In this document: in pieces, positions 1 to 64,000 of the stretch
Layout: every line of letters starts with the position of its first letter
Position numbering within the stretch: the first letter of the stretch is position 1
Assembly: GCA_965248755.1 (NCBI GenBank)
Contig: OZ252149.1
Span: 1,632,001 to 1,696,000, forward strand
Source of the DNA: Candidatus Latescibacterota bacterium
GTDB taxonomy: Bacteria > Latescibacterota > CBDEFO01
Direction of reading: 5' to 3'
DNA: 64,000 nucleotides
Made by a program: the position numbers and the translations under genes
The notes under the pieces: generated by a model
Database searches by the model: none
The model's input: the letters and a program-made list of their open reading frames with translations, nothing else
Told to the model about the DNA's origin: nothing

Positions 1-2
1 TG

Positions 3-371
3 GATGCGCATATCGTCGGGATTGCACCCATACGCTGGGAAGAAGAGAGATCTGTAGATATAGCTAATATAGCTAACAACACTGCCCAGCTTCTGCAAAT
101 AGATATATCTTTGTCGCCTCACGAGATAACCAACTATGACGACTACGTGGGTGAAAGATACGGAGCTGTAACTCCTGAGTCATTGGAGGCTATAAGGCTC
201 GTCGCCCGAACGGAAGGAATCCTTTTAGACCCCGTTTATACCGGCAAGGCTATGGCCGGACTTTCTGATTGCATCCAGAAGGGAAATATCCCTAATGATG
301 CGACAGTCATGTTTCTCCACACAGGCGGAACGCCGGCTCTTTTCGCCTACGAGAGAGAGATAATGGTGTAG
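3..371 (+). CDS. D-cysteine desulfhydrase / ACC deaminase family PLP enzyme, 5'-partial
   Basis: Frame is open from base 3; C-terminal motifs EGILLDPVYTGKAMAGL and FLHTGGTPALF. Confidence 0.85.
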   Translation, partial: DAHIVGIAPIRWEEERSVDIANIANNTAQLLQIDISLSPHEITNYDDYVGERYGAVTPESLEAIRLVARTEGILLDPVYTGKAMAGLSDCIQKGNIPNDATVMFLHTGGTPALFAYEREIMV

Positions 372-380
372 AGTAGACTT

Positions 381-690
381 TTACTCAAGAGATACCTTTA
401 CGTCTGATCCTTCAACAGTCACCTGGTACGTGGACACACACGCATCTGGCGATGTCTCCGAGATCCCTGTCTCTACATTGTAAGCCCACCCGTGCCAGGG
501 ACAGGTGACTATGTTGCCCTCAAGTGTCCCCTCTCCCACGGGACCTCCCCTGTGCACGCACGTATTCCCTATTGCATAGAATGTCCCATTCGCTGTTAAA
601 CAGAGCTATCTCCTCCCCATTTACCTCCACTACAGTCCCAGTGCCGGGTTGAACGTCATTCACTGCTGCTACCTTGACGAATTGGGGCAT
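381..690 (-). pseudogene. Rieske [2Fe-2S] ferredoxin with a single +1 frameshift (possibly a sequencing error)
   Basis: Manual translation MPQFVKVAAVNDVQPGTGTVVEVNGEEIALFN, one extra base near 594, then ANGTFYAIGNTCVHRGGPVGEG...TCPWHGW...KVSLE*; CxH and CPWHG Rieske motifs. Confidence 0.8.
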
Positions 691-733
691 AGATAGACCC
701 TCCCTGTAAGCTGTCTAATTTTGCCAAACCTTA

Positions 734-969
734 TCACGCGAAAAAGTCGGCGTTCTTTTGTATATAGGACTGCCATTCATCAGGTACGTCCGATTCCTCA
801 AAGATTGCTTCTACTGGGCATTCCGGCTCACAAGCCCCGCAATCTATGCACTCATCAGGGTATATATAAAGCATATCCTCACCCTCATATATACAGTCGA
901 CAGGGCATATCAACGCAGGCAGTGTCTTTGACGCCGATGCAGGGCTCAGCTATTATGTAGGTTATTCAT
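734..969 (-). pseudogene. 7Fe (FdxA-type) ferredoxin with two frameshifts (possibly sequencing errors)
   Basis: [18 protein letters not shown], then 2 nt missing in an AT repeat near 909, then [36 protein letters not shown]...ADFFA*; the ATG at 969 is also one base out of frame. Confidence 0.8.
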
Positions 970-1024
970 TGACCCCCTCTGTTTCGGAATAATCTAAGGA
1001 ATCATCAAATTCAAACACCGGTAT

Positions 1025-2635
1025 TTAGCTGTTTTCAGATAAGCTTGAAACTCCTTTTGATCCTATCTTGTCGTACGACAACCCGTCATATCCCTTAACT
1101 TTTCTGGATATTTCGTCCATAGCCTCCCTGGGCGAATAGAACTCTAAGACAACACCAGCTTTGTCAGCCATATCACGTATAATCTCGATATCTACCTTTG
1201 CATTCCCCGGAGGCAGAATAGCCTGTCTTATCCTCTGAACATGTCCGTTGAAATTTGTGAAAGTTCCGTCTTTCTCCGCAAAAGACGCCCCAGATAGGAC
1301 CACATCTGCAGTTGAGGTCACATCCGACGACAATATGTCCTGAACAATCAGAAATTCGAGTTCCTTGAGTAGTTTGACTTGCTCTTCGTCTATGCTCAAC
1401 TCAGGCCCTCCGCCCAGGATATACATTCCCTTAACCTGCTTGTCTTTCACACTTTCCCAGATAATCTCCGGCTCCACAACCTCCATACCGGAGCCTTTCA
1501 ACATGTCCTCAGCTCCTCTTGAGTTTGCACTCTTTTGTGCCCTGATGGTAAATCCAGAGGCAAAAGACACATCTCCCTCATCGCTTGTCCTTCCGATTAC
1601 GGCTCCCTTTGCCACGTTCAACGACTGTAAGACCTTAGCGAGTCCGTAAATCTCCTCATTTGTGGCGTGTCCTTGGACAAGGCACACAAAGCTACTGCTG
1701 TCGTATTTCTCCACAATCGTCGAAACCCCTTTCACACAAGCAGAAATAGCGCTGCTCCAGCTCGTAATATCTGACTGTCCGTCTGTTTTTATCATAGGAG
1801 ATTTCAACCGTTTAGAATGCCCCACGTATCCGCATCCGTGTCTGCCGTCGTCGCACATCCAATAATCGTTGACCTTGGGGTTGTGCCTCGGCTTTATCCG
1901 GTAGATGCGTCCCTCCTGGGGATGCACGTCCAACGTGACGTTGCATCCAGTGCTGCATCCCGGGCAGATGCTCTCGTGCTCCCTTAGATACCACACTCTG
2001 GATTGAAACAGGAAATTCTTGTCTATCAGCGCTCCCACAGGGCAGATGTCAACTACATTTCCCGCCAGCCTGTTTTCCAACTGTACGCCCGGAAAGACAT
2101 CTATTTCGGAATTTACTCCCATGTCCACAAGCCCCAACTCCCCTGTACCAGCAATCTCATCGCAGAACCTTATACACCTCGTGCACAACACACACCTTTG
2201 AGGGTACAAAAGTATATTCGATCCGAGCTCTTTCTTGGGCTTTACCACCTTGGGCTCAACATATCTGCTCTCGCCGTGGCCGTGTTCAAAGCTGTAATCC
2301 TGAAGATCACATTCTCCCGCCTTGTCGCACACAGGACAGTCCAAAGGATGGTTGATCAGGAGAAACTCCAGGACGTCTTTCCTGACCTCCAGTACCTCTT
2401 CGGATTGAGTCTCCACAATCATACCATCAGCCGCACGCATATTGCAGGCAATCTGGAGTCCCTTCCTTCCGTTGATTTCCACTTGCACATAACACATTCT
2501 GCAATTCCCTGCTACAGAGAGCCCCGGATGATAACAGAAGTGAGGAATCTCGATGCCTAATTCTAACGCGGCATCTACCAGATTAAGCCCATCTTCGACT
2601 GTCGCTTCAATACCATTTATCACAAAAGTAACCAT
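1025..2635 (-). CDS. nuoG: NADH-quinone oxidoreductase subunit G-like protein
   Basis: IPHFCYHP, GNCRMC, NHPLDCPVCDKAGECDLQD, RCVLCTRCIRFC, ICPGCSTGC motifs; start placed at MVTFVING (ORF track starts at 2683). Confidence 0.88.
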   Translation of the reverse strand: MVTFVINGIEATVEDGLNLVDAALELGIEIPHFCYHPGLSVAGNCRMCYVQVEINGRKGLQIACNMRAADGMIVETQSEEVLEVRKDVLEFLLINHPLDCPVCDKAGECDLQDYSFEHGHGESRYVEPKVVKPKKELGSNILLYPQRCVLCTRCIRFCDEIAGTGELGLVDMGVNSEIDVFPGVQLENRLAGNVVDICPVGALIDKNFLFQSRVWYLREHESICPGCSTGCNVTLDVHPQEGRIYRIKPRHNPKVNDYWMCDDGRHGCGYVGHSKRLKSPMIKTDGQSDITSWSSAISACVKGVSTIVEKYDSSSFVCLVQGHATNEEIYGLAKVLQSLNVAKGAVIGRTSDEGDVSFASGFTIRAQKSANSRGAEDMLKGSGMEVVEPEIIWESVKDKQVKGMYILGGGPELSIDEEQVKLLKELEFLIVQDILSSDVTSTADVVLSGASFAEKDGTFTNFNGHVQRIRQAILPPGNAKVDIEIIRDMADKAGVVLEFYSPREAMDEISRKVKGYDGLSYDKIGSKGVSSLSENS

Positions 2636-2725
2636 AACACCCCAATTCAAGTGGACAGTAGTCACGGCACAACTCCCTCGCATCCCCGTATTCAGTTTAC
2701 TGTCTACTTGTTCAAAGGTCCAAAA

Positions 2726-3205
2726 TCAAGCTTTCTCAACTACGCTGTCGGTGTCCACCTTATTCTGAATCGCTATAATAGCGTCTATCAGATCCTCGGG
2801 ACGAGGGGGACACCCCGGTATATAGACATCTACAGGCATAAACTGATCCACTCCCTGAACCAGAGTGTAAGTGTCGAACACGCCGCCTGAAGAAGCGCAT
2901 GCGCCCATTGAAATTACCCACTTAGGTTCGGGCATCTGATCGTAGACCCTTTTCAGGATAGGCATCATCTTTAAGGATATCCGCCCCGATACAATCATAA
3001 GATCGGACTGACGAGGTGAAAACCTTATGGCCTCAGCCCCAAAACGCGCAAGATCGTACCTGGATGCCAAAGTAGCCATCATCTCTATGGCGCAGCATGC
3101 AGTCCCAAAGGGCATCGGCCACAGTGAATTCTTCCTTGCCCAATTTACTACTTTATCCACCCTTGAGAGAAACACCTTTTCCGCTAAATTAACCTCTAAT
3201 CCCAT
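2726..3205 (-). CDS. nuoB: NADH-quinone oxidoreductase subunit B
   Basis: [47 protein letters not shown]. Confidence 0.95.
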
Positions 3206-3474
3206 AGGACGTCTCCTGGAATTTATGTGATATCAATCTCTGCCTTAGAGCCTTCTCGTAGGAGAATGAAAATATAGTTATAGGGAACAAAAAGTCAAAT
3301 ATATTTTCGGAATTTCTTATCCTAATTGGTAAGCGCAGTTACTCTTTATTCTACTCCTAATTTTTATATAGGCAACTCCTGCAAAAAAGTCAATAACTAT
3401 TCAGCACAAAAAAGACAAAAAGTTAACAATTTACTACCTTCTGCGTCTTGAATCTCCCACGAGTCAAATTCCGT

Positions 3475-3503
3475 TTGACATTTTGGGGGGACTTTACTAT
3501 TTT
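3475..3503 (+). promoter_or_regulatory. Putative sigma70 promoter of the tRNA pair
   Basis: TTGACA-17 bp-TATTTT, 36 bp upstream of tRNA-Pro. Confidence 0.55.
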
Positions 3504-3539
3504 TAGATATACTATCCACTAAAAGCTGGATTGAAACTG

Positions 3540-3616
3540 CGGGGTGTGGCGCAGTCCGGTAGCGCATCCGGTTTGGGTCCGGAAGGTCGGAGGTTCAAAT
3601 CCTCTCACCCCGACCA
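3540..3616 (+). tRNA. tRNA-Pro(TGG)
   Basis: Acceptor CGGGGTG/CACCCCG, anticodon arm TCCGG-TTTGGGT-CCGGA, GGTTCAAAT T-loop, encoded CCA. Confidence 0.97.
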
Positions 3617-3654
3617 TGTTCCTCTGTCTACCATTTGCTTCCTAGCTAACACAG

Positions 3655-3731
3655 GCGCCCGTAGCTCAACTGGACAGAGCACAAGCCTTCTAAGCTTGGG
3701 GTTGCAGGTTCGAGTCCTGCCGGGCGTGCCA
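3655..3731 (+). tRNA. tRNA-Arg(TCT)
   Basis: Acceptor GCGCCCG/CGGGCGT, anticodon arm CAAGC-CTTCTAA-GCTTG, GGTTCGAGT, CCA. Confidence 0.97.
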
Positions 3732-4183
3732 GACTGATGTCTGGGAGCGTATCTCAGATTCAGATAGCGAAGGTAGCCCTATTTCGGGTGGACGCCCGTA
3801 TAGGGCTATTTTTATGCCCTCAGGGGCAAGGATGGCTTTGTGGAGGACAAGTCTTAAGAGTTCCTTTTGATGCACAGGCTGGATATTGTCAAAGACGTCG
3901 GTAAACTTGTTGAGGGCAAGCATCACCAATTCCTTATTGACGGATTCCTTCTCTATCTCGGAAATCATTTGTTCTAACCCATCCATACCTGCCTCAATCT
4001 CCATTCTTCTTTTGCCTAATTGATCCAGTTTATCTTTAAGGAAAAGACTGCTTTCTTCGCTTGCCAGGGAGGCCCATTTATTCATAATGCTATCAGCAAA
4101 GTTCTTAATCTCTGCAAGCTCTTTTTGAAAGAGAGTACGTCTCTCTTTTAATTGCGGGAGTTCCCTTTGGAGTTTGTCGTTAG
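3690..4183 (-). pseudogene. C-terminal remnant of a large serine recombinase/integrase, cut off by the IS derivative
   Basis: Coiled coil followed by KELLRLVLHKAILAPEGIKIALY; the frame runs antisense into tRNA-Arg (WHARQDSNLQPQA*), as in tRNA-targeting island integrases; catalytic N-terminus absent. Confidence 0.6.
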
Positions 4184-4603
4184 TGTACTGCCCCCCTGGA
4201 AAGCGACACCGATTAAGCAACTTGGGGTAGCAGATATTATTGTTTTCTCCATTCTTGCAGGGTCTTGTATCCCAGGGATGAATGAAGACGGTTCTTGTCG
4301 TAATTATCGATCCACTGAGATATGATCTTCTCAGCTTGCTCAAAGGATTCGAAGCTGTGAAGTCAAACACACTCTTGCTTGAGGGTCCTGAAAAAACGCT
4401 CTACAACACCGTTCCAATCGGCCTTTCCGCTCGGAACATATTCTTGACAAACCCCTAATATTCGGTACTTACCAAATAGGATCTAGAAAGAAAGATCGAA
4501 CCGTTGTCCAGCGCTAGCCGTCTTCTGCTCTGGCGCTGACATCTTGCCCTTCGCGAACCCTGATTTACAGAATATCTGTCGTTCTGTGAAGGGGAACGGT
4601 ATG
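4184..4603 (-). mobile_element. 420-bp non-autonomous IS3-family deletion derivative (MITE-like), copy 1
   Basis: Ends TGTACTGCCCCCCTGGAAAGCGACA and CATACCGTTCCCCTTCACAGAACGACA resemble the full IS ends; orfA start joined to a stop-containing orfB 3' part. Confidence 0.9.
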
Positions 4604-4665
4604 ATATGGCAACCACCCATCTTCGATTATCGCACCTATCTTCGATTATAAATAGCCTTCTTGTT

Positions 4666-5180
4666 TCAGTTATTACTACCTGCTAACAATTCCTTATTAA
4701 CATCCCAACCACTTCTCTGCAGTGCTTCTTCTTGTCCGGTAATACTATCCTTATGAACCGCAATGCAAAGGAGACGAGATGGACGTGACATCCCTACAAA
4801 AGCCATTTTTAGATTTTGAATTACTCTTTCTTTTGGCTTAGTATGCTCTCCCTTTATATAATTTATTATTCGCTTAATGTCATAGTCATAAAAGAAAGTT
4901 TCAAGGTAACATGTTGCCGTATGGGTTTCGCCTTTGACACCATGAATAGTTGAAACTTCTATGTCGATATCAGTTGTTCCAGAAGAATATTTGTAGATGT
5001 TATTGCTCGAATGGGTTTCTTCATCATCCGCTTCCAAATCTGATGAATTTATAAAGATTGTAAGTTCAACATTCACCTGATAATTAAAAAACTCCTTAAA
5101 TTCATTGGTTAGATAATGTTTTATTTCTTCAAAAACTTCTTCTTGCCTGTGTATCTTCAAACACCAATTGGCGAGCCTTA
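4666..5180 (-). pseudogene. UvrD/GajB-like helicase, C-terminal fragment
   Basis: Motif V VSTIHGVKGETH and motif VI MAFVGMSRP; joins the 8557-9380 fragment in frame across the CTTA duplication. Confidence 0.85.
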
Positions 5181-5227
5181 CATACCGCTCCCCTTGACAG
5201 AGCGACAAATATTTCGCAAATTGGGGT

Positions 5228-5557
5228 TTGAGAAGGGAGGTCAAGGTGTCGAGCCCCGAAGTGAAAGATGGTAAGCGCTGGACGGCGACCCGTAAGGGAG
5301 AGATTGTGTTGGCTCTTTTGAGAGGAGCAGATCTATCTGAGGTGTGTCGTAAGAATGGAATTAGCCAGTCGCAGGCGTATGCTTGGCGTGATAGTTTCTT
5401 AGAAGGGGGCCAGGAGAGTCTGAAGTCTCGGCGTGGTCGCAAGGATCCGAAGGAGCGAGAGGTTAGCCGGTTGGAGCGCAAGGTAGGGCAGTTGACGCTC
5501 CAGTTGGAGATACTCGAAGAGGTAGCCCGTCTAAAAAAAACGAAGCGGTTGCCTTGA
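5228..5557 (+). CDS. IS3 OrfA (HTH) protein
   Basis: KRWTATRKGEIVLALLRG...LSEVCRKNGISQSQAYAWR helix-turn-helix; A8 run at 5533-5540; true start may be GTG 5246. Confidence 0.85.
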   Translation: MRREVKVSSPEVKDGKRWTATRKGEIVLALLRGADLSEVCRKNGISQSQAYAWRDSFLEGGQESLKSRRGRKDPKEREVSRLERKVGQLTLQLEILEEVARLKKTKRLP

Positions 5558-6417
5558 GTGGGCGGTTTTTGGGTCGAGGCTATTCCCGCAAGGTGGTAGC
5601 TTTGGCTTTGGGTTTGCATCGTTCGACTCTGTATAGGTTTAGGGATAGAGGTGTCAGTTCTTCTGTTAAAGAGCCTGTGATAGATGAGGAGCTTGCTTTT
5701 CGTATTCGAGGGATACTGGACCAAGAAGAGGCATTTGGTCACAGGCGGGTTTGGGCGCATCTTCGTTTCAAGGAAGGGGAATGTGTCAACGTTAAGAAGG
5801 TTCATAGGATAATGAAGCTTAAGGGGTGGCAGTGTAAGCTGTGGAATCGTCCCGGGAGAAAGGGGCCACAGGTTGCCCAGAAGCGTTCTGTGGTGGATAG
5901 TCCCGACAGTTTGTGGTCGAGTGACTTGACAAAGATTTACTGTGGAAAAGATGGTTGGTGTCCTCTTATTGCGGTGGTGGACAACGGAAGCCGGGAGGTT
6001 CCTGGGTATCGTTTTAGTCGAAAAGGGAGGGCACTGGAGGCCACAGATGCCCTGGATCGGGCCGTGATCTCTCGATACACTTCCAAGGAGGCTGTCCCCC
6101 AGGGTCTCACTTTGCGCTCTGACAATGGTTCCATCTTTTTGGCTCGGGCCTATTTGGCCAGTACCGAATATTGGGGAATTCGTCAGGAATACATACCAAG
6201 TGGTAAACCCGATTGGAACGGTGTTGTAGAGCGTTTTTTCAGGACCCTCAAGCAAGAGTGTGTTTGGCTTCACAAGTTTGAATCCTTTGAACAGGCTGAG
6301 AAGATCATATCTCAGTGGATCGATAATTACAACAAGAACAGGCTTCATTCATCCCTGGGATATAAGACCCCAAAAGAGTGGAGAAAACAATTTTATCTAC
6401 TACCCCAGGTTGCTTAA
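5554..6417 (+). CDS. IS3 OrfB DDE transposase/integrase core
   Basis: WSSDLT, LRSDNGS, NGVVERFFRTLKQE, RLHSSLGYKTP; -1 frame relative to orfA. Confidence 0.92.
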   Translation: MSGRFLGRGYSRKVVALALGLHRSTLYRFRDRGVSSSVKEPVIDEELAFRIRGILDQEEAFGHRRVWAHLRFKEGECVNVKKVHRIMKLKGWQCKLWNRPGRKGPQVAQKRSVVDSPDSLWSSDLTKIYCGKDGWCPLIAVVDNGSREVPGYRFSRKGRALEATDALDRAVISRYTSKEAVPQGLTLRSDNGSIFLARAYLASTEYWGIRQEYIPSGKPDWNGVVERFFRTLKQECVWLHKFESFEQAEKIISQWIDNYNKNRLHSSLGYKTPKEWRKQFYLLPQVA

Positions 6418-6462
6418 TTGGTGTCGCTTTCCTGGGAAGCAGTACAAAGAAGGCTATTTATA

Positions 6463-8088
6463 CCCCCATTCGCCATATTAGACCCGAAAAATGGTTGTCA
6501 AAGTCGCCAGAACATGTTATATTACAATAAATAAGACTCATAAATGGCGGATAAATATTGATCATCCAGAGGGTGAAAGAATGAAAGTAGGTTTTGATGG
6601 AGGAATAAAGCTTGAATTTCATGGTGCAAAGGTGACATCAAACGGTGGACTTCTTGCGTATCGTGACCTTGATTACGCACTGGGATTATTTGATTCGGTA
6701 TCAGCGGTTTTTACCGATAAACGCACAGGCCGTAATATCCAACATGATATATCTACTCTCCTGCGTCAATCGATATACAGCCGTCTTGCAGGATATGAAG
6801 ATGTAAATGACGCCGAGCGATTATCCGTTGATCCCGTCATGCGAGCGATTACCGGAAAGAAGGACAAAGGCAGGCAAGCTGCCAGCTCCAACACGATAGG
6901 ACGTTTTGAAACTGATATACTGACTCAGCATGACAATCTCAGAAACTTGTCAGATATCAATGGCAAGTGGGTTCAAAAAGCGATGAGTAAAACACAGCAT
7001 CAACGAATCATTCTGGACATGGACAGTTCGGAGAGTCCGGTACATGGCCAGCAGGAAGGATCAGCTTACAACGGTCATTTCGGATGTACCTGTTTTCATC
7101 CAGTGTTCTGCTTCAATCAGTTCGGGGATTGTGAAGGAGTCCTACTTCGCTCTGGTAATGTTCACAGTGCTGATCGTTGGAAGGAAGTTCTGGAACCGAT
7201 CGTCAAGAGATACGAGAGCAAGAAGAATAGGAAATACTTTCGAGGCGATGCTGCATTCGCAAAGCCTGAGATTTATGATTATCTGGAGGGAAACGGCTAT
7301 TTGTATGCCATTCGGCTTCCCGCAAATGAGATACTCTATGAAAAGATACGATACCTGCTGACTCGGCCAGTTGGACGACCGCCGAGGAAACCGATTGTAT
7401 CGTTATATGAATTTCAATATAAAGCGGCCAGTTGGGATCAATCGAGGCGAGTGGTCGCCAAGGTTGAATGGCACCAAGGGGAGTTATTCCCAAGAGTGGG
7501 ATTTATCGTGACCAACATGAGCGCCAAGCCAGAAGGCGTGGTACACTTCTACAATGGCCGTGGCAGAGCTGAGCAGTGGATTAAGGAGGGCAAGTATGCT
7601 CTGAACTGGACCCGACTCTCATGCAAGCGTTTCGTCTCCAATCAGGTGAGGCTCTGGCTGTTTGTTCTGGCTTACAACTTGGGCAACTTCCTGCGACGTT
7701 TTGTTCTTCCGAAGAAAATCAAACACTGGTCACTACGCAGCCTCCTCGTGAAATTTATCAAAATCGGAGCGAAGATTGTCAGACACAGCGGATATATTAC
7801 GTTTCAAATGGCTGAGGTTGGGATAGACAAGAGGTTATTTGCCGAAATATTATCCCGGATTGAACGATTGCGATGTTATTCTGTTTAAACTGCCACATTT
7901 TTTTGTGAGTCGATGGAGAGGTGTCTCTAATTGGAGGATTTAAACACAAAGAAAGTGATAATTCAGAGGAAAATACTATTTTAATTGAAAAAAGTACTTG
8001 TTGAAAAATGTAAAAGTGGTAATATTAATTCAGAAACAAGAATGTATCGAAATATAATCCCTCATGAATGTGATATGGGGAATGTCGG
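6463..8088 (+). mobile_element. IS1380-family insertion sequence (1626 bp)
   Basis: IRs CCCCCATTCGCCATAT / CCGACATTCCCCATAT; 5-bp target duplication TTATA at 6458-6462 and 8089-8093. Confidence 0.92.
6491..7888 (+). CDS. IS1380-family transposase (probable start ATG 6581)
   Basis: TSNGGLL, LAGYEDVNDAE, ILDMDSSESPVHGQQEGSAYNGHF, FRGDAAFA, YNGRGRAEQWIKEGK. Confidence 0.93.
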   Translation: MVVKVARTCYITINKTHKWRINIDHPEGERMKVGFDGGIKLEFHGAKVTSNGGLLAYRDLDYALGLFDSVSAVFTDKRTGRNIQHDISTLLRQSIYSRLAGYEDVNDAERLSVDPVMRAITGKKDKGRQAASSNTIGRFETDILTQHDNLRNLSDINGKWVQKAMSKTQHQRIILDMDSSESPVHGQQEGSAYNGHFGCTCFHPVFCFNQFGDCEGVLLRSGNVHSADRWKEVLEPIVKRYESKKNRKYFRGDAAFAKPEIYDYLEGNGYLYAIRLPANEILYEKIRYLLTRPVGRPPRKPIVSLYEFQYKAASWDQSRRVVAKVEWHQGELFPRVGFIVTNMSAKPEGVVHFYNGRGRAEQWIKEGKYALNWTRLSCKRFVSNQVRLWLFVLAYNLGNFLRRFVLPKKIKHWSLRSLLVKFIKIGAKIVRHSGYITFQMAEVGIDKRLFAEILSRIERLRCYSV

Positions 8089-8136
8089 TTATAATCGAAG
8101 ATAGGTGCGATAATCGAAGATGGGTGGTTGCCATAT

Positions 8137-8556
8137 CATACCGTTCCCCTTCACAGAACGACAGATATTCTGTAAATCGGGGTTCGCGAAGGGCAAGATG
8201 TCAGCGCCAGAGCAGAAGACGGCTAGCGCTGGACAACGGTTCGATCTTTCTTTCTAGATCCTATTTGGTAAGTACCGAATATTAGGGGTTTGTCAAGAAT
8301 ATGTTCCGAGCGGAAAGGCCGATTGGAACGGTGTTGTAGAGCGTTTTTTCAGGACCCTCAAGCAAGAGTGTGTTTGACTTCACAGCTTCGAATCCTTTGA
8401 GCAAGCTGAGAAGATCATATCTCAGTGGATCGATAATTACGACAAGAACCGTCTTCATTCATCCCTGGGATACAAGACCCTGCAAGAATGGAGAAAACAA
8501 TAATATCTGCTACCCCAAGTTGCTTAATCGGTGTCGCTTTCCAGGGGGGCAGTACA
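8137..8556 (+). mobile_element. 420-bp MITE-like IS3 derivative, copy 2
   Basis: Reverse complement of 4184-4603 with one substitution seen, and the same left-end flank. Confidence 0.9.
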
Positions 8557-9380
8557 CTTACCCTAAAATCCTGGTAAAAATCCGAGTTTTTTTCTGATAT
8601 ATATTTATGCAGTTTTTTCTCTGTGAATGCCCTTCCATCGTCAGTTACTCCTGCAATTCTTAAGCACTTTAAGAAAGCTTCCCCTAACCTCTTCTTGTAA
8701 AAATTAACTCCATTAGATGAAATAAAACTATCAGATTGTGGAGCTAAATAACTTTTTAGATTACTAAATTCAGTTTTTTTAACTTTTATTTCTTTGGAGT
8801 AGCCGTCCCAATAACTTGGTATAGTTCTTTTTGTGTCATGCGGTTTTCCACGCCATCCAACTGCTTTAAATACCCTTTTCTCATTCTGATGTAGATTATT
8901 TCTGATAATTATTTCACCGAATTTATCTAATACCTGCTGAATAGTATAATCATCATAAACAATGATAACAGGAGTAATTTCATTTTGCCTGCCATTTCCC
9001 GTTATTGTCTGCCGGAAAACACAAAGTTTTTCAACCTTGCTTGCTATAGCGTTAGAAAATCTTTTACTACCTGTAATACACATAGTTCTGTCGTCAATTA
9101 CTGCCCAACCGCATTCCAAGTTAGGGTCATAGTCAAATATTGATTGATTTAAATCACCTATTTTTTGAATAACAACATTATCATTGAATATTTTATTCAT
9201 CAGTTCGGACTGTATTGTACTTGAATCCTGCATTTCATCTATGAAAACATAGGCAAATCTTTTTGCAAATACGTTTTTCAAATTAGGGTGCTTTTCAATG
9301 TGTCTTTCTGCTATATAATATGCATCATCATAGCTTAGTATTCCATCCAAAAGTATCCGTTCTTTTAGTCTTAGCAATCT
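8557..9380 (-). pseudogene. UvrD/GajB-like helicase, middle fragment
   Basis: Motif II YVFIDEMQD, motif III IGDLNQSIF, motif IV TGSKRFS. Confidence 0.88.
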
Positions 9381-9800
9381 TGTACTGCCCCCCTGGAAAG
9401 CGACACCGATTAAGCAACTTGGGGTAGCAGATATTATTGTTTTCTCCATTCTTGCAGGGTCTTGTATCCCAGGGATGAATGAAGACGGTTCTTGTCGTAA
9501 TTATCGATCCACTGAGATATGATCTTCTCAGCTTGCTCAAAGGATTCGAAGCTGTGAAGTCAAACACACTCTTGCTTGAGGGTCCTGAAAAAACGCTCTA
9601 CAACACCGTTCCAATCGGCCTTTCCGCTCGGAACATATTCTTGACAAACCCCTAATATTCGGTACTTACCAAATAGGATCTAGAAAGAAAGATCGAACCG
9701 TTGTCCAGCGCTAGCCGTCTTCTGCTCTGGCGCTGACATCTTGCCCTTCGCGAACCCCGATTTACAGAATATCTGTCGTTCTGTGAAGGGGAACGGTATG
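9381..9800 (-). mobile_element. 420-bp MITE-like IS3 derivative, copy 3
   Basis: Direct repeat of 4184-4603. Confidence 0.9.
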
Positions 9801-10245
9801 ATATGGCAACCACCCATCTTCGATTATCGCACCTATCTTCGATTATAAATAGCCTTCTTGTTTCAGTTATTACTACCTGCTAACAATTCCTTATTAACAT
9901 CCCAACCACTTCTCTGCAGTGCTTCTTCTTGTCCGGTAATACTATCCTTATGAACCGCAATGCAAAGGAGACGAGATGGACGTGACATCCCTACAAAAGC
10001 CATTTTTAGATTTTGAATTACTCTTTCTTTTGGCTTAGTATGCTCTCCCTTTATATAATTTATTATTCGCTTAATGTCATAGTCATAAAAGAAAGTTTCA
10101 AGGTAACATGTTGCCGTATGGGTTTCGCCTTTGACACCATGAATAGTTGAAACTTCTATGTCGATATCAGTTGTTCCAGAAGAATATTTGTAGATGTTAT
10201 TGCTCGAATGGGTTTCTTCATCATCCGCTTCCAAATCTGATGAAT
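9381..10245. repeat. 865-bp direct duplication of 4184-5048 (MITE + spacer + helicase 3' end at 9863-10245)
   Basis: Match by eye except T/C at 4561/9758. Confidence 0.9.
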
Positions 10246-11511
10246 TGTACTGCTTCCCAGGAAAGCGACACCAATTAAGCAACCTGGGGTAGTAGATAAA
10301 ATTGTTTTCTCCACTCTTTTGGGGTCTTATATCCCAGGGATGAATGAAGCCTGTTCTTGTTGTAATTATCGATCCACTGAGATATGATCTTCTCAGCCTG
10401 TTCAAAGGATTCAAACTTGTGAAGCCAAACACACTCTTGCTTGAGGGTCCTGAAAAAACGCTCTACAACACCGTTCCAATCGGGTTTACCACTTGGTATG
10501 TATTCCTGACGAATTCCCCAATATTCGGTACTGGCCAAATAGGCCCGAGCCAAAAAGATGGAACCATTGTCAGAGCGCAAAGTGAGACCCTGGGGGACAG
10601 CCTCCTTGGAAGTGTATCGAGAGATCACGGCCCGATCCAGGGCATCTGTGGCCTCCAGTGCCCTCCCTTTTCGACTAAAACGATACCCAGGAACCTCCCG
10701 GCTTCCGTTGTCCACCACCGCAATAAGAGGACACCAACCATCTTTTCCACAGTAAATCTTTGTCAAGTCACTCGACCACAAACTGTCGGGACTATCCACC
10801 ACAGAACGCTTCTGGGCAACCTGTGGCCCCTTTCTCCCGGGACGATTCCACAGCTTACACTGCCACCCCTTAAGCTTCATTATCCTATGAACCTTCTTAA
10901 CGTTGACACATTCCCCTTCCTTGAAACGAAGATGCGCCCAAACCCGCCTGTGACCAAATGCCTCTTCTTGGTCCAGTATCCCTCGAATACGAAAAGCAAG
11001 CTCCTCATCTATCACAGGCTCTTTAACAGAAGAACTGACACCTCTATCCCTAAACCTATACAGAGTCGAACGATGCAAACCCAAAGCCAAAGCTACCACC
11101 TTGCGGGAATAGCCTCGACCCAAAAACCGCCCACTCAAGGCAACCGCTTCGTTTTTTTTAGACGGGCTACCTCTTCGAGTATCTCCAACTGGAGCGTCAA
11201 CTGCCCTACCTTGCGCTCCAACCGGCTAACCTCTCGCTCCTTCGGATCCTTGCGACCACGCCGAGACTTCAGACTCTCCTGGCCCCCTTCTAAGAAACTA
11301 TCACGCCAAGCATACGCCTGCGACTGGCTAATTCCATTCTTACGACACACCTCAGATAGATCTGCTCCTCTCAAAAGAGCCAACACAATCTCTCCCTTAC
11401 GGGTCGCCGTCCAGCGCTTACCATCTTTCACTTCGGGGCTCGACACCTTGACCTCCCTTCTCAAACCCCAATTTGCGAAATATTTGTCGCTCTGTCAAGG
11501 GGAGCGGTATG
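10246..11511 (-). mobile_element. IS3-family insertion sequence, copy B (orfA 11135-11464, orfB 10275-11138)
   Basis: Same ORF translations and ends as copy A. Confidence 0.95.
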
Positions 11512-12044
11512 ATTTGAATCTAATTTAAGTCTTTTACATATACCATTATCATCCAGGGAAAAATCTTCAAATCTAAGTGAATAAGGCAAATCTTTATGAC
11601 CGCTCTGATAGCAAAATGCATTTGTTTTTCTACCTAAATATTTTCTCGTTCTTTCCATCCTATCAAGATAAATTTCGTTGTTTATGAATAATGGTCTTCG
11701 GTTGAACTGATTGATATACGTCGGTATCGCAAGATATTTATCCACGAAACTTTGAATTGTCCCAAAATGATTTGGGTAATTAGAGAGCTTTTTAGAAGCA
11801 AAGTAAGCGTGGCTTTTTATTTCATTTATAGCCACATTTGTGTGAGTTAATACGCAAATACCCCTATTATTTTCAAGAGGCATTTGCCGGGACAAAATCA
11901 ACAACTTGGCAATCAAAGCCTTTGTTTTACCACTACCCGGGCAGGCAAGAATATCTTTGGTTTCAAAACATTTTATTACTACCTTTTGTTCTTTATCGAA
12001 GTGCTCACCGGGCGGTAAAAGAATTCTTTCTGCCCAAGAAATAT
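11512..12044 (-). pseudogene. UvrD/GajB-like helicase, N-terminal fragment (start codon lost)
   Basis: Walker A ACPGSGKT, motif Ia VLTHTNVAINEIK, FGTIQSFVDKYLAIP. Confidence 0.88.
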
Positions 12045-13310
12045 TGTACTGCTTCCCAGGAAAGCGACACCAATTAAGCAACCTGGGGTAGTAGATAAAA
12101 TTGTTTTCTCCACTCTTTTGGGGTCTTATATCCCAGGGATGAATGAAGCCTGTTCTTGTTGTAATTATCGATCCACTGAGATATGATCTTCTCAGCCTGT
12201 TCAAAGGATTCAAACTTGTGAAGCCAAACACACTCTTGCTTGAGGGTCCTGAAAAAACGCTCTACAACACCGTTCCAATCGGGTTTACCACTTGGTATGT
12301 ATTCCTGACGAATTCCCCAATATTCGGTACTGGCCAAATAGGCCCGAGCCAAAAAGATGGAACCATTGTCAGAGCGCAAAGTGAGACCCTGGGGGACAGC
12401 CTCCTTGGAAGTGTATCGAGAGATCACGGCCCGATCCAGGGCATCTGTGGCCTCCAGTGCCCTCCCTTTTCGACTAAAACGATACCCAGGAACCTCCCGG
12501 CTTCCGTTGTCCACCACCGCAATAAGAGGACACCAACCATCTTTTCCACAGTAAATCTTTGTCAAGTCACTCGACCACAAACTGTCGGGACTATCCACCA
12601 CAGAACGCTTCTGGGCAACCTGTGGCCCCTTTCTCCCGGGACGATTCCACAGCTTACACTGCCACCCCTTAAGCTTCATTATCCTATGAACCTTCTTAAC
12701 GTTGACACATTCCCCTTCCTTGAAACGAAGATGCGCCCAAACCCGCCTGTGACCAAATGCCTCTTCTTGGTCCAGTATCCCTCGAATACGAAAAGCAAGC
12801 TCCTCATCTATCACAGGCTCTTTAACAGAAGAACTGACACCTCTATCCCTAAACCTATACAGAGTCGAACGATGCAAACCCAAAGCCAAAGCTACCACCT
12901 TGCGGGAATAGCCTCGACCCAAAAACCGCCCACTCAAGGCAACCGCTTCGTTTTTTTTAGACGGGCTACCTCTTCGAGTATCTCCAACTGGAGCGTCAAC
13001 TGCCCTACCTTGCGCTCCAACCGGCTAACCTCTCGCTCCTTCGGATCCTTGCGACCACGCCGAGACTTCAGACTCTCCTGGCCCCCTTCTAAGAAACTAT
13101 CACGCCAAGCATACGCCTGCGACTGGCTAATTCCATTCTTACGACACACCTCAGATAGATCTGCTCCTCTCAAAAGAGCCAACACAATCTCTCCCTTACG
13201 GGTCGCCGTCCAGCGCTTACCATCTTTCACTTCGGGGCTCGACACCTTGACCTCCCTTCTCAAACCCCAATTTGCGAAATATTTGTCGCTCTGTCAAGGG
13301 GAGCGGTATG
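12045..13310 (-). mobile_element. IS3-family insertion sequence, copy C (orfA 12934-13263, orfB 12074-12937)
   Basis: Same ORF translations and ends as copy A. Confidence 0.95.
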
Positions 13311-13934
13311 AACATCGCTAATTTCGCAGCTTCGGATTATACGATCGAAGTACGCATCTGGGACGTAAGTCAGAATCAAGGTGCTAACATCTACTTCCGC
13401 AATAACCGAACAGCCGCGAATATCGGAACGGATTCAGGCTTCTGGTTCGGGATATCTGGGGCCCTGGCAGCTGTCGGCTGGGGGGATACTCAAGGAGGGT
13501 TGCGCATAATCAAGGTCGCACGGTCCTCAGTGCCTTTTACATGGATGAGGCTCAAGCTTTCGGTCATAGACGAAAATGCCCTGATGTGGGCACTTCGCGA
13601 AGGGGTGGACGATGATTTTATTCAGGTCTTTAATGTCTCCGGACTTCCGACATCCAGCGGGTCAGAAAATCTCGGCTTAATCGTTGGAGGACAGGAAGTG
13701 TGGATTGACGATGTGTTAGTTTACGATGAGGGAGGCCCCACCGAAGCACTTCTTTTAGGGGATTTCGACCTGAATAATGAAGTAGGCCTTTCAGATTTTG
13801 TCCTTTTCTTGGATGCGTTTGCCACTACGCGCAGTTCGTCTAATTGGAATCCTATATTCGATCTGGATGACGATGGAAAGGTCGGTCTGTCCGATTTTGT
13901 GATTTTTCTGGATAACTTCGGGGTGACAGGGTAG
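13311..13934 (+). pseudogene. 5'-truncated protein with C-terminal dockerin/EF-hand-like repeats
   Basis: GDFDLNNEVGLSDFVLFLDAF and FDLDDDGKVGLSDFVIFLDNFG; the track start lies inside IS copy C. Confidence 0.65.
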
Positions 13935-14193
13935 TTTTGCAGCTATAAAGAAGCAGGAAGGGACTACCATCATTTTCATAAAGCACGATCTGTCTCAGGC
14001 GCGTTCTTTGAGTCGGGAGGTTATACTGTTTTTCGAGGGGAAGATGGCGAAGTCCGTACAGGGAGAGGTGATGGAGTGAAGGTATCTCCCCAAAGCACAA
14101 CACGAATTTCCAACTGAGCCAAGATCAAGTTTCGCCTCTGCAATGCTTCCCTCTATAGCTTCTGAACGGAACAGTGATTAGATTGGAGACAAA

Positions 14194-15444
14194 ATGTCAA
14201 ATCAAGTAGAAAAGATTCGGGTATTTGTTTCCTCGCCTTCCGATGTGAAAGAGGAGAGAGATCGTCTACGTAATGTAGTTGAGAAATTAAATCGTATTAT
14301 TGGGCCAGATAAGAATATCGTCCTTGAGCTTGTGGATTGGGAGACACACGTCACACCAGATATGGGTCGATCTCAAGAGATTATCAATCGTCAAATTGTT
14401 CCTTACGATATTTTTATCGGAATAATGTGGAAGAGATTTGGAAGTCCGACAGGGAAAGCAGGTTCAGGAACAGAAGAGGAGTTCAATGCAGCCTATGAGT
14501 GTTGGAAAAAGACAGGCAGTCCTAAAATCCTGTTTTATTTCAATCAAGCCCCATACACTCCTCGTACTCCTGAAGAGGAGGATCAAGTTCGTCGGGTTCG
14601 TGAATTCCGCGCACAGTTGCGGGAGAAAGGGCTGCCCTGGAAATATAATGGACCGGACGAATTTGAACGATTTGTAGATGAACACCTTCATAAAACAATT
14701 TTGGAACTCATCTCGGGACAGAATATGGCGGTGACCTTCGGCGACCCCAATCTCGAAGAAGCTGTTCGATCGGAGATTCTGAAACCGACAGGCGACATAC
14801 CGTTGTCTAGCGTCGCGCGCTTGACACTACTGGAGGCTGACAGGCAGAGAATAGAAAACTTGGACGGAATTGAGGTGCTTACCTCACTGAGAGATCTCAA
14901 TCTCAGCCACAACCAGATTGACGACATTTCGCCACTTTCGGGACTTATCTCGCTAACAGGACTCAATATCAGTGGCAACCGTATTAAGGACATTTCGGCA
15001 CTTTCAGGACTTATCTCGCTGTGGGAACTCATTCTCTACAACAACCAGATCAGCGACTTTTCGTCGCCTTCGAAGCTCACCTCGTTGAAAAAGCTCTGGC
15101 TCTTCGGCAACCAGATTAACGACATTTCGGAACTTTCAGGACTTATCTCGGTGACGAATCTCGAGATCAGTCGCAACCGTATTAACGATATTTCAGCACT
15201 TTCAGGACTTATCTCGTTGCGGGAACTCATTCTCTCCAACAACGAGATCAGCAATATTTCAGAACTTTCTGGATGCGCTTCGTTGACACTGCTGCATCTC
15301 GACTCAAATCAGATCAAGGATCTATCCCCCTTGCTTGGACTAACACAACTTAAAGAACTGTATGTGAAGAACAACCTTCTCAGCGATGTTGCTATAAACG
15401 AACAGATTCCGGCATTGGAGGCGCAAGGTGTAAATGTGCGTTGA
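14194..15444 (+). CDS. DUF4062 domain + internalin-type leucine-rich repeat protein
   Basis: RVFVSSPSDVKEER, DIFIGIMWKRFGSPT, SGTEEEF; VTFGDPNLE cap followed by 22-aa LRRs (e.g. LRDLNLSHNQIDDISPLSGL); GGAG RBS. Confidence 0.85.
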   Translation: MSNQVEKIRVFVSSPSDVKEERDRLRNVVEKLNRIIGPDKNIVLELVDWETHVTPDMGRSQEIINRQIVPYDIFIGIMWKRFGSPTGKAGSGTEEEFNAAYECWKKTGSPKILFYFNQAPYTPRTPEEEDQVRRVREFRAQLREKGLPWKYNGPDEFERFVDEHLHKTILELISGQNMAVTFGDPNLEEAVRSEILKPTGDIPLSSVARLTLLEADRQRIENLDGIEVLTSLRDLNLSHNQIDDISPLSGLISLTGLNISGNRIKDISALSGLISLWELILYNNQISDFSSPSKLTSLKKLWLFGNQINDISELSGLISVTNLEISRNRINDISALSGLISLRELILSNNEISNISELSGCASLTLLHLDSNQIKDLSPLLGLTQLKELYVKNNLLSDVAINEQIPALEAQGVNVR

Positions 15445-15524
15445 AATTGCCTGTATCTCACAAGCGTATCGCAAGTGCTATCTTTCGCACCTGCTAAAAG
15501 CTACATCCGTAAGGACAAGGCACT

Positions 15525-16280
15525 TCACACCGAGTCCTGACCTGAAAGCATCTCCCTGACGCGTCCCGGAGTGTTCAGGACCTCCGCAGGCTCTCCACTT
15601 TTGACTATCCTGCCTTCGTCTATCACATAGACAAAATCCCCTATCCTCAATGCCTCTGATACGTTGTGAGTCACGTATATGAAGGGAATCTTGTAGATCA
15701 GCCTGATCTTCATTAGTTCGTCTAAAAGGACCTCTCTTACCTCTTCGTCCACGGATGAAAGGGGTTCGTCCAGGAGCATCAATTTGGGCTTTGTGGCAAG
15801 GGCTCGCAGGACAGCTACTCTCTGCTGTTCGCCGCCTGAAAGCTCAAACGGATGACGATCTTTTAGGTGAGCTATCTTGAAAAGGTCTAAGTATTCCTCG
15901 ATCCGGGTTACCTCCACGGCTCCGTAGGCGATATTGTCGTAGGCGCTCATGTGAGGGAAGAGAGCGTAGTTCTGGAATACGAAGCCTATATTTCGCTGGT
16001 GAATAGGGAGGTTTATGTCCTTCTCTGAATCGAAGAACACAGTCCCGTTGAAGACTATCTTTCCGCTGTCGGGAGTAAGCATGCCCGAAATCAGCCTCAG
16101 GGCTGTAGTTTTACCCGCACCTGATCTCCCAAAGAGGATGTTCACACCGTCCTGTGCGTTTATATCCACATGAAGGCGGAATGGCTTCTGGGAGTAAGGC
16201 GCCCGCCTTGTTCGGGGGAAAAAGCGGAACCGCCGCCGTAAGGTGTGTTCTTTAACTACCCTGGACAGTTCAAGGTTCAT
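15525..16280 (-). CDS. modC: Molybdate ABC transporter ATP-binding protein (ModC-like)
   Basis: GRSGAGKT, INLPIHQRNIGFVFQNYALFPHM, LSGGEQQRVA, LLDEP. Confidence 0.8.
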   Translation of the reverse strand: MNLELSRVVKEHTLRRRFRFFPRTRRAPYSQKPFRLHVDINAQDGVNILFGRSGAGKTTALRLISGMLTPDSGKIVFNGTVFFDSEKDINLPIHQRNIGFVFQNYALFPHMSAYDNIAYGAVEVTRIEEYLDLFKIAHLKDRHPFELSGGEQQRVAVLRALATKPKLMLLDEPLSSVDEEVREVLLDELMKIRLIYKIPFIYVTHNVSEALRIGDFVYVIDEGRIVKSGEPAEVLNTPGRVREMLSGQDSV

Positions 16281-16292
16281 ACCACAATTCCT

Positions 16293-16319
16293 TGGTGGGG
16301 CAGACATTCCTGTCTGACA
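16293..16319. repeat. REP-like palindrome family A (TGTCAGACAGGAATGTCTGACCCACCA); other copies at 23136-23161, 23201-23228, 25864-25891, 55561-55588
   Basis: Near-identical intergenic hairpins. Confidence 0.75.
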
Positions 16320-16422
16320 TGGGCGAGGGCACTTCGTGCTTTCCTGCCTCCACTCCCCAGCAAAGCGCCCACGGCGCCTCGCCCCTACATTGTGGTCAGA
16401 TACTTTGGAGCTTCATACATAT

Positions 16423-16459
16423 CCCCGATCCCCGATCCAGTCGGGGGCTCAATCGGGGA
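16423..16459. repeat. REP-like palindrome family B (CCCCGATAGAGTCAATCGGGG); other copies near 27105-27139, 27294-27312, 27331-27351, 37536-37575, 44297-44320, 61863-61892
   Basis: Recurrent intergenic hairpins, several next to GTAGGG/CCCTAC. Confidence 0.72.
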
Positions 16460-16475
16460 ACACCTGCCTGCTGGT

Positions 16476-17369
16476 CTATTTGTTCTCCTGACTTACAGCT
16501 ATCATAACCTTCGTCCCCGGCGGGACTGAGGAGATGACCCAGGCGCTGGCTCCTATGACGGAGCCCTTTCCGATAATCGTGTCGCCGCCCAGAATGGTGG
16601 CCCCTGAGTAGATGACGACCTCGTCCTCTATCGTGGGATGGCGTTTGCCGCCTTTCTTGATCTTACCGCACTCGTCTTTCGGAAAACTCAGTGCGCCGAG
16701 AGTCACGCCCTGGTATATCTTCACGTCATTTCCGATCTGGGTGGTCTCCCCAATGACCACACCGGTGCCGTGATCTACGAAGAAGCGTTCTCCAATCTTT
16801 GCACCTGGATGGATGTCTATCCCCGTTCCGCTGTGAGCCCATTCGCCCATAATCCTGGGTATTAAGGGGATGTCCATCAAATAGAGTTCGTGAGCGATGC
16901 GGTAGGTGGATATTGCGATTGTGCAGGGGTAGCACGTTATTATCTCTGCACGGTTCTTTGCGGCAGGATCGCCGTCGTATGCGGCCTGGATATCCATATT
17001 CAAAAGTTGACGTACTTTAGGTATCTTCCCAAGGAGAGCCAGGGCGAATTTCGCCGCCGTCTTCTCGCAGTCTTTTCGCGGATCACCCTTTTCGGAGAAA
17101 CATCTGAAACTCTTTGCTATTTCGTCTGAGAGCCGGATGTAGATGGAGTTCAAAAGGGTGTCCACATAAAGGGGGATGTTGTCCCTCGAGGGAACAGGGT
17201 CTCCGAAATAGCCGGGGAAGATTACCGAGAAGAGGTCTTCAAGTATCGAGACGACGTTTTCTCTTGATGGAAAATTCTCGCTGTCGATTCTGTTGATGCC
17301 GCCGTATTCCTCGTAGGTATCCACTATTTTTGTGGATAGTTCCGAGAGTTTAGTTATGACTCCTGACAT
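16476..17369 (-). CDS. cysE: Serine O-acetyltransferase (CysE/EpsC type)
   Basis: AAYDGDPAA, TGIDIHPGAKIG, DHGTGVVIGET, KRHPTIED. Confidence 0.92.
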   Translation of the reverse strand: MSGVITKLSELSTKIVDTYEEYGGINRIDSENFPSRENVVSILEDLFSVIFPGYFGDPVPSRDNIPLYVDTLLNSIYIRLSDEIAKSFRCFSEKGDPRKDCEKTAAKFALALLGKIPKVRQLLNMDIQAAYDGDPAAKNRAEIITCYPCTIAISTYRIAHELYLMDIPLIPRIMGEWAHSGTGIDIHPGAKIGERFFVDHGTGVVIGETTQIGNDVKIYQGVTLGALSFPKDECGKIKKGGKRHPTIEDEVVIYSGATILGGDTIIGKGSVIGASAWVISSVPPGTKVMIAVSQENK

Positions 17370-17474
17370 CTTGTGTTCACCACCTATCAAAATACAGTAG
17401 ACAGTAGTCAGTATACGGGGCATCCCTGCCCATTTCCCAAAGCGATCTGGTGGGAGGGGATGCGGTGCCCATGT

Positions 17475-20291
17475 CTACTGTTTGCTGTCTACTATTTTTT
17501 CTATCTTCACAGCACAGAACTTGAACTCCGGGATCTTGGCGTAGGGATCCAATTCGTCTATGGTAAGCAAGTTGGCCGCCGCTTCCTTGAAGTGGAAGGG
17601 GATAAAGACGTTGCCCTTTGAGACCTTCGGTGAATGCCTCGTCTTCAACGTTATCTCTCCTCTTCTGGAGGAGACTTTCACGAATTGTCCGTCGGCAACG
17701 CCCAGCTTCTCCATATCCAGAGGGTGCATCTCTACAAACGGCTCAGGGCTCATCTGGTCGAGGGCCTTAGACCTTCTGGTCATCGTCCCGGTATGCCAGT
17801 GCTGAAGCACCCTTCCGGTGTTCAGAACATAGGGATATTCCTCGTCCGGAAGTTCCTTCGGTGGGGCAAACTCTGCGGGCACGAACTTGCCTTTGCCGCT
17901 GGGGAACGTGTCGGCAAAGAGCACAGACGTTCCCGCGTGATCTTCGTCGGGACAGGGCCACAGCAGACCCTCCTTTTCTATCCTCTCATACGTAAGCCCC
18001 CCGTAGCTGGGCGTGACCCTTTTTATCTCCGCAAATATCTCCTCTGGCGAATCGTATTCCATAGGATAGCCCATCCTTGTGGAAAGCTCAGCCAGGATCT
18101 TCCAGTCCTCCCTTGCCCCTCCCGGAGGATTTACGGCCTTCCGACCTCTTTGGACCCGCCTGTCCGTATTTGTGTAAGTCCCGTCCTTTTCGGCAAAGCT
18201 CGTAGCAGGCAGAACTACGTCGGCAAACTCGGCCGTCTCTGTCAAAAATATATCCTGAACGACCAAGAACTCCAGGGACGAAACGCACTTTTTCACCTTG
18301 TTGGTATTCGGATCGCTCAAGAGTGGATTTTCACCCATTATAAACATGCCTTTGATCTTGCCGTCCAGAGCGGCGGTCATGATCTCCACTACGGTAAGAC
18401 CTGGGTCCGGATCGAGAGGCACGCCCCAGACATTCTCAAAGCTCGTTCGCACGCTTGGATCGTCCACCTTCTGATAACCCGGATAGACCATCGGTATGAG
18501 CCCAACATCTGAGGCGCCCTGTACGTTGTTCTGTCCTCTTAAAGGATGCAGACCCGTTCCTGGTCTCCCGATATTCCCCGTCAGAAGGGCCAATGAGACA
18601 AGAGACCTTGCGTTGTCCGTCCCGGTCGTATGCTGTGAGATGCCCATGCCCCAGAATATCATAGCATTTTTCGCCTTGCCGTAGCACCGGGCCACCTCTG
18701 CAATTACATCTTTTGGAACCCCCGTTATCTTCTCCGCTACTTCAGGCGTGTAGTCTTTCACCGTCTCCTTCAGCTTTGAAAATTCCACCGTCCTTCTGTC
18801 TATGAACTCCTCGTCGTGCAGGCCCTGGCTTATGATTACGTTCATCATCCCGTTTAAGAGAGCCACGTCGGTTCCGGGATTGAACCTGACGTAATAGTCG
18901 GCGTTCTGGGCCAGAGGAGGCCTTCGGGGATCTATTACTATAAGCTTTGTGCCCTTTAAGGCCGCCTGCTTCATAAATGTAGCCGCCACAGGGTGGTTCT
19001 CCGTTGGATTTGCACCGATCACAACGGCGACATCGGCGTAGAGCACATCGGCAAAGACGTTCGATACAGCTCCGCTTCCGATGGTCTCCATCAGGGCCGC
19101 AACCGATGAGGCGTGACATAATCTCGTGCAGTGGTCTACATTATTGGTGCCGAACACAGCCCTTATCAGCTTCTGGAACAGGTAGTTATCCTCGTTGGAG
19201 CACTTTGCCGATCCGAATCCCGCCAGAGCCTGGGGACCGATGTTGTTTTTTATCTCCATGAACTTGGACGCAGAAAGCGCCATAGCCTCGTCCCAGGTGG
19301 CCTCTCTGAAAGCGTCTAATGGATTTTCTGGGGGATTTTCTGTCTGGATCGTCTTGGGATATTCCTCCTTCCTGATCAGGGGAGTCGTCAGTCTGGTGGG
19401 ATGATGAGCGTAGTCAAAGCCGTATCTCCCCTTTACACAGAGCCTCCCGTGATTTATCGGACTCTCCCTTCCGCTTACGTTTACTATCTTGTCGTCTGTG
19501 ACGTGATACGTCAGACTGCACCCGACTCCGCAGTAGGGACAGATGGAGTCTATCGCTTTGATGGGACTCTCCTTGGGGATCACCTCTTTAAGGATTGGTT
19601 TGTCTATCAACGCACCTGTTGGACAGTATGCCATGCACTCTCCGCACGACACGCAGCTGGACTCTCCCATCGGGATGTCGTTGTCGAATGCTATGTGCGC
19701 CGAATAGCCCTTACCTGCCCTGCCTATCACTAAATTCACCTGAATATCATCGCACGCCCTGATGCATCTGTCGCACATAATACAGGCCGTGTGATCTACC
19801 GAAATCACGGCAGAAGATATATCGTGTCCATCTTCCCATACTCTGCTTTTGAACCTCGATGCCTTCACGCCCATCTTTGAGGCCATAAGCTCAAGCTCGC
19901 AGTTGCCGTATTTTTCGTGCTTCTGGCAAGGTACGGGGTGATCGGCAAGGAGCAGTTCAACCAAGGTCTTCCTTGAGCGTTCTATCCTCTCGGTATTTGT
20001 CCTTACGACCATCCCCTCTTCGGCTTTCCTTACGCAGGCAGCAGGGGGCACCCTTGAGCCTTCGACCTCGACTGCGCAGACCCTGCATACGCCCACTGGA
20101 TCCAGTTTCGGGTCATGGCACAGCACAGGTATATCTATCCCGATCTCCGAAGCCGCATCGAATATGGTGCTATCCTGGGGGACAACGACAGGTCTGTCAT
20201 CTATTGTCAAGTTTATATGACTCGGCATGATACTTCCTTTGTCAGCCTCTTTAATAAGACTTCCATTCTTATCCACCCTTGTAACCAGCAT
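17475..20291 (-). CDS. fdhF: Formate dehydrogenase alpha subunit (Mo/W-bisPGD, N-terminal 2Fe-2S/4Fe-4S, Cys at the active site)
   Basis: CPYCGVGC, LCVKGRYG, NNVDHCTRLCHASS, PLRGQNNVQGA, KIPEFKFCAV; start may be ATG 20228. Confidence 0.93.
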   Translation of the reverse strand: MLVTRVDKNGSLIKEADKGSIMPSHINLTIDDRPVVVPQDSTIFDAASEIGIDIPVLCHDPKLDPVGVCRVCAVEVEGSRVPPAACVRKAEEGMVVRTNTERIERSRKTLVELLLADHPVPCQKHEKYGNCELELMASKMGVKASRFKSRVWEDGHDISSAVISVDHTACIMCDRCIRACDDIQVNLVIGRAGKGYSAHIAFDNDIPMGESSCVSCGECMAYCPTGALIDKPILKEVIPKESPIKAIDSICPYCGVGCSLTYHVTDDKIVNVSGRESPINHGRLCVKGRYGFDYAHHPTRLTTPLIRKEEYPKTIQTENPPENPLDAFREATWDEAMALSASKFMEIKNNIGPQALAGFGSAKCSNEDNYLFQKLIRAVFGTNNVDHCTRLCHASSVAALMETIGSGAVSNVFADVLYADVAVVIGANPTENHPVAATFMKQAALKGTKLIVIDPRRPPLAQNADYYVRFNPGTDVALLNGMMNVIISQGLHDEEFIDRRTVEFSKLKETVKDYTPEVAEKITGVPKDVIAEVARCYGKAKNAMIFWGMGISQHTTGTDNARSLVSLALLTGNIGRPGTGLHPLRGQNNVQGASDVGLIPMVYPGYQKVDDPSVRTSFENVWGVPLDPDPGLTVVEIMTAALDGKIKGMFIMGENPLLSDPNTNKVKKCVSSLEFLVVQDIFLTETAEFADVVLPATSFAEKDGTYTNTDRRVQRGRKAVNPPGGAREDWKILAELSTRMGYPMEYDSPEEIFAEIKRVTPSYGGLTYERIEKEGLLWPCPDEDHAGTSVLFADTFPSGKGKFVPAEFAPPKELPDEEYPYVLNTGRVLQHWHTGTMTRRSKALDQMSPEPFVEMHPLDMEKLGVADGQFVKVSSRRGEITLKTRHSPKVSKGNVFIPFHFKEAAANLLTIDELDPYAKIPEFKFCAVKIEKIVDSKQ

Positions 20292-20333
20292 CAGCGCTAA
20301 GCAATGCTGATTCTTGATCTCATCACTTACTGT

Positions 20334-21098
20334 TCATCTTTTTCTACCTGTAATTAGCAACGATTTGGGTAATCCCTCCAATGGCGCATCTTCCCAATCG
20401 TACTGTCGATCGCCAATTTCATTTACCGCCAACAATTCACAGCCTGCATCAATTATTGCCGTTACATAGTCACTAACAGTCCAGTGAAACTCGTAACTCG
20501 GCAGTGAACCCTCTTCCGCTCCGGGGACTTCCTCTGATCGATCAAATCTATGAGGACCTCTATCAAAATACCCAAATTCCATTTCAAGCTGGCTCGGTAA
20601 ATCCTTCCAAAGTCGGCGAAATGGGTGATATTCATTGACTATGAACATACCCCCTGGTTTGAGAATGCGGCAAGCCTCTGAATAATATTTCTTTAGATCT
20701 GAAACCCAAACCGCCACATGGCCTCCGGTGTAAACCACATCAAAAGTTTCATCTCCTAGGGGACTCAGATTTATCACGTCTGCAGGGATGAAGGAGATAT
20801 TAAGCCCAAGTTCGCCAGCCCTCTTGGCGGCAATGTCTAACTGTTTCTGCGAAATATCGATAGAGGTAACTCTCGCCCCCAGTCCAGCAAAAGCGAATGT
20901 TACCAAATTGTCGCCACTGCCGAGTACGCAGACATTCTTTCCGGAGACATCTCCCAGGTATCCCAACTCTTGCTCATTCAAAGCCAAGCTCGGATCGATA
21001 TGACATCTCCTCCATTCCCCAGATGCATCAACTCTCTCTTGCCAATATGGAGATACAGCATCCCAACCTTTATGATTTACCTCGTGTATCTCGTTCAT
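20334..21098 (-). CDS. Class I SAM-dependent methyltransferase
   Basis: VCVLGSGD, VTSIDIS, ILKPGG, YHPF. Confidence 0.85.
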   Translation of the reverse strand: MNEIHEVNHKGWDAVSPYWQERVDASGEWRRCHIDPSLALNEQELGYLGDVSGKNVCVLGSGDNLVTFAFAGLGARVTSIDISQKQLDIAAKRAGELGLNISFIPADVINLSPLGDETFDVVYTGGHVAVWVSDLKKYYSEACRILKPGGMFIVNEYHPFRRLWKDLPSQLEMEFGYFDRGPHRFDRSEEVPGAEEGSLPSYEFHWTVSDYVTAIIDAGCELLAVNEIGDRQYDWEDAPLEGLPKSLLITGRKR

Positions 21099-21129
21099 AC
21101 TCTATTCCCTTAAGATAATCGATAATTTC

Positions 21130-23073
21130 CTAATCTTGCCCTGTCTGGCGCGTGTAGGGCAGCAACCCTCCCGCCTTTAACATAGCCTTCTGACGTTCCG
21201 TCAGGTCCATGGTCACGTTGAAGCTAAAGTTTTTTGTCCTGTTCTCCACTGTCAAAGAGAGTTCGTCTACCCCTTTGTGTGTACTCAGCACAGCCAGTTC
21301 GTCATCCTGGTCGATCTTGTCGTAATCGGACGGATTCTGAAAGACGAGGGGCAAGAGTCCGAAGTTGACCAGATTGGCGTGGTGTATTCGCGCAAACGAC
21401 TTGGCAATGACGCCCTTAATACCCAGATACATAGGAGCTAATGCGGCGTGCTCGCGGGATGATCCCTGACCATAGTTGTCCCCTCCTACTATGAAGCCTC
21501 CGCCCTTCTCCACCGTCCTTTTGCTGAACTCCGGGTCGAGGCGATGATAGACAAATTCGCTGATTTTGGGTATATTCGAACGATACGCCAGTATGTCCGA
21601 ACTTGCTGGCATGATGTGATCGGTGCTGATGTCGTCCCCCACTTTGATCAGTGCTTCACCTGTAAGATTCTCCTCAAGCGGAGCTTTCGGCGGCGCGGGG
21701 ACGATGTTTTCGCCCCGTTCCACGGTCAAGCTCTCCGCCTTCTCAGCGGAAACAGGAGGGATCAAATTGGGATTATTTTGATCTATGCGAGAGGGCAGTT
21801 CCGCGGCAGGAGCGGATACGTCCAGATCCCGAGGGTCGGTGAGCACGCCCCGGATCGCCGTAGCCGCGGCGGTCTCCGAGCTGGATAGATATACCTGGTC
21901 TTCGTTAAGTCCACTTCTTCCTTTGAAGTTCCGGTTGGCAGCCCTCAGGCTCTTTGTCCCTGGCGCCGGCACGTGACCGGTGCCTATGCACGCTCCGCAC
22001 GTAGCCTCAGCTACGTTGACACCGGCTGTTATAAGGTCTGTGAGGAGACCCTCCCTGGCTAACAACTCCAGGGCCGAGCGGCTACTGGGATGCACAAAGA
22101 ATGTAACTTCGGGATGAACCTTCTGGCCGCGCATGATCTTGGCCACAGCCTGAAGGTCTGTGTACGACCCGTTCGTGCAGCTCCCCACCATGACCTGCTC
22201 TATTTTAATGCCTTTCACTTCGCGGACAGGAACTACCGTGTCCGGCAGGCTCGGAAGGGCTACTAAAGGTTCGATCCGGGAGAGATCCAGTTCGATAGTT
22301 TCATCATACTCGGAGTCCGGGTCGGGCAGCGCCTCTCGCCAGTCCTCCTCCCGCCCCAAGCGGCGGAAGAACTCCAATGTGATCTCGTCACTTGGGAAGA
22401 TGCCCGTTGTAGCCCCTAACTCGGTACACATATTGGTGATGGTGACGCGCTGTTGGGCGTTGAGGGTCTCGATTCCGGGTCCTGTAAACTCAAAGATCTT
22501 GCCGTATCCGCCGCGAACCGAGAGACGACGCAGAAGTTCCAATATCACATCCTTGGCTGTACACCACGGCTGAAGTTCTCCCGTAAGATAGACGTTGACC
22601 ACCTCCGGCATGGTGATATGGTAGGGGCCTCCGCCCATAGCCACCGCCACATCCAGACCTCCCGCTCCGATAGCCATCATCCCTATCCCGCCCAAGTGAG
22701 GCGTGTGGCTGTCCGCGCCCAGGGCTGTCTCCCCCGGAACTGCGAAGTGCTCCAGATGTATCTGATGTCCGATGCCTGACGCCGGCTTGGCAAACCATGC
22801 CCCGTACTTCCGGCAGGCACTCTGCAGATAGAGGTGATCCTCCATGTTCTCCGGTTTTACCTGCAGCACATTGTGATCGGCAAAGCAAACGGCCACCTTA
22901 CAGCGCACCCTTTCAAGGCCCATAGCCTCAAAGTGCAGAACCGCCTGAGTCCCTGTAAGGTCCTGTATAAGTACCTGGTCTATGCCAATAGCGATCTCCT
23001 CGCCGGGATTCAGTTCCCCGGAGACCAGGTGTTCATTTAGAATCTTCTTTGTCAAGTTTAGGTTTAGGCCCAT
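21130..23073 (-). CDS. Aconitate hydratase (short, ~650-aa type)
   Basis: DHN, GADSHT, GSCTNGS, CGACIG, NRNFKGRSG, ISTDHIMPA, YGQGSSREHAA. Confidence 0.92.
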   Translation of the reverse strand: MGLNLNLTKKILNEHLVSGELNPGEEIAIGIDQVLIQDLTGTQAVLHFEAMGLERVRCKVAVCFADHNVLQVKPENMEDHLYLQSACRKYGAWFAKPASGIGHQIHLEHFAVPGETALGADSHTPHLGGIGMMAIGAGGLDVAVAMGGGPYHITMPEVVNVYLTGELQPWCTAKDVILELLRRLSVRGGYGKIFEFTGPGIETLNAQQRVTITNMCTELGATTGIFPSDEITLEFFRRLGREEDWREALPDPDSEYDETIELDLSRIEPLVALPSLPDTVVPVREVKGIKIEQVMVGSCTNGSYTDLQAVAKIMRGQKVHPEVTFFVHPSSRSALELLAREGLLTDLITAGVNVAEATCGACIGTGHVPAPGTKSLRAANRNFKGRSGLNEDQVYLSSSETAAATAIRGVLTDPRDLDVSAPAAELPSRIDQNNPNLIPPVSAEKAESLTVERGENIVPAPPKAPLEENLTGEALIKVGDDISTDHIMPASSDILAYRSNIPKISEFVYHRLDPEFSKRTVEKGGGFIVGGDNYGQGSSREHAALAPMYLGIKGVIAKSFARIHHANLVNFGLLPLVFQNPSDYDKIDQDDELAVLSTHKGVDELSLTVENRTKNFSFNVTMDLTERQKAMLKAGGLLPYTRQTGQD

Positions 23074-23309
23074 ATTTTCTCCTTAAAAGGCGAACACGTG
23101 GGGAAAGCGCCTATCTATATAGAATGGATAAATCGGTCAGACAAAAATGTCTGACCCACCAGATTTAGTACTTATACAATTTTTTGTTGATAGGCCGAAA
23201 TGTCAGGCAGGAATATCTGACTCACCACAGACAGGTTCTCCACCACATTCATCTGTCGTAGGGATCTCCCCCCGTGTATCTGCCCTGAAAATTGCTCACC
23301 ACAAGCTCT

Positions 23310-24971
23310 CTACTGGAAACACACGCCCGACGGACACTCTCTCTTTGTAATATGATCGTAGACCTCATCCTTGAAATATTTAAGCACAGACAAAACAGGG
23401 TAGGGGGCAGCCTGTCCCAATCCACAGATGGACGTAAGCTGCATAGCCTCCGAGAGCTCCAGGATAGGATCTAAATCCTGCTCTGTACCATCTCCTCTGC
23501 TTGTGCCCTCCAATATATCCACTAGCTTCTGCGATCCTACCCTGCAGGGCACGCACTTGCCGCAGGACTCGTTTCTAAAGAACTTTATCACATTCTTTGC
23601 CAGATCCAGCATACACGTCCCATCTGCCACAGCCACGACAGCACCTGAGCCGAGCATCGAACCTGCGTCTGCAAGGGCTTTGAAATCCAGCGCCACGTCA
23701 GCCATCTGGCCAGGCAGAAATCCGGACGAGGCCCCTCCGGGAGCGAACGCCTTCAGCTTACTATTTCCTACCATTCCACTTCCGTATTTGCAAATAAAGT
23801 CCCCGGCAGAGATGCCCAGGGGAACCTCATAGACCCCGGGGTTCCTCACGTGACCGCTCAGAGCCAGAAATTTAAGGCCGTCCGACCCGTTGGCACCACA
23901 GTCTTTGAACCATTGGGAGCCTTTGATCAGTATCCCCGGCACGAAGGCGAAGGTCTCCACGTTGTTGATGAGCGTCGGCTTTCCCCAGAGCCCGAAACTT
24001 CCCGGAAATGGAGGTTTATTCCTCGGCTCCGCCCTCTTGCCCTCCATCGCCTCCAACAGAGCCGTCTCCTCACCGCATATATAGCCTCCCGGACTCTCAA
24101 ATATGCTTATGTTAAAGTCGAACCCGGAGTCCAGAATATCCCTGCCTATCAGGCCTTGACCTCGACAATCCCTTATTGCTCTTTCCAGAATCTCTCTTTG
24201 TCTATTGTACTCATGCCGGATGAATATATAGCCTTCGTCGGAGCCTACAACGAATCCTCCGATTATCATGCCCTCTATCATCAGGTCGGGGAGCGTCTCC
24301 ATTAAGACCCTGTCCTTGCAGGTGCCCGGTTCGCTCTCGTCTGCGTTGCAGATTACGTATTTCTTGTCGCTTTTTTCCTTACCCACGATCTCCCACTTTA
24401 AGCCCGTGGGGAATCCGGCTCCGCCCATGCCCAGAAGGCCACTCTCCTTGAGCACCTGGATGCATCTTTGTGATTCCCCGCTCTTGAGGAGTTCCTTCAG
24501 TGCCCTGAACGGCTCGGATCTCTTATAGGGATCGATTTTGAAATTCGACTCCCTTACCCGCATCGGCTGCCTTCGCGGAAGATCTCCAGATGATAGCTTC
24601 TGCATCAAGGATTTCAGCTTTTCCCCTGCAACTTTGTTGTAACTCCGGCCGTTGATGGATATGGCCGGAGCACCGTCGCACTGTCCCAGACACGATACTT
24701 CAGAGACAGAGGCTTTATTCTTGTCCAATTTTGAGACGGAACTTTTGGCCTCATCCATAACCCGGGACGCTCCCATTAGGTGGCAGGACATATCCGTGCA
24801 CACCTTCACCTCTATCTGCGGCGGAGGCTCCAGATGAAAGTGCGGATAGAAGCTTGCGACCCCGTGAATATCATAAAGGGGGATATGCTCCTGCTCGGAC
24901 AGAGAAGTAAGCTCGTCTTGCGGAAGGTAGCCGTGTGCCTCTTGTATCTCTTTAAGTTTGTCTATAAGCAT
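23310..24971 (-). CDS. NuoE/NuoF-fused NAD(P)H-dependent flavoprotein (probable FDH diaphorase subunit)
   Basis: VCTDMSC and CLGQCDGAP; GMGGAGFPTGLKW, CNADESEPG, YICGEETALL, ESCGKCVPCR; start at MLIDKLKE. Confidence 0.9.
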   Translation of the reverse strand: MLIDKLKEIQEAHGYLPQDELTSLSEQEHIPLYDIHGVASFYPHFHLEPPPQIEVKVCTDMSCHLMGASRVMDEAKSSVSKLDKNKASVSEVSCLGQCDGAPAISINGRSYNKVAGEKLKSLMQKLSSGDLPRRQPMRVRESNFKIDPYKRSEPFRALKELLKSGESQRCIQVLKESGLLGMGGAGFPTGLKWEIVGKEKSDKKYVICNADESEPGTCKDRVLMETLPDLMIEGMIIGGFVVGSDEGYIFIRHEYNRQREILERAIRDCRGQGLIGRDILDSGFDFNISIFESPGGYICGEETALLEAMEGKRAEPRNKPPFPGSFGLWGKPTLINNVETFAFVPGILIKGSQWFKDCGANGSDGLKFLALSGHVRNPGVYEVPLGISAGDFICKYGSGMVGNSKLKAFAPGGASSGFLPGQMADVALDFKALADAGSMLGSGAVVAVADGTCMLDLAKNVIKFFRNESCGKCVPCRVGSQKLVDILEGTSRGDGTEQDLDPILELSEAMQLTSICGLGQAAPYPVLSVLKYFKDEVYDHITKRECPSGVCFQ

Positions 24972-25258
24972 AAGTTTCCTGATTGAGAGCCGCAAGTCAT
25001 TAGAGATCACGATCTCGAAGATTTTGAAGATGAATATCAAGACCCACAAGACGTTGAAGATCAAGATCTACAAAGAATCAGAGACCAAGGTTAAGGCCTA
25101 CAGGAAGCAGGCTTAAGAACCACAGGAAATTGAAGATTAAGACCTCTAAAAAGTTAGCGTACAGTTAATTGGTTTTTCAAGATATCAGAGATCAAGAACT
25201 CCAAAGAGTCGGAGATCAAGGTCATATAGTATGCTGACATGCACAAATTGTGGCAATG

Positions 25259-25351
25259 ACGGAGCTTACGGAGCTTTATACTTAAACTTTTTCAAAAACA
25301 GAACACTTTTTTAAATAACAAAAGTTATAGGAAAACCTCCGTAAGCTCCGT
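25259..25351. repeat. 15-bp perfect inverted repeat around an AT-rich spacer
   Basis: ACGGAGCTTACGGAG (25259-25273) and CTCCGTAAGCTCCGT (25337-25351). Confidence 0.85.
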
Positions 25352-25417
25352 AACTATTCCTGGAACCAGGTAAACCTACTCCATAATACCAAGTTCTTCC
25401 GCGTCCATCGCTTCATC

Positions 25418-25795
25418 TTAGCGCTCTAACAGTTCGATCTCATAGCCGTCCGGATCATCTATGAACGCCATCTTGTGCTCGGTCTTGAATTTCTCCCGCC
25501 ATCCGTCGGGCCAGATCTCAATTCCTTTAGATTCTAACTCATCGCAAAGAGCGATAAGATCAGGCACGCCGATCGCTATGTGCATCAAGTCCTCCGGAAC
25601 GTTCACCTTGTAGTCCGCTGAATAGGTCAGTTCGAAGCCGTGGTCGTTGCCAGGCAACTCCAAGAAGGCGATCTGGTTGCCGTGAGGCGATCCGTGAGGC
25701 GGACTCTTGAGAACAAAACCTAAATTGTCGCAGTAGAACTTAATAGACCTATCAAGGTCGCTGACGCGAACCCTGGTATGCATAAAGACAGCCAT
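25418..25795 (-). CDS. VOC family protein (glyoxalase I-like)
   Basis: HTRVRVSDLDRSIKFY, HIAIGV, FIDDPDGYEIEL. Confidence 0.9.
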   Translation of the reverse strand: MAVFMHTRVRVSDLDRSIKFYCDNLGFVLKSPPHGSPHGNQIAFLELPGNDHGFELTYSADYKVNVPEDLMHIAIGVPDLIALCDELESKGIEIWPDGWREKFKTEHKMAFIDDPDGYEIELLER

Positions 25796-25967
25796 CTTGT
25801 ACTCCTTTCTCCATCTGTAAATTTAGGAATCTTTTCAACGAAAGCAAGGTCTGCCCTGAAATATGTCAGACAGGAATGTCTGACCCACCACTTTGTACAA
25901 AGAGTGTGTTGATAATATAGCTGGTAGAACAGACATTCTTGTCTGTTCCTCGAAATGTCAGAAAGGA

Positions 25968-27023
25968 TCAATCGAACCTGCGCAGGGAATCGCACGCCTC
26001 CAGACCGGCATTTTGTCCCGAGCCGAAGGCGCTTGCTATTAGATTCCTCGTCCCTGAGACTATGTCCCCCGCAGCAAACAGACCCCCGACCTTTCTCCCC
26101 TTTGAATCGAGCACCTGATTATCGTCGTCCACTATTAAGAGACCTTCCTCGTCCGTTCTTATATCCCATTTGTCTAAAAATTCAGCGTTTGCCACGAGTC
26201 CCTCATCTACGAAGAAACCGTCGAAGAAGAGTTCCTTTCCATTCTCCAATTTAAATCCCAGAAGGTCTGTCCCCTGCCCTATGTGCTTTTCTATTCTCTC
26301 CTCGATAATCGGAATGTTTCTCCCTTTCACCGTATCGAGCACTTCCTTTGACATCCCGTGAGGTCTTCCGTTTGTCAGTATCGTTATCTTATCTGTGAAA
26401 TCCTGAGCTCCCGCTGCGACATCGTAGATATAGTCGCCCGCACCCACGACAGCGATGTCCCTGTCCACGTGGAGGTGACCGTCGCAGCGGATGCACACGT
26501 GCCACCCTTTGCGATTTCCCGCATATCTAAAGACAGTACGATAGCGCTGGTACATCCTATCTGCCGTCTGGTCAACCTCGATATCGGGCCAAATATCCTC
26601 GAACCCCGAAGCCACAACTACCGTTCGACCGAAGAAGTTCTCGATCTGCAGTGGAGCACCTCCCTTGAAGGGAGACAGGGACGCTTCGATATCGAAGATG
26701 TCCTCCGATCTTGAGACCTCGAGGGCCCTTGCACCCTTAATTTCGATGCCCGCTTTCCTTTCAACCCCGGCTATCTGGACATCCCTGACGGGCCTCGATT
26801 CCATCCATTCCCGCAAAGCCTTTATAAAGTCGGGCCCTGTGATGCCGCTGAAGACAGGGACATCCTCGATCTTCACCGACTTCGACCAGTAGGCCCTCCC
26901 TTTGAGGCGGCTCACCTCTCTAGCATCCAAGACGAGGACGTGGCGCATCTGATGTGATGCGCTGATCGCCGCCTGCGCCCCTGCAGGACCTGCTCCTATT
27001 ACTACAACGTCGTATATCTCCAT
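25968..27023 (-). CDS. Thioredoxin-reductase-like NAD(P)/FAD oxidoreductase
   Basis: VIGAGPAG, CIRCDG, LFAAGD. Confidence 0.85.
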   Translation of the reverse strand: MEIYDVVVIGAGPAGAQAAISASHQMRHVLVLDAREVSRLKGRAYWSKSVKIEDVPVFSGITGPDFIKALREWMESRPVRDVQIAGVERKAGIEIKGARALEVSRSEDIFDIEASLSPFKGGAPLQIENFFGRTVVVASGFEDIWPDIEVDQTADRMYQRYRTVFRYAGNRKGWHVCIRCDGHLHVDRDIAVVGAGDYIYDVAAGAQDFTDKITILTNGRPHGMSKEVLDTVKGRNIPIIEERIEKHIGQGTDLLGFKLENGKELFFDGFFVDEGLVANAEFLDKWDIRTDEEGLLIVDDDNQVLDSKGRKVGGLFAAGDIVSGTRNLIASAFGSGQNAGLEACDSLRRFD

Positions 27024-27386
27024 TGTGATTGTTGTTGCTTCTTAATACATTCTTCTAAAATGTAGATGTGGTGTTACTGCACCCTCGGGTCGAGAAGTCC
27101 CCAACCCCCGATAGAGTCAATCGGGGGCTCAATCGGGGATCGCCCCTACGTATTCCCTGTTTTTACAGCAATATAAGCAAATTCTGAACGAAAGTCAAGC
27201 GCAGAACCGCCTTTCAGAGGCCTGTTTATTGTCTTCCGTGATTAGCTTTGCTGACCCCTCGCTTCACTCTGGGCTAAAGGCTCTGGGCTTCCGCCCGATA
27301 AATTCAATCGGGCATTCACCCCGAAGCAATCCCCGATACAGTCATTCGGGGACGCAATCTCGGAGGGGGGAAGGTGTACCCCCTCT

Positions 27387-28280
27387 CTACTTACTGAGCG
27401 CCTGCCGAACCATCTCGTCGAGGTCTTCCAACATCTGCTGCCAAGATTCCATGGCGTAATTAGGTCCAGGGGCAAATGGCGGCGTCTCAACGCACATCCC
27501 GTAACGGTAGTCGAGCTGGACGACTTTGCGGAAGAACTGGTTCCAGTCCACTAATCCGCGTCCGGGAGCAAGGTGAGAGTCCCTGTCTCCAGCGTTGTCG
27601 GCCAGGTGAAACTGACAAAGGCGCGGAGCCATTGCATCGAATAGTTCGTCCAATCGCTCAGGGCCGACCGAGATCAGAGCGTGGCCTGTGTCGAAGCAAA
27701 ACCCCAGGTTGGGGTGGTCAAACTCAGCAGCGAGTCGTTCGAAGTGCTCCGGACGCGAGCAGAATCTCCCGCCATCCTCCGGAGAGGGCATGTTTTCCAG
27801 TGCGATCTGAACCCCGCCGGATTCTGCCCTCGGAAGGAGTTCGTCCAGGCTCTTTCCGAGTTGACGAAGGAAAGGATCGAAGCCCTCAACGTCAACGCTC
27901 ATTTTGTGGAAGTCACCGCCCATTAAAATGCGGCTGGTTGTGGCATGCTGGATAGCTACTCGAATCTTCAGGGCAGGGATTAACTCCAGAAATTGACGTT
28001 TCCGGTCAACTGCATGGCGGCGTCCGGTCTCGTAAAAGTTGCTCAGATCGTCTTCGGCAGTGAACGGAAGGTGAAAGGAATCGATGCGGATTCCGGCGTC
28101 GGTATACTGCCGTTCCAGTTCCTCTAACTCCCCGAACCCCATCCCCTCAATCAGATAAGAAGGCATTTCAATACTATTGACACCCGCTGTCTGGCAAGTA
28201 GAAATTATTGTCTCGTGATCGCTGCCTACCATTCCAGCATGAAGAGACCAAAACCAGGGCCAATCCGAGTTCGTAGACAT
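27387..28280 (-). CDS. Sugar phosphate isomerase/epimerase (AP endonuclease 2 TIM barrel)
   Basis: IALENMP, CFDTGH, FHLADNAGDRDSHLAPGRG. Confidence 0.85.
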   Translation of the reverse strand: MSTNSDWPWFWSLHAGMVGSDHETIISTCQTAGVNSIEMPSYLIEGMGFGELEELERQYTDAGIRIDSFHLPFTAEDDLSNFYETGRRHAVDRKRQFLELIPALKIRVAIQHATTSRILMGGDFHKMSVDVEGFDPFLRQLGKSLDELLPRAESGGVQIALENMPSPEDGGRFCSRPEHFERLAAEFDHPNLGFCFDTGHALISVGPERLDELFDAMAPRLCQFHLADNAGDRDSHLAPGRGLVDWNQFFRKVVQLDYRYGMCVETPPFAPGPNYAMESWQQMLEDLDEMVRQALSK

Positions 28281-28359
28281 AGTGTGCCTCCCCTGCTACG
28301 TTATTGACTTTACTGCATATCCTCTACCTTGAGAGCTATCCAGTAAAGACGGTATAGCT

Positions 28360-29319
28360 TCATTCCTGCCTCAATCCGCTATCCTCAGCCTCCTGAAGGA
28401 CCTTCATGGTAGGCAGGACATCGTTAAGATTGGGACACGGTTCGCGATCCTCTTTGAGGGCGTTCAGGAACTCCCGGTTCTGAGTCTCAACCGCCGGAGC
28501 GTGCGCCTCCCCGATGTCACTTTCCTCTTTGCCATCAATCAGAACGCGCGCTGAATTTTCCACGACTATCGTAGCCTTATCGGTGAAAAAGACGTAATCA
28601 TTAATCTCCTGGGGAGAATTGAAGGACTCAGTCACAGTCAGGATAGCCGCGTCCTCCGTTCGCATCAGGATGACCGAGTCCAGAGCCTCCCGGCCGGGCG
28701 GCTCGACGAACCCCTTCACTTCGGCTACCTCTTTCCCGGTCATCCACAGCAGTAAATCGACTTCGTGACTGCCGTGATGCCAATGAGAGCTGTCCAGCCA
28801 GTGGCGCTTGCGGCCCTTCCAGCTTACTCCCTCGTCTCTGCGCAGACGACAGCGGCGTGCCTGGACCATGTGCACGCGACCGAACTCCCCGGACAGTATG
28901 CGCTCTCGAAGGTTCAGCATGGTCGGCGTGAAGCGGAATGTGTGGCAAACCAATACCCGTCTCTTAGCACTCTGTGCCCTCCGGGCTAAGTCCGCTGTCT
29001 CCTGATAGCTCATCGCTGCCGGGACCTCTAACAAGACGTGCTTGCCCGCAGACAGCGCATCCCGCGTCATCTGATAGTGCAGACGGTTGGGAGTGGTAAC
29101 CACCATCACCGGACTCTCGTCCTCTTTTAAGGCCTCAGCGTAGTCAAACGTATATCTGGCAAATCCGTACTCTTCGGCAAAATCAGCGGTCTCTTGGGGC
29201 CTCCTTCCCACCAACGTGCCGAATGAGATTCCGCCTATCTTTTTGAAGGCTATGACGTGCTCTTCTGCGATGGAGCCGTAGCCTGCCATAGATACCTTGA
29301 GCGTTTGATCGGATGACAT
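28360..29319 (-). CDS. Gfo/Idh/MocA family oxidoreductase
   Basis: GYGSIAEEH, TTPNRLH, GKHVLLEVP, HHGSHEVD. Confidence 0.88.
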   Translation of the reverse strand: MSSDQTLKVSMAGYGSIAEEHVIAFKKIGGISFGTLVGRRPQETADFAEEYGFARYTFDYAEALKEDESPVMVVTTPNRLHYQMTRDALSAGKHVLLEVPAAMSYQETADLARRAQSAKRRVLVCHTFRFTPTMLNLRERILSGEFGRVHMVQARRCRLRRDEGVSWKGRKRHWLDSSHWHHGSHEVDLLLWMTGKEVAEVKGFVEPPGREALDSVILMRTEDAAILTVTESFNSPQEINDYVFFTDKATIVVENSARVLIDGKEESDIGEAHAPAVETQNREFLNALKEDREPCPNLNDVLPTMKVLQEAEDSGLRQE

Positions 29320-29547
29320 CTATTTCTCCTTGAAAATCTGGTCTGAAAATGTTCAGATTCGTCCCCCCCACGGGAGAGAGAGGCTTTAAGTCTGAAAGGT
29401 GGTAGATATGCCTATTGTTAATTCCTTATCGAAGACGGAAAATTCTCTGCGTAAAATCTCTATGAGCGATTTACTCTTGACCTTATAGTTTTGATCCTCC
29501 ACATTTTCATCGTCAACAATAAATCGTAAACCTATTCCCATCGGAAA

Positions 29548-30063
29548 TTATCCCAAGTGGAAGGCTTCTCTATTCTTATTCCAATCAATTAACAACTCAC
29601 ATTCTCTCAATTGCAGATAAATCGGGAATAAATAGAAGAAATCCTGACGGTGACCTCCCAAGACTCTCTTCACGATTCCATCCTTTACTTCGGTGAACGT
29701 GGTTAACATTTCTTCTAATTTTATTATCCTACCTGAGTAATCTATGTATGCATTCTTTATTGGAAGCTCTTCCTTATCACGTGTTATTGCAACAATCCTC
29801 AAAATTGAGTTTTTATTGAGATTAGTATATTCCGCCAGATTTGCAGGCAGTGCATTATCAAAGCCTGCATATCTCGCAGACTCAGCACGCAAATTATCTA
29901 ACAATTCAGCGTATTCTATGATTTTTCTTTCAAGAATTAACGAATCTGTTCGTCTGTAGGTCCATTCTATTTTTTTAGTCCAACGCCTTACATGTGAATG
30001 GTTCGCACAATTAAAATGAGGTGCAATTACAATCAATATCAGAAATAATACCCGTTTTGACAT
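29548..30063 (-). CDS. Hypothetical AT-rich exported protein, possibly truncated by a nonsense codon
   Basis: GGAGG RBS, hydrophobic N-terminus; the same frame stays open after the TAA until 29386. Confidence 0.55.
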   Translation of the reverse strand: MSKRVLFLILIVIAPHFNCANHSHVRRWTKKIEWTYRRTDSLILERKIIEYAELLDNLRAESARYAGFDNALPANLAEYTNLNKNSILRIVAITRDKEELPIKNAYIDYSGRIIKLEEMLTTFTEVKDGIVKRVLGGHRQDFFYLFPIYLQLRECELLIDWNKNREAFHLG

Positions 30064-30242
30064 AACAGGTAACCTCCTAAATAAAATCTGTCGTAGAACC
30101 TATTTACACAGCATCGCGGATATACATCATATAAACTAAAGACGGAAAATCAGCCAAATTAAGCTCTTGAGCTCTGTAAGAGAATTTGTTATAATTATGC
30201 ATACCGATAGAGACTTGCAGGACAAAACCGAGGAGGTTGCAG

Positions 30243-30533
30243 ATGCCAAAGTTAGAAAAGCTCACCGATAAAGAGATAGAGGAACAGTTATCAGGTCTTG
30301 AGGGCTGGGAGATCGTCGAGGGAAAGCTCCACAAGACCTTCCAGTTCGGGTCGTTCGTAGAGGCATTCGGGTTTATGGCAAGTGTCGCACTTGTGGCAGA
30401 ATCCCTGAACCATCATCCGGAGTGGTTCAATGTCTACAATAGAGTAACGATAGATCTAGTCACCCACGACGTGGACGGGATCAGCCAGAACGATTTCGAG
30501 TTTGCCGCAAGGGTCCAAGAGATAGCGGGGTAG
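30243..30533 (+). CDS. phhB: Pterin-4-alpha-carbinolamine dehydratase
   Basis: HHPEWFNVYNRVTIDLVTHD motif; GAGGAGG RBS. Confidence 0.92.
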   Translation: MPKLEKLTDKEIEEQLSGLEGWEIVEGKLHKTFQFGSFVEAFGFMASVALVAESLNHHPEWFNVYNRVTIDLVTHDVDGISQNDFEFAARVQEIAG

Positions 30534-30670
30534 CGTGGGCTTTCGGTCTTTTCGCTCATACAGCAGCGCGTGAAGTCCGGTCTGCATCTTTGGGGTATGT
30601 CCACTGTATACCCGATCGAGGGATGGACTTCCTCTCGTCCTGTGTTACCTATCATCTTTAAGTTTCATGT

Positions 30671-32056
30671 TTAGATTTCCTGAATCAACTTCTTCGCCTG
30701 TTCTATCTGTTCCTGTACGGAACTTTTTGCCGTACCCCCTTTGATGTCCCTCGAGTTTACGCTCTTTTCTGCGTCCATTATCCCATAGACATCCTCCTCG
30801 AAACTCTGTGAGAATCTTTTGAACTCCTCCAGTGGAAGGTCGCGGAGTTCCACTCCGTGGGACATACACTCTTTCACTAATTCGCCCACTATCGTGTGGC
30901 TTTCTCTGAAGGGTACTCCCTTTTTAGTCAGGTAATCGGCTATATCCGTAGTCAGCGTCCAATCGTCCACAGCGGAGCACATCCGTTCTTTTCTTATCTC
31001 CATCGTCTCCCAGACACAGGAGAACACATCTAAAACATCGTTCAGAGTCTTGGCGGTATCGAACAGCGGCTCTTTGTCCTCTTGAATATCCTTTGAGTAG
31101 GCTAAAGGGACACCCTTTGTCGCTGTTAAAAGAGCCATCAGGTTTCCGTAGATGCGCCCCGATTTTCCCCTTATGAGCTCTAAAGAATCCGGGTTCTTCT
31201 TCTGGGGCATAGCGCTTGATCCTGTGGAAAACGCCTCGTCTAACTCCACAAATCCAAATTCACTGGAGCACCAGATTATGAGATCCTCGCAGAACCTGGA
31301 GAGGTGGCTCATCAGGATCGCCGCCGCTGAGAGAAATTCCAAAATGTAATCCCTATCGCTTACAGCGTCTATACTGTTCTCCGAAACCTTTGAGAATCCC
31401 AATCTTTCGGCCATCTCCGCGCGATCTATCTTAAAGGCGCTCCCTGCCAGTGCCCCTGAGCCTATGGGCATAGAATCGGTACGAGATCTACAATCTTCAA
31501 GGCGGCCTTTATCCCTCTCTAGCATCCAGAAGAGCGACATCCCGTAGTGGGAAAAGAGTATGGGCTGCGCTCTTTGAAGGTGGGTGTAGCCAGGCATTAT
31601 TACGTCCAGATTCTCCTCCGCTCTCCTGACGAGCACAGATTGCAGCTCGGTTATCTTCTCCACTATTCCATCTATGGCGTCCATCAAATATAGCCGCTCA
31701 TCCAGGACAACCTGATCGTTCCTGCTTCTACCGGTGTGGATCTTCGCCCCTGCTGGCCCCACAAGTTCTGTCAGCCTCAGCTCGACGGCAGTATGTATGT
31801 CTTCCAGGTCATCTGTCAACTGATACTGACCAGATAGAATCTCAGCCTCCACTTGCTTTAAGCCTTCAACGACTTGATCCTTCTCCTCTTTTGATAGCAC
31901 ACCCGCCTGCTCCAGTGACTCCGCCTGCGCTATGTTCCCCCTTATATCCACTTCCAAGAGCTTGCGATCAAAGCCGATTGAAGCGTTGAACTTCTGCATT
32001 AAACGATCTGTATCCTTTGAGAATCTGCCCCGCCATAGCTTCGATTTTTTGTCCAT
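30671..32056 (-). CDS. argH: Argininosuccinate lyase
   Basis: LWRGRF, HTGRSRNDQV, MPGYTHLQRAQP, GSSAMPQKKNPD. Confidence 0.96.
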   Translation of the reverse strand: MDKKSKLWRGRFSKDTDRLMQKFNASIGFDRKLLEVDIRGNIAQAESLEQAGVLSKEEKDQVVEGLKQVEAEILSGQYQLTDDLEDIHTAVELRLTELVGPAGAKIHTGRSRNDQVVLDERLYLMDAIDGIVEKITELQSVLVRRAEENLDVIMPGYTHLQRAQPILFSHYGMSLFWMLERDKGRLEDCRSRTDSMPIGSGALAGSAFKIDRAEMAERLGFSKVSENSIDAVSDRDYILEFLSAAAILMSHLSRFCEDLIIWCSSEFGFVELDEAFSTGSSAMPQKKNPDSLELIRGKSGRIYGNLMALLTATKGVPLAYSKDIQEDKEPLFDTAKTLNDVLDVFSCVWETMEIRKERMCSAVDDWTLTTDIADYLTKKGVPFRESHTIVGELVKECMSHGVELRDLPLEEFKRFSQSFEEDVYGIMDAEKSVNSRDIKGGTAKSSVQEQIEQAKKLIQEI

Positions 32057-32428
32057 AGCGCAATTTTTCCCCTTTTGTTCTCAATCTGCAAAAGTTTCAC
32101 CTCACTTAAACTGAAGAATCCCGAAAATACCGTATATAAGGTCTTTTTGGAATCCCGCACGTCTCAAAGTATAAAAGATTTCATGTAATTCTACGCCTCT
32201 ATGATAAACAGATTAAAATCAAGTATATAGAGGAAGTATGGAAAGAGGGAAGAACGCACTTTGCTGATCATTAAAGTTGAAGTAAGCTGGAAGTTTTTGA
32301 GGGAATGTGATTAACTTGGCACATAAATTGCGGAACTTTAAGTTAAAGCACCCGATTATGAGAAGATTATAAGAGCTGTAAGTTTCCAGATTCAGATCAA
32401 TTAAGTAATAAAGAAGGAGACACAACCG

Positions 32429-32596
32429 ATGAAACCGATGAGCAAACTGGACGGCATAAAACGGAGTTTGGGCTATCTGGCCCTGCTCTACGCTATCCAG
32501 AACGACATCGTTAGGTCCGAAGGCATAAGGAAGCTTGCCACTTCGCTTTTCGGTGGAGAACATAGAGCAAGAGAGATCATCAGGAGGGCTAGCTGA
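32429..32596 (+). CDS. Small hypothetical protein (55 aa), below the ORF-track cutoff
   Basis: AAGAAGGAG RBS, then MKPMSKLDGIKRSLGYLALLYAIQNDIVRSEGIRKLATSLFGGEHRAREIIRRAS*. Confidence 0.4.
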   Translation: MKPMSKLDGIKRSLGYLALLYAIQNDIVRSEGIRKLATSLFGGEHRAREIIRRAS

Positions 32597-32822
32597 GCTT
32601 TCAGATCTCCATCCCTGCACCTTTCAGAATGAAATGATCCTGATTTCAGTTTAAGTTTGTGGGATGAAAAGCCTTCAGCTCCATAGTTTCCCAAAGAGTT
32701 CCTTCGGCCACTTCGCCACGTGGTAGTCTTCTGGCACTTCGCGGATTGCTGGCGCTTCGTAGCCATGAAAAGGGACAGCCACTACGTACCTATTGCCCAC
32801 ACCACCTTTTTTGCCCGCCCGA

Positions 32823-34475
32823 TCAAAACTTAAGGAACTCCCTCTGTACACCGAATACTTCCCTCAACACATCGCATATCTCCCCCACTGTAGCGTAAGA
32901 TTTGACTGCGTCCAATACAAAGGGCATCAGATTGTCGTCGCCACGGGCGGCACTTTTCAACGCTGAGAGGGAATTCTGGACGGCCTTATTATCCCTTTCT
33001 GACTTGAGAGCGTTCAGATTCTCGATCTGGATCTTTTCGGCATCGGGGTCGACTCTGAACAAGTCCCTTTGCGCCTCCTTTTCAGTGAACTTGTTCACAC
33101 CCACAACAACTCTCTCGGAACCTTCTATCTCCTTTTGATACCTGTACGCACTCTGGTGAATCTGGTCCTGGATATATCCCTCCCCAATTGCCTTTACAGC
33201 CCCACCCATAGCGTCTATCTTTTCTATGTATTCCAACGCCTTCTTTTCGATTTCGTCGGTGAGATACTCTACAGTGTAGGACCCTCCCAGCGGATCAACT
33301 ACAGAAGTTATGCCGGACTCGTAGGCCATAATCTGCTGGGTCCTTAGAGCCAATCCTGCTCCCTCTTCGCTCGGTAGAGACAGCGCTTCGTCGAACGAAT
33401 TGCAGTGAAGCGACTGCGCCCCGCCTAACACAGCTGCCAGAGCCTGTAAAGATACCCTCACGATATTGTTAAGAGGCTGTTGAGCTGTCAGAGTGCTCCC
33501 GTCCGTCTGAGCGTGAAAGCGCAGGAGTTCAGACGCTTTGTGGTCGCATCCGAAGCGTTCGGACACTATCTTTGCCCACAGCCTCCTTGCCGAGCGAAAC
33601 TTGGCTATCTCCTCTAAAAACTCGTTGTGCACGCCGAAGAAGAAGGAAAGCCTCGGGGCGAACTCCTCTATCTTCAGACCCGCATTCTGTGCCGCTTCCA
33701 CGTACGCTATGGCGTTGGCAAAAGTAAACGCAATCTCCTGAACAGCTGTCGCCCCTGCCTCCCGCATGTGATATCCACTTATGCTTATAGTATTCCACAG
33801 TGGAACGTGCTCCTTGCAATAGCTGAAAATGTCAGTCATAAGACGCATCGAGGCCATGGGCGGGAAGATATATGTCCCCCTTGCTATATACTCCTTCAGT
33901 ATATCGTTTTGAACCGTCCCTGAAAGCTTGGATAGAGGAACCCCCTGCTTTTCTGCCACAGCTATGTACATTGCCAACAGAATGGTGGCCGTCGCGTTTA
34001 TCGTCATAGATGTGCTGACCTTGTCCAGAGGTATCCCCCCAAAGAGGACCTCCATATCTCTCAGAGATGAAACGGGGACGCCTACTTTGCCGACCTCGCC
34101 TGAGGACATAGTGTGATCGGAATCGTAGCCCATCTGAGTCGGGAGGTCAAACGCCACGCTCAAACCCGTCTGGCCCTGTTCTAGAAGGTATCGGAAGCGC
34201 CTGTTCGACTCCTTGGCGGTGGCATAGCCCGCATACTGCCTCATCGTCCACAGGCGTCCCCTGTACATAGTGGGATATATGCCCCTTGTGAACGGGAACT
34301 GACCGGGGAATCCTGTTTCCTCCAGATAATCTCTATTATCATCCGGAGTGTTCAGCCCCTCAAGCCTTATCCCCGATGTCGTCTCGAACGATTCCTTCCT
34401 TTCGGGATGTCGGGATTTAGCCTCTTCGAGGACTCCCCTTTTCCAAGCTTCCTTCTCACGTTTGAAGTTTTTCAT
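32823..34475 (-). CDS. Methylmalonyl-CoA mutase family, substrate-binding large subunit
   Basis: [51 protein letters not shown]; no B12-binding domain. Confidence 0.93.
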
Positions 34476-34906
34476 ATCTCCAGACCAGTGGTCTTAAGAA
34501 ACAAAAACAAAACTGCAAGAGATAAGTTAATAGCGTGGCTGGTCAAACATAAGGGACACGATACCTCTATTTTGAAGAATAAAGCGTATGTAAGGTATAT
34601 TCCTAAAGTAACGGTAAAAAATGAGATGCCCAAAAGGACATCTAAAACGTCAGGGAGCCTTATTAGGGCCCCTGAAGAAATCAAAAAGATGATAGAAAAA
34701 TAATAGGCTATTCCCCAAATGAAGTTGGGGAGCCAGAAAACTTTCGCATAGGGCGTCATCAGGATGCTTATACACTCTCTTTCTTTCATCCTGCAGAAGG
34801 AGGGCATCCATCTGCTATCGGGTTCGATTATTCTGTAATATACGAGGGTAAAGTAGCCCGATATATAGAGACCGAGGAAGGCCGAAAGCAAAATGATATA
34901 GACCAC
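34472..34906 (-). CDS. Vitamin K epoxide reductase (VKOR) family membrane protein
   Basis: Loop cysteines ([13 protein letters not shown]), transmembrane helices, CPLC. Confidence 0.82.
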
Positions 34907-34923
34907 GGATCTCGGGCGCTCCT

Positions 34924-35013
34924 TTCTTAAGACCTAAATTCTTAAGACTTAAATTCTTAAGACCTAAATCTTAAGACCTAAATTCTTAAGACCTAAATCT
35001 TAAAGACTTAAAT
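34924..35013. repeat. Tandem repeat, about 6 copies of (T)TCTTAAGACCTAAA
   Basis: Read directly from the sequence. Confidence 0.9.
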
Positions 35014-35039
35014 CTAAGGTCTGAAAGGGAGTTTGTCAA
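35011..35039 (-). promoter_or_regulatory. Putative sigma70 promoter for VKOR-mutase
   Basis: TTGACA-17 bp-TAGATT on the minus strand. Confidence 0.55.
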
Positions 35040-35078
35040 GAAAACCTCCCTAGTGTGATGAAATTAGTTGAAAAGTAT

Positions 35079-35107
35079 TTGACTACGGGAACAAAATTCG
35101 TTATACT
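35079..35107 (+). promoter_or_regulatory. Putative sigma70 promoter for the ATP-grasp/larE genes
   Basis: TTGACT-17 bp-TATACT. Confidence 0.55.
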
Positions 35108-35266
35108 TGAACTGTTGTGGTGCAAGACAAATGTTGAGTACTTTAGAAATTAGGCAAACGTTGGACAGGCTCCCGGCCTTCCCCTGTATGCTGTCTACTC
35201 ATGTATGTGGTATCAGAAGAAGGTTTAAAAGCCCCTTGAAATACCCAAATTTACGAAGAGCAGCCA

Positions 35267-36745
35267 GTGGATCCTAAAGATAAGTGTTTGACAATAAATG
35301 ATATGACACCGAAAGGTGGTCTCTTTGCAGGAGAGAAAAAAGAGGTGCATCCGGAATCCAACAGCGTGTGGAGAATCTCTCCTGATCCCTTCTGGATAGA
35401 TAACCAGTTGTTTGTGCAACTTGAGGATTTCGGAAATCATCTGCTGTCGTTTTACCGAGCCTGCAACAGGCTATACCTCCAGAGCACAAGGGGGATACAG
35501 CCTCAATGGGTCTCAGAGTACCTGGATAAGGGCAAGCCAGAATTTCTCATCGAGTACGGCAAAATGAAGAGGATAAGGACTCAACTCCCTCTTATCATAA
35601 GGCCCGACGTGATCTTCACCGACGACGGAATAATCGTGTCCGAACTCGACTCAGTGCCAGGGGGAATCGGATTTACAGCCGGACTTTCCCAAAGGTACGG
35701 GATGTTCGACGAGCCAATTGTAGGCGGGCCCGATGGGATGGTAAGAGGATTTGGGGAGATGATCTGCTCCGTTTCAAGGGTCGAACAACCAAATCTGGCA
35801 ATCGTGGTGTCCGATGAATCCGATGATTACTGGGACGAGATGGTCTGGCTCGGGGGACAGTTAAACAACTCCGGTCTTTCGACTTATGTTGTTAAACCTA
35901 AAGACCTGATCTTCTCTGAAGATGGGATCTTCTTGAACGTAGAAGGAGAACAGACCAAAATAGATGTACTCTACAGATTCTTCGAGCTCTTCGATCTAAA
36001 GAATATACCCAAATGGGAACTTATTATGTACAGTGCCAAGAAGAGGACTGTAGTGGTCACACCTCCATTTAAAGGATACCTCGAGGAGAAGATGCTCTTT
36101 GCGCTTTTCCATCATCCTGTCCTCAAAAGCTTTTGGATAAACGAGATGGGAGGGGAGACCTATCACGTGTTGAGTAACGTATTTCCTCGAACTTGGATAC
36201 TCGACCCCCGAAAGATACCTCCCTATGCCGTCATACCGGGGCTATCTGTGGACGGCCGAGCGGTCTGCCGCTGGAGCGACCTTTTATCTTGGGGACAAAG
36301 GGAGAGGGACTTTTTGATCAAGCCCTCTGGCTACTCCGAGCTTGCGTGGGGAAGTAGAGGCATCTCTGTCGGGGCAGATCTGTCGCAGGATAACTGGAAA
36401 GAAGCGATCCTAAATGGGCTTTCAAACTTCGAGGACACCCCCTACATCCTTCAAAAATTCCACAAGGGGAAGAGAGTACAGATAGACTACTACGACTTTA
36501 ACGATGGCCAAATCAAGACGATGGACGGAAGAGTTCGTCTGTCTCCCTACTACTTTGTCATAGACGATTCAGTCAGACTCGACGGGATACTTGCCACTGT
36601 GTGCCCCTCGGATAAGAAGCTCCTTCACGGCATGGTGGACGCGGTGATGCTCCCGGCTGGAGTCAAACACAAAAGAAAAGAGGAGACCTTTGACACTCAA
36701 CGAGAAGTTGGACAACCTGAATGCCATCTTGAGATCGATGGATAG
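35267..36745 (+). CDS. Uncharacterised protein resembling glutathionylspermidine-synthase-type ATP-grasp ligases
   Basis: IIRPDV, ELDSVPGGIG, IDVLYRFFE, LIKPSG...WGSRG, YILQKF. Confidence 0.6.
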   Translation: MDPKDKCLTINDMTPKGGLFAGEKKEVHPESNSVWRISPDPFWIDNQLFVQLEDFGNHLLSFYRACNRLYLQSTRGIQPQWVSEYLDKGKPEFLIEYGKMKRIRTQLPLIIRPDVIFTDDGIIVSELDSVPGGIGFTAGLSQRYGMFDEPIVGGPDGMVRGFGEMICSVSRVEQPNLAIVVSDESDDYWDEMVWLGGQLNNSGLSTYVVKPKDLIFSEDGIFLNVEGEQTKIDVLYRFFELFDLKNIPKWELIMYSAKKRTVVVTPPFKGYLEEKMLFALFHHPVLKSFWINEMGGETYHVLSNVFPRTWILDPRKIPPYAVIPGLSVDGRAVCRWSDLLSWGQRERDFLIKPSGYSELAWGSRGISVGADLSQDNWKEAILNGLSNFEDTPYILQKFHKGKRVQIDYYDFNDGQIKTMDGRVRLSPYYFVIDDSVRLDGILATVCPSDKKLLHGMVDAVMLPAGVKHKRKEETFDTQREVGQPECHLEIDG

Positions 36746-37520
36746 CGTTATAGTCGCCTATTCAGGAGGTGTGGATAGTGCGTGTTTAGCCAAAGCAGCA
36801 TACGATGTCCTAAAAGATGCAGCCCTTGCAGTAACCGCCGATTCGGAGAGCTATGCCGAAGGGGAACTCAAAGAAGCCATAGAGCTGGCAAAGGACATCG
36901 GCATCAGACACAAAGTCATAGCCACAGAGGAGATAAAGAACCCTGACTACTTTACAAACCCTCAGAACAGATGCTATTTCTGCAAGATGGAACTCTTTAC
37001 TAAACTCGAAGAAGTAGCCGCCCAGGAGGACGTACCCTGGATCATATACGGAGCCAACTCCGACGACGGCGGCGACTACAGACCCGGCATGCAGGCAGCG
37101 GACGAGATGGAAGTCAGAGCGCCCCTCAAAGAAGCCGCAATGACCAAGGAGGACGTAAGACAGCTCTCCAAAAGATGGGGTCTTTCCGTCTGGGACAGGC
37201 CCGCCACAGCCTGCCTCTCATCCAGATTTCCATACGGAACAGTCATAACCAGAGAGGGACTTAAGTCAGTGGATAAAGCAGAACAGTTCTTGAGGAGCCT
37301 GGGATTTGTTCAGGTTAGGGTCAGACACCACGCACAGGAGAAGATCGCACGCATAGAGGTGCCCCAGGATGAGATGGAAAGGTTCTTTCACGGCGACGTA
37401 AGGGAAAAGGTCCATGAGCGATTTAAGGAATTAGGATATACTTACGTAACTTTAGACCTGAAGGGATACAGAAGCGGTAGCTTGAATGAAACCCTGGGAC
37501 AAGTAGATAGAAGTCAGTAG
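36690..37520 (+). CDS. larE: ATP-dependent sacrificial sulfur transferase LarE family
   Basis: AYSGGVDS PP-loop, RCYFCK, DYRPG, ACLSSRFPYG, VRVRHH, GYRSGSLN. Confidence 0.92.
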   Translation: MTLNEKLDNLNAILRSMDSVIVAYSGGVDSACLAKAAYDVLKDAALAVTADSESYAEGELKEAIELAKDIGIRHKVIATEEIKNPDYFTNPQNRCYFCKMELFTKLEEVAAQEDVPWIIYGANSDDGGDYRPGMQAADEMEVRAPLKEAAMTKEDVRQLSKRWGLSVWDRPATACLSSRFPYGTVITREGLKSVDKAEQFLRSLGFVQVRVRHHAQEKIARIEVPQDEMERFFHGDVREKVHERFKELGYTYVTLDLKGYRSGSLNETLGQVDRSQ

Positions 37521-37643
37521 CCCGCGACCTCCATCTCCGATAGAATCAATCGGGGACTATTGGGGGTTCAATCGCGGCTAACCAGGGTCACCTTGTCTCT
37601 TCCCTGCATGCCGTCTACCGTTTGATGACTACTACATTTTGGG

Positions 37644-38171
37644 ATGGCCCTTTTAAGAATCAGAAAATACGGAGACGCTTTATTAAGGCAAAAAACCGAC
37701 CCCGTGGCGGTGATAGATGAGGAGATCGTACAGCTTGTTGACAATATGTTCCAGACGCTGTACGACGCGGAAGGAGTTGGATTAGCCGCTCCACAGGTAG
37801 GGACATCCGAACGCGTTATAGTCGTTGATGCGGGACACTACGACCCTGCGTACAAGACTATGGGGATGATTAATCCAGAGATACTGCTCAAAGAAGGAGC
37901 CGACATACGTGAGGAAGGCTGCTTGAGCCTGCCGGAGATATACGGAGAGGTTGAAAGAGCATACAAAATAAGTGTCCGATGGAGCAATACTGAGGGAGAA
38001 AGATTAGAAGCTGATGCGGAGGGCTTACTGGCGCGTGTAATACAGCACGAGATAGATCACCTCGATGGGGTGCTCATAATAGACCATTTTACCCCCTTAA
38101 AAAGGCAGCTTATCAAAAATCAACTCAGGAAATTGAAGAAGGAGACATATCTTGAAACATCTTCCCCCTAG
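37644..38171 (+). CDS. def: Peptide deformylase
   Basis: GVGLAAPQVG, EGCLSLP, QHEIDHLDG. Confidence 0.96.
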   Translation: MALLRIRKYGDALLRQKTDPVAVIDEEIVQLVDNMFQTLYDAEGVGLAAPQVGTSERVIVVDAGHYDPAYKTMGMINPEILLKEGADIREEGCLSLPEIYGEVERAYKISVRWSNTEGERLEADAEGLLARVIQHEIDHLDGVLIIDHFTPLKRQLIKNQLRKLKKETYLETSSP

Positions 38172-38365
38172 CTTCAGGGGCTGGTGGTTAGGGTGAGGAG
38201 GATTGCACCGTCAGACTGTAGGCTATATCTTCAAGAGTGCACTTTTCAAGCATTAAGAATTAGATTTGTATATTTAAGAATCAGGGCGCGAGTGTGCCTA
38301 AGCTTTGTGGCCGCTTTAGTCTCAAAGACTTCTATTTTTAACTTCATACAAATGCGTAGACAGTG

Positions 38366-38442
38366 GGGCGGTTAGCTCAGGTGGTTAGAGTACTTGCTTG
38401 ACATGCAAGAGGTCACTGGTTCGAATCCAGTACCGCCCACCA
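38366..38442 (+). tRNA. tRNA-Val(GAC)
   Basis: Acceptor GGGCGGT/ACCGCCC, anticodon arm CTTGC-TTGACAT-GCAAG, GGTTCGAAT, CCA. Confidence 0.97.
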
Positions 38443-38443
38443 T

Positions 38444-38487
38444 AAAAAAGGACGGGTTACGACGATTGAGTCGTGGCCCGTTTTTTG
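38444..38487 (+). terminator. Rho-independent terminator after tRNA-Val
   Basis: ACGGGTTACGAC...GTCGTGGCCCGT hairpin followed by a T-run and preceded by an A-run. Confidence 0.65.
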
Positions 38488-38873
38488 TTCGGTGACGTTT
38501 TGGTGACATAAATCCGGCAGAAGACAGCATAAGGCGTACACTACAGATTCGGGTGAGAACCAGGGGGATCGGAATGTGGTCCAAGACAGACCAGCATAAC
38601 GCAATTGATAAATTTTCATTGATGTCAAACATCTTCTTTTGTATCTTCTTCAAAGTACTCAACGGAAAAATTACGCAGGATTAGGTGCTTGTGACAAAAT
38701 ATGTCACAATTATTTGAGGGGTCCACATAAATGTCAGCGTAGACACTAGCAACATGAGAATTATTCTGTAACACTAATGCCCAGATGCCGTTGGAAATCA
38801 TCGCAATTTCACCATTAACACTTCCAAAGTCAAATCTGATACTTTTGAGAAGGCCATTTCAAGGGAGGTAACT

Positions 38874-39644
38874 ATGTACCGATTCATCACAGCCTTATTA
38901 GCCCTTGTCGTACCTTTCTGCGGCTTTGCCGAGGCAGGTCCTGCTGGCGTTAAGCACTATATCTGCTCCAAGACTTCCGAAAAGATAAAGATAGACGGTA
39001 TTTTTGACGAGTTCTCGTGGGCAATCGCCCGAAGGGTGGGAGATTTCGAAAGGATCCTTTCCGACTACCCGGATATAGAGCGTCATACGGAGGCATCTCT
39101 ACTTTGGGACGAGGAAAATCTGTATGTATCCTTCTCCTGCCAAGACCCTGAGATGTGGACAACTATGACCGTCGAGGACACTACTGGGTTGCCCACTGAG
39201 GAGGTCGCAGAGGTGTTCATAGACCCAGACGGCGACGGGAAAAACTACTTAGAACTGGAAGTCAATCCTCTAAACGTTATTTTCGATTTGAAGGTCATAA
39301 CGACATCACCTTGGCAGGTGGATGTGGACTGGGACATCGTGGGACTTGAGACGGCTGTCATGCCGTTCGGAACGGTTAACGATCCAGATGACACAGACAC
39401 TGGGTGGAACGTGGAGATAGCTATCCCCTGGAAGGCCTTCGGGGATATAGCCGCCTCCGTAAACATCCCTCCCCAAGAGGGCGACCAATGGAGATTGAAT
39501 CTCTACAGGGTAGAGAGGAAAGGAGGTTTAAGGGCGAAAGCGGAGGGAAAGGATTTTCCGTTGACTGAGTTCACCGGATGGTCAGCAACGCATAAGGTGG
39601 GGTTTCATGACCCTTCCAGGTTCGGTGTCGTGGAGTTCAGGTAA
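38874..39644 (+). CDS. Secreted CBM9-like (DOMON-like) carbohydrate-binding protein
   Basis: Signal peptide; IKIDGIFDEFSW, LWDEENLYV, EVFIDPDGDG.NYLELEVNP, WNVEIAIPW, WRLNLYR. Confidence 0.85.
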   Translation: MYRFITALLALVVPFCGFAEAGPAGVKHYICSKTSEKIKIDGIFDEFSWAIARRVGDFERILSDYPDIERHTEASLLWDEENLYVSFSCQDPEMWTTMTVEDTTGLPTEEVAEVFIDPDGDGKNYLELEVNPLNVIFDLKVITTSPWQVDVDWDIVGLETAVMPFGTVNDPDDTDTGWNVEIAIPWKAFGDIAASVNIPPQEGDQWRLNLYRVERKGGLRAKAEGKDFPLTEFTGWSATHKVGFHDPSRFGVVEFR

Positions 39645-40003
39645 AAGACAAAACGAAACGGGGGTGAATATAGCCTCATAGGCGACTATTCCCACCACCT
39701 GAATATGAAGAGTTCAATTAAAGGGCATGCGAGGTGCCTGGACAAAACGCCGGCAGGACAAGATGCTACTGCACAGGGTGAAGATCTGACCGGAATCGCT
39801 ATGGGCGGCCCCAGGACAGGGCCGATCTTTTTGGGTGTGGCTGGCATGGCGCACAAGTTGCTTTGGCTACGCGACCGGTGTAGCTGTTCCCGCGGGCCAA
39901 GCGCAGAATGGCGCGCAGCGTACACCCTGTCTTGGCCACTGGCAACATATCTAAAGAATGGTATCCAGCATCCGCCGCTGCTCTCTATCAATCCACTATG
40001 TCG

Positions 40004-41098
40004 TTACAAGGTCCTGCGCATCATCTTCACACATACGGGCTTGGGTACCTCTATCACCTGACCTGTTGACGTAAGCTTTCCTGTCTGCTGGTAGATGCGA
40101 AATACCACGACAGTGTCGCTGCCCTGATTGGTGACCAGCAAGAAGGTATGCGTTGGGTCAATGCCGAGGCCCCAGGGGAAATGGCCCTGGGACGACTCAT
40201 GACCGGCAAGAGTGAGTTTGCCCGTGGCTTCGCCGATTGTGAAGATCGCGATGCTGTCGTGACCGCGATTTGAGCCATAGAGAAACTTTCCCGACGGGTA
40301 AATCTGTACATCCGCGCAGTAACTTGTGTCGGTAAAATCTTCGGGCAGGGTAGAAATCGTTTGAATCTCTGCAAGAGTACCGTGCGTTTCGTCGTAAGCA
40401 AAAGCGTTAAAGGTGTTGTCAAGCTCATTTATTACATAGGCATACCGGCCATTGGGATGGAAGGCAAAATGGCGCGGCCCAGCGCCGGCCTTGACCTGGA
40501 CCCAGGGCTGGTCGTTGGGAGTTAGTTTCCCCCGGGCCGAATCGAGCTTGTAAATCAGAATCTTATCGATGCCAAGGTCTGCCGCAAAGGCAAAGCGACT
40601 GGCGGGATGCAGGACGATGGAATGCACATGAGGACCCTCCTGCCGCGGGTGGACGCTGGAACCTTCGTGCTGGACCGTATGGCTTGCCGGCCCCAGCCGA
40701 CCGTCCTCTAAGATCGGTAGAACCGACACACTACCCGACATATAATTCCCCGAAAGTAGATATTTTCCGGTCTTTTCGATACTCACATAGCATGGCAGGG
40801 ATCCTCCTGAAAGCTGCTGATCTAAATAGGTAAGTTCCCCTGTTTCTGAATCGATGGAGAACACGCTCACAGCCCCACCTGGCTGGCCGTCAATCTCCTC
40901 GACTCCGTTGGCCGCGTAAAGGTAGCGTTGCCGGGAATCTATAGTCAAAAAGAAGGGGTTGTCTACTTCTGCGGCCTTGCTGGCAAATTCCAGGGCACCT
41001 GAGGATGGATCTAGCCGATAGACGTAAATCCCTTCACTTGGGTCGTTCGTGGATGTTCCAATGTAGACGAGGATTTCTGCTTCATGCTGTTGTGCCAT
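40004..41098 (-). CDS. pgl: 6-phosphogluconolactonase (beta-propeller lactonase)
   Basis: RQEGPHVH, ADLGID, GAGPRHFAFHP, YGSNRGHDSI. Confidence 0.9.
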   Translation of the reverse strand: MAQQHEAEILVYIGTSTNDPSEGIYVYRLDPSSGALEFASKAAEVDNPFFLTIDSRQRYLYAANGVEEIDGQPGGAVSVFSIDSETGELTYLDQQLSGGSLPCYVSIEKTGKYLLSGNYMSGSVSVLPILEDGRLGPASHTVQHEGSSVHPRQEGPHVHSIVLHPASRFAFAADLGIDKILIYKLDSARGKLTPNDQPWVQVKAGAGPRHFAFHPNGRYAYVINELDNTFNAFAYDETHGTLAEIQTISTLPEDFTDTSYCADVQIYPSGKFLYGSNRGHDSIAIFTIGEATGKLTLAGHESSQGHFPWGLGIDPTHTFLLVTNQGSDTVVVFRIYQQTGKLTSTGQVIEVPKPVCVKMMRRTL

Positions 41099-41491
41099 GA
41101 CCTGTAGCTCCGTGTTTGAGGTTTTTGTATCCTTTGGTTATAGACGCCCGCATGAATACCTTAAGATGCAGTAAAGAGGTCTGCGTGGCTTGCGGCTAAC
41201 TTGTTTATATCGCGTCTATTTCTCATATCTTTCCATTTCGGTGTGATATTCCAAGTTCGTATATGCAGCCCTTTGAGTGAAACTCTGTTTCTCATATCCA
41301 AAGACTTTAACTTTTATGAAAATCCTTCTATATTCCCGTCTCTTCTACGGTCAAACCGTACATTTGTCCTTCTGGGAAGCACCTGAAGCACCTGAATGCC
41401 ATAAGGCGCAGCTCCTGAGTATGAGATCACACAGACTTTGCCTCGAGTTGGCAGAGCACTAAATTGAATTCCCTTCTTCTTATCTTCTACC

Positions 41492-41703
41492 CTAACTCCA
41501 CGATGCCGAACGTGGAAGGGTTGTGAAAACGCAGTTTGCGCGTTGCTGACCAGCCGGTGAACTTGCTCAATCGAAAATCGTTTCCCCTTCTTTCCAGATC
41601 GAGTCTCCTTTCCCTGCTATCGTGTACAGGTTCATCTACACTGGTCGCAGGCTTAGAGGTAATTTCACAGTCGAGGCCACACCCCTGAGGGCCTTCAATG
41701 GGC
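41492..41703 (-). pseudogene. Decayed remnant homologous to the 3' end of the CBM9-like gene
   Basis: Reverse complement aligns by eye with about 39425-39640 (e.g. GTTCACCGG.TGGTCAGCAACGC and CCCTTCCA.GTTCGG..TCGTGGAGTT), with indels. Confidence 0.7.
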
Positions 41704-42014
41704 TCGGTTACCCAGCACCTACATTACCTATTTCTGGATTTGAGTGCCATTTCTTAGATAGTGTATGCAAAGTTCGATATATGCACAAAATATGATAATA
41801 CAGTTCGACACGCGGTGCAAGTATTTTCTCCCGAATTATCTGAATAGTTGTAAGATGGGAATTCTTGTCCTCCAATGATACTTTCTCCTTGATTCCCATC
41901 CTGACATTTCGTTATATTGGTAGAATTACGGTAACCCACTTCTTGACCGAAAATATACTATGAATCATATCTATCCAAAGGGTTCCTCGATACCCTTGTC
42001 ACGGACAATGTCAA

Positions 42015-44165
42015 ATGGATGAGGCAAATACTAAGACAAGAGATCCAGAACTTGCTGAAGACGAGTCAAGGCCTCCCTCCAGCTACACGTTGAAGGCCTT
42101 TCTTATCGGCGCATTCTTCTCCTTTTTCCTCTCCATCGGAGCCCCTTACGGAAACACGGTCATAAAGGGCTCTTATATGACTCTGGACTTCAGCACGCCC
42201 GGGGCACTGTTCTTGTTTTTCTTTCTGGCAGGTGTCCTCAACGTCGTATTGAAGCTCACAGGCAGAGCGCTTCTTCCATCCCTGTTATTCTTAGCTGTTG
42301 TGGCGATCCCCTGCGTGGCCAAAGTTACCGATCCGTCTTTCCAGTTTGAGCTGGACTCACCGGGAGTCATATTCTCCATCTTTATCCTCCTTTTAGCCTC
42401 TGTCAACGTCATCTTTGCATCTTTGGGGAAGAGCTTGAGCCTTAATCGGGGAGAGCTTTTAGTCGTCTATGTGATGATGATCGTAGCGTCCGCGATACCC
42501 ACTATGGGCGTCTCAGAGTACCTGCTGCCGATTATTACGGCCGTCTTTTACTATGCCTCGCCCGAGAACGAATGGAGTTACTTCATTCACCCCCATATAC
42601 CCGATTGGATAGCGCCGCAAGACCCCCACGTCATTGAGTACTTCTTCGAGGGTCTGCCCGAAGGAGTGGCGATCCCCTGGTCTGACTGGATTGTGCCCCT
42701 TATATACTGGATAGCTTTTCTTTTTGCCCTCTATATTGTTATGATATGCACGATGGTGATCGTGCGCGGGCAGTGGGTCGAAAGGGAAAGATTGATATTT
42801 CCCCTGGTTCAGGTGCCTCTGGAGATGGTCAGAAACGAGTCAGGCTCGCTCTTGAATCCGTTCTTCAAAAGTCCCGTTATGTGGGCAGGCTTTCTAATCC
42901 CGGCAATAATAAGCACTCTAAATGCTCTGCATAGATATTACAGCTTTATCCCTGAACTGAGCACATCAACTTCCATTTCCCTGTTCCGCCGCACTATATC
43001 TCTGCCCTTCAACTTGAGCTTTCCGATGATTGGCTTTTCCTATCTTATCAATCTGGACATAGCCTTTTCCCTCTGGTTTTTCAATATCCTGTCAAATATT
43101 CAAAAAGGGATATTCAGGGTCACAGGGGTTCACAGCACGGAAAATTTGGGTATATACGGCGCTGGCAGGGAGACACCTATTCTGGCGCATCAGGGCATGG
43201 GAGCGATTATAGTCCTGGTTATATCGGGGCTCTGGATCGGCAGGGAGCATCTTAAGAATGTCTTCTCAAAGGCGTTTGGGAGAGGAAAGGATGTGGACGA
43301 TTCGGGGGAGATGCTCTCCTACCGAAGTGCCGTCTTCGGGATGATAGGCGGACTGGCATTTATGACATTCTGGCTGAACGCCTCGGGTCTGCCGCTCTGG
43401 ATCGCAATTCTGTTCCTGTTCGGGGCCTTTCTGATATTCCTCGGATTGACCCGGATCGTCGTCGAAAGCGGAGTCGCCGAAGCGGTGGCTTCTACCATCT
43501 CGTCCTCATTTGTTGTGTCGGGAGTAGGATCTTCTGCCCTCGGCCCTGCCGGCATGACAGCCTTAGCCTTCACTTACGTCTGGTCGGCGGACATAAGGAC
43601 GTTCGTTATGGCCTCCTCTGCCCACGGTCTGAAGTTAGCTGAAGATATAGGGAAAAATAAGAAGCCGCTCTTTTGGGCGATGGTGCTCTCTATCGTCGTC
43701 AGTCTCTTCGGCTCTATCTGGATGATATTGGAGCTTTCGTACAGCGAAGGAGGGGTCAACTTGAACGGGTGGTTCTTCGGCGCGGGGGCCAAAGAGCCGT
43801 TCAGCTTTATTGCGAGCTATCTTAGCAATCCTACTACTCCCAATTGGGGAGGCTGGATTCACACAGGAGTCGGAGCCTTTATTATGGGCCTCCTTATGGT
43901 GGCTCGGCGTCGCTTTTTGGCGTTGCCCTTTCATCCTATCGGGTATCCCATAGGCGCAGTGTGGCTGATGGACCATATATGGTTCAGCATCTTTTTAGCA
44001 TGGCTTTTGAAGGCTCTGATTTTGAAGTACGGGGGACTTAGATGGTTCAGAGGCACCCGCCCCTTCTTCTTAGGTCTGATTTTGGGGCAGTTCGTAATAG
44101 CCGGTATTTGGCTCATTATAGACTATTTTACGGGAATGACCGGCAACCAGGTGTTCTGGATATAG
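42015..44165 (+). CDS. Polytopic membrane protein, DUF6785/DUF6784-like (putative transporter)
   Basis: QWVERERLIFPLVQVP, LPFHPIGY, LILKYGG, PFFLGLILGQF; many transmembrane segments. Confidence 0.7.
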   Translation: MDEANTKTRDPELAEDESRPPSSYTLKAFLIGAFFSFFLSIGAPYGNTVIKGSYMTLDFSTPGALFLFFFLAGVLNVVLKLTGRALLPSLLFLAVVAIPCVAKVTDPSFQFELDSPGVIFSIFILLLASVNVIFASLGKSLSLNRGELLVVYVMMIVASAIPTMGVSEYLLPIITAVFYYASPENEWSYFIHPHIPDWIAPQDPHVIEYFFEGLPEGVAIPWSDWIVPLIYWIAFLFALYIVMICTMVIVRGQWVERERLIFPLVQVPLEMVRNESGSLLNPFFKSPVMWAGFLIPAIISTLNALHRYYSFIPELSTSTSISLFRRTISLPFNLSFPMIGFSYLINLDIAFSLWFFNILSNIQKGIFRVTGVHSTENLGIYGAGRETPILAHQGMGAIIVLVISGLWIGREHLKNVFSKAFGRGKDVDDSGEMLSYRSAVFGMIGGLAFMTFWLNASGLPLWIAILFLFGAFLIFLGLTRIVVESGVAEAVASTISSSFVVSGVGSSALGPAGMTALAFTYVWSADIRTFVMASSAHGLKLAEDIGKNKKPLFWAMVLSIVVSLFGSIWMILELSYSEGGVNLNGWFFGAGAKEPFSFIASYLSNPTTPNWGGWIHTGVGAFIMGLLMVARRRFLALPFHPIGYPIGAVWLMDHIWFSIFLAWLLKALILKYGGLRWFRGTRPFFLGLILGQFVIAGIWLIIDYFTGMTGNQVFWI

Positions 44166-44356
44166 GCACCAGAAACACGAAAACAGTGATCAGAACGTAG
44201 AGCGTAGATCCACTCGCTCTTGGAGGTAGACACACGCGTCTGACCCTACAACAGTAGCATATATGGATGAACGTGCCCCTAAGAATGTAGGGGTGATCCC
44301 CGATAGATTCAATCGGGGACCCCTCGCCCCTAAGGCACCCCGCACCGTGCTGTCCA

Positions 44357-45232
44357 CTACCCTTTGAACCATACCTTGAGGGCAGTTCCTCCCATGATCA
44401 TATCCATCTCCTCCTCGGAGATAGAGGGAAGGTGATGGCCGATCAACTCCACAAGCCTTTGATAGCCCGGCTCCACGACGATCCACGGAAAGTCAGTGCA
44501 CCACATCATCCTCTCCGGACCGTATGCCCGATAGATCGTTTCGACCATCGGCTGCATATCCTCATAGGGACAGGGCACTTTTGAGAAGGCGTATTCTCCG
44601 GAGATTTTGATATAGAGGTTGGGATACTTCGCCAGCTCAGCGATCTTCGAATAGGTCGAAGGAGGGATCGGTTCGTCATCGCAGCGGGGTCGCCCCCAGC
44701 GGTCTGTAGTACCGGCCGTGGTCGGGCAGACGGCGAGATGATCCAGGGAGATGTTCACACGTGGGAAGGCTCGAGTTAGCATCTCTATACAGGGGACCTG
44801 CGGTCTTCCGCAGGAGATATTGATATTGATTCCCAGCTCGTCAGCGCACTGGAACAGAGCGTAGGCAGTCAAATCTTCGGAACTTTCGGAAGAGGGATCG
44901 CCCATATCTCCGATCCTGATGCCCTCGATCCCGGTAGCCTCAAATAGTTCCCTGAGCCTTGCCGGTGGATCGGCGTCAGCTACATCCACTAACCCTGTGG
45001 ATGTGAAGCGATCGGGCCATTGCTTAACGCAGTGGGTCACGTATCTGTGATATTCGATCTTAGTGCCTCCCATACCGATCAAAACCGCCCGATCTATCCC
45101 CGCAGCGTCCATCTCCCGCAGGAGCTGTTCGGCCGTCGCCTCTTTCTCCGCAGGCGCCAGACCGCCCACTGCTCGGGGGAATTTATCGCTCAACTTGTCG
45201 AACACGTGGACGTGTGCATCTACCTTTTCCAC
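44357..45232 (-). CDS. Amidohydrolase_2 family protein (copy 2)
   Basis: VDAHVHVF, ISLDHL, IKISG, ERMMWCTDFPW. Confidence 0.88.
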   Translation of the reverse strand: MEKVDAHVHVFDKLSDKFPRAVGGLAPAEKEATAEQLLREMDAAGIDRAVLIGMGGTKIEYHRYVTHCVKQWPDRFTSTGLVDVADADPPARLRELFEATGIEGIRIGDMGDPSSESSEDLTAYALFQCADELGININISCGRPQVPCIEMLTRAFPRVNISLDHLAVCPTTAGTTDRWGRPRCDDEPIPPSTYSKIAELAKYPNLYIKISGEYAFSKVPCPYEDMQPMVETIYRAYGPERMMWCTDFPWIVVEPGYQRLVELIGHHLPSISEEEMDMIMGGTALKVWFKG

Positions 45233-45319
45233 AGCAATAACCTCCTGTCGTCAAATTGTGATCGATGTTGGAATACCAAAAAACAACTGTCAGAACGTGC
45301 AGCCTATCGCCTCTATTAG

Positions 45320-45578
45320 AGCTGATCCTGGGCCAGAAGTTTCTTGTCATAAGATACGGTGGATTTGGTCGTATCGAGCACGAAATAGCCCTCCCGGCTG
45401 TCGCCTACCTCCGGAAAGGAATTGTCCCAATCGGAAACCCCGTTGCAGGACACCAATAGAGTGGCAGTCCCTGATGCTCGATCTGAAAATGAAAGTGCAG
45501 GTGACCGTTGAAGACAGCCATCACAGGGCGTTCGTGGAAAATACCTAACAACTCCTTCCGGGGTTCAGGATCCAAAGT
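45320..45578 (-). pseudogene. Duplicated 3' remnant of the metallophosphoesterase gene
   Basis: TLDPEPRKELLGIF...FNGHLHFHFQIEHQGLPLY matches 46663-46929; frame broken. Confidence 0.8.
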
Positions 45579-45706
45579 AATGTAGCGGCGAAGCGCAACG
45601 GGCGCTGTGCTGGGGCATGTGGCAAGAAGCCACGAAGTGGTTTGCGCAGTAGTCAGGGCAAAACCACCATGAGCCATCAAAGATTAGCCTTCCTCCGTGC
45701 TGTCCA

Positions 45707-46582
45707 CTATCTTTTGAACCATACCTTGAGGGCAGTTCCTCCCACGATCATGTCCATCTCCTCCTCGGAGATAGACGGAAGGTGATGCCCGATCAGCTCC
45801 ACAAGCCTTTGGTATCCCGGCTCCACGACGATCCACGGAAAGTCAGTGCACCACATCATCCTCTCCGGACCGTATGCCCGGTAGATCGTCTCGACCATCG
45901 GCTGCATATCCTCATAGGGACAGGGCACTTTTGAGAAGGCGTATTCTCCGGAGATTTTGATATAGAGGTTGGGGTACTTCGCCATCTCAGCGATCTTCGG
46001 ATAGGTCGAAGGAGGGAGAGGTTCGTCATCGAAGCGGGGTCGCCCCCAATGGTCCGGAATATTGGACGTGGTAGGGCAGACGCCGAGATGATCCAGGGAG
46101 ATATTCACACCTGGGAAGGCTCGAGCCAGCATCTCTATACAGGGGACCTGTCCGCTTCCTGCGTAGATATTAATATTGATGCCCAACTCGTCAGCGCACT
46201 CGAACAGAGCGTAGCTATTCAAATCTTCAGGACTTTCAACAGAGGGGTCGCCCAGAGCACCGATCCTGATGCCCTCGATCCCGGTGGCCTCAAATAGTTC
46301 CCTGAGCCTTGCCGGCGGATCGGGATCATCTACGTCCACTAAACCTGTGGCTGTGAAACGATCGGGCCACTGCTTAACGCAGTGCGTCACGTATCGGTGA
46401 TGTTCCATCTTGGTCCCTCCCATATCGATCAACACCGCACGATCTATCTCCCCGGAGTCCATCTCCCGTAGGAGCTGTTCAGCCGTCGCCTCTTTCTCCG
46501 CAGGGGCCAGTCTGCCCACTTCTCGGGGGAATTTGTCGCTCAGCTTGTCGAACACGTGGACGTGTACATCTACCTTTTCCAT
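45707..46582 (-). CDS. Amidohydrolase_2 family protein (copy 1)
   Basis: Same motifs and the same 291-aa length as copy 2. Confidence 0.88.
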   Translation of the reverse strand: MEKVDVHVHVFDKLSDKFPREVGRLAPAEKEATAEQLLREMDSGEIDRAVLIDMGGTKMEHHRYVTHCVKQWPDRFTATGLVDVDDPDPPARLRELFEATGIEGIRIGALGDPSVESPEDLNSYALFECADELGININIYAGSGQVPCIEMLARAFPGVNISLDHLGVCPTTSNIPDHWGRPRFDDEPLPPSTYPKIAEMAKYPNLYIKISGEYAFSKVPCPYEDMQPMVETIYRAYGPERMMWCTDFPWIVVEPGYQRLVELIGHHLPSISEEEMDMIVGGTALKVWFKR

Positions 46583-46662
46583 AGCAGTAACCTCCTGTCG
46601 TAGTATTGTGGCTCATGTCCGAATATCTAAAAAACTTTTGTCAGAACGTTCAGCCTTTACCA

Positions 46663-47436
46663 CTATTTGAGCCGATCCTGGGGCAGAAGTTTCTTGTCAT
46701 TAGATACGCTGGATTTGGTCGCATCGATCACGAAATATCCCTCCCGACTGTCGCCTACCTCCGGAAAGGAATTGTCCACAAGCGGAAACCCCGTTGCAGG
46801 ACACGAATAGAGCGGCAGTCCCTGATGCTCGATCTGAAAATGAAAGTGCAGGTGACCGTTGAAGACAGCCTGTACCGGTCCTTCGCGGAATATACCTAAC
46901 AACTCCTTGCGGGGTTCAGGGTCCAAAGTCCAGTAGCACGATTCTTCCTCCACGTCCCTTATGTAACACATCGAGTGCATAAAGACAATGGAGCCGCCAA
47001 CTGGAGAAGAAGCTATCTCATCTCTGAGCCAGGCTAACTGCTCCCGCTCCTCAAGGGAACTGCTGCCGGCAAGTTCGCTATTGATGGCGATGACCTTAAT
47101 ATCACCGTCGTCCTGGCTCCAGCGGTCAGGCCCGATGAACTTTCGAAATCTCTCAATCGCATCCATCTTTAAGCTCCCCGCAGTCTGGCTGTGGGGATGG
47201 CATCCGACGTCGTGATTCCCCGGAATCGCCCTCCACGGTATGGTCAAATCGTCCAGGCGCGCCTTGGCGTAACCGTAGTCTGCAGGACTATTATCTCCGT
47301 TGCTGCAGATATCGCCGCTGAAGATCACCAGATCTGGAGAATCGTCTTCGATCAGTTCAAGGGCTACCTGCATATGCTGCCAGGTGGCTGGCCTGAATGG
47401 ACCAAGGTGAATATCGGATATCTGAACTATGCGCAT
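46663..47436 (-). CDS. Calcineurin-like metallophosphoesterase (CpdA/Icc-like)
   Basis: ISDIH, SGDI, PGNHD, FNGHLH. Confidence 0.9.
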   Translation of the reverse strand: MRIVQISDIHLGPFRPATWQHMQVALELIEDDSPDLVIFSGDICSNGDNSPADYGYAKARLDDLTIPWRAIPGNHDVGCHPHSQTAGSLKMDAIERFRKFIGPDRWSQDDGDIKVIAINSELAGSSSLEEREQLAWLRDEIASSPVGGSIVFMHSMCYIRDVEEESCYWTLDPEPRKELLGIFREGPVQAVFNGHLHFHFQIEHQGLPLYSCPATGFPLVDNSFPEVGDSREGYFVIDATKSSVSNDKKLLPQDRLK

Positions 47437-47861
47437 TTTTCTCCTCTATTTATGGGTGAAATTGGAATACTTATGCAATGTAGCTTCTCCTCCGACTGCA
47501 TGAATAGATCTCACCGAGCCAGACTACCGTCTCAGCGGTAATATCCCCGTTCGGCATTCCTTGGAACATCCAGCACCCGTCCTCCGATCGGGCGGCGATG
47601 AGATTGTCCCCGACTCGGATGGCTATGTCTTTCAAGATGTATGAACCTGATTTCCCTTCCCGGTGCAAACGAACACTCCTTATGTTGAATAGCACACAAC
47701 TTAAGACAATATGAAGGTAGCAAATTCTTGCATAGGTGTCAACTGAAAAAAGAAAAGCAGGGCATTTCAGCTTGACGATTTTAACGATTAGGCGTATATT
47801 TTGTCCTTATCTATTAAACATTTCCCAGAGTAGTGCTAATCGTGTACATGACAGGATAAAG

Positions 47862-50800
47862 ATGAACATAGCTTTTCTGAACTCCATCAAGCAGGACATA
47901 TGGCGCGGCGGCGAAAAGTGGATGGTGGATGCCGCATCGGGACTCCAGAAAAGAGGCCACAAGGTAGTAGTATGCGGCAAACCAGGGGCTCTATGGCTCG
48001 AATATGCTTCAGATAGAGGAATCAGGACTAAGCATTTTAGAATAAGAGGGGATTTTGCCCCCGTGATCGTATATAAGATGGCGCAGTTCTTCAGAAGCGA
48101 GGGCATAGATGTCCTATGTTGCAATTTTGAGAAAGATGTGAGGATTGGGGGCACAGCCGCAAGGCTTGTATCTGTGCCTGTCGTGATGGCCAGGAAGGGA
48201 CTTCCGCTTATCTACGATAAATTAAGGTACAGGTTTACCCATAAGGTTCTGGTAGATGGCATAATAACCCCGGCAGAGCATATAAAAGATCGTTTTATAG
48301 AATTTTCATGGCTTGATCAAAATAGAATACATGTGATCAGAAACGGTGTCGAGTTGCCAGATGTCTCTATGCCGAGAGAGGAGATCAGACGCAAACTGGG
48401 AATAGGTCAGGATAACAAAGTCGTGAGCGCTGTGGGGAATCTATTTTTTCAGAAGGGCTTGGAATTCTTTGCAGAAGCGGCAAAGCTTACCCTGCAGAAG
48501 CATAGAAAGGCTCACTTTATGATAGTAGGAGATGGACCAGACAGACAGGTTCTGGAAGATCGCGTGCATAGTTGGGGGTTGAACGAGAATTTCACTTTTA
48601 CAGGATTTAGAACGGACGTCCCAGATCTTTTAAGGGCTTCGGACGTGTTCGTCTTAACTTCCCTGGATGAGGGTCTACCAAATGTAATCCTGGAGGCGAT
48701 GGCGGCGGGGATTCCGGTGGTGGCAACCCACGTGGGAGGCGTCAATGAGTTAGTGGTGGACAAAGTCACGGGCTTTCTTGTCCAACCAAAAGATGTACGT
48801 GCGATTGCAGATGGTATAGATCGTCTCTTAAACGATGAAGACCTGGCGTCCAAGATGGGGAGGGAGGGGACACAGAGGGTAAGGCAAGAGTTTACATTGG
48901 AGAAGAATGTGGACGAATTGGAGAGGCTCTTTGAAAGGGAACTGGAGAGGAACTCTCGTGTTCGCTGGGGCCCCGTTACCCCAACCATGCATTTACAAGA
49001 GGAGGCAAAATCTCCTGTCAGATATGGGCGAAAGGCAAGTAAACTAAATGTAATGTTTGTCAATTCTGCCGTCGAATGGGGAGGAAATGAAAAGTGGACA
49101 ATCGAAGCTGCAAGCGGAATTAGAGAGTCGGGTCATAACGTCTACTTGGCCTGCCGATGGGACCTGATAGCGGAAAAGGCCTCAAAAAGTGATATAAAAA
49201 TTGTAAAGTTTCCGTTCTTTAATGACGCCGATCTTTATACCTCCTTTAAAATAGGTCTATCTCTAAGAAAGCTCAAAATAGACATTCTGGTCCCTACACT
49301 ACAGAGGGATTACGTTTTAGCTGGCTTAGCAGCAATGCTACATCGCCCAGCGAAGGTGCTGGGTCGAATGGGGATTATGCGGCGTCCTCTGAGCCTGAAG
49401 ATGCAGATATGCTTCCGCTGGCTCTTTGATAAACTGATAGTGAACACTCATGCGATCAGAGATTACCTTTCGGACATTAATTGGTTCGATGTAGATAAGG
49501 TCGTGGTGATCTATAACGGTCTTAGAGCTGTTCCAGATGGCGCAAAGAGCCACGGCCTCAATATAAGGGAAAAATACGAAATCAGCCAGCATGAGATTCT
49601 GATAACAGGCCTCGGGCGCCTGGCCCATCAAAAGAGGTTCGATCTGTTAATAAAGGCCTTTTCCTATGTGGCGTTGGAGCATCCCCAAGCGCGGCTTATG
49701 ATCGTCGGAAGTGGAGAAAGGCTCGATAGTCTGAAGGATATGGCAAGAGAGTTCTCCATCTTTGAGAAGGTGATCTTCACAGGATTCGTAGACGATGTCA
49801 ATTCCGTTTTAGAAGCTACGGATATATTTGCTTTAAGTTCAGAGTTTGAAGGGATGCCAAACGCCCTCTTAGAGGCGATGTCCAGGGCAATTCCCCTGGT
49901 GGCGTTTAAGATTCCGGGTATTGCTGAAGTTATAAAGGACAGAGAAAACGGACTGCTTGTGGATTTTGGGGATGTCCGTGGAATGTCAGAGGCTATCAGC
50001 GTCCTGATTCAAGATCGTGCAAAGGAGAAAGCTCTGGGAAAGGCCGCCTTAGAGACGATAAGAGACAGGTTCAGTTACGAAAGGATGATAGAGGAATTAG
50101 AATCTGCGTTCTACAGGGAGACTCCAAAGAAAGAAGAGCGCAAGGGCGTGATAAAGCCGCCCCAAAGGATCGTCCTCTTTACAGAGCACTTTCCCCCCAA
50201 AGACGGTGGGATATCCCGGTGGTGCTACGAGGTGGCAAGACATCTTGTGCCAAGACATCTTGCAGCGAACGTTCCACTTTCTCTGCACGGGAGGCGCGAG
50301 GCGATTGTATTTGCTACTAAGAAGTGCTTCAGTGGCAATGCTCCATGGAAAGGGGACTTCAAGATAGAGCAGATGGAAGGGCGGGGATGGGTCTCACTGA
50401 AGCACTACTATATGGTCTATTACACTATTAAGACCCTCTTGAAGTACAGACGCCCCGTAATCTTGAGCGCCTGTTGGGATATGGCCTTTTTCTCGACTCT
50501 GATCTCCAGGTGGTGTAACCTGAAGGTCGTGGTGGCATGTCACGGTATGGAGATAAAGAGGAGATATGGCCCACTCAAGAGATTGTTGATGCGCTACGTC
50601 TTGGAGAACTGCCACAGGCTGATAGCTGTGAGTCGTCACACAAAAGAATCGCTAAAGAGAATTGGAATTGCCGTGGATAAGATCGTGCTGATACCAAATG
50701 GTGTAGATACAGAGAGGTTCCGTCATCTGGATAGGCAGTATGAATTGAAGACCCGGTACGGCTTCAAGGGCAAAAAGGTCATTTTGACACTGGCTCGGAT

Positions 50801-51320
50801 TGTGGAGAGAAAGGGCCAGGATATGGTTATTACTGCGATGCCTTTCATCCTGAAGAGGTACAAAGATGCGCACTATGTGATCGCGGGAAAGGGTGAATAC
50901 AGACCTCAGCTTGAGGATTTGGTGCACCGACTCGAACTAGGGGAACACGTCACCTTTTTAGGTTACGTACCCGATCAGGATATGTGTGAGATCTATAATA
51001 TGGCGGATGTCTACATTATGGCGAGCCGGGAGAGAGAAGACGGCGACGTCGAGGGATTCGGCATCACATTTCTGGAGGCTTCCGCGTGTGGGGTGCCCGT
51101 GATAGGCGGAAGGTCAGGAGGCGTGGAGGATGCGGTCGAGGACGGTTATTCGGGAGTTCTAATTGATCCGGAAAGTCCAGAGCAGATCGCTGAGACCGTG
51201 ATAAGACTCCTGGACGATGAGAAATTGAGAGTTGAGTTGGGGGAGCAAGGAAGAAAAAGGGCACTAGAAAAGTTCAATTGGAATGCTAACTCAAGAAGGA
51301 TAGAAAATCTCTTTGCCTGA
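47862..51320 (+). CDS. Triple GT4 (GT-B) glycosyltransferase fusion
   Basis: Three E-x7-E motifs: EGLPNVILE, EGMPNALLE, EGFGITFLE; start at MNIAFLNS. Confidence 0.9.
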   Translation: MNIAFLNSIKQDIWRGGEKWMVDAASGLQKRGHKVVVCGKPGALWLEYASDRGIRTKHFRIRGDFAPVIVYKMAQFFRSEGIDVLCCNFEKDVRIGGTAARLVSVPVVMARKGLPLIYDKLRYRFTHKVLVDGIITPAEHIKDRFIEFSWLDQNRIHVIRNGVELPDVSMPREEIRRKLGIGQDNKVVSAVGNLFFQKGLEFFAEAAKLTLQKHRKAHFMIVGDGPDRQVLEDRVHSWGLNENFTFTGFRTDVPDLLRASDVFVLTSLDEGLPNVILEAMAAGIPVVATHVGGVNELVVDKVTGFLVQPKDVRAIADGIDRLLNDEDLASKMGREGTQRVRQEFTLEKNVDELERLFERELERNSRVRWGPVTPTMHLQEEAKSPVRYGRKASKLNVMFVNSAVEWGGNEKWTIEAASGIRESGHNVYLACRWDLIAEKASKSDIKIVKFPFFNDADLYTSFKIGLSLRKLKIDILVPTLQRDYVLAGLAAMLHRPAKVLGRMGIMRRPLSLKMQICFRWLFDKLIVNTHAIRDYLSDINWFDVDKVVVIYNGLRAVPDGAKSHGLNIREKYEISQHEILITGLGRLAHQKRFDLLIKAFSYVALEHPQARLMIVGSGERLDSLKDMAREFSIFEKVIFTGFVDDVNSVLEATDIFALSSEFEGMPNALLEAMSRAIPLVAFKIPGIAEVIKDRENGLLVDFGDVRGMSEAISVLIQDRAKEKALGKAALETIRDRFSYERMIEELESAFYRETPKKEERKGVIKPPQRIVLFTEHFPPKDGGISRWCYEVARHLVPRHLAANVPLSLHGRREAIVFATKKCFSGNAPWKGDFKIEQMEGRGWVSLKHYYMVYYTIKTLLKYRRPVILSACWDMAFFSTLISRWCNLKVVVACHGMEIKRRYGPLKRLLMRYVLENCHRLIAVSRHTKESLKRIGIAVDKIVLIPNGVDTERFRHLDRQYELKTRYGFKGKKVILTLARIVERKGQDMVITAMPFILKRYKDAHYVIAGKGEYRPQLEDLVHRLELGEHVTFLGYVPDQDMCEIYNMADVYIMASREREDGDVEGFGITFLEASACGVPVIGGRSGGVEDAVEDGYSGVLIDPESPEQIAETVIRLLDDEKLRVELGEQGRKRALEKFNWNANSRRIENLFA

Positions 51321-51339
51321 TCTTGTACATGGGGGCATA

Positions 51340-52485
51340 ATGAGTTTCATCTCCGCTGTGAAGAAATACTGTAAGGCTCTAATAGTCAATATAGCCGGTA
51401 GATTTGTGAACGGAAACCCCCGCAAACTGTCGTGTGATCTGAGTCAAGCCCGGATACTCTTCATGCGGTTCGGAGGGCTCGGAGATGCGGTCACATGTCT
51501 CCCAGTCATGGAAAATCTTAGGAGGCGTTATCCCCAGTCCAAAGCGAGCGTCTGGTGCAGCTCCTCCAATTGTGAGATTTTCGATAGATGCGAGTGGGTT
51601 GACGAATGCATCGTAGGTCAAAACACCCTTTGGGGGCAGTTGCGCCTGTACAGGACGATAAGAACAAGGGATTTTGACGTTGTGATAGACCTAACTATAG
51701 ATAGATCCGCCAAAAATGCCCTTTTGGGGACGCTTCTGAACAGGAGAGCATACAGAATAGGGATGAACAAATGCGGCGCCGAACCCTTTTATGACAAAAA
51801 CATCCACGTCAAAAGCGATGCACACATGGTGCAACGGACAGCCTCTGTGTTGAAGGCTCTGGACGCTTATCCTGAAAAGTTGGAGTGGAACCTGAAAGTT
51901 AACGATGAAGACATAGACTATGCAAGAGCGTTTATTTCCTTCAATTTCAGAAAAGAAGATCAAAATTTCACACAGACACCTGTGATAGGAATTAACATCT
52001 CGGCAGGACGTCCGACAAGATATTGGTGCATTGCCAGATATATGGAATTGGTGAAACTCTTGACCGAAAGATTTCCGGAGGCAGCCTTTTTGGTTTTCTG
52101 TGCAAGAAGAGACTCCGACGATGCCCAAAAACTGATCGAAACCTCGCCATGCCGTCAGGGCATGTCTAAGAGCTTTCTTGGGGAGCACAGGTGGGCTGTA
52201 GTTGAAAGAAACATCTCACTAACAAAGGTATGCGGCCTACTGTCGCAGTTGACCTTTCTGATCACCCCGGATACCGGGCTGGTTCATCTGGCTTCAGTAC
52301 TGAAAGTTCCCGTGGTAGGACTCTATCAGAACAGAGAGCTTAATCTTAAACGTTGGGCGCCCTGGGGCGTAGATTATGAAGCGATTATGCCGAACAGTAA
52401 AGACGATACACTACAAGACATCGAGCCTCAAGCTGTGGCCGATGTGGCCTTCAAACTCTCTGAAAGGATAAAGATAAGAAGATGA
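51340..52485 (+). CDS. GT9 family (heptosyltransferase-like) glycosyltransferase
   Basis: RFGGLGDAV, ITPDTGLVHLA, RWAPW. Confidence 0.88.
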   Translation: MSFISAVKKYCKALIVNIAGRFVNGNPRKLSCDLSQARILFMRFGGLGDAVTCLPVMENLRRRYPQSKASVWCSSSNCEIFDRCEWVDECIVGQNTLWGQLRLYRTIRTRDFDVVIDLTIDRSAKNALLGTLLNRRAYRIGMNKCGAEPFYDKNIHVKSDAHMVQRTASVLKALDAYPEKLEWNLKVNDEDIDYARAFISFNFRKEDQNFTQTPVIGINISAGRPTRYWCIARYMELVKLLTERFPEAAFLVFCARRDSDDAQKLIETSPCRQGMSKSFLGEHRWAVVERNISLTKVCGLLSQLTFLITPDTGLVHLASVLKVPVVGLYQNRELNLKRWAPWGVDYEAIMPNSKDDTLQDIEPQAVADVAFKLSERIKIRR

Positions 52486-53447
52486 ACGCAGAGCGACGGG
52501 TCGGATTATCGTTAAAGTGGAAGACCATCATACTTGGCATAGCAGGTCTTTACTTTGTTCAGACCTATCTTCTAAGAGGGTTGGAGGCTCACCAAGCTCT
52601 CGTAGCTCTTTTGATAGCGATATTAGTATGGAAAGCTTCAAGGGAGTTTCTGTCGCATTGGTGGCCCTTTATGCTCGTGTGGGTCTTATACGACCTGACT
52701 ATGAGAGGAATCGCACAAAAGATAGCAGGACGCGTCAACGTAAAGATGCCTTACAAGATAGAGGAATTTCTCTTTTCAGACCTCTTCCAGGGCAAAATAC
52801 CTCCCTTTTGGTTTCAAGATCTAAGAGGATCTATTGACGGGACATATTTGAAGGTGGGATTGGACGTTCTATCCTCAGTGTGTTATTCTCTACATATGAT
52901 CTTTCCACTTATCGCCGCGTGGGTCCTGTGGAGAAGAGTGGAGGACAGAAAGCTGTTTCGGCAGTTTGCGCTTATATTTGCGGCAGTGAGTCTGATGGCC
53001 TTCCTAACCTATTATCTGTACCCTGCGGCACCCCCCTGGTACGTATACAGATATGGATTCGAGCAGCCGTCTTTGTCATTTTACGCCCACAGCGAGGCTT
53101 CCCTGGCCGACACAGATAAGTTTCTAGGATTTCCTCTCTTCCAGTTTGTCTACGACAACCTTAACTCCAACCAATTTGCTGCTATACCGTCCCTCCATGC
53201 TGCTTACCCTATTATCATAGCCATCTTTGCGTACAAAAAATACAAACATCCCGGTCTGCCCATAACGTTATACCCCGCAGGTGTCTGGTTTTCTGCAGTC
53301 TATCTGAATCACCACTATATAATTGACCTTCTAATCGCCCTTTTGTATGTGATTATTGCTTACCTTGCTATTGGGAAAGCACGTCTTTCAGGTCCTCAAG
53401 TTCATCTCTTGCCTTTTCAAGAGAAATCCTCTTTGAAAGCAGAATAA
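52482..53447 (+). CDS. PAP2 superfamily, Aur1/inositol-phosphorylceramide-synthase-like membrane enzyme
   Basis: YPAAPPWY, FAAIPSLHAAY, HHYIIDL. Confidence 0.82.
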   Translation: MNAERRVGLSLKWKTIILGIAGLYFVQTYLLRGLEAHQALVALLIAILVWKASREFLSHWWPFMLVWVLYDLTMRGIAQKIAGRVNVKMPYKIEEFLFSDLFQGKIPPFWFQDLRGSIDGTYLKVGLDVLSSVCYSLHMIFPLIAAWVLWRRVEDRKLFRQFALIFAAVSLMAFLTYYLYPAAPPWYVYRYGFEQPSLSFYAHSEASLADTDKFLGFPLFQFVYDNLNSNQFAAIPSLHAAYPIIIAIFAYKKYKHPGLPITLYPAGVWFSAVYLNHHYIIDLLIALLYVIIAYLAIGKARLSGPQVHLLPFQEKSSLKAE

Positions 53448-54060
53448 TGTAAAGCAGGGTGAAAGTGAAAAGGCAGAGCATCAACGTGCGGGACATCGAA
53501 GGCGGAGCCCCCGCTCCCAGACCCTCCGGTCTCATCATCACGGGAAGCGGATGGAGCGTCCTCCACCACGTGACGGAGACGTGTATGACGGGCACGTCCA
53601 AAAAGCCGACGATTCCAATAACCGCTGCGAATCTTGCGCTCTTTGAATAGTCCCCTGCGTAGGCCCTGACCATAATATAGCCCACGTAGATGAGCCAGAG
53701 TATAAGCGTAGTTGTAAGCCTTGCATCCCAGACCCACCAGACGCCCCAATCGTTCTTGGCCCAGATAGGACCGGTTAAGATGACGAGTGTGCAGAAGAAG
53801 AGGCCTACCTCTGCGGAGGAGTGGGCTATTATGTCCCATTTGCGCCGCTTCTCCCAGAGATAGAGGATGCTCGTTATGAAGACTATGAAAAAGGCTAAAA
53901 ACGAAACCCACGCAGAGGGAACATGAAAGTAGAATATCTTCTGACTGAGCCCAAGCGTCCTATCCGGCGGCGTATAGATGAATATGGCCCAGAGACATAC
54001 GATCATCAGCAGAGATACAACGCCGAGCAGTATATCCATGCCGGATATTTTCCTTTCCAT
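53368..54060 (-). CDS. ccmC: Heme exporter protein C
   Basis: IFYFHVPSAW, TGPIWAKNDWGVWWVWDARLT, WWRTLHP. Confidence 0.93.
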   Translation of the reverse strand: MERKISGMDILLGVVSLLMIVCLWAIFIYTPPDRTLGLSQKIFYFHVPSAWVSFLAFFIVFITSILYLWEKRRKWDIIAHSSAEVGLFFCTLVILTGPIWAKNDWGVWWVWDARLTTTLILWLIYVGYIMVRAYAGDYSKSARFAAVIGIVGFLDVPVIHVSVTWWRTLHPLPVMMRPEGLGAGAPPSMSRTLMLCLFTFTLLYIILLSKRISLEKARDELEDLKDVLSQ

Positions 54061-54202
54061 TTTATGTCTCTCCTCAGATTTACGGCGTCAAAAATGCAGA
54101 ATACGAAGGCCCACCGCTCAAGCTACAGCCGTTTTTTTAGCCGCCTGCTGTGCGAAATACCTCGCGGTGCAGAGCTTGCACCTGTCTTGCCAAATCCACC
54201 TG

Positions 54203-54817
54203 TTAACGGTCTATTTCACCAATCTGTTCGGCGAGCAGCAGGATCTGATTCTGATAGGTTTCCTTAGGTACGCTCCGCCCGATTCTTTCAAAGGCTCGGC
54301 GTAAGAGTCCATGAGCCTCCGCTTTGTTTCCTCGCAACAGGGCCTTGACCGCGGCAATAGCGTTCATCAAGGCGCTGTGTGTACGCGACCAGTCACTTCC
54401 TCTGGCCAAGTTATTGTTCAAGTCATACCTCGAATCCCGGTGAATCGATTTTGCGAAGATTCCAATATCCACGCGCCAGAACAGCGGTGTTCCAGCAAAT
54501 TGAACAAAGATGAGCCGATGTGTTTCTGAGTTCTGGAGGTCAGGGTCCGACCGCAATGATGCCACCGCGCAGACCTTTGAAAGATCTTCAAGGATCCCAT
54601 CTGCGCGCGAGGCGAAAAGCTCGTCCGGTACTTCCCAAGATATGTCGATATCGCTGTACTCATCCGCCCGCCCATCACCCAGCGAACCGCAAAGCCTGGC
54701 TTTAGAACCCGGTGCAGCATCTTCGAGACAGCCAAGGACTGCTTCCGCAAGAGACAATCGTAATAACGGGTCCAAATTCATTGTCAAGGTACTTGTCCTT
54801 GTCACAGAATAGCTCAT
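54203..54817 (-). CDS. Nucleotidyltransferase-domain protein
   Basis: GSLGDGRADEYSDID motif. Confidence 0.7.
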   Translation of the reverse strand: MSYSVTRTSTLTMNLDPLLRLSLAEAVLGCLEDAAPGSKARLCGSLGDGRADEYSDIDISWEVPDELFASRADGILEDLSKVCAVASLRSDPDLQNSETHRLIFVQFAGTPLFWRVDIGIFAKSIHRDSRYDLNNNLARGSDWSRTHSALMNAIAAVKALLRGNKAEAHGLLRRAFERIGRSVPKETYQNQILLLAEQIGEIDR

Positions 54818-54857
54818 CTAGGAATGTGTACCGGAGGTAAAAAGCTGTTAACTGCGG

Positions 54858-55535
54858 TTACTCCTCTATTACGAAGTCAAAGACTATTACGGAGACTGCC
54901 AGGAAAAGGGCTATAAAGACTACAAGGAGCTTGATCCACCTTGTTATCTCTCCAAATGCCCCACCATCCAGAATCGTGCCCGTAGCCTGTACAGAGGCGA
55001 TTACTATGGGAGAAATTACAGGGAAGAGGAGCACAGGGAGCATTACGTCCCTCATTTTGGTGTTGGCCGATATGGCGGCAAACAGGGTCCCGACACAGCA
55101 GAATCCGAGCGTCCCCAAAAGGATGATCAAAAGGAGCTGAGGCAGAACGTGGATAATAGGAACGTTTAAAAAGACCGCGAAAGGCAAGAGTGTGATAAGC
55201 TCTATTATGGTCATGAATATGAAATTGCCTACCATCTTTCCAAGATAGATTGCGCTCCTGTCCACAGGGCACAGTAGGAGCCCCTGCAGTGAGCCCGTGT
55301 CCTGCTCCTGAGCAAAAGACCTGTTCAGACCGAGCGTCCCTGAGAATATGAAGGCGACCCACAGGATTCCCGGCGCTATCTTTCTCATCTGGAGAGCACC
55401 TGTGCTAAATGAGAAGTTGAAGACTACTATAACTATCAGCGAGAAGACAAACATTGAGCTTATCTTCTCTTTAGTTCTGAGTTCTGTCAGGAGATCTTTC
55501 CAGAGGATGGTCACTATCTTTTTAAGGAAATTCAT
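54858..55535 (-). CDS. ccmB: Heme exporter protein B
   Basis: WKDLLTELR, APGILWV, LPVLLFP. Confidence 0.92.
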   Translation of the reverse strand: MNFLKKIVTILWKDLLTELRTKEKISSMFVFSLIVIVVFNFSFSTGALQMRKIAPGILWVAFIFSGTLGLNRSFAQEQDTGSLQGLLLCPVDRSAIYLGKMVGNFIFMTIIELITLLPFAVFLNVPIIHVLPQLLLIILLGTLGFCCVGTLFAAISANTKMRDVMLPVLLFPVISPIVIASVQATGTILDGGAFGEITRWIKLLVVFIALFLAVSVIVFDFVIEE

Positions 55536-55634
55536 CTTGTGCTTTACTGTTTACTGGGCGTGTCAGACAGGAATGTCTGACCCACCACACATAGGTTCGC
55601 CCCTACATGCCTTTCCCTGTCTACTGTATGCTGT

Positions 55635-56357
55635 CTACTGTTCTTTGACGTGCTGACGATATATCTCTTTAAAGTCTTCTAATTTGTCCCCATCAGCTTC
55701 CATCGTCCTTTGATGATAAACGAATTTTCCTCTTGCTAGTATAGCCGCCCTATCGGAAAGCTGAAGTCCCTTTTCCATATTGTGAGTTGCCATTATTATA
55801 GTTCTTTTGCCTTTTTTGAGATCCTCTAAGATGTCTGTGAACGTCTCGGAGGCGTTCTGGTCAAGTCCTGTATAGGGTTCGTCTAAAAGGAGTATAGGAG
55901 GAGAGTGAAGAAGGGCTCTTGCAATTGAGAGCCTCTGCTTTTGTCCCCTTGAGAAGGCCGATACTCTGTCGTCCTTCCTGTGGGACATTCCGATCTGTTC
56001 AAGTGACAAAGAGATCCTTTCACCCAGGTCGGACACATCGTACATCGCGCCGTAGAACCTCAAGTTCTCCTCTGCTGTAAGCTCCTCGTAGAGAAAGCTA
56101 TTGTGGGATATTACTCCGATTTGTGCTCTCATCTTCGCAGGATCGCGCCCGAGATCAATTCCGTTTATATAGACCTTTCCCTCTGTGGGCTTTGAAGAAG
56201 CTGAGATGAGATTGACAAGCGTAGTCTTGCCCGCTCCGTTGGGACCGAAGATGGCAAGAAACTCCCCTTTATCCAGCTGGAGGTCTATTTGGCTTAAAGC
56301 CTTGATTTTTCCGAAGGTCTTGGAGAGGTTGACTACGTTGATAGCGGGTCGGTCCAT
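55635..56357 (-). CDS. ccmA: Heme ABC exporter ATP-binding protein
   Basis: GPNGAGKTT, FSRGQKQRL, LLDEPYTGLD; operon context. Confidence 0.9.
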   Translation of the reverse strand: MDRPAINVVNLSKTFGKIKALSQIDLQLDKGEFLAIFGPNGAGKTTLVNLISASSKPTEGKVYINGIDLGRDPAKMRAQIGVISHNSFLYEELTAEENLRFYGAMYDVSDLGERISLSLEQIGMSHRKDDRVSAFSRGQKQRLSIARALLHSPPILLLDEPYTGLDQNASETFTDILEDLKKGKRTIIMATHNMEKGLQLSDRAAILARGKFVYHQRTMEADGDKLEDFKEIYRQHVKEQ

Positions 56358-56401
56358 CGGGACTCCCGAAAAGTATCGATGGGAAGAAAAGTAGAGTGTG
56401 G

Positions 56402-56923
56402 TTAGGTGGTCTGGCTCTCTGCATCTGTTTGTAACTTGGCCCCGCAGTTAGCGCAGAATTGGTCTTTCTTATCGTATGGATCTCCGCAGGCTGGACAGAT
56501 GCTGTCAAGCTTGAATCCACAGTTAGCGCAGTAGTTGTGATTCGATGTGTTCTCCCTGTGGCACTGGGGACAGATGATATGTCTCTTCCCAGGGGTAGGA
56601 GTATGAGCCTTGCGCCTCTTGCGCCTGCCATTTAGCCTGTCTATTTCCTGAAGGATGGCCGCGGCTTCGAGCTTGTATTCGTTCACAACTTGTCGATGAT
56701 CTTCTTCCAGGAGCTTGCCCATACTAAGGTCGAAGTTGGCGTCTTTTATGGATGCGTATATCTGCTCCTTGCGGATGGCAAGATCTGCAAGCCCGTCCTT
56801 TAAGGTGGAGCCTTCTTCAGCTCCTGACGGCCTCTTGGATAGAAGGGGATAGCTGACGAATGCTAAGACTGCAGCGCCTATTACTGTGTAAAATACGAGT
56901 AACATATCGGGTTCTATGTGCAA
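56402..56923 (-). CDS. CcmI-like N-terminus + double zinc-ribbon protein
   Basis: Transmembrane helix, IKDANFDLSMGKL, CPQC/CANC/CPAC/CANC. Confidence 0.75.
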   Translation of the reverse strand: MHIEPDMLLVFYTVIGAAVLAFVSYPLLSKRPSGAEEGSTLKDGLADLAIRKEQIYASIKDANFDLSMGKLLEEDHRQVVNEYKLEAAAILQEIDRLNGRRKRRKAHTPTPGKRHIICPQCHRENTSNHNYCANCGFKLDSICPACGDPYDKKDQFCANCGAKLQTDAESQTT

Positions 56924-56929
56924 AGAGAA

Positions 56930-57421
56930 CTATTCGAATTCATCAAGTTCGCGTTCAACTCTTTCTATATACTCGGAATCAGGGATTTCGCCCCTTTTAG
57001 GGCGACTCGATCCGGCCACAGAGTCGGAATTCGACCTCTGGGCGCTCTTTTTCCATCTGACAACCAGACCCCTTAATAATACTCCGCCCAATATTAAAGC
57101 GACAAAAGGCATTGCCCAGGCGGTCAGGTTGAAGCCCGTCTTTGTAGGGGCTGCAAGCACCGCTTCGCCAAATTTATCTACATAAAGGGCTACTATTCTC
57201 TCCTTCGAGTAACCCTTTATGATCAGTTGATCTATCTGTGTTGCTTCACTTTGGGACCATCCGCAGTCGGCTTTGTTGATGCAAGCGCTCAGGATCAGGT
57301 TTCCGCATCCGCCGCATTGGCAGGCAAGTTCATCAGCCACTTCTTTGGTCTCGACGGCGATGAGCCAAGACGGAACCAAAAAGGGCAGCAATATAAGTGT
57401 AAACACTATATTCTTTGCCAT
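56930..57421 (-). CDS. ccmH: Cytochrome c biogenesis protein CcmH
   Basis: LACQCGGC, KFGEAVLAAP, AWAMP. Confidence 0.85.
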   Translation of the reverse strand: MAKNIVFTLILLPFLVPSWLIAVETKEVADELACQCGGCGNLILSACINKADCGWSQSEATQIDQLIIKGYSKERIVALYVDKFGEAVLAAPTKTGFNLTAWAMPFVALILGGVLLRGLVVRWKKSAQRSNSDSVAGSSRPKRGEIPDSEYIERVERELDEFE

Positions 57422-57454
57422 TGATAATCACCTCTTTAACTTACAACACTTGCG

Positions 57455-59491
57455 TCACTTAACCAATGAGACCTTCGTCTTCCTTTTCTCCGTTATCTGC
57501 ACCTTCGTTTTATCTCTTCTTATCTTCTCGCGAGGATCTATATCCTCTTTTTCCGGGTACATTGTGATGATTGTACCCAGGATCAACACGACACCGCCTA
57601 TCCAGAGCCACATGACCAGCGGATTGATGAAGGCGTTGAATATGGCCTGTCCTGACTCTGGGTCGAGCTGAGCAAGGACTATGTAGAGGTCTTCCTTTAG
57701 CGTGGAACGGATGGCAACCGCCGTCTGAGGCTGGACGTCCTGTCTTGTGGAATGGAAGAAGTATTTTCTCGGATGCAGTACGTCAATCCTCTCTCCATCT
57801 TTGTGGACAGAAATAGTCGTAGATTGGACGTCTTTATCGGGGTCTTCGTAGGTTGAGAACTTGTCGTAATGGAGTGTGTAGTTTCTGAGCTGCATCTTAT
57901 CACCTGTTTGGAGGAGCTGACCTGTGATCTCAGTTCTGAAGGCGTTTCCAGCGATGGACATAAATATAAGGACGATCCCGATGTGGACTATATAACCTCC
58001 ATATCTCCTCCTGTTCTTCCAGACAAGGTTCCAGAGAGCTTGAGCATACGTCTCGTTGTTAGAAATGTGTCTTGCTCTTACCCCCCTGTAGAATTCGCTG
58101 ACTATTGAAGCGGTGACAAATACGCACAGCGTGAAGGAGACAAGGGCGTACCAGTTGGTGATTTTAAGGGCTAAGAAGATGGGAATCGCAAGCAGAGCCA
58201 CTACAGTCGGATAGAGGAAGTGCCTTTTGAGGTTTTTTACAGATGTCCTGCGCCAGGCCAACAGGGGACCTGCTCCTGTAAGGAAGAGTAAAATGATACC
58301 TATGGGAAGGGTAATCTGGTTGAAAAACGGGGCTCCGACAGTGATCTTAACTCCCTTTACGGCTTCTGATATGATGGGGAAGATGGTGCCCCAGAACACT
58401 GCAAAAAATGCACCGACCAGTATTAGGTTGTTGACCATAAATCCCATCTCTCTGGAGACGAAGGATTCTAAATGGTTTCGGCTCTTAAGTTGTGGGAATC
58501 GGTAAGCGACAAGGGCAAAAGCAAAGGCAAAAATCGCTATTATGATGGCCAAAAAATAGTATCCTATTGAGGATTCAGCGAAGGTGTGAACAGAGTTGAC
58601 TATACCGCTCCTTGTGAGGAATGTCCCGAAGATGCACATAGTGAACGTGAGGATAATAAGTATCATGTTCCAGATTTTGAGCATACTTTTCTTTTCCTGT
58701 ATCATCACAGAGTGGAGAAAGGCCGTACCCAGAAGCCAGGGCATCAACGCTGAATTTTCCACAGGGTCCCAACCCCAGTATCCGCCCCATCCGATCACGA
58801 CGTACGCCCAGTTTGCGCCGAGAAGCAGTCCACAGGCCAGCAAGAACCAGGAGAAGATAGACCATTTTCTGGTGGTCTTGATCCAGGCGTTTCCGAGGTT
58901 TCCAGTTATGAGGGCTGCCATGGCAAAGGCAAAAGGAACGGTGAATCCCGAATATCCCAGAAAGACCATAGGAGGATGGATAGCCATCGCAGGATACTGA
59001 AGGAGCGGGTTCATGCCCTGTCCGTCAGGAGGCGTAAATGGGAGTTTATCAAAGGGATTGGACGTTGCAATATTTATGAACATAAAGCAGGCGACTACTC
59101 CCATGATAACGGCTGTGACATAGGGCATAAGGTCTCTGTTTTTGTGTCTATTAAGCACTATTGCCATGAATGCAAAAAGGGATATGAACCACTCCCACAT
59201 AAGGAGAGATCCTTCGTGTCCTGCCCAGAAAGCCGCAAACACATAGGGTAGGGACTGTGTGCTGTTGGAGTGGCTGGCCACGTATTCCACCTGAAAGTCT
59301 CCTATCAGGAAGGAATACACAAGACATAGAGACGCCAACGTCAACAGGCCAAAGACGGCCTTCGCGGCGTTTTGAGCGCTTTTTACAAGGTCGTCTTTCC
59401 TCAATCTGTCTCCGAGTACACATATCAAAATGGAGTACAAAGAAAGGATGAACGCCAACGTGAGTGAAAAAGATCCGATGTCTGCTGCCAT
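57455..59491 (-). CDS. ccmF: Heme lyase CcmF
   Basis: WAGHEGSLL, GMNPLLQ, HPP, WGGYWGWDPVEN, TRSGIVNSVHTF. Confidence 0.95.
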   Translation of the reverse strand: MAADIGSFSLTLAFILSLYSILICVLGDRLRKDDLVKSAQNAAKAVFGLLTLASLCLVYSFLIGDFQVEYVASHSNSTQSLPYVFAAFWAGHEGSLLMWEWFISLFAFMAIVLNRHKNRDLMPYVTAVIMGVVACFMFINIATSNPFDKLPFTPPDGQGMNPLLQYPAMAIHPPMVFLGYSGFTVPFAFAMAALITGNLGNAWIKTTRKWSIFSWFLLACGLLLGANWAYVVIGWGGYWGWDPVENSALMPWLLGTAFLHSVMIQEKKSMLKIWNMILIILTFTMCIFGTFLTRSGIVNSVHTFAESSIGYYFLAIIIAIFAFAFALVAYRFPQLKSRNHLESFVSREMGFMVNNLILVGAFFAVFWGTIFPIISEAVKGVKITVGAPFFNQITLPIGIILLFLTGAGPLLAWRRTSVKNLKRHFLYPTVVALLAIPIFLALKITNWYALVSFTLCVFVTASIVSEFYRGVRARHISNNETYAQALWNLVWKNRRRYGGYIVHIGIVLIFMSIAGNAFRTEITGQLLQTGDKMQLRNYTLHYDKFSTYEDPDKDVQSTTISVHKDGERIDVLHPRKYFFHSTRQDVQPQTAVAIRSTLKEDLYIVLAQLDPESGQAIFNAFINPLVMWLWIGGVVLILGTIITMYPEKEDIDPREKIRRDKTKVQITEKRKTKVSLVK

Positions 59492-59492
59492 A

Positions 59493-59918
59493 CTAATTCC
59501 TATATGATGATGAGTCTGTGGCGGCCTCGTGTTCTTTATAGTCCTGTCCTTCGTACTTGGAAGGACATTTGGCCATTACGGTTTCGGCCTCGAAGGTCCT
59601 GTCTGTGTAATACCTGCCCTCAGCCACGACCTCTACTCCGTCTTTGAAAGTATCAGGGACTACGCCTGTGTAAGTGATGGGTATCCTTCTGTCATCCTGG
59701 GCGATCACAAACTGCATCTTGAGACTGTTGAGACTCTTTTGAATTGAGCCGTCCACGACGTTCCCAACCACGCGTAGCGTTTTATCGTAGACAGGAGCAG
59801 CTTCAAGCTCCTCTATTGTTACATAATAGACCATCGTCTTTTCAAAGCCCGTATAGATGAGATAGAAAAGGGCTATAATGACCACGCCGAGACTGATGTA
59901 GTATTTAGCTTGCTTCAT
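59493..59918 (-). CDS. ccmE: Heme chaperone CcmE (CxxxY variant)
   Basis: PDTFKDG, MAKCPSKYE. Confidence 0.93.
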   Translation of the reverse strand: MKQAKYYISLGVVIIALFYLIYTGFEKTMVYYVTIEELEAAPVYDKTLRVVGNVVDGSIQKSLNSLKMQFVIAQDDRRIPITYTGVVPDTFKDGVEVVAEGRYYTDRTFEAETVMAKCPSKYEGQDYKEHEAATDSSSYRN

Positions 59919-59930
59919 GTTGACATCCTT

Positions 59931-60159
59931 TTATCGTTCTTGCATTTGTGGGCTGACTTCCAGCTCTTTGCATTGCTCATAATCCGCAAAATCGTCGTAA
60001 TAACTACACAAAACCTTGATCGCGTCTCCTGGGCCTCTTGCTGGTAGTCCAGATCCGCTTCTTCGTGGAAAACGTCTCCAAGTCAAACGAATTCCAGTTG
60101 GCAGATGAAGTGTCAAACTACAAATCGTCCACCATGTCCTGCAGGCATACTCGCGCCAT
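59931..60159 (-). pseudogene. Decayed N-terminal remnant resembling a type III restriction (Res) subunit
   Basis: MARVCLQDMVDDL*FDTSSANWNSFDLETFSTKKRIW, then frameshifted DYQQEA and AIKVLCSYYDDFADY; recognised from memory of Res N-termini. Confidence 0.5.
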
Positions 60160-60163
60160 CTCC

Positions 60164-60508
60164 TCACTCGGCTTTCGTCAAAATGTCTTCAATGTGAGGA
60201 AGAATGTCCGGGAGTTGCTCTTTGGCGATCGTCCACACAATCTCATAGTCGATGCCAAAGTAGTGATGGATCATTTTATCTCTTACGCCAGCCAGGTCTC
60301 TCCATGGAATCTGGCTGTAGGTCTTTCTCAGGTGACTGGATAGATTCTTCGTCGCTTCACCGATGACCTCAAGATTGCGAACGACTGCATCCTGAGTCTT
60401 GATGTCTTTCATAAACTGCTCGAAGGTCAGGCCCGCGCTATATATCACAATTCTCCGCATCGCCTCAAGGATATCACTCAGATAGTCCCCGTTTCTTCGC
60501 TCAGACAT
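60164..60508 (-). CDS. HEPN (DUF86/HepT-like) RNase toxin
   Basis: QDAVVRNLEVIGEA; R-x4-H motif RDKMIH. Confidence 0.9.
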   Translation of the reverse strand: MSERRNGDYLSDILEAMRRIVIYSAGLTFEQFMKDIKTQDAVVRNLEVIGEATKNLSSHLRKTYSQIPWRDLAGVRDKMIHHYFGIDYEIVWTIAKEQLPDILPHIEDILTKAE

Positions 60509-60824
60509 AGCTCAGGGTGCTTTCGATGTTGGAAGCAATGTCTCTGTATCTGGGATTTTCAATGCTCCTGTGCAGGGTATCCAAGGTGGCCAGGTCCACT
60601 TTCCTGCCCAGCGCCTCCTCAAGATGATAGGCAAGTTCGACAAACTCCAGGCCAAGAGGTCTTACGAGCTGGACAAGGATGTCAATATCACTTTTTTTGG
60701 TAGGATCACCCTTCGCAAACGAGCCGTAGATAGCTATCCTTACCACGCCGTATTCACCTCGCAAATACGGCAGTTCCTCTCTCAATATTTGCAAGACTTT
60801 TTCTTTGGTCAGAGTATCTTTCAC
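60501..60824 (-). CDS. MNT nucleotidyltransferase antitoxin
   Basis: YGSFAKG...SDIDILV, LGRKVDL. Confidence 0.9.
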   Translation of the reverse strand: MKDTLTKEKVLQILREELPYLRGEYGVVRIAIYGSFAKGDPTKKSDIDILVQLVRPLGLEFVELAYHLEEALGRKVDLATLDTLHRSIENPRYRDIASNIESTLSYV

Positions 60825-60948
60825 GCCCTCACCACCAGATCAACGGTTTGATGAGTCCGTAGTCCAAATTCTCGCCGTCGATTTTGACAGCATTTGAAGT
60901 TATACCTTAGGCTTATCAAATCAGTATTCTTACATGAAATTTAGCTTG

Positions 60949-61281
60949 TTAGGAATTTCGTTTTATTTGTTTCTTGACTGTTGTAAGCTCATCTGTAACA
61001 ATTTGCCATATGATGCGGGGACTCACATCAAAATACTCATGAGCAATTCTATTTCTCAGTCCGACGACACCTTGCCAATCTATCTCTGGATATTTCCTCT
61101 AGATTTCTTGGGGCATAAACTTCGATGCTTCACCGATGATCTCAAAGTTTCTCACTACCGCATCTATCGTTTTTCTATCCTGTTGGAAATCAGCAAACTC
61201 CATATGCTCAGTATATTTTTGGATTAACTCAATAGATTCTAAAATATCCTCCACGTAGAGTCGCCATTCTCTTTTAGACAT
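60949..61281 (-). pseudogene. Second HEPN (DUF86) toxin, interrupted by an in-frame TAG at 61099-61101
   Basis: After the TAG the frame continues RKYPEIDWQGVVGLRNRIAHEYFDV...RNS*, including the R-x4-H motif. Confidence 0.85.
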
Positions 61282-61564
61282 ACGTTAAATCTTCTTTGAT
61301 ATATTTCCATCTGTTAGGTTTAATACCATCCTGCGTCACTAAATCAACCTTCACTCCTAATGCTTCTTCCAAAAAGTCCGCCAGATGAATGAACAGAAAC
61401 CCAACAGGCTCCCTAAACTTTACCAAAATATCGAGGTCACTTTTTTCATCTTGGTCATCTCTAACATAGGAGCCAAAGATGGCAATTTCTTTGACCTTGT
61501 ATTTCTCCTCCAACTCTTGTCTGTGCTGTTTGATGACTTCTCTAATTTCTTCTACATTTTTCAT
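61274..61564 (-). CDS. MNT nucleotidyltransferase antitoxin (second)
   Basis: IFGSYVR...SDLDILV, LGVKVDLV. Confidence 0.9.
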   Translation of the reverse strand: MKNVEEIREVIKQHRQELEEKYKVKEIAIFGSYVRDDQDEKSDLDILVKFREPVGFLFIHLADFLEEALGVKVDLVTQDGIKPNRWKYIKEDLTYV

Positions 61565-61892
61565 ATCCTTACCACCGACTCAAGAGTTCGATAAGTCTGC
61601 AGTCCAAATTCTTGATGTCCACCGTTTCACGAGATCCAAATTCCACACGGTTTCGCAATGTCCTGGAGCTTGTGGCCAAAAGGTTTAAATAGCCGGAATC
61701 ACCTTCCACGCATGATCTGGATTAAAGATCTGAGTATAAATTATAGCAAATATAAGAGCAAAAGCCAAGTGAAATCTGGTGAGAGGGTTCAGAAAAGCAA
61801 AAAGGTAGGCATGGTCGCAAGAAAAGGTCAGAACAGAGGGAGGGAAAGCGGTGCCCTGTCTACCCCCGATTGAGTCTATCGGGGATCGGGGG

Positions 61893-63284
61893 CTACTGTC
61901 TACTTGTTCGGGAGGGATCCTGACATACGTTCATAAACGTGGCAGCAAAGTTGAAATGATCATCGCGCTCATCTGTATGACAGAAAAGACAGGCGCTCTC
62001 TTTGACAGTCCGGGAGCGCATCTGCTCTATGTCCCCCTCCAGGTGCTGGCTCCCGGCGCCGTGACACGATTCGCACTGGACGTCTTTGAGATTCCCCACT
62101 TGATTGGGATGCCAGAAACCTCCACTTGTAAGGTAGCCGACAGTGTGACAGCCGATGCATTCGGGGTCCAACTCCTGACCTGCCTTTTGCAGGGTCTGAT
62201 AAGCGCGTGCATGCGGGGTCGACAGCCAGAACTCGTACCTGCCCTCGTGACACATCCGACACTCAAGATCGCTCACGAACCTGAGACCCTCCACCTCCAC
62301 TGCATCCTTGTCTGTTATTAATCTGGCCCGCTCTATCTGACGAATCTCGGTCTTGTACTGATCTACCATGGCCTGTATTTTCGGATAGCTCTTGATCTTT
62401 TTGTCCAGAGCGGTCAGAGTGTGTATGTAACCGTAGCTCCCAAGGGTTCTGCGATTTGGGAAAGCGGGATCTTGCAGGATCAGTTCCAACTGTCCTATAT
62501 ACTTGCCCTGTGCACCTGCGTGTAAGGGCAACACTCCGTTGTACTCGGAAGGATTCCGAATGGGCTTGCTGTCAGACCCTCCGATAATGATGTCGATTCC
62601 AGGGACCTTGTACGCCAGTCTGACCGTCACTTCTTGCCTTAAATCCACCAAGGCGACAATGAAATCGCACGTCCCCCTGAGTAATTGGACCGTTTGTCTT
62701 GCAGCATCTATGGGGTCCTCAATTACAAGACCGTCTTCCATCTTTTGGATATATGAAAATTCATCCTCCAAAAGGCCGAAGATGCCGAATTTTATGCCAT
62801 TTACGGTCTTGATCAAATAAGGCTCGAAAAGGGGCTCTTTTGAATCCTTTTGTACCAGGTTTGCTGATACTAAGGGCAAAGATTCTGCACCATCAGCCTC
62901 AGCTAAAAAAGAGACTCCCTCAGCCAGATCAAGAAGACCCACGTTAACTGCATCGTATCCCATATCGAGGTAAGTCCGTTTGATCACAGCCGCCTTCTTT
63001 AACCACTGCTCCTGAAGATGGTCAGGGATGAGGAAATTTTGAAACAGCGCTCCCCCAGCATCCACGAGCAATAAAGACACGCTAACGGATCTCAGGCTGT
63101 CTATGAAAGTGGCTCGCCTGGCAAGACCGCCAAGCGGTGCTTTCTTTCACCCACAGGGTTCTAACTCTCCCTTGCCCTGCGTGGTGTAGAGCAGGCTCAG
63201 CTTACTCAGCGTCTGTCCCCGTGCAGAAAAAGCGGGCAATAGGCTCCCTACAAGCAGTAACATAATGAGGATACATCTCTTCAT
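61893..63284 (-). CDS. Probable selenoprotein: exported UshA-like (CxU) domain fused to a tetraheme cytochrome c554-like domain, 463 aa with Sec46
   Basis: ATG 63284 with AAGGGA RBS, signal peptide, GELEPCG-TGA(63147-63149)-KKAPLGGLARRATFI in frame with the track ORF 61893-63080; CRMCH, CIGCH, CESCH, CLFCH. Confidence 0.82.
63115..63136 (-). promoter_or_regulatory. Putative bacterial SECIS hairpin
   Basis: CGCTTGGC-GGTCTT-GCCAGGCG, 8-bp stem with one G-U pair; loop begins with G, 18 nt after the UGA. Confidence 0.65.
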
Positions 63285-63424
63285 ATCCAAGTCCCTTCAG
63301 GGGAAGACACGCACGTCTGCCCTGAGAATACCGGCGAACCCTTCCCAGATTGTTGCCACACCTCTCTGTCCGCTGCCCTCATGGGTTCGCTCTTACTGGT
63401 CTATACTGATTTTCATCCTCCAGC

Positions 63425-63883
63425 TTAGGACAGCTTTTCAAGAACTTTTTCGGTATGTCCGTCCACCCGTACTCTTCTGAATATGTGCTCTATATTCCCC
63501 TCTTTTCCAATGATGAACGTGCTCCGCTCTATGCCCATGCTTTTCTTGCCGTACATTGTCCTTTCTTTGTAGACCCCGTAGGCATCTGCAACTACCTTGT
63601 CCGGGTCGGAAAGCAAGGTAAATGGGAGGTTATACTTCTTCGCAAAGTTGCTGTGGGCATCCACCCCATCCGGGCTGATCCCCAAAATCACCGCTCCTTT
63701 GGACTCTATGGGCTCTAAATTGTCTCTGAACGAGCAGGCCTCCTTCGTGCATCCCGGAGTATCGTCTTTAGGATAGAAGTAGAGCACTACCGTGGATTTG
63801 TCCTGAAAGCCCTTCAGAGAGACCTCTTTATTGTCCCCAGACATCAACGTAAAATCAGGAGCCTTGTCTCCTACTTCAAGCAT
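63425..63883 (-). CDS. bcp: Thioredoxin-dependent thiol peroxidase (BCP/PrxQ)
   Basis: VLYFYPKDDTPGCTKEACSFRD, ERSTFII. Confidence 0.95.
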   Translation of the reverse strand: MLEVGDKAPDFTLMSGDNKEVSLKGFQDKSTVVLYFYPKDDTPGCTKEACSFRDNLEPIESKGAVILGISPDGVDAHSNFAKKYNLPFTLLSDPDKVVADAYGVYKERTMYGKKSMGIERSTFIIGKEGNIEHIFRRVRVDGHTEKVLEKLS

Positions 63884-64000
63884 TTTTAACCGCCTCCAAT
63901 CTTCAATCAAATACCGGGTCAAGATAGTCTGAACAAGGTTTTAGAGATTCAAAATTGTAGTCTGAATACAGGAGTTGATGTACTCTTTTCTTCTGACTGA

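Follow-up and report, generated by a model that had tools for sequence, protein, structure and literature searches.

A UshA-like selenoprotein with a tetraheme domain in a Latescibacterota bacterium, a candidate periplasmic thiol:heme oxidoreductase

A 64,000-nucleotide stretch of a Candidatus Latescibacterota genome (assembly GCA_965248755.1, contig OZ252149.1; the stretch is hereafter the window and the genome G000) carries a gene for a 463-aa selenoprotein in which a degenerate UshA-type domain with a Cys-x-Sec motif is joined to a c554-like tetraheme domain. The gene is real and has been mis-called, as gene callers that treat TGA as a stop truncate it, and it is a further member of a catalogued family rather than the founder of a new one. 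Its product is probably an exported, soluble periplasmic selenoenzyme. The explanation that we favour, with a probability of about 0.4, is that of a periplasmic thiol:heme oxidoreductase, which would take electrons from DsbA-like proteins and pass them via the Cys-x-Sec centre to the hemes.

Gene structure and the selenocysteine codon

The ORF list made with translation table 11 shows only 61893-63080 (395 aa), and a database entry 97% identical to the window protein (P0002, 390 aa) begins after the Sec. The initial annotation had proposed that this ORF lacks its N-terminus and that the frame runs on through a TGA to an ATG at 63284, and this reading holds: with TGA read as U, the frame 63284-61893 on the reverse strand is open throughout, with one internal TGA (U46, 63147-63149) in the motif GELEPCG-U-KKAPLGGLARR and four C-terminal CxxCH motifs at residues 342, 376, 404 and 432 (Table 1). 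The signal peptide proposed at the same time is likely, since residues 1-21 hold the only strongly hydrophobic 15-mers by hydropathy, with the exception of a marginal one at residue 67. The sole RNA run (X16) is uninformative on expression, as its coverage of the gene amounts to 35 nt, 5 of them mismatched. A short REP- or MITE-like repeat (61836-61910), with 150 BLAST pieces genome-wide at E ≤ 1e-3, overlaps the stop codon of the gene.

Table 1 Features of the selenoprotein gene and of its surroundings (window coordinates).
Feature	Position	Strand	Basis
Peroxiredoxin (AhpC/TSA, BCP-like), upstream; also upstream in G001	63425..63883	-	ORF list, Pfam
Shine-Dalgarno-like AAGGGA, 7 nt 5' of ATG 63284	63292..63297	-	sequence
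Full CDS, UshA-like PCGU selenoprotein with c554-like tetraheme domain (NF041198)	61893..63284	-	463 aa; translation and family profile
Probable signal peptide, residues 1 to about 23, predicted cleavage site	63216..63284	-	hydropathy
P43-C44-G45-U46 motif; TGA at 63149-63147	63147..63158	-	translation, homolog alignment
Bacterial SECIS-like hairpin, loop GUCU at 63127-63124	63115..63136	-	folding
N-terminal fold of UshA/5'-nucleotidase type with its linker helix (residues 27-325), lacking the metal ligands and catalytic His	62310..63206	-	alignment; 1ush Z 32.5, rmsd 2.2, 274 aligned
c554-like tetraheme domain, residues 332-455; conserved H358 and H414	61920..62291	-	1bvb Z 12.1, rmsd 3.1, 132 aligned
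Four CxxCH motifs of the heme domain	62261-62247, 62159-62145, 62075-62061, 61991-61977	-	sequence
C454, adjoining the column of the terminal His of most relatives; possible His/Cys heme ligation	61923..61925	-	alignment
ccm cluster, downstream: ccmE-F-H-(zinc ribbon)-A-B-(insert)-C; same order in G001	53368..59918	-	ORF list, Pfam

The TGA is not an assembly error, since a contig of run X1, which may be the source of the assembly, spans the stretch with 0 differences and the congeneric genome G001 has the same TGA followed by 45 identical nt; no TGC or TGT is seen at this codon. Run X3 shows 52 differences from the stretch, 40 among those listed, and does not prove the TGA codon. The hairpin that had been placed 18 nt past the UGA with a loop starting in G comprises 9 pairs, with a UGA-to-loop-G spacer of 19 nt, or 18 nt when the loop is taken to include the closing G-U pair. 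Folding z-scores after the UGA were -2.07 for 60 nt (8 of 200 shuffles as good), -3.25 for 80 nt (0 of 200) and -1.40 for 100 nt. Across loci, the 45 nt following codon 46 had a mean z of -1.26 in TGA loci versus -0.36 in Cys loci (p 0.004, with kin that are not independent), and a lax SECIS rule was satisfied by 37/37 TGA loci and 24/37 Cys loci.

Homologs hold Cys or Sec at position 46, codon 46 being TGA in 37 and TGC/TGT in 37 of the 74 readable loci. The 82 loci examined comprised 80 family loci together with G000 and G001; eight were left unparsed (L040, L079, L093, L095, L099, L103, L104 and L107), one of which (L093) was later read as CNC outside the count. Sec and Cys have replaced one another repeatedly at this position, with 8 changes on the tree, of which strong branches force at least 2. 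Among protein homologs covering the columns, Cys46 is near-constant (242/243), as is Cys44 (240/243), with Sec forms under-counted among the 262 protein homologs because they are truncated in protein databases.

The genome, which is 98% complete and in one contig, encodes all four components of the Sec machinery, with selA, selB and selD over cut-off and the tRNA-Sec (selC) at 2906382; selD itself contains a TGA. Among 50 family genomes, selA passes the cut-off in 21 of the 23 that carry the TGA form and in 13 of the 27 that carry the Cys form. The assignment of this UGA as a Sec codon with a SECIS and Sec machinery in the genome is thus well supported by the comparative evidence. It is highly improbable that the gene is broken and the TGA a genuine stop, or that the protein is still a nucleotidase or phosphoesterase: the alignment of the TGA with Cys across many phyla and the distribution of selA argue against the former, while the latter, which has a strong fold match to UshA and CD73 in its favour, conflicts with the state of the active site described below. 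The selB gene and a heavy-metal P-type ATPase-like gene (identified by eye) are found upstream of the selenoprotein gene, at a distance of no more than about 16 kb (G000:C1:1709633-1711543 and 1705954-1708437).

Family membership and domain architecture

The protein matches the NCBIfam family NF041198 (UshA_like_PCGU, 'UshA-like (seleno)protein') with a score of 360.6 against a cut-off of 275, and the match covers both the UshA-like part (model positions 10-269) and the heme part (350-518, E 2e-40), so the two-domain architecture is already contained in a curated family. The PCG[U/C] motif that follows the first strand in this family is present as P43-C44-G45-U46. The novelty first attributed to the gene was therefore overrated, the family being large as well as catalogued: the NF041198 profile recovers 7,580 clusters at 50% identity (E ≤ 1e-30), which may include one-domain matches. 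Full-length copies are spread over Acidobacteriota, Planctomycetota, Myxococcota, Pseudomonadota, Nitrospirota and Thermodesulfobacteriota, among other groups, and Myxococcus has a Cys homolog (L101). This genome has one NF041198 gene. The second UshA-like selenoprotein family, NF049981 (CxxU), is not matched (54.8 against 140), the motif here being CxU. The family is listed as COG0737 UshA-like, CxU, in the reviews PMC2398784, PMC9312934 and PMC13188914, the accessible parts of which give no heme domain, partner or function for it. A literature search that took in few subscription journals and no supplements returned no functional study of any family member and no mention of a partner link.

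Relatives often have the CxC domain without the heme domain, and the phylum has many such forms. UshA-like CxC/CxU genes were observed as tandem pairs at L121 (G014:C13), L020, L030, L034, L035, L062 and L080, with both copies heme-free in most, a heme-free beside a heme-bearing copy in L062 and L080, and two Sec forms in G014. In families f6, f8 and f9 of the phylum (e.g. G006, G008, G010, G021 and G039) the best UshA-like copies read were CxC forms without hemes, and in these genomes none of DsbB, VKOR and MauE was found above its cut-off.

An AlphaFold2 model with C in place of U46 (pLDDT 89.3, pTM 0.88, a confident two-domain model) matches UshA (1ush, Z 32.5), SoxB (2wdc, Z 31.2) and, over residues 332-463, cytochrome c554 (1bvb, Z 12.1). 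These matches indicate that the heme domain stands in for the substrate-binding domain of 5'-nucleotidases: the C-terminal nucleotide-binding domain of UshA type is absent and a PF13435 domain is found there instead. The N-terminal fold and linker helix are common to the window protein and to UshA, 5'-nucleotidase, CD73 and SoxB, but those enzymes keep their dimetal ligands and catalytic His, which are replaced here, while the window protein has gained the CxU loop and the tetraheme domain; it scores far under the cut-offs of the UshA, 5'-nucleotidase and SoxB families. The replacement of the metal ligands reads as the initial annotation had described it, with Q36, K38, G78, L117, L118, D214, S237 and S239 at the metal-ligand and catalytic-His columns of the Thermus thermophilus 5'-nucleotidase. 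Since the catalytic His and every one of the six metal-ligand positions have been replaced, and hemes occupy the place of the substrate-binding domain, the view that the protein is not a nucleotidase stands.

Near-invariant residues of the N-terminal domain cluster on the CxC loop (262 homologs; R56 in 220/253), while none of the former metal ligands is kept by half of the homologs. The old metal columns are nevertheless bimodal, a D/N78-E/D117-H214-H237 set being complete in 87/259 homologs and wholly absent in 80/259, and complete in 18/37 Sec loci versus 3/37 Cys loci. Positions 78, 117, 214 and 237 covary most strongly and lie at the old active site adjoining the CxC loop, which would fit a Cys-x-Sec pair that coordinates a metal instead of forming a disulfide. 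On this reading the family would serve in metal binding or delivery, or would have retained a metal site in altered form, and the hemes would control the redox state. We regard this as improbable for the window protein, which has G, L, D and S at these positions yet keeps the CxU motif and the hemes; the 80 homologs with none of the four residues and the thiol-redox folds of the fused partners (see below) also argue against it. The copy described here thus differs from the family at large, about a third of whose members keep the D-E-H-H set, and also in having a Cys close to where the terminal His would be. In an MI-APC analysis of 263 sequences, covariation between the domains gave no clear CxU-heme contact, the top pair being A79-R440 (z 4.6) and the rest artefacts of invariant columns.

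The heme domain is over cut-off for PF13435, and its best sequence match in the PDB is 6i5b, which we take to be OcwA. It shares PF13435, the 1bvb fold and four CxxCH motifs with cytochrome c554 of Nitrosomonas and the c554-like module of OcwA, in agreement with the four-heme prediction made at first, but is fused to a CxU domain and has the last distal His replaced; the CycA equivalog model NF043010 is far from matched (36.1 against 400). H358 (262/262 homologs) and H414 (258/259) are conserved. Position 440 is His in 121/262 homologs and Arg in the window protein, with a bearing on an open heme 2 if the ligand assignment by homology is right. The terminal His is kept in 201/252 homologs and replaced in the window protein, in which C454 adjoins its column. 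The roles of H358, H414, position 440 and the terminal His as axial ligands are assigned from homology and in part from general knowledge of such cytochromes, and C454 is a possible ligand of a His/Cys heme. A heme domain whose terminal part has Cys but no His was found by script in 6 of 71 four-heme loci (this copy and five others), all of them Sec forms, with a seventh seen by eye.

This last arrangement recalls MccSep, for which selenium/sulfur chemistry with Sec at a His/Cys heme is described in polysulfide reduction (PMC13510729, in its accessible part), and raises the alternative of a small-molecule S/Se redox enzyme of the MccSep or TsdA kind, whose Sec would attack polysulfide, thiosulfate or selenium species beside a His/Cys or five-coordinate heme. 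The fold in common with SoxB would also suit such an enzyme. MccSep/ExtKL of Geobacter is, like the window protein, a periplasmic multiheme c protein with one Sec, but the same part of that source gives it five hemes and a Sec on a C-terminal Ig-like domain, and the window protein, with four hemes, did not match the ExtKL model (absent from its 20 NCBIfam matches). Since most homologs also keep the terminal His, no SoxY or NrfD was found in this genome, SoxY occurs in 1/50 family genomes, and no respiratory or sulfur genes are found among the identified neighbour clusters (below), we consider the small-molecule alternative unlikely. A role in the Sox pathway itself was rejected on the distribution of SoxY.

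Candidate partners, neighbouring genes and known disulfide oxidants

Among 41 longer homologs chosen for scanning, six carry a fused DsbA-like domain and six a fused DUF1573 domain; DUF1573 is itself listed as a UGC selenoprotein family in the accessible part of PMC13188914. Such fusions suggest that electrons may pass between envelope protein thiols and hemes. This genome encodes an exported, 491-aa DsbA/GILT-like protein with a CPHC motif and a Cys-rich segment (G000:C1:2100303-2101775, +), about 400 kb from the selenoprotein gene and without an NCBIfam match, which aligns over 471 aa with the central part of the fusion P0122 at 33% identity and, from this alignment, is the stand-alone counterpart of the UshA-like fusions. 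Its family is small (9 matches including itself), and in the four closest of the 8 non-self matches the protein is joined to a UshA-like domain of the CxC type that lacks hemes. A CPHC homolog was found in 11 of 41 phylum genomes and only in two genera, as a separate gene in the two g1 genomes and, in all nine genomes of g7, in the same ORF as the UshA-like cytochrome.

The fused partners mostly have CPYG with a single Cys, often with GILT-like Pfam matches. Thioredoxin-type fusions require 4 changes on the tree, at least 2 of them forced, in a mapping that used 14 domain rows from 16 fusion proteins and missed 3 of the 6 DUF1573 fusions. The window protein lies outside the thioredoxin-fused clade, at a position that is not settled in this tree, which came from a quick search and has 35 of 85 inner branches open. 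No clear DUF1573-type CxC partner was found in G000, where DUF1573 matched only weakly, in Ig-like repeats of long proteins (best E 2e-7).

Neighbour clusters were defined as those present in at least 3 of the 80 loci, and 26 representatives were scanned, 7 of them without a Pfam match. They are mostly envelope or housekeeping genes, with no respiratory, sulfur or ccm genes among those identified, and a respiratory operon was rejected on this basis. A DUF1573 gene lies upstream in 12/80 loci, of which 10 have a CxC motif (5 of the 12 scanned with Pfam); these 12 loci belong to Planctomycetota, Armatimonadota and one taxonomically unassigned genome. LptD is also a neighbour in 12 of 80 loci, but this link was set aside as evidence because it looks like shared synteny of related lineages. 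In the window, the peroxiredoxin gene is the same-strand neighbour of the selenoprotein gene, and a functional link between the two is putative.

The ccm cluster downstream would be able to attach the hemes. It has an unusual CcmH (ACQCGGCG), a double zinc-ribbon membrane protein and, between ccmB and ccmC, an unrelated inserted gene (54203-54817). Small nucleotidyltransferase/HEPN-like genes (60164-61564, reverse strand, identified by eye) lie between the selenoprotein gene and ccmE, with one pair in G001 and additional ones in G000.

The position of the selenoprotein gene upstream of ccm in both G000 and G001, together with the lack of a thioredoxin gene among the ccm-cluster ORFs scanned, bears on a reversed relay in which low-potential hemes would reduce the Cys-x-Sec centre and, through it, a DsbA-like partner that repairs or isomerises mis-oxidised envelope proteins or reduces apo-cytochromes for Ccm. 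The single-Cys CPYG partners with GILT-like matches and the presence of known oxidants in most family genomes also agree with this direction. The two loci are, however, parted by a promoter-like site and toxin-antitoxin-like genes, ccm genes are not found among the identified neighbour clusters of the 80 loci, and G000 carries a CcdA/DsbD-TM gene of its own, next to which lies a gene for an exported, thioredoxin-like WCGPC protein. The CPHC motif is that of an oxidising DsbA, and a low-potential periplasmic donor would be hard to name given the heme-copper oxidase of this genome. We therefore consider the reversed relay rather doubtful, though none of the results constrains the direction of electron flow.

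Known disulfide oxidants are widespread among genomes with the family. In 50 family genomes, all family-bearing and picked from the 80 loci with a preference for long contigs and taxonomic spread, matches above cut-off were obtained for DsbB in 5, for VKOR in 16 and for MauE in 25 (35 in union), so a family protein is not needed as sole oxidant; the remaining 15, which are MAGs and possibly incomplete, had none of the three. An intact-looking stand-alone VKOR gene with four Cys including CPLC lies in the window (34472-34906, reverse strand), stand-alone VKOR being found only in G000 and G001 among 41 phylum genomes, and MauE is present in all nine g7 genomes. Strict replacement of DsbB, VKOR or MauE was therefore rejected. 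The likeness to these proteins is one of proposed role only: they are membrane-embedded, quinone-linked helical bundles, whereas the window protein is predicted to be soluble and heme-linked, with no membrane helical bundle and no DsbB-, VKOR- or MauE-type Pfam match. MauE also uses a CxC active site, often CGC, in disulfide formation, according to the accessible part of 10.64898/2026.03.05.709764.

A possible thiol-to-heme relay

In the favoured thiol:heme reading, Cys44 and Sec46 would cycle between a thiol-selenol and a selenylsulfide, exchanging with a DsbA- or thioredoxin-fold partner, here most likely the CPHC protein, through which the exchange would reach envelope protein thiols. The hemes would re-oxidise the reduced centre, possibly at the c554-type heme 2 or at a His/Cys heme, and electrons would pass on to the respiratory chain; the protein would thus act as a soluble thiol:cytochrome oxidoreductase beside VKOR or MauE. 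The Erv1-to-cytochrome c relay is an analogous thiol-to-heme path. COX1 is present in this genome, and a heme-copper oxidase cluster (G000:C1:1165611-1176587, +) that also encodes a membrane cytochrome with eight CxxCH motifs, a diheme protein and, by eye, cytochrome b-like proteins was observed as a possible electron sink.

Several comparative results point towards this relay: the near-constancy of Cys44 and position 46, in contrast to the former metal ligands, each of which fewer than half of the homologs keep, the recurrent Sec/Cys exchange, the DsbA-like and DUF1573 fusions with the DUF1573 CxC neighbours, and the CPHC homologs in the same ORF throughout g7 together with the single NF041198 gene here. 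The MauE CxC precedent, the confident two-domain model and COX1 would agree with it, as would CxC potentials of -130 to -200 mV (PMC3173608, accessible part). The known oxidants in the window, in g7 and in most family genomes weigh against it, as do the minority status of the fusions, the small CPHC family and the distance of the partner gene. The window protein, moreover, falls outside the thioredoxin-fused clade, heme-free CxC relatives are common, the fused partners are mostly of the single-Cys type, and covariation gives no clear CxU-heme contact. The initial proposal of a periplasmic redox enzyme coupling Cys-x-Sec to a heme chain survives as the best reading, but as one still drawn from comparison, with many CxC relatives lacking hemes altogether.

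A broader proposal, which we advance tentatively and hold to be doubtful, is that NF041198 may be the catalytic core of an unrecognised, quinone-independent envelope disulfide pathway in many phyla, in which the Cys-x-Sec/Cys centre of a dead nucleotidase would take electrons from DsbA-like or DUF1573 CxC proteins and deliver them to c554-type hemes, with Sec or, in this subgroup, Cys reaching the heme iron. DsbB, VKOR and MauE are all missing in about 20% of species in one survey, some of which have structural disulfides (10.64898/2026.03.05.709764, accessible part). The gene matters because its family is very large and without an assayed function, and the fusions give a named candidate partner in this genome. 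If the broader proposal is true, a quinone-independent pathway could fill part of the gap in species with structural disulfides that lack these three oxidants, and a heme-linked thiol oxidase would bear on how such species form disulfides.
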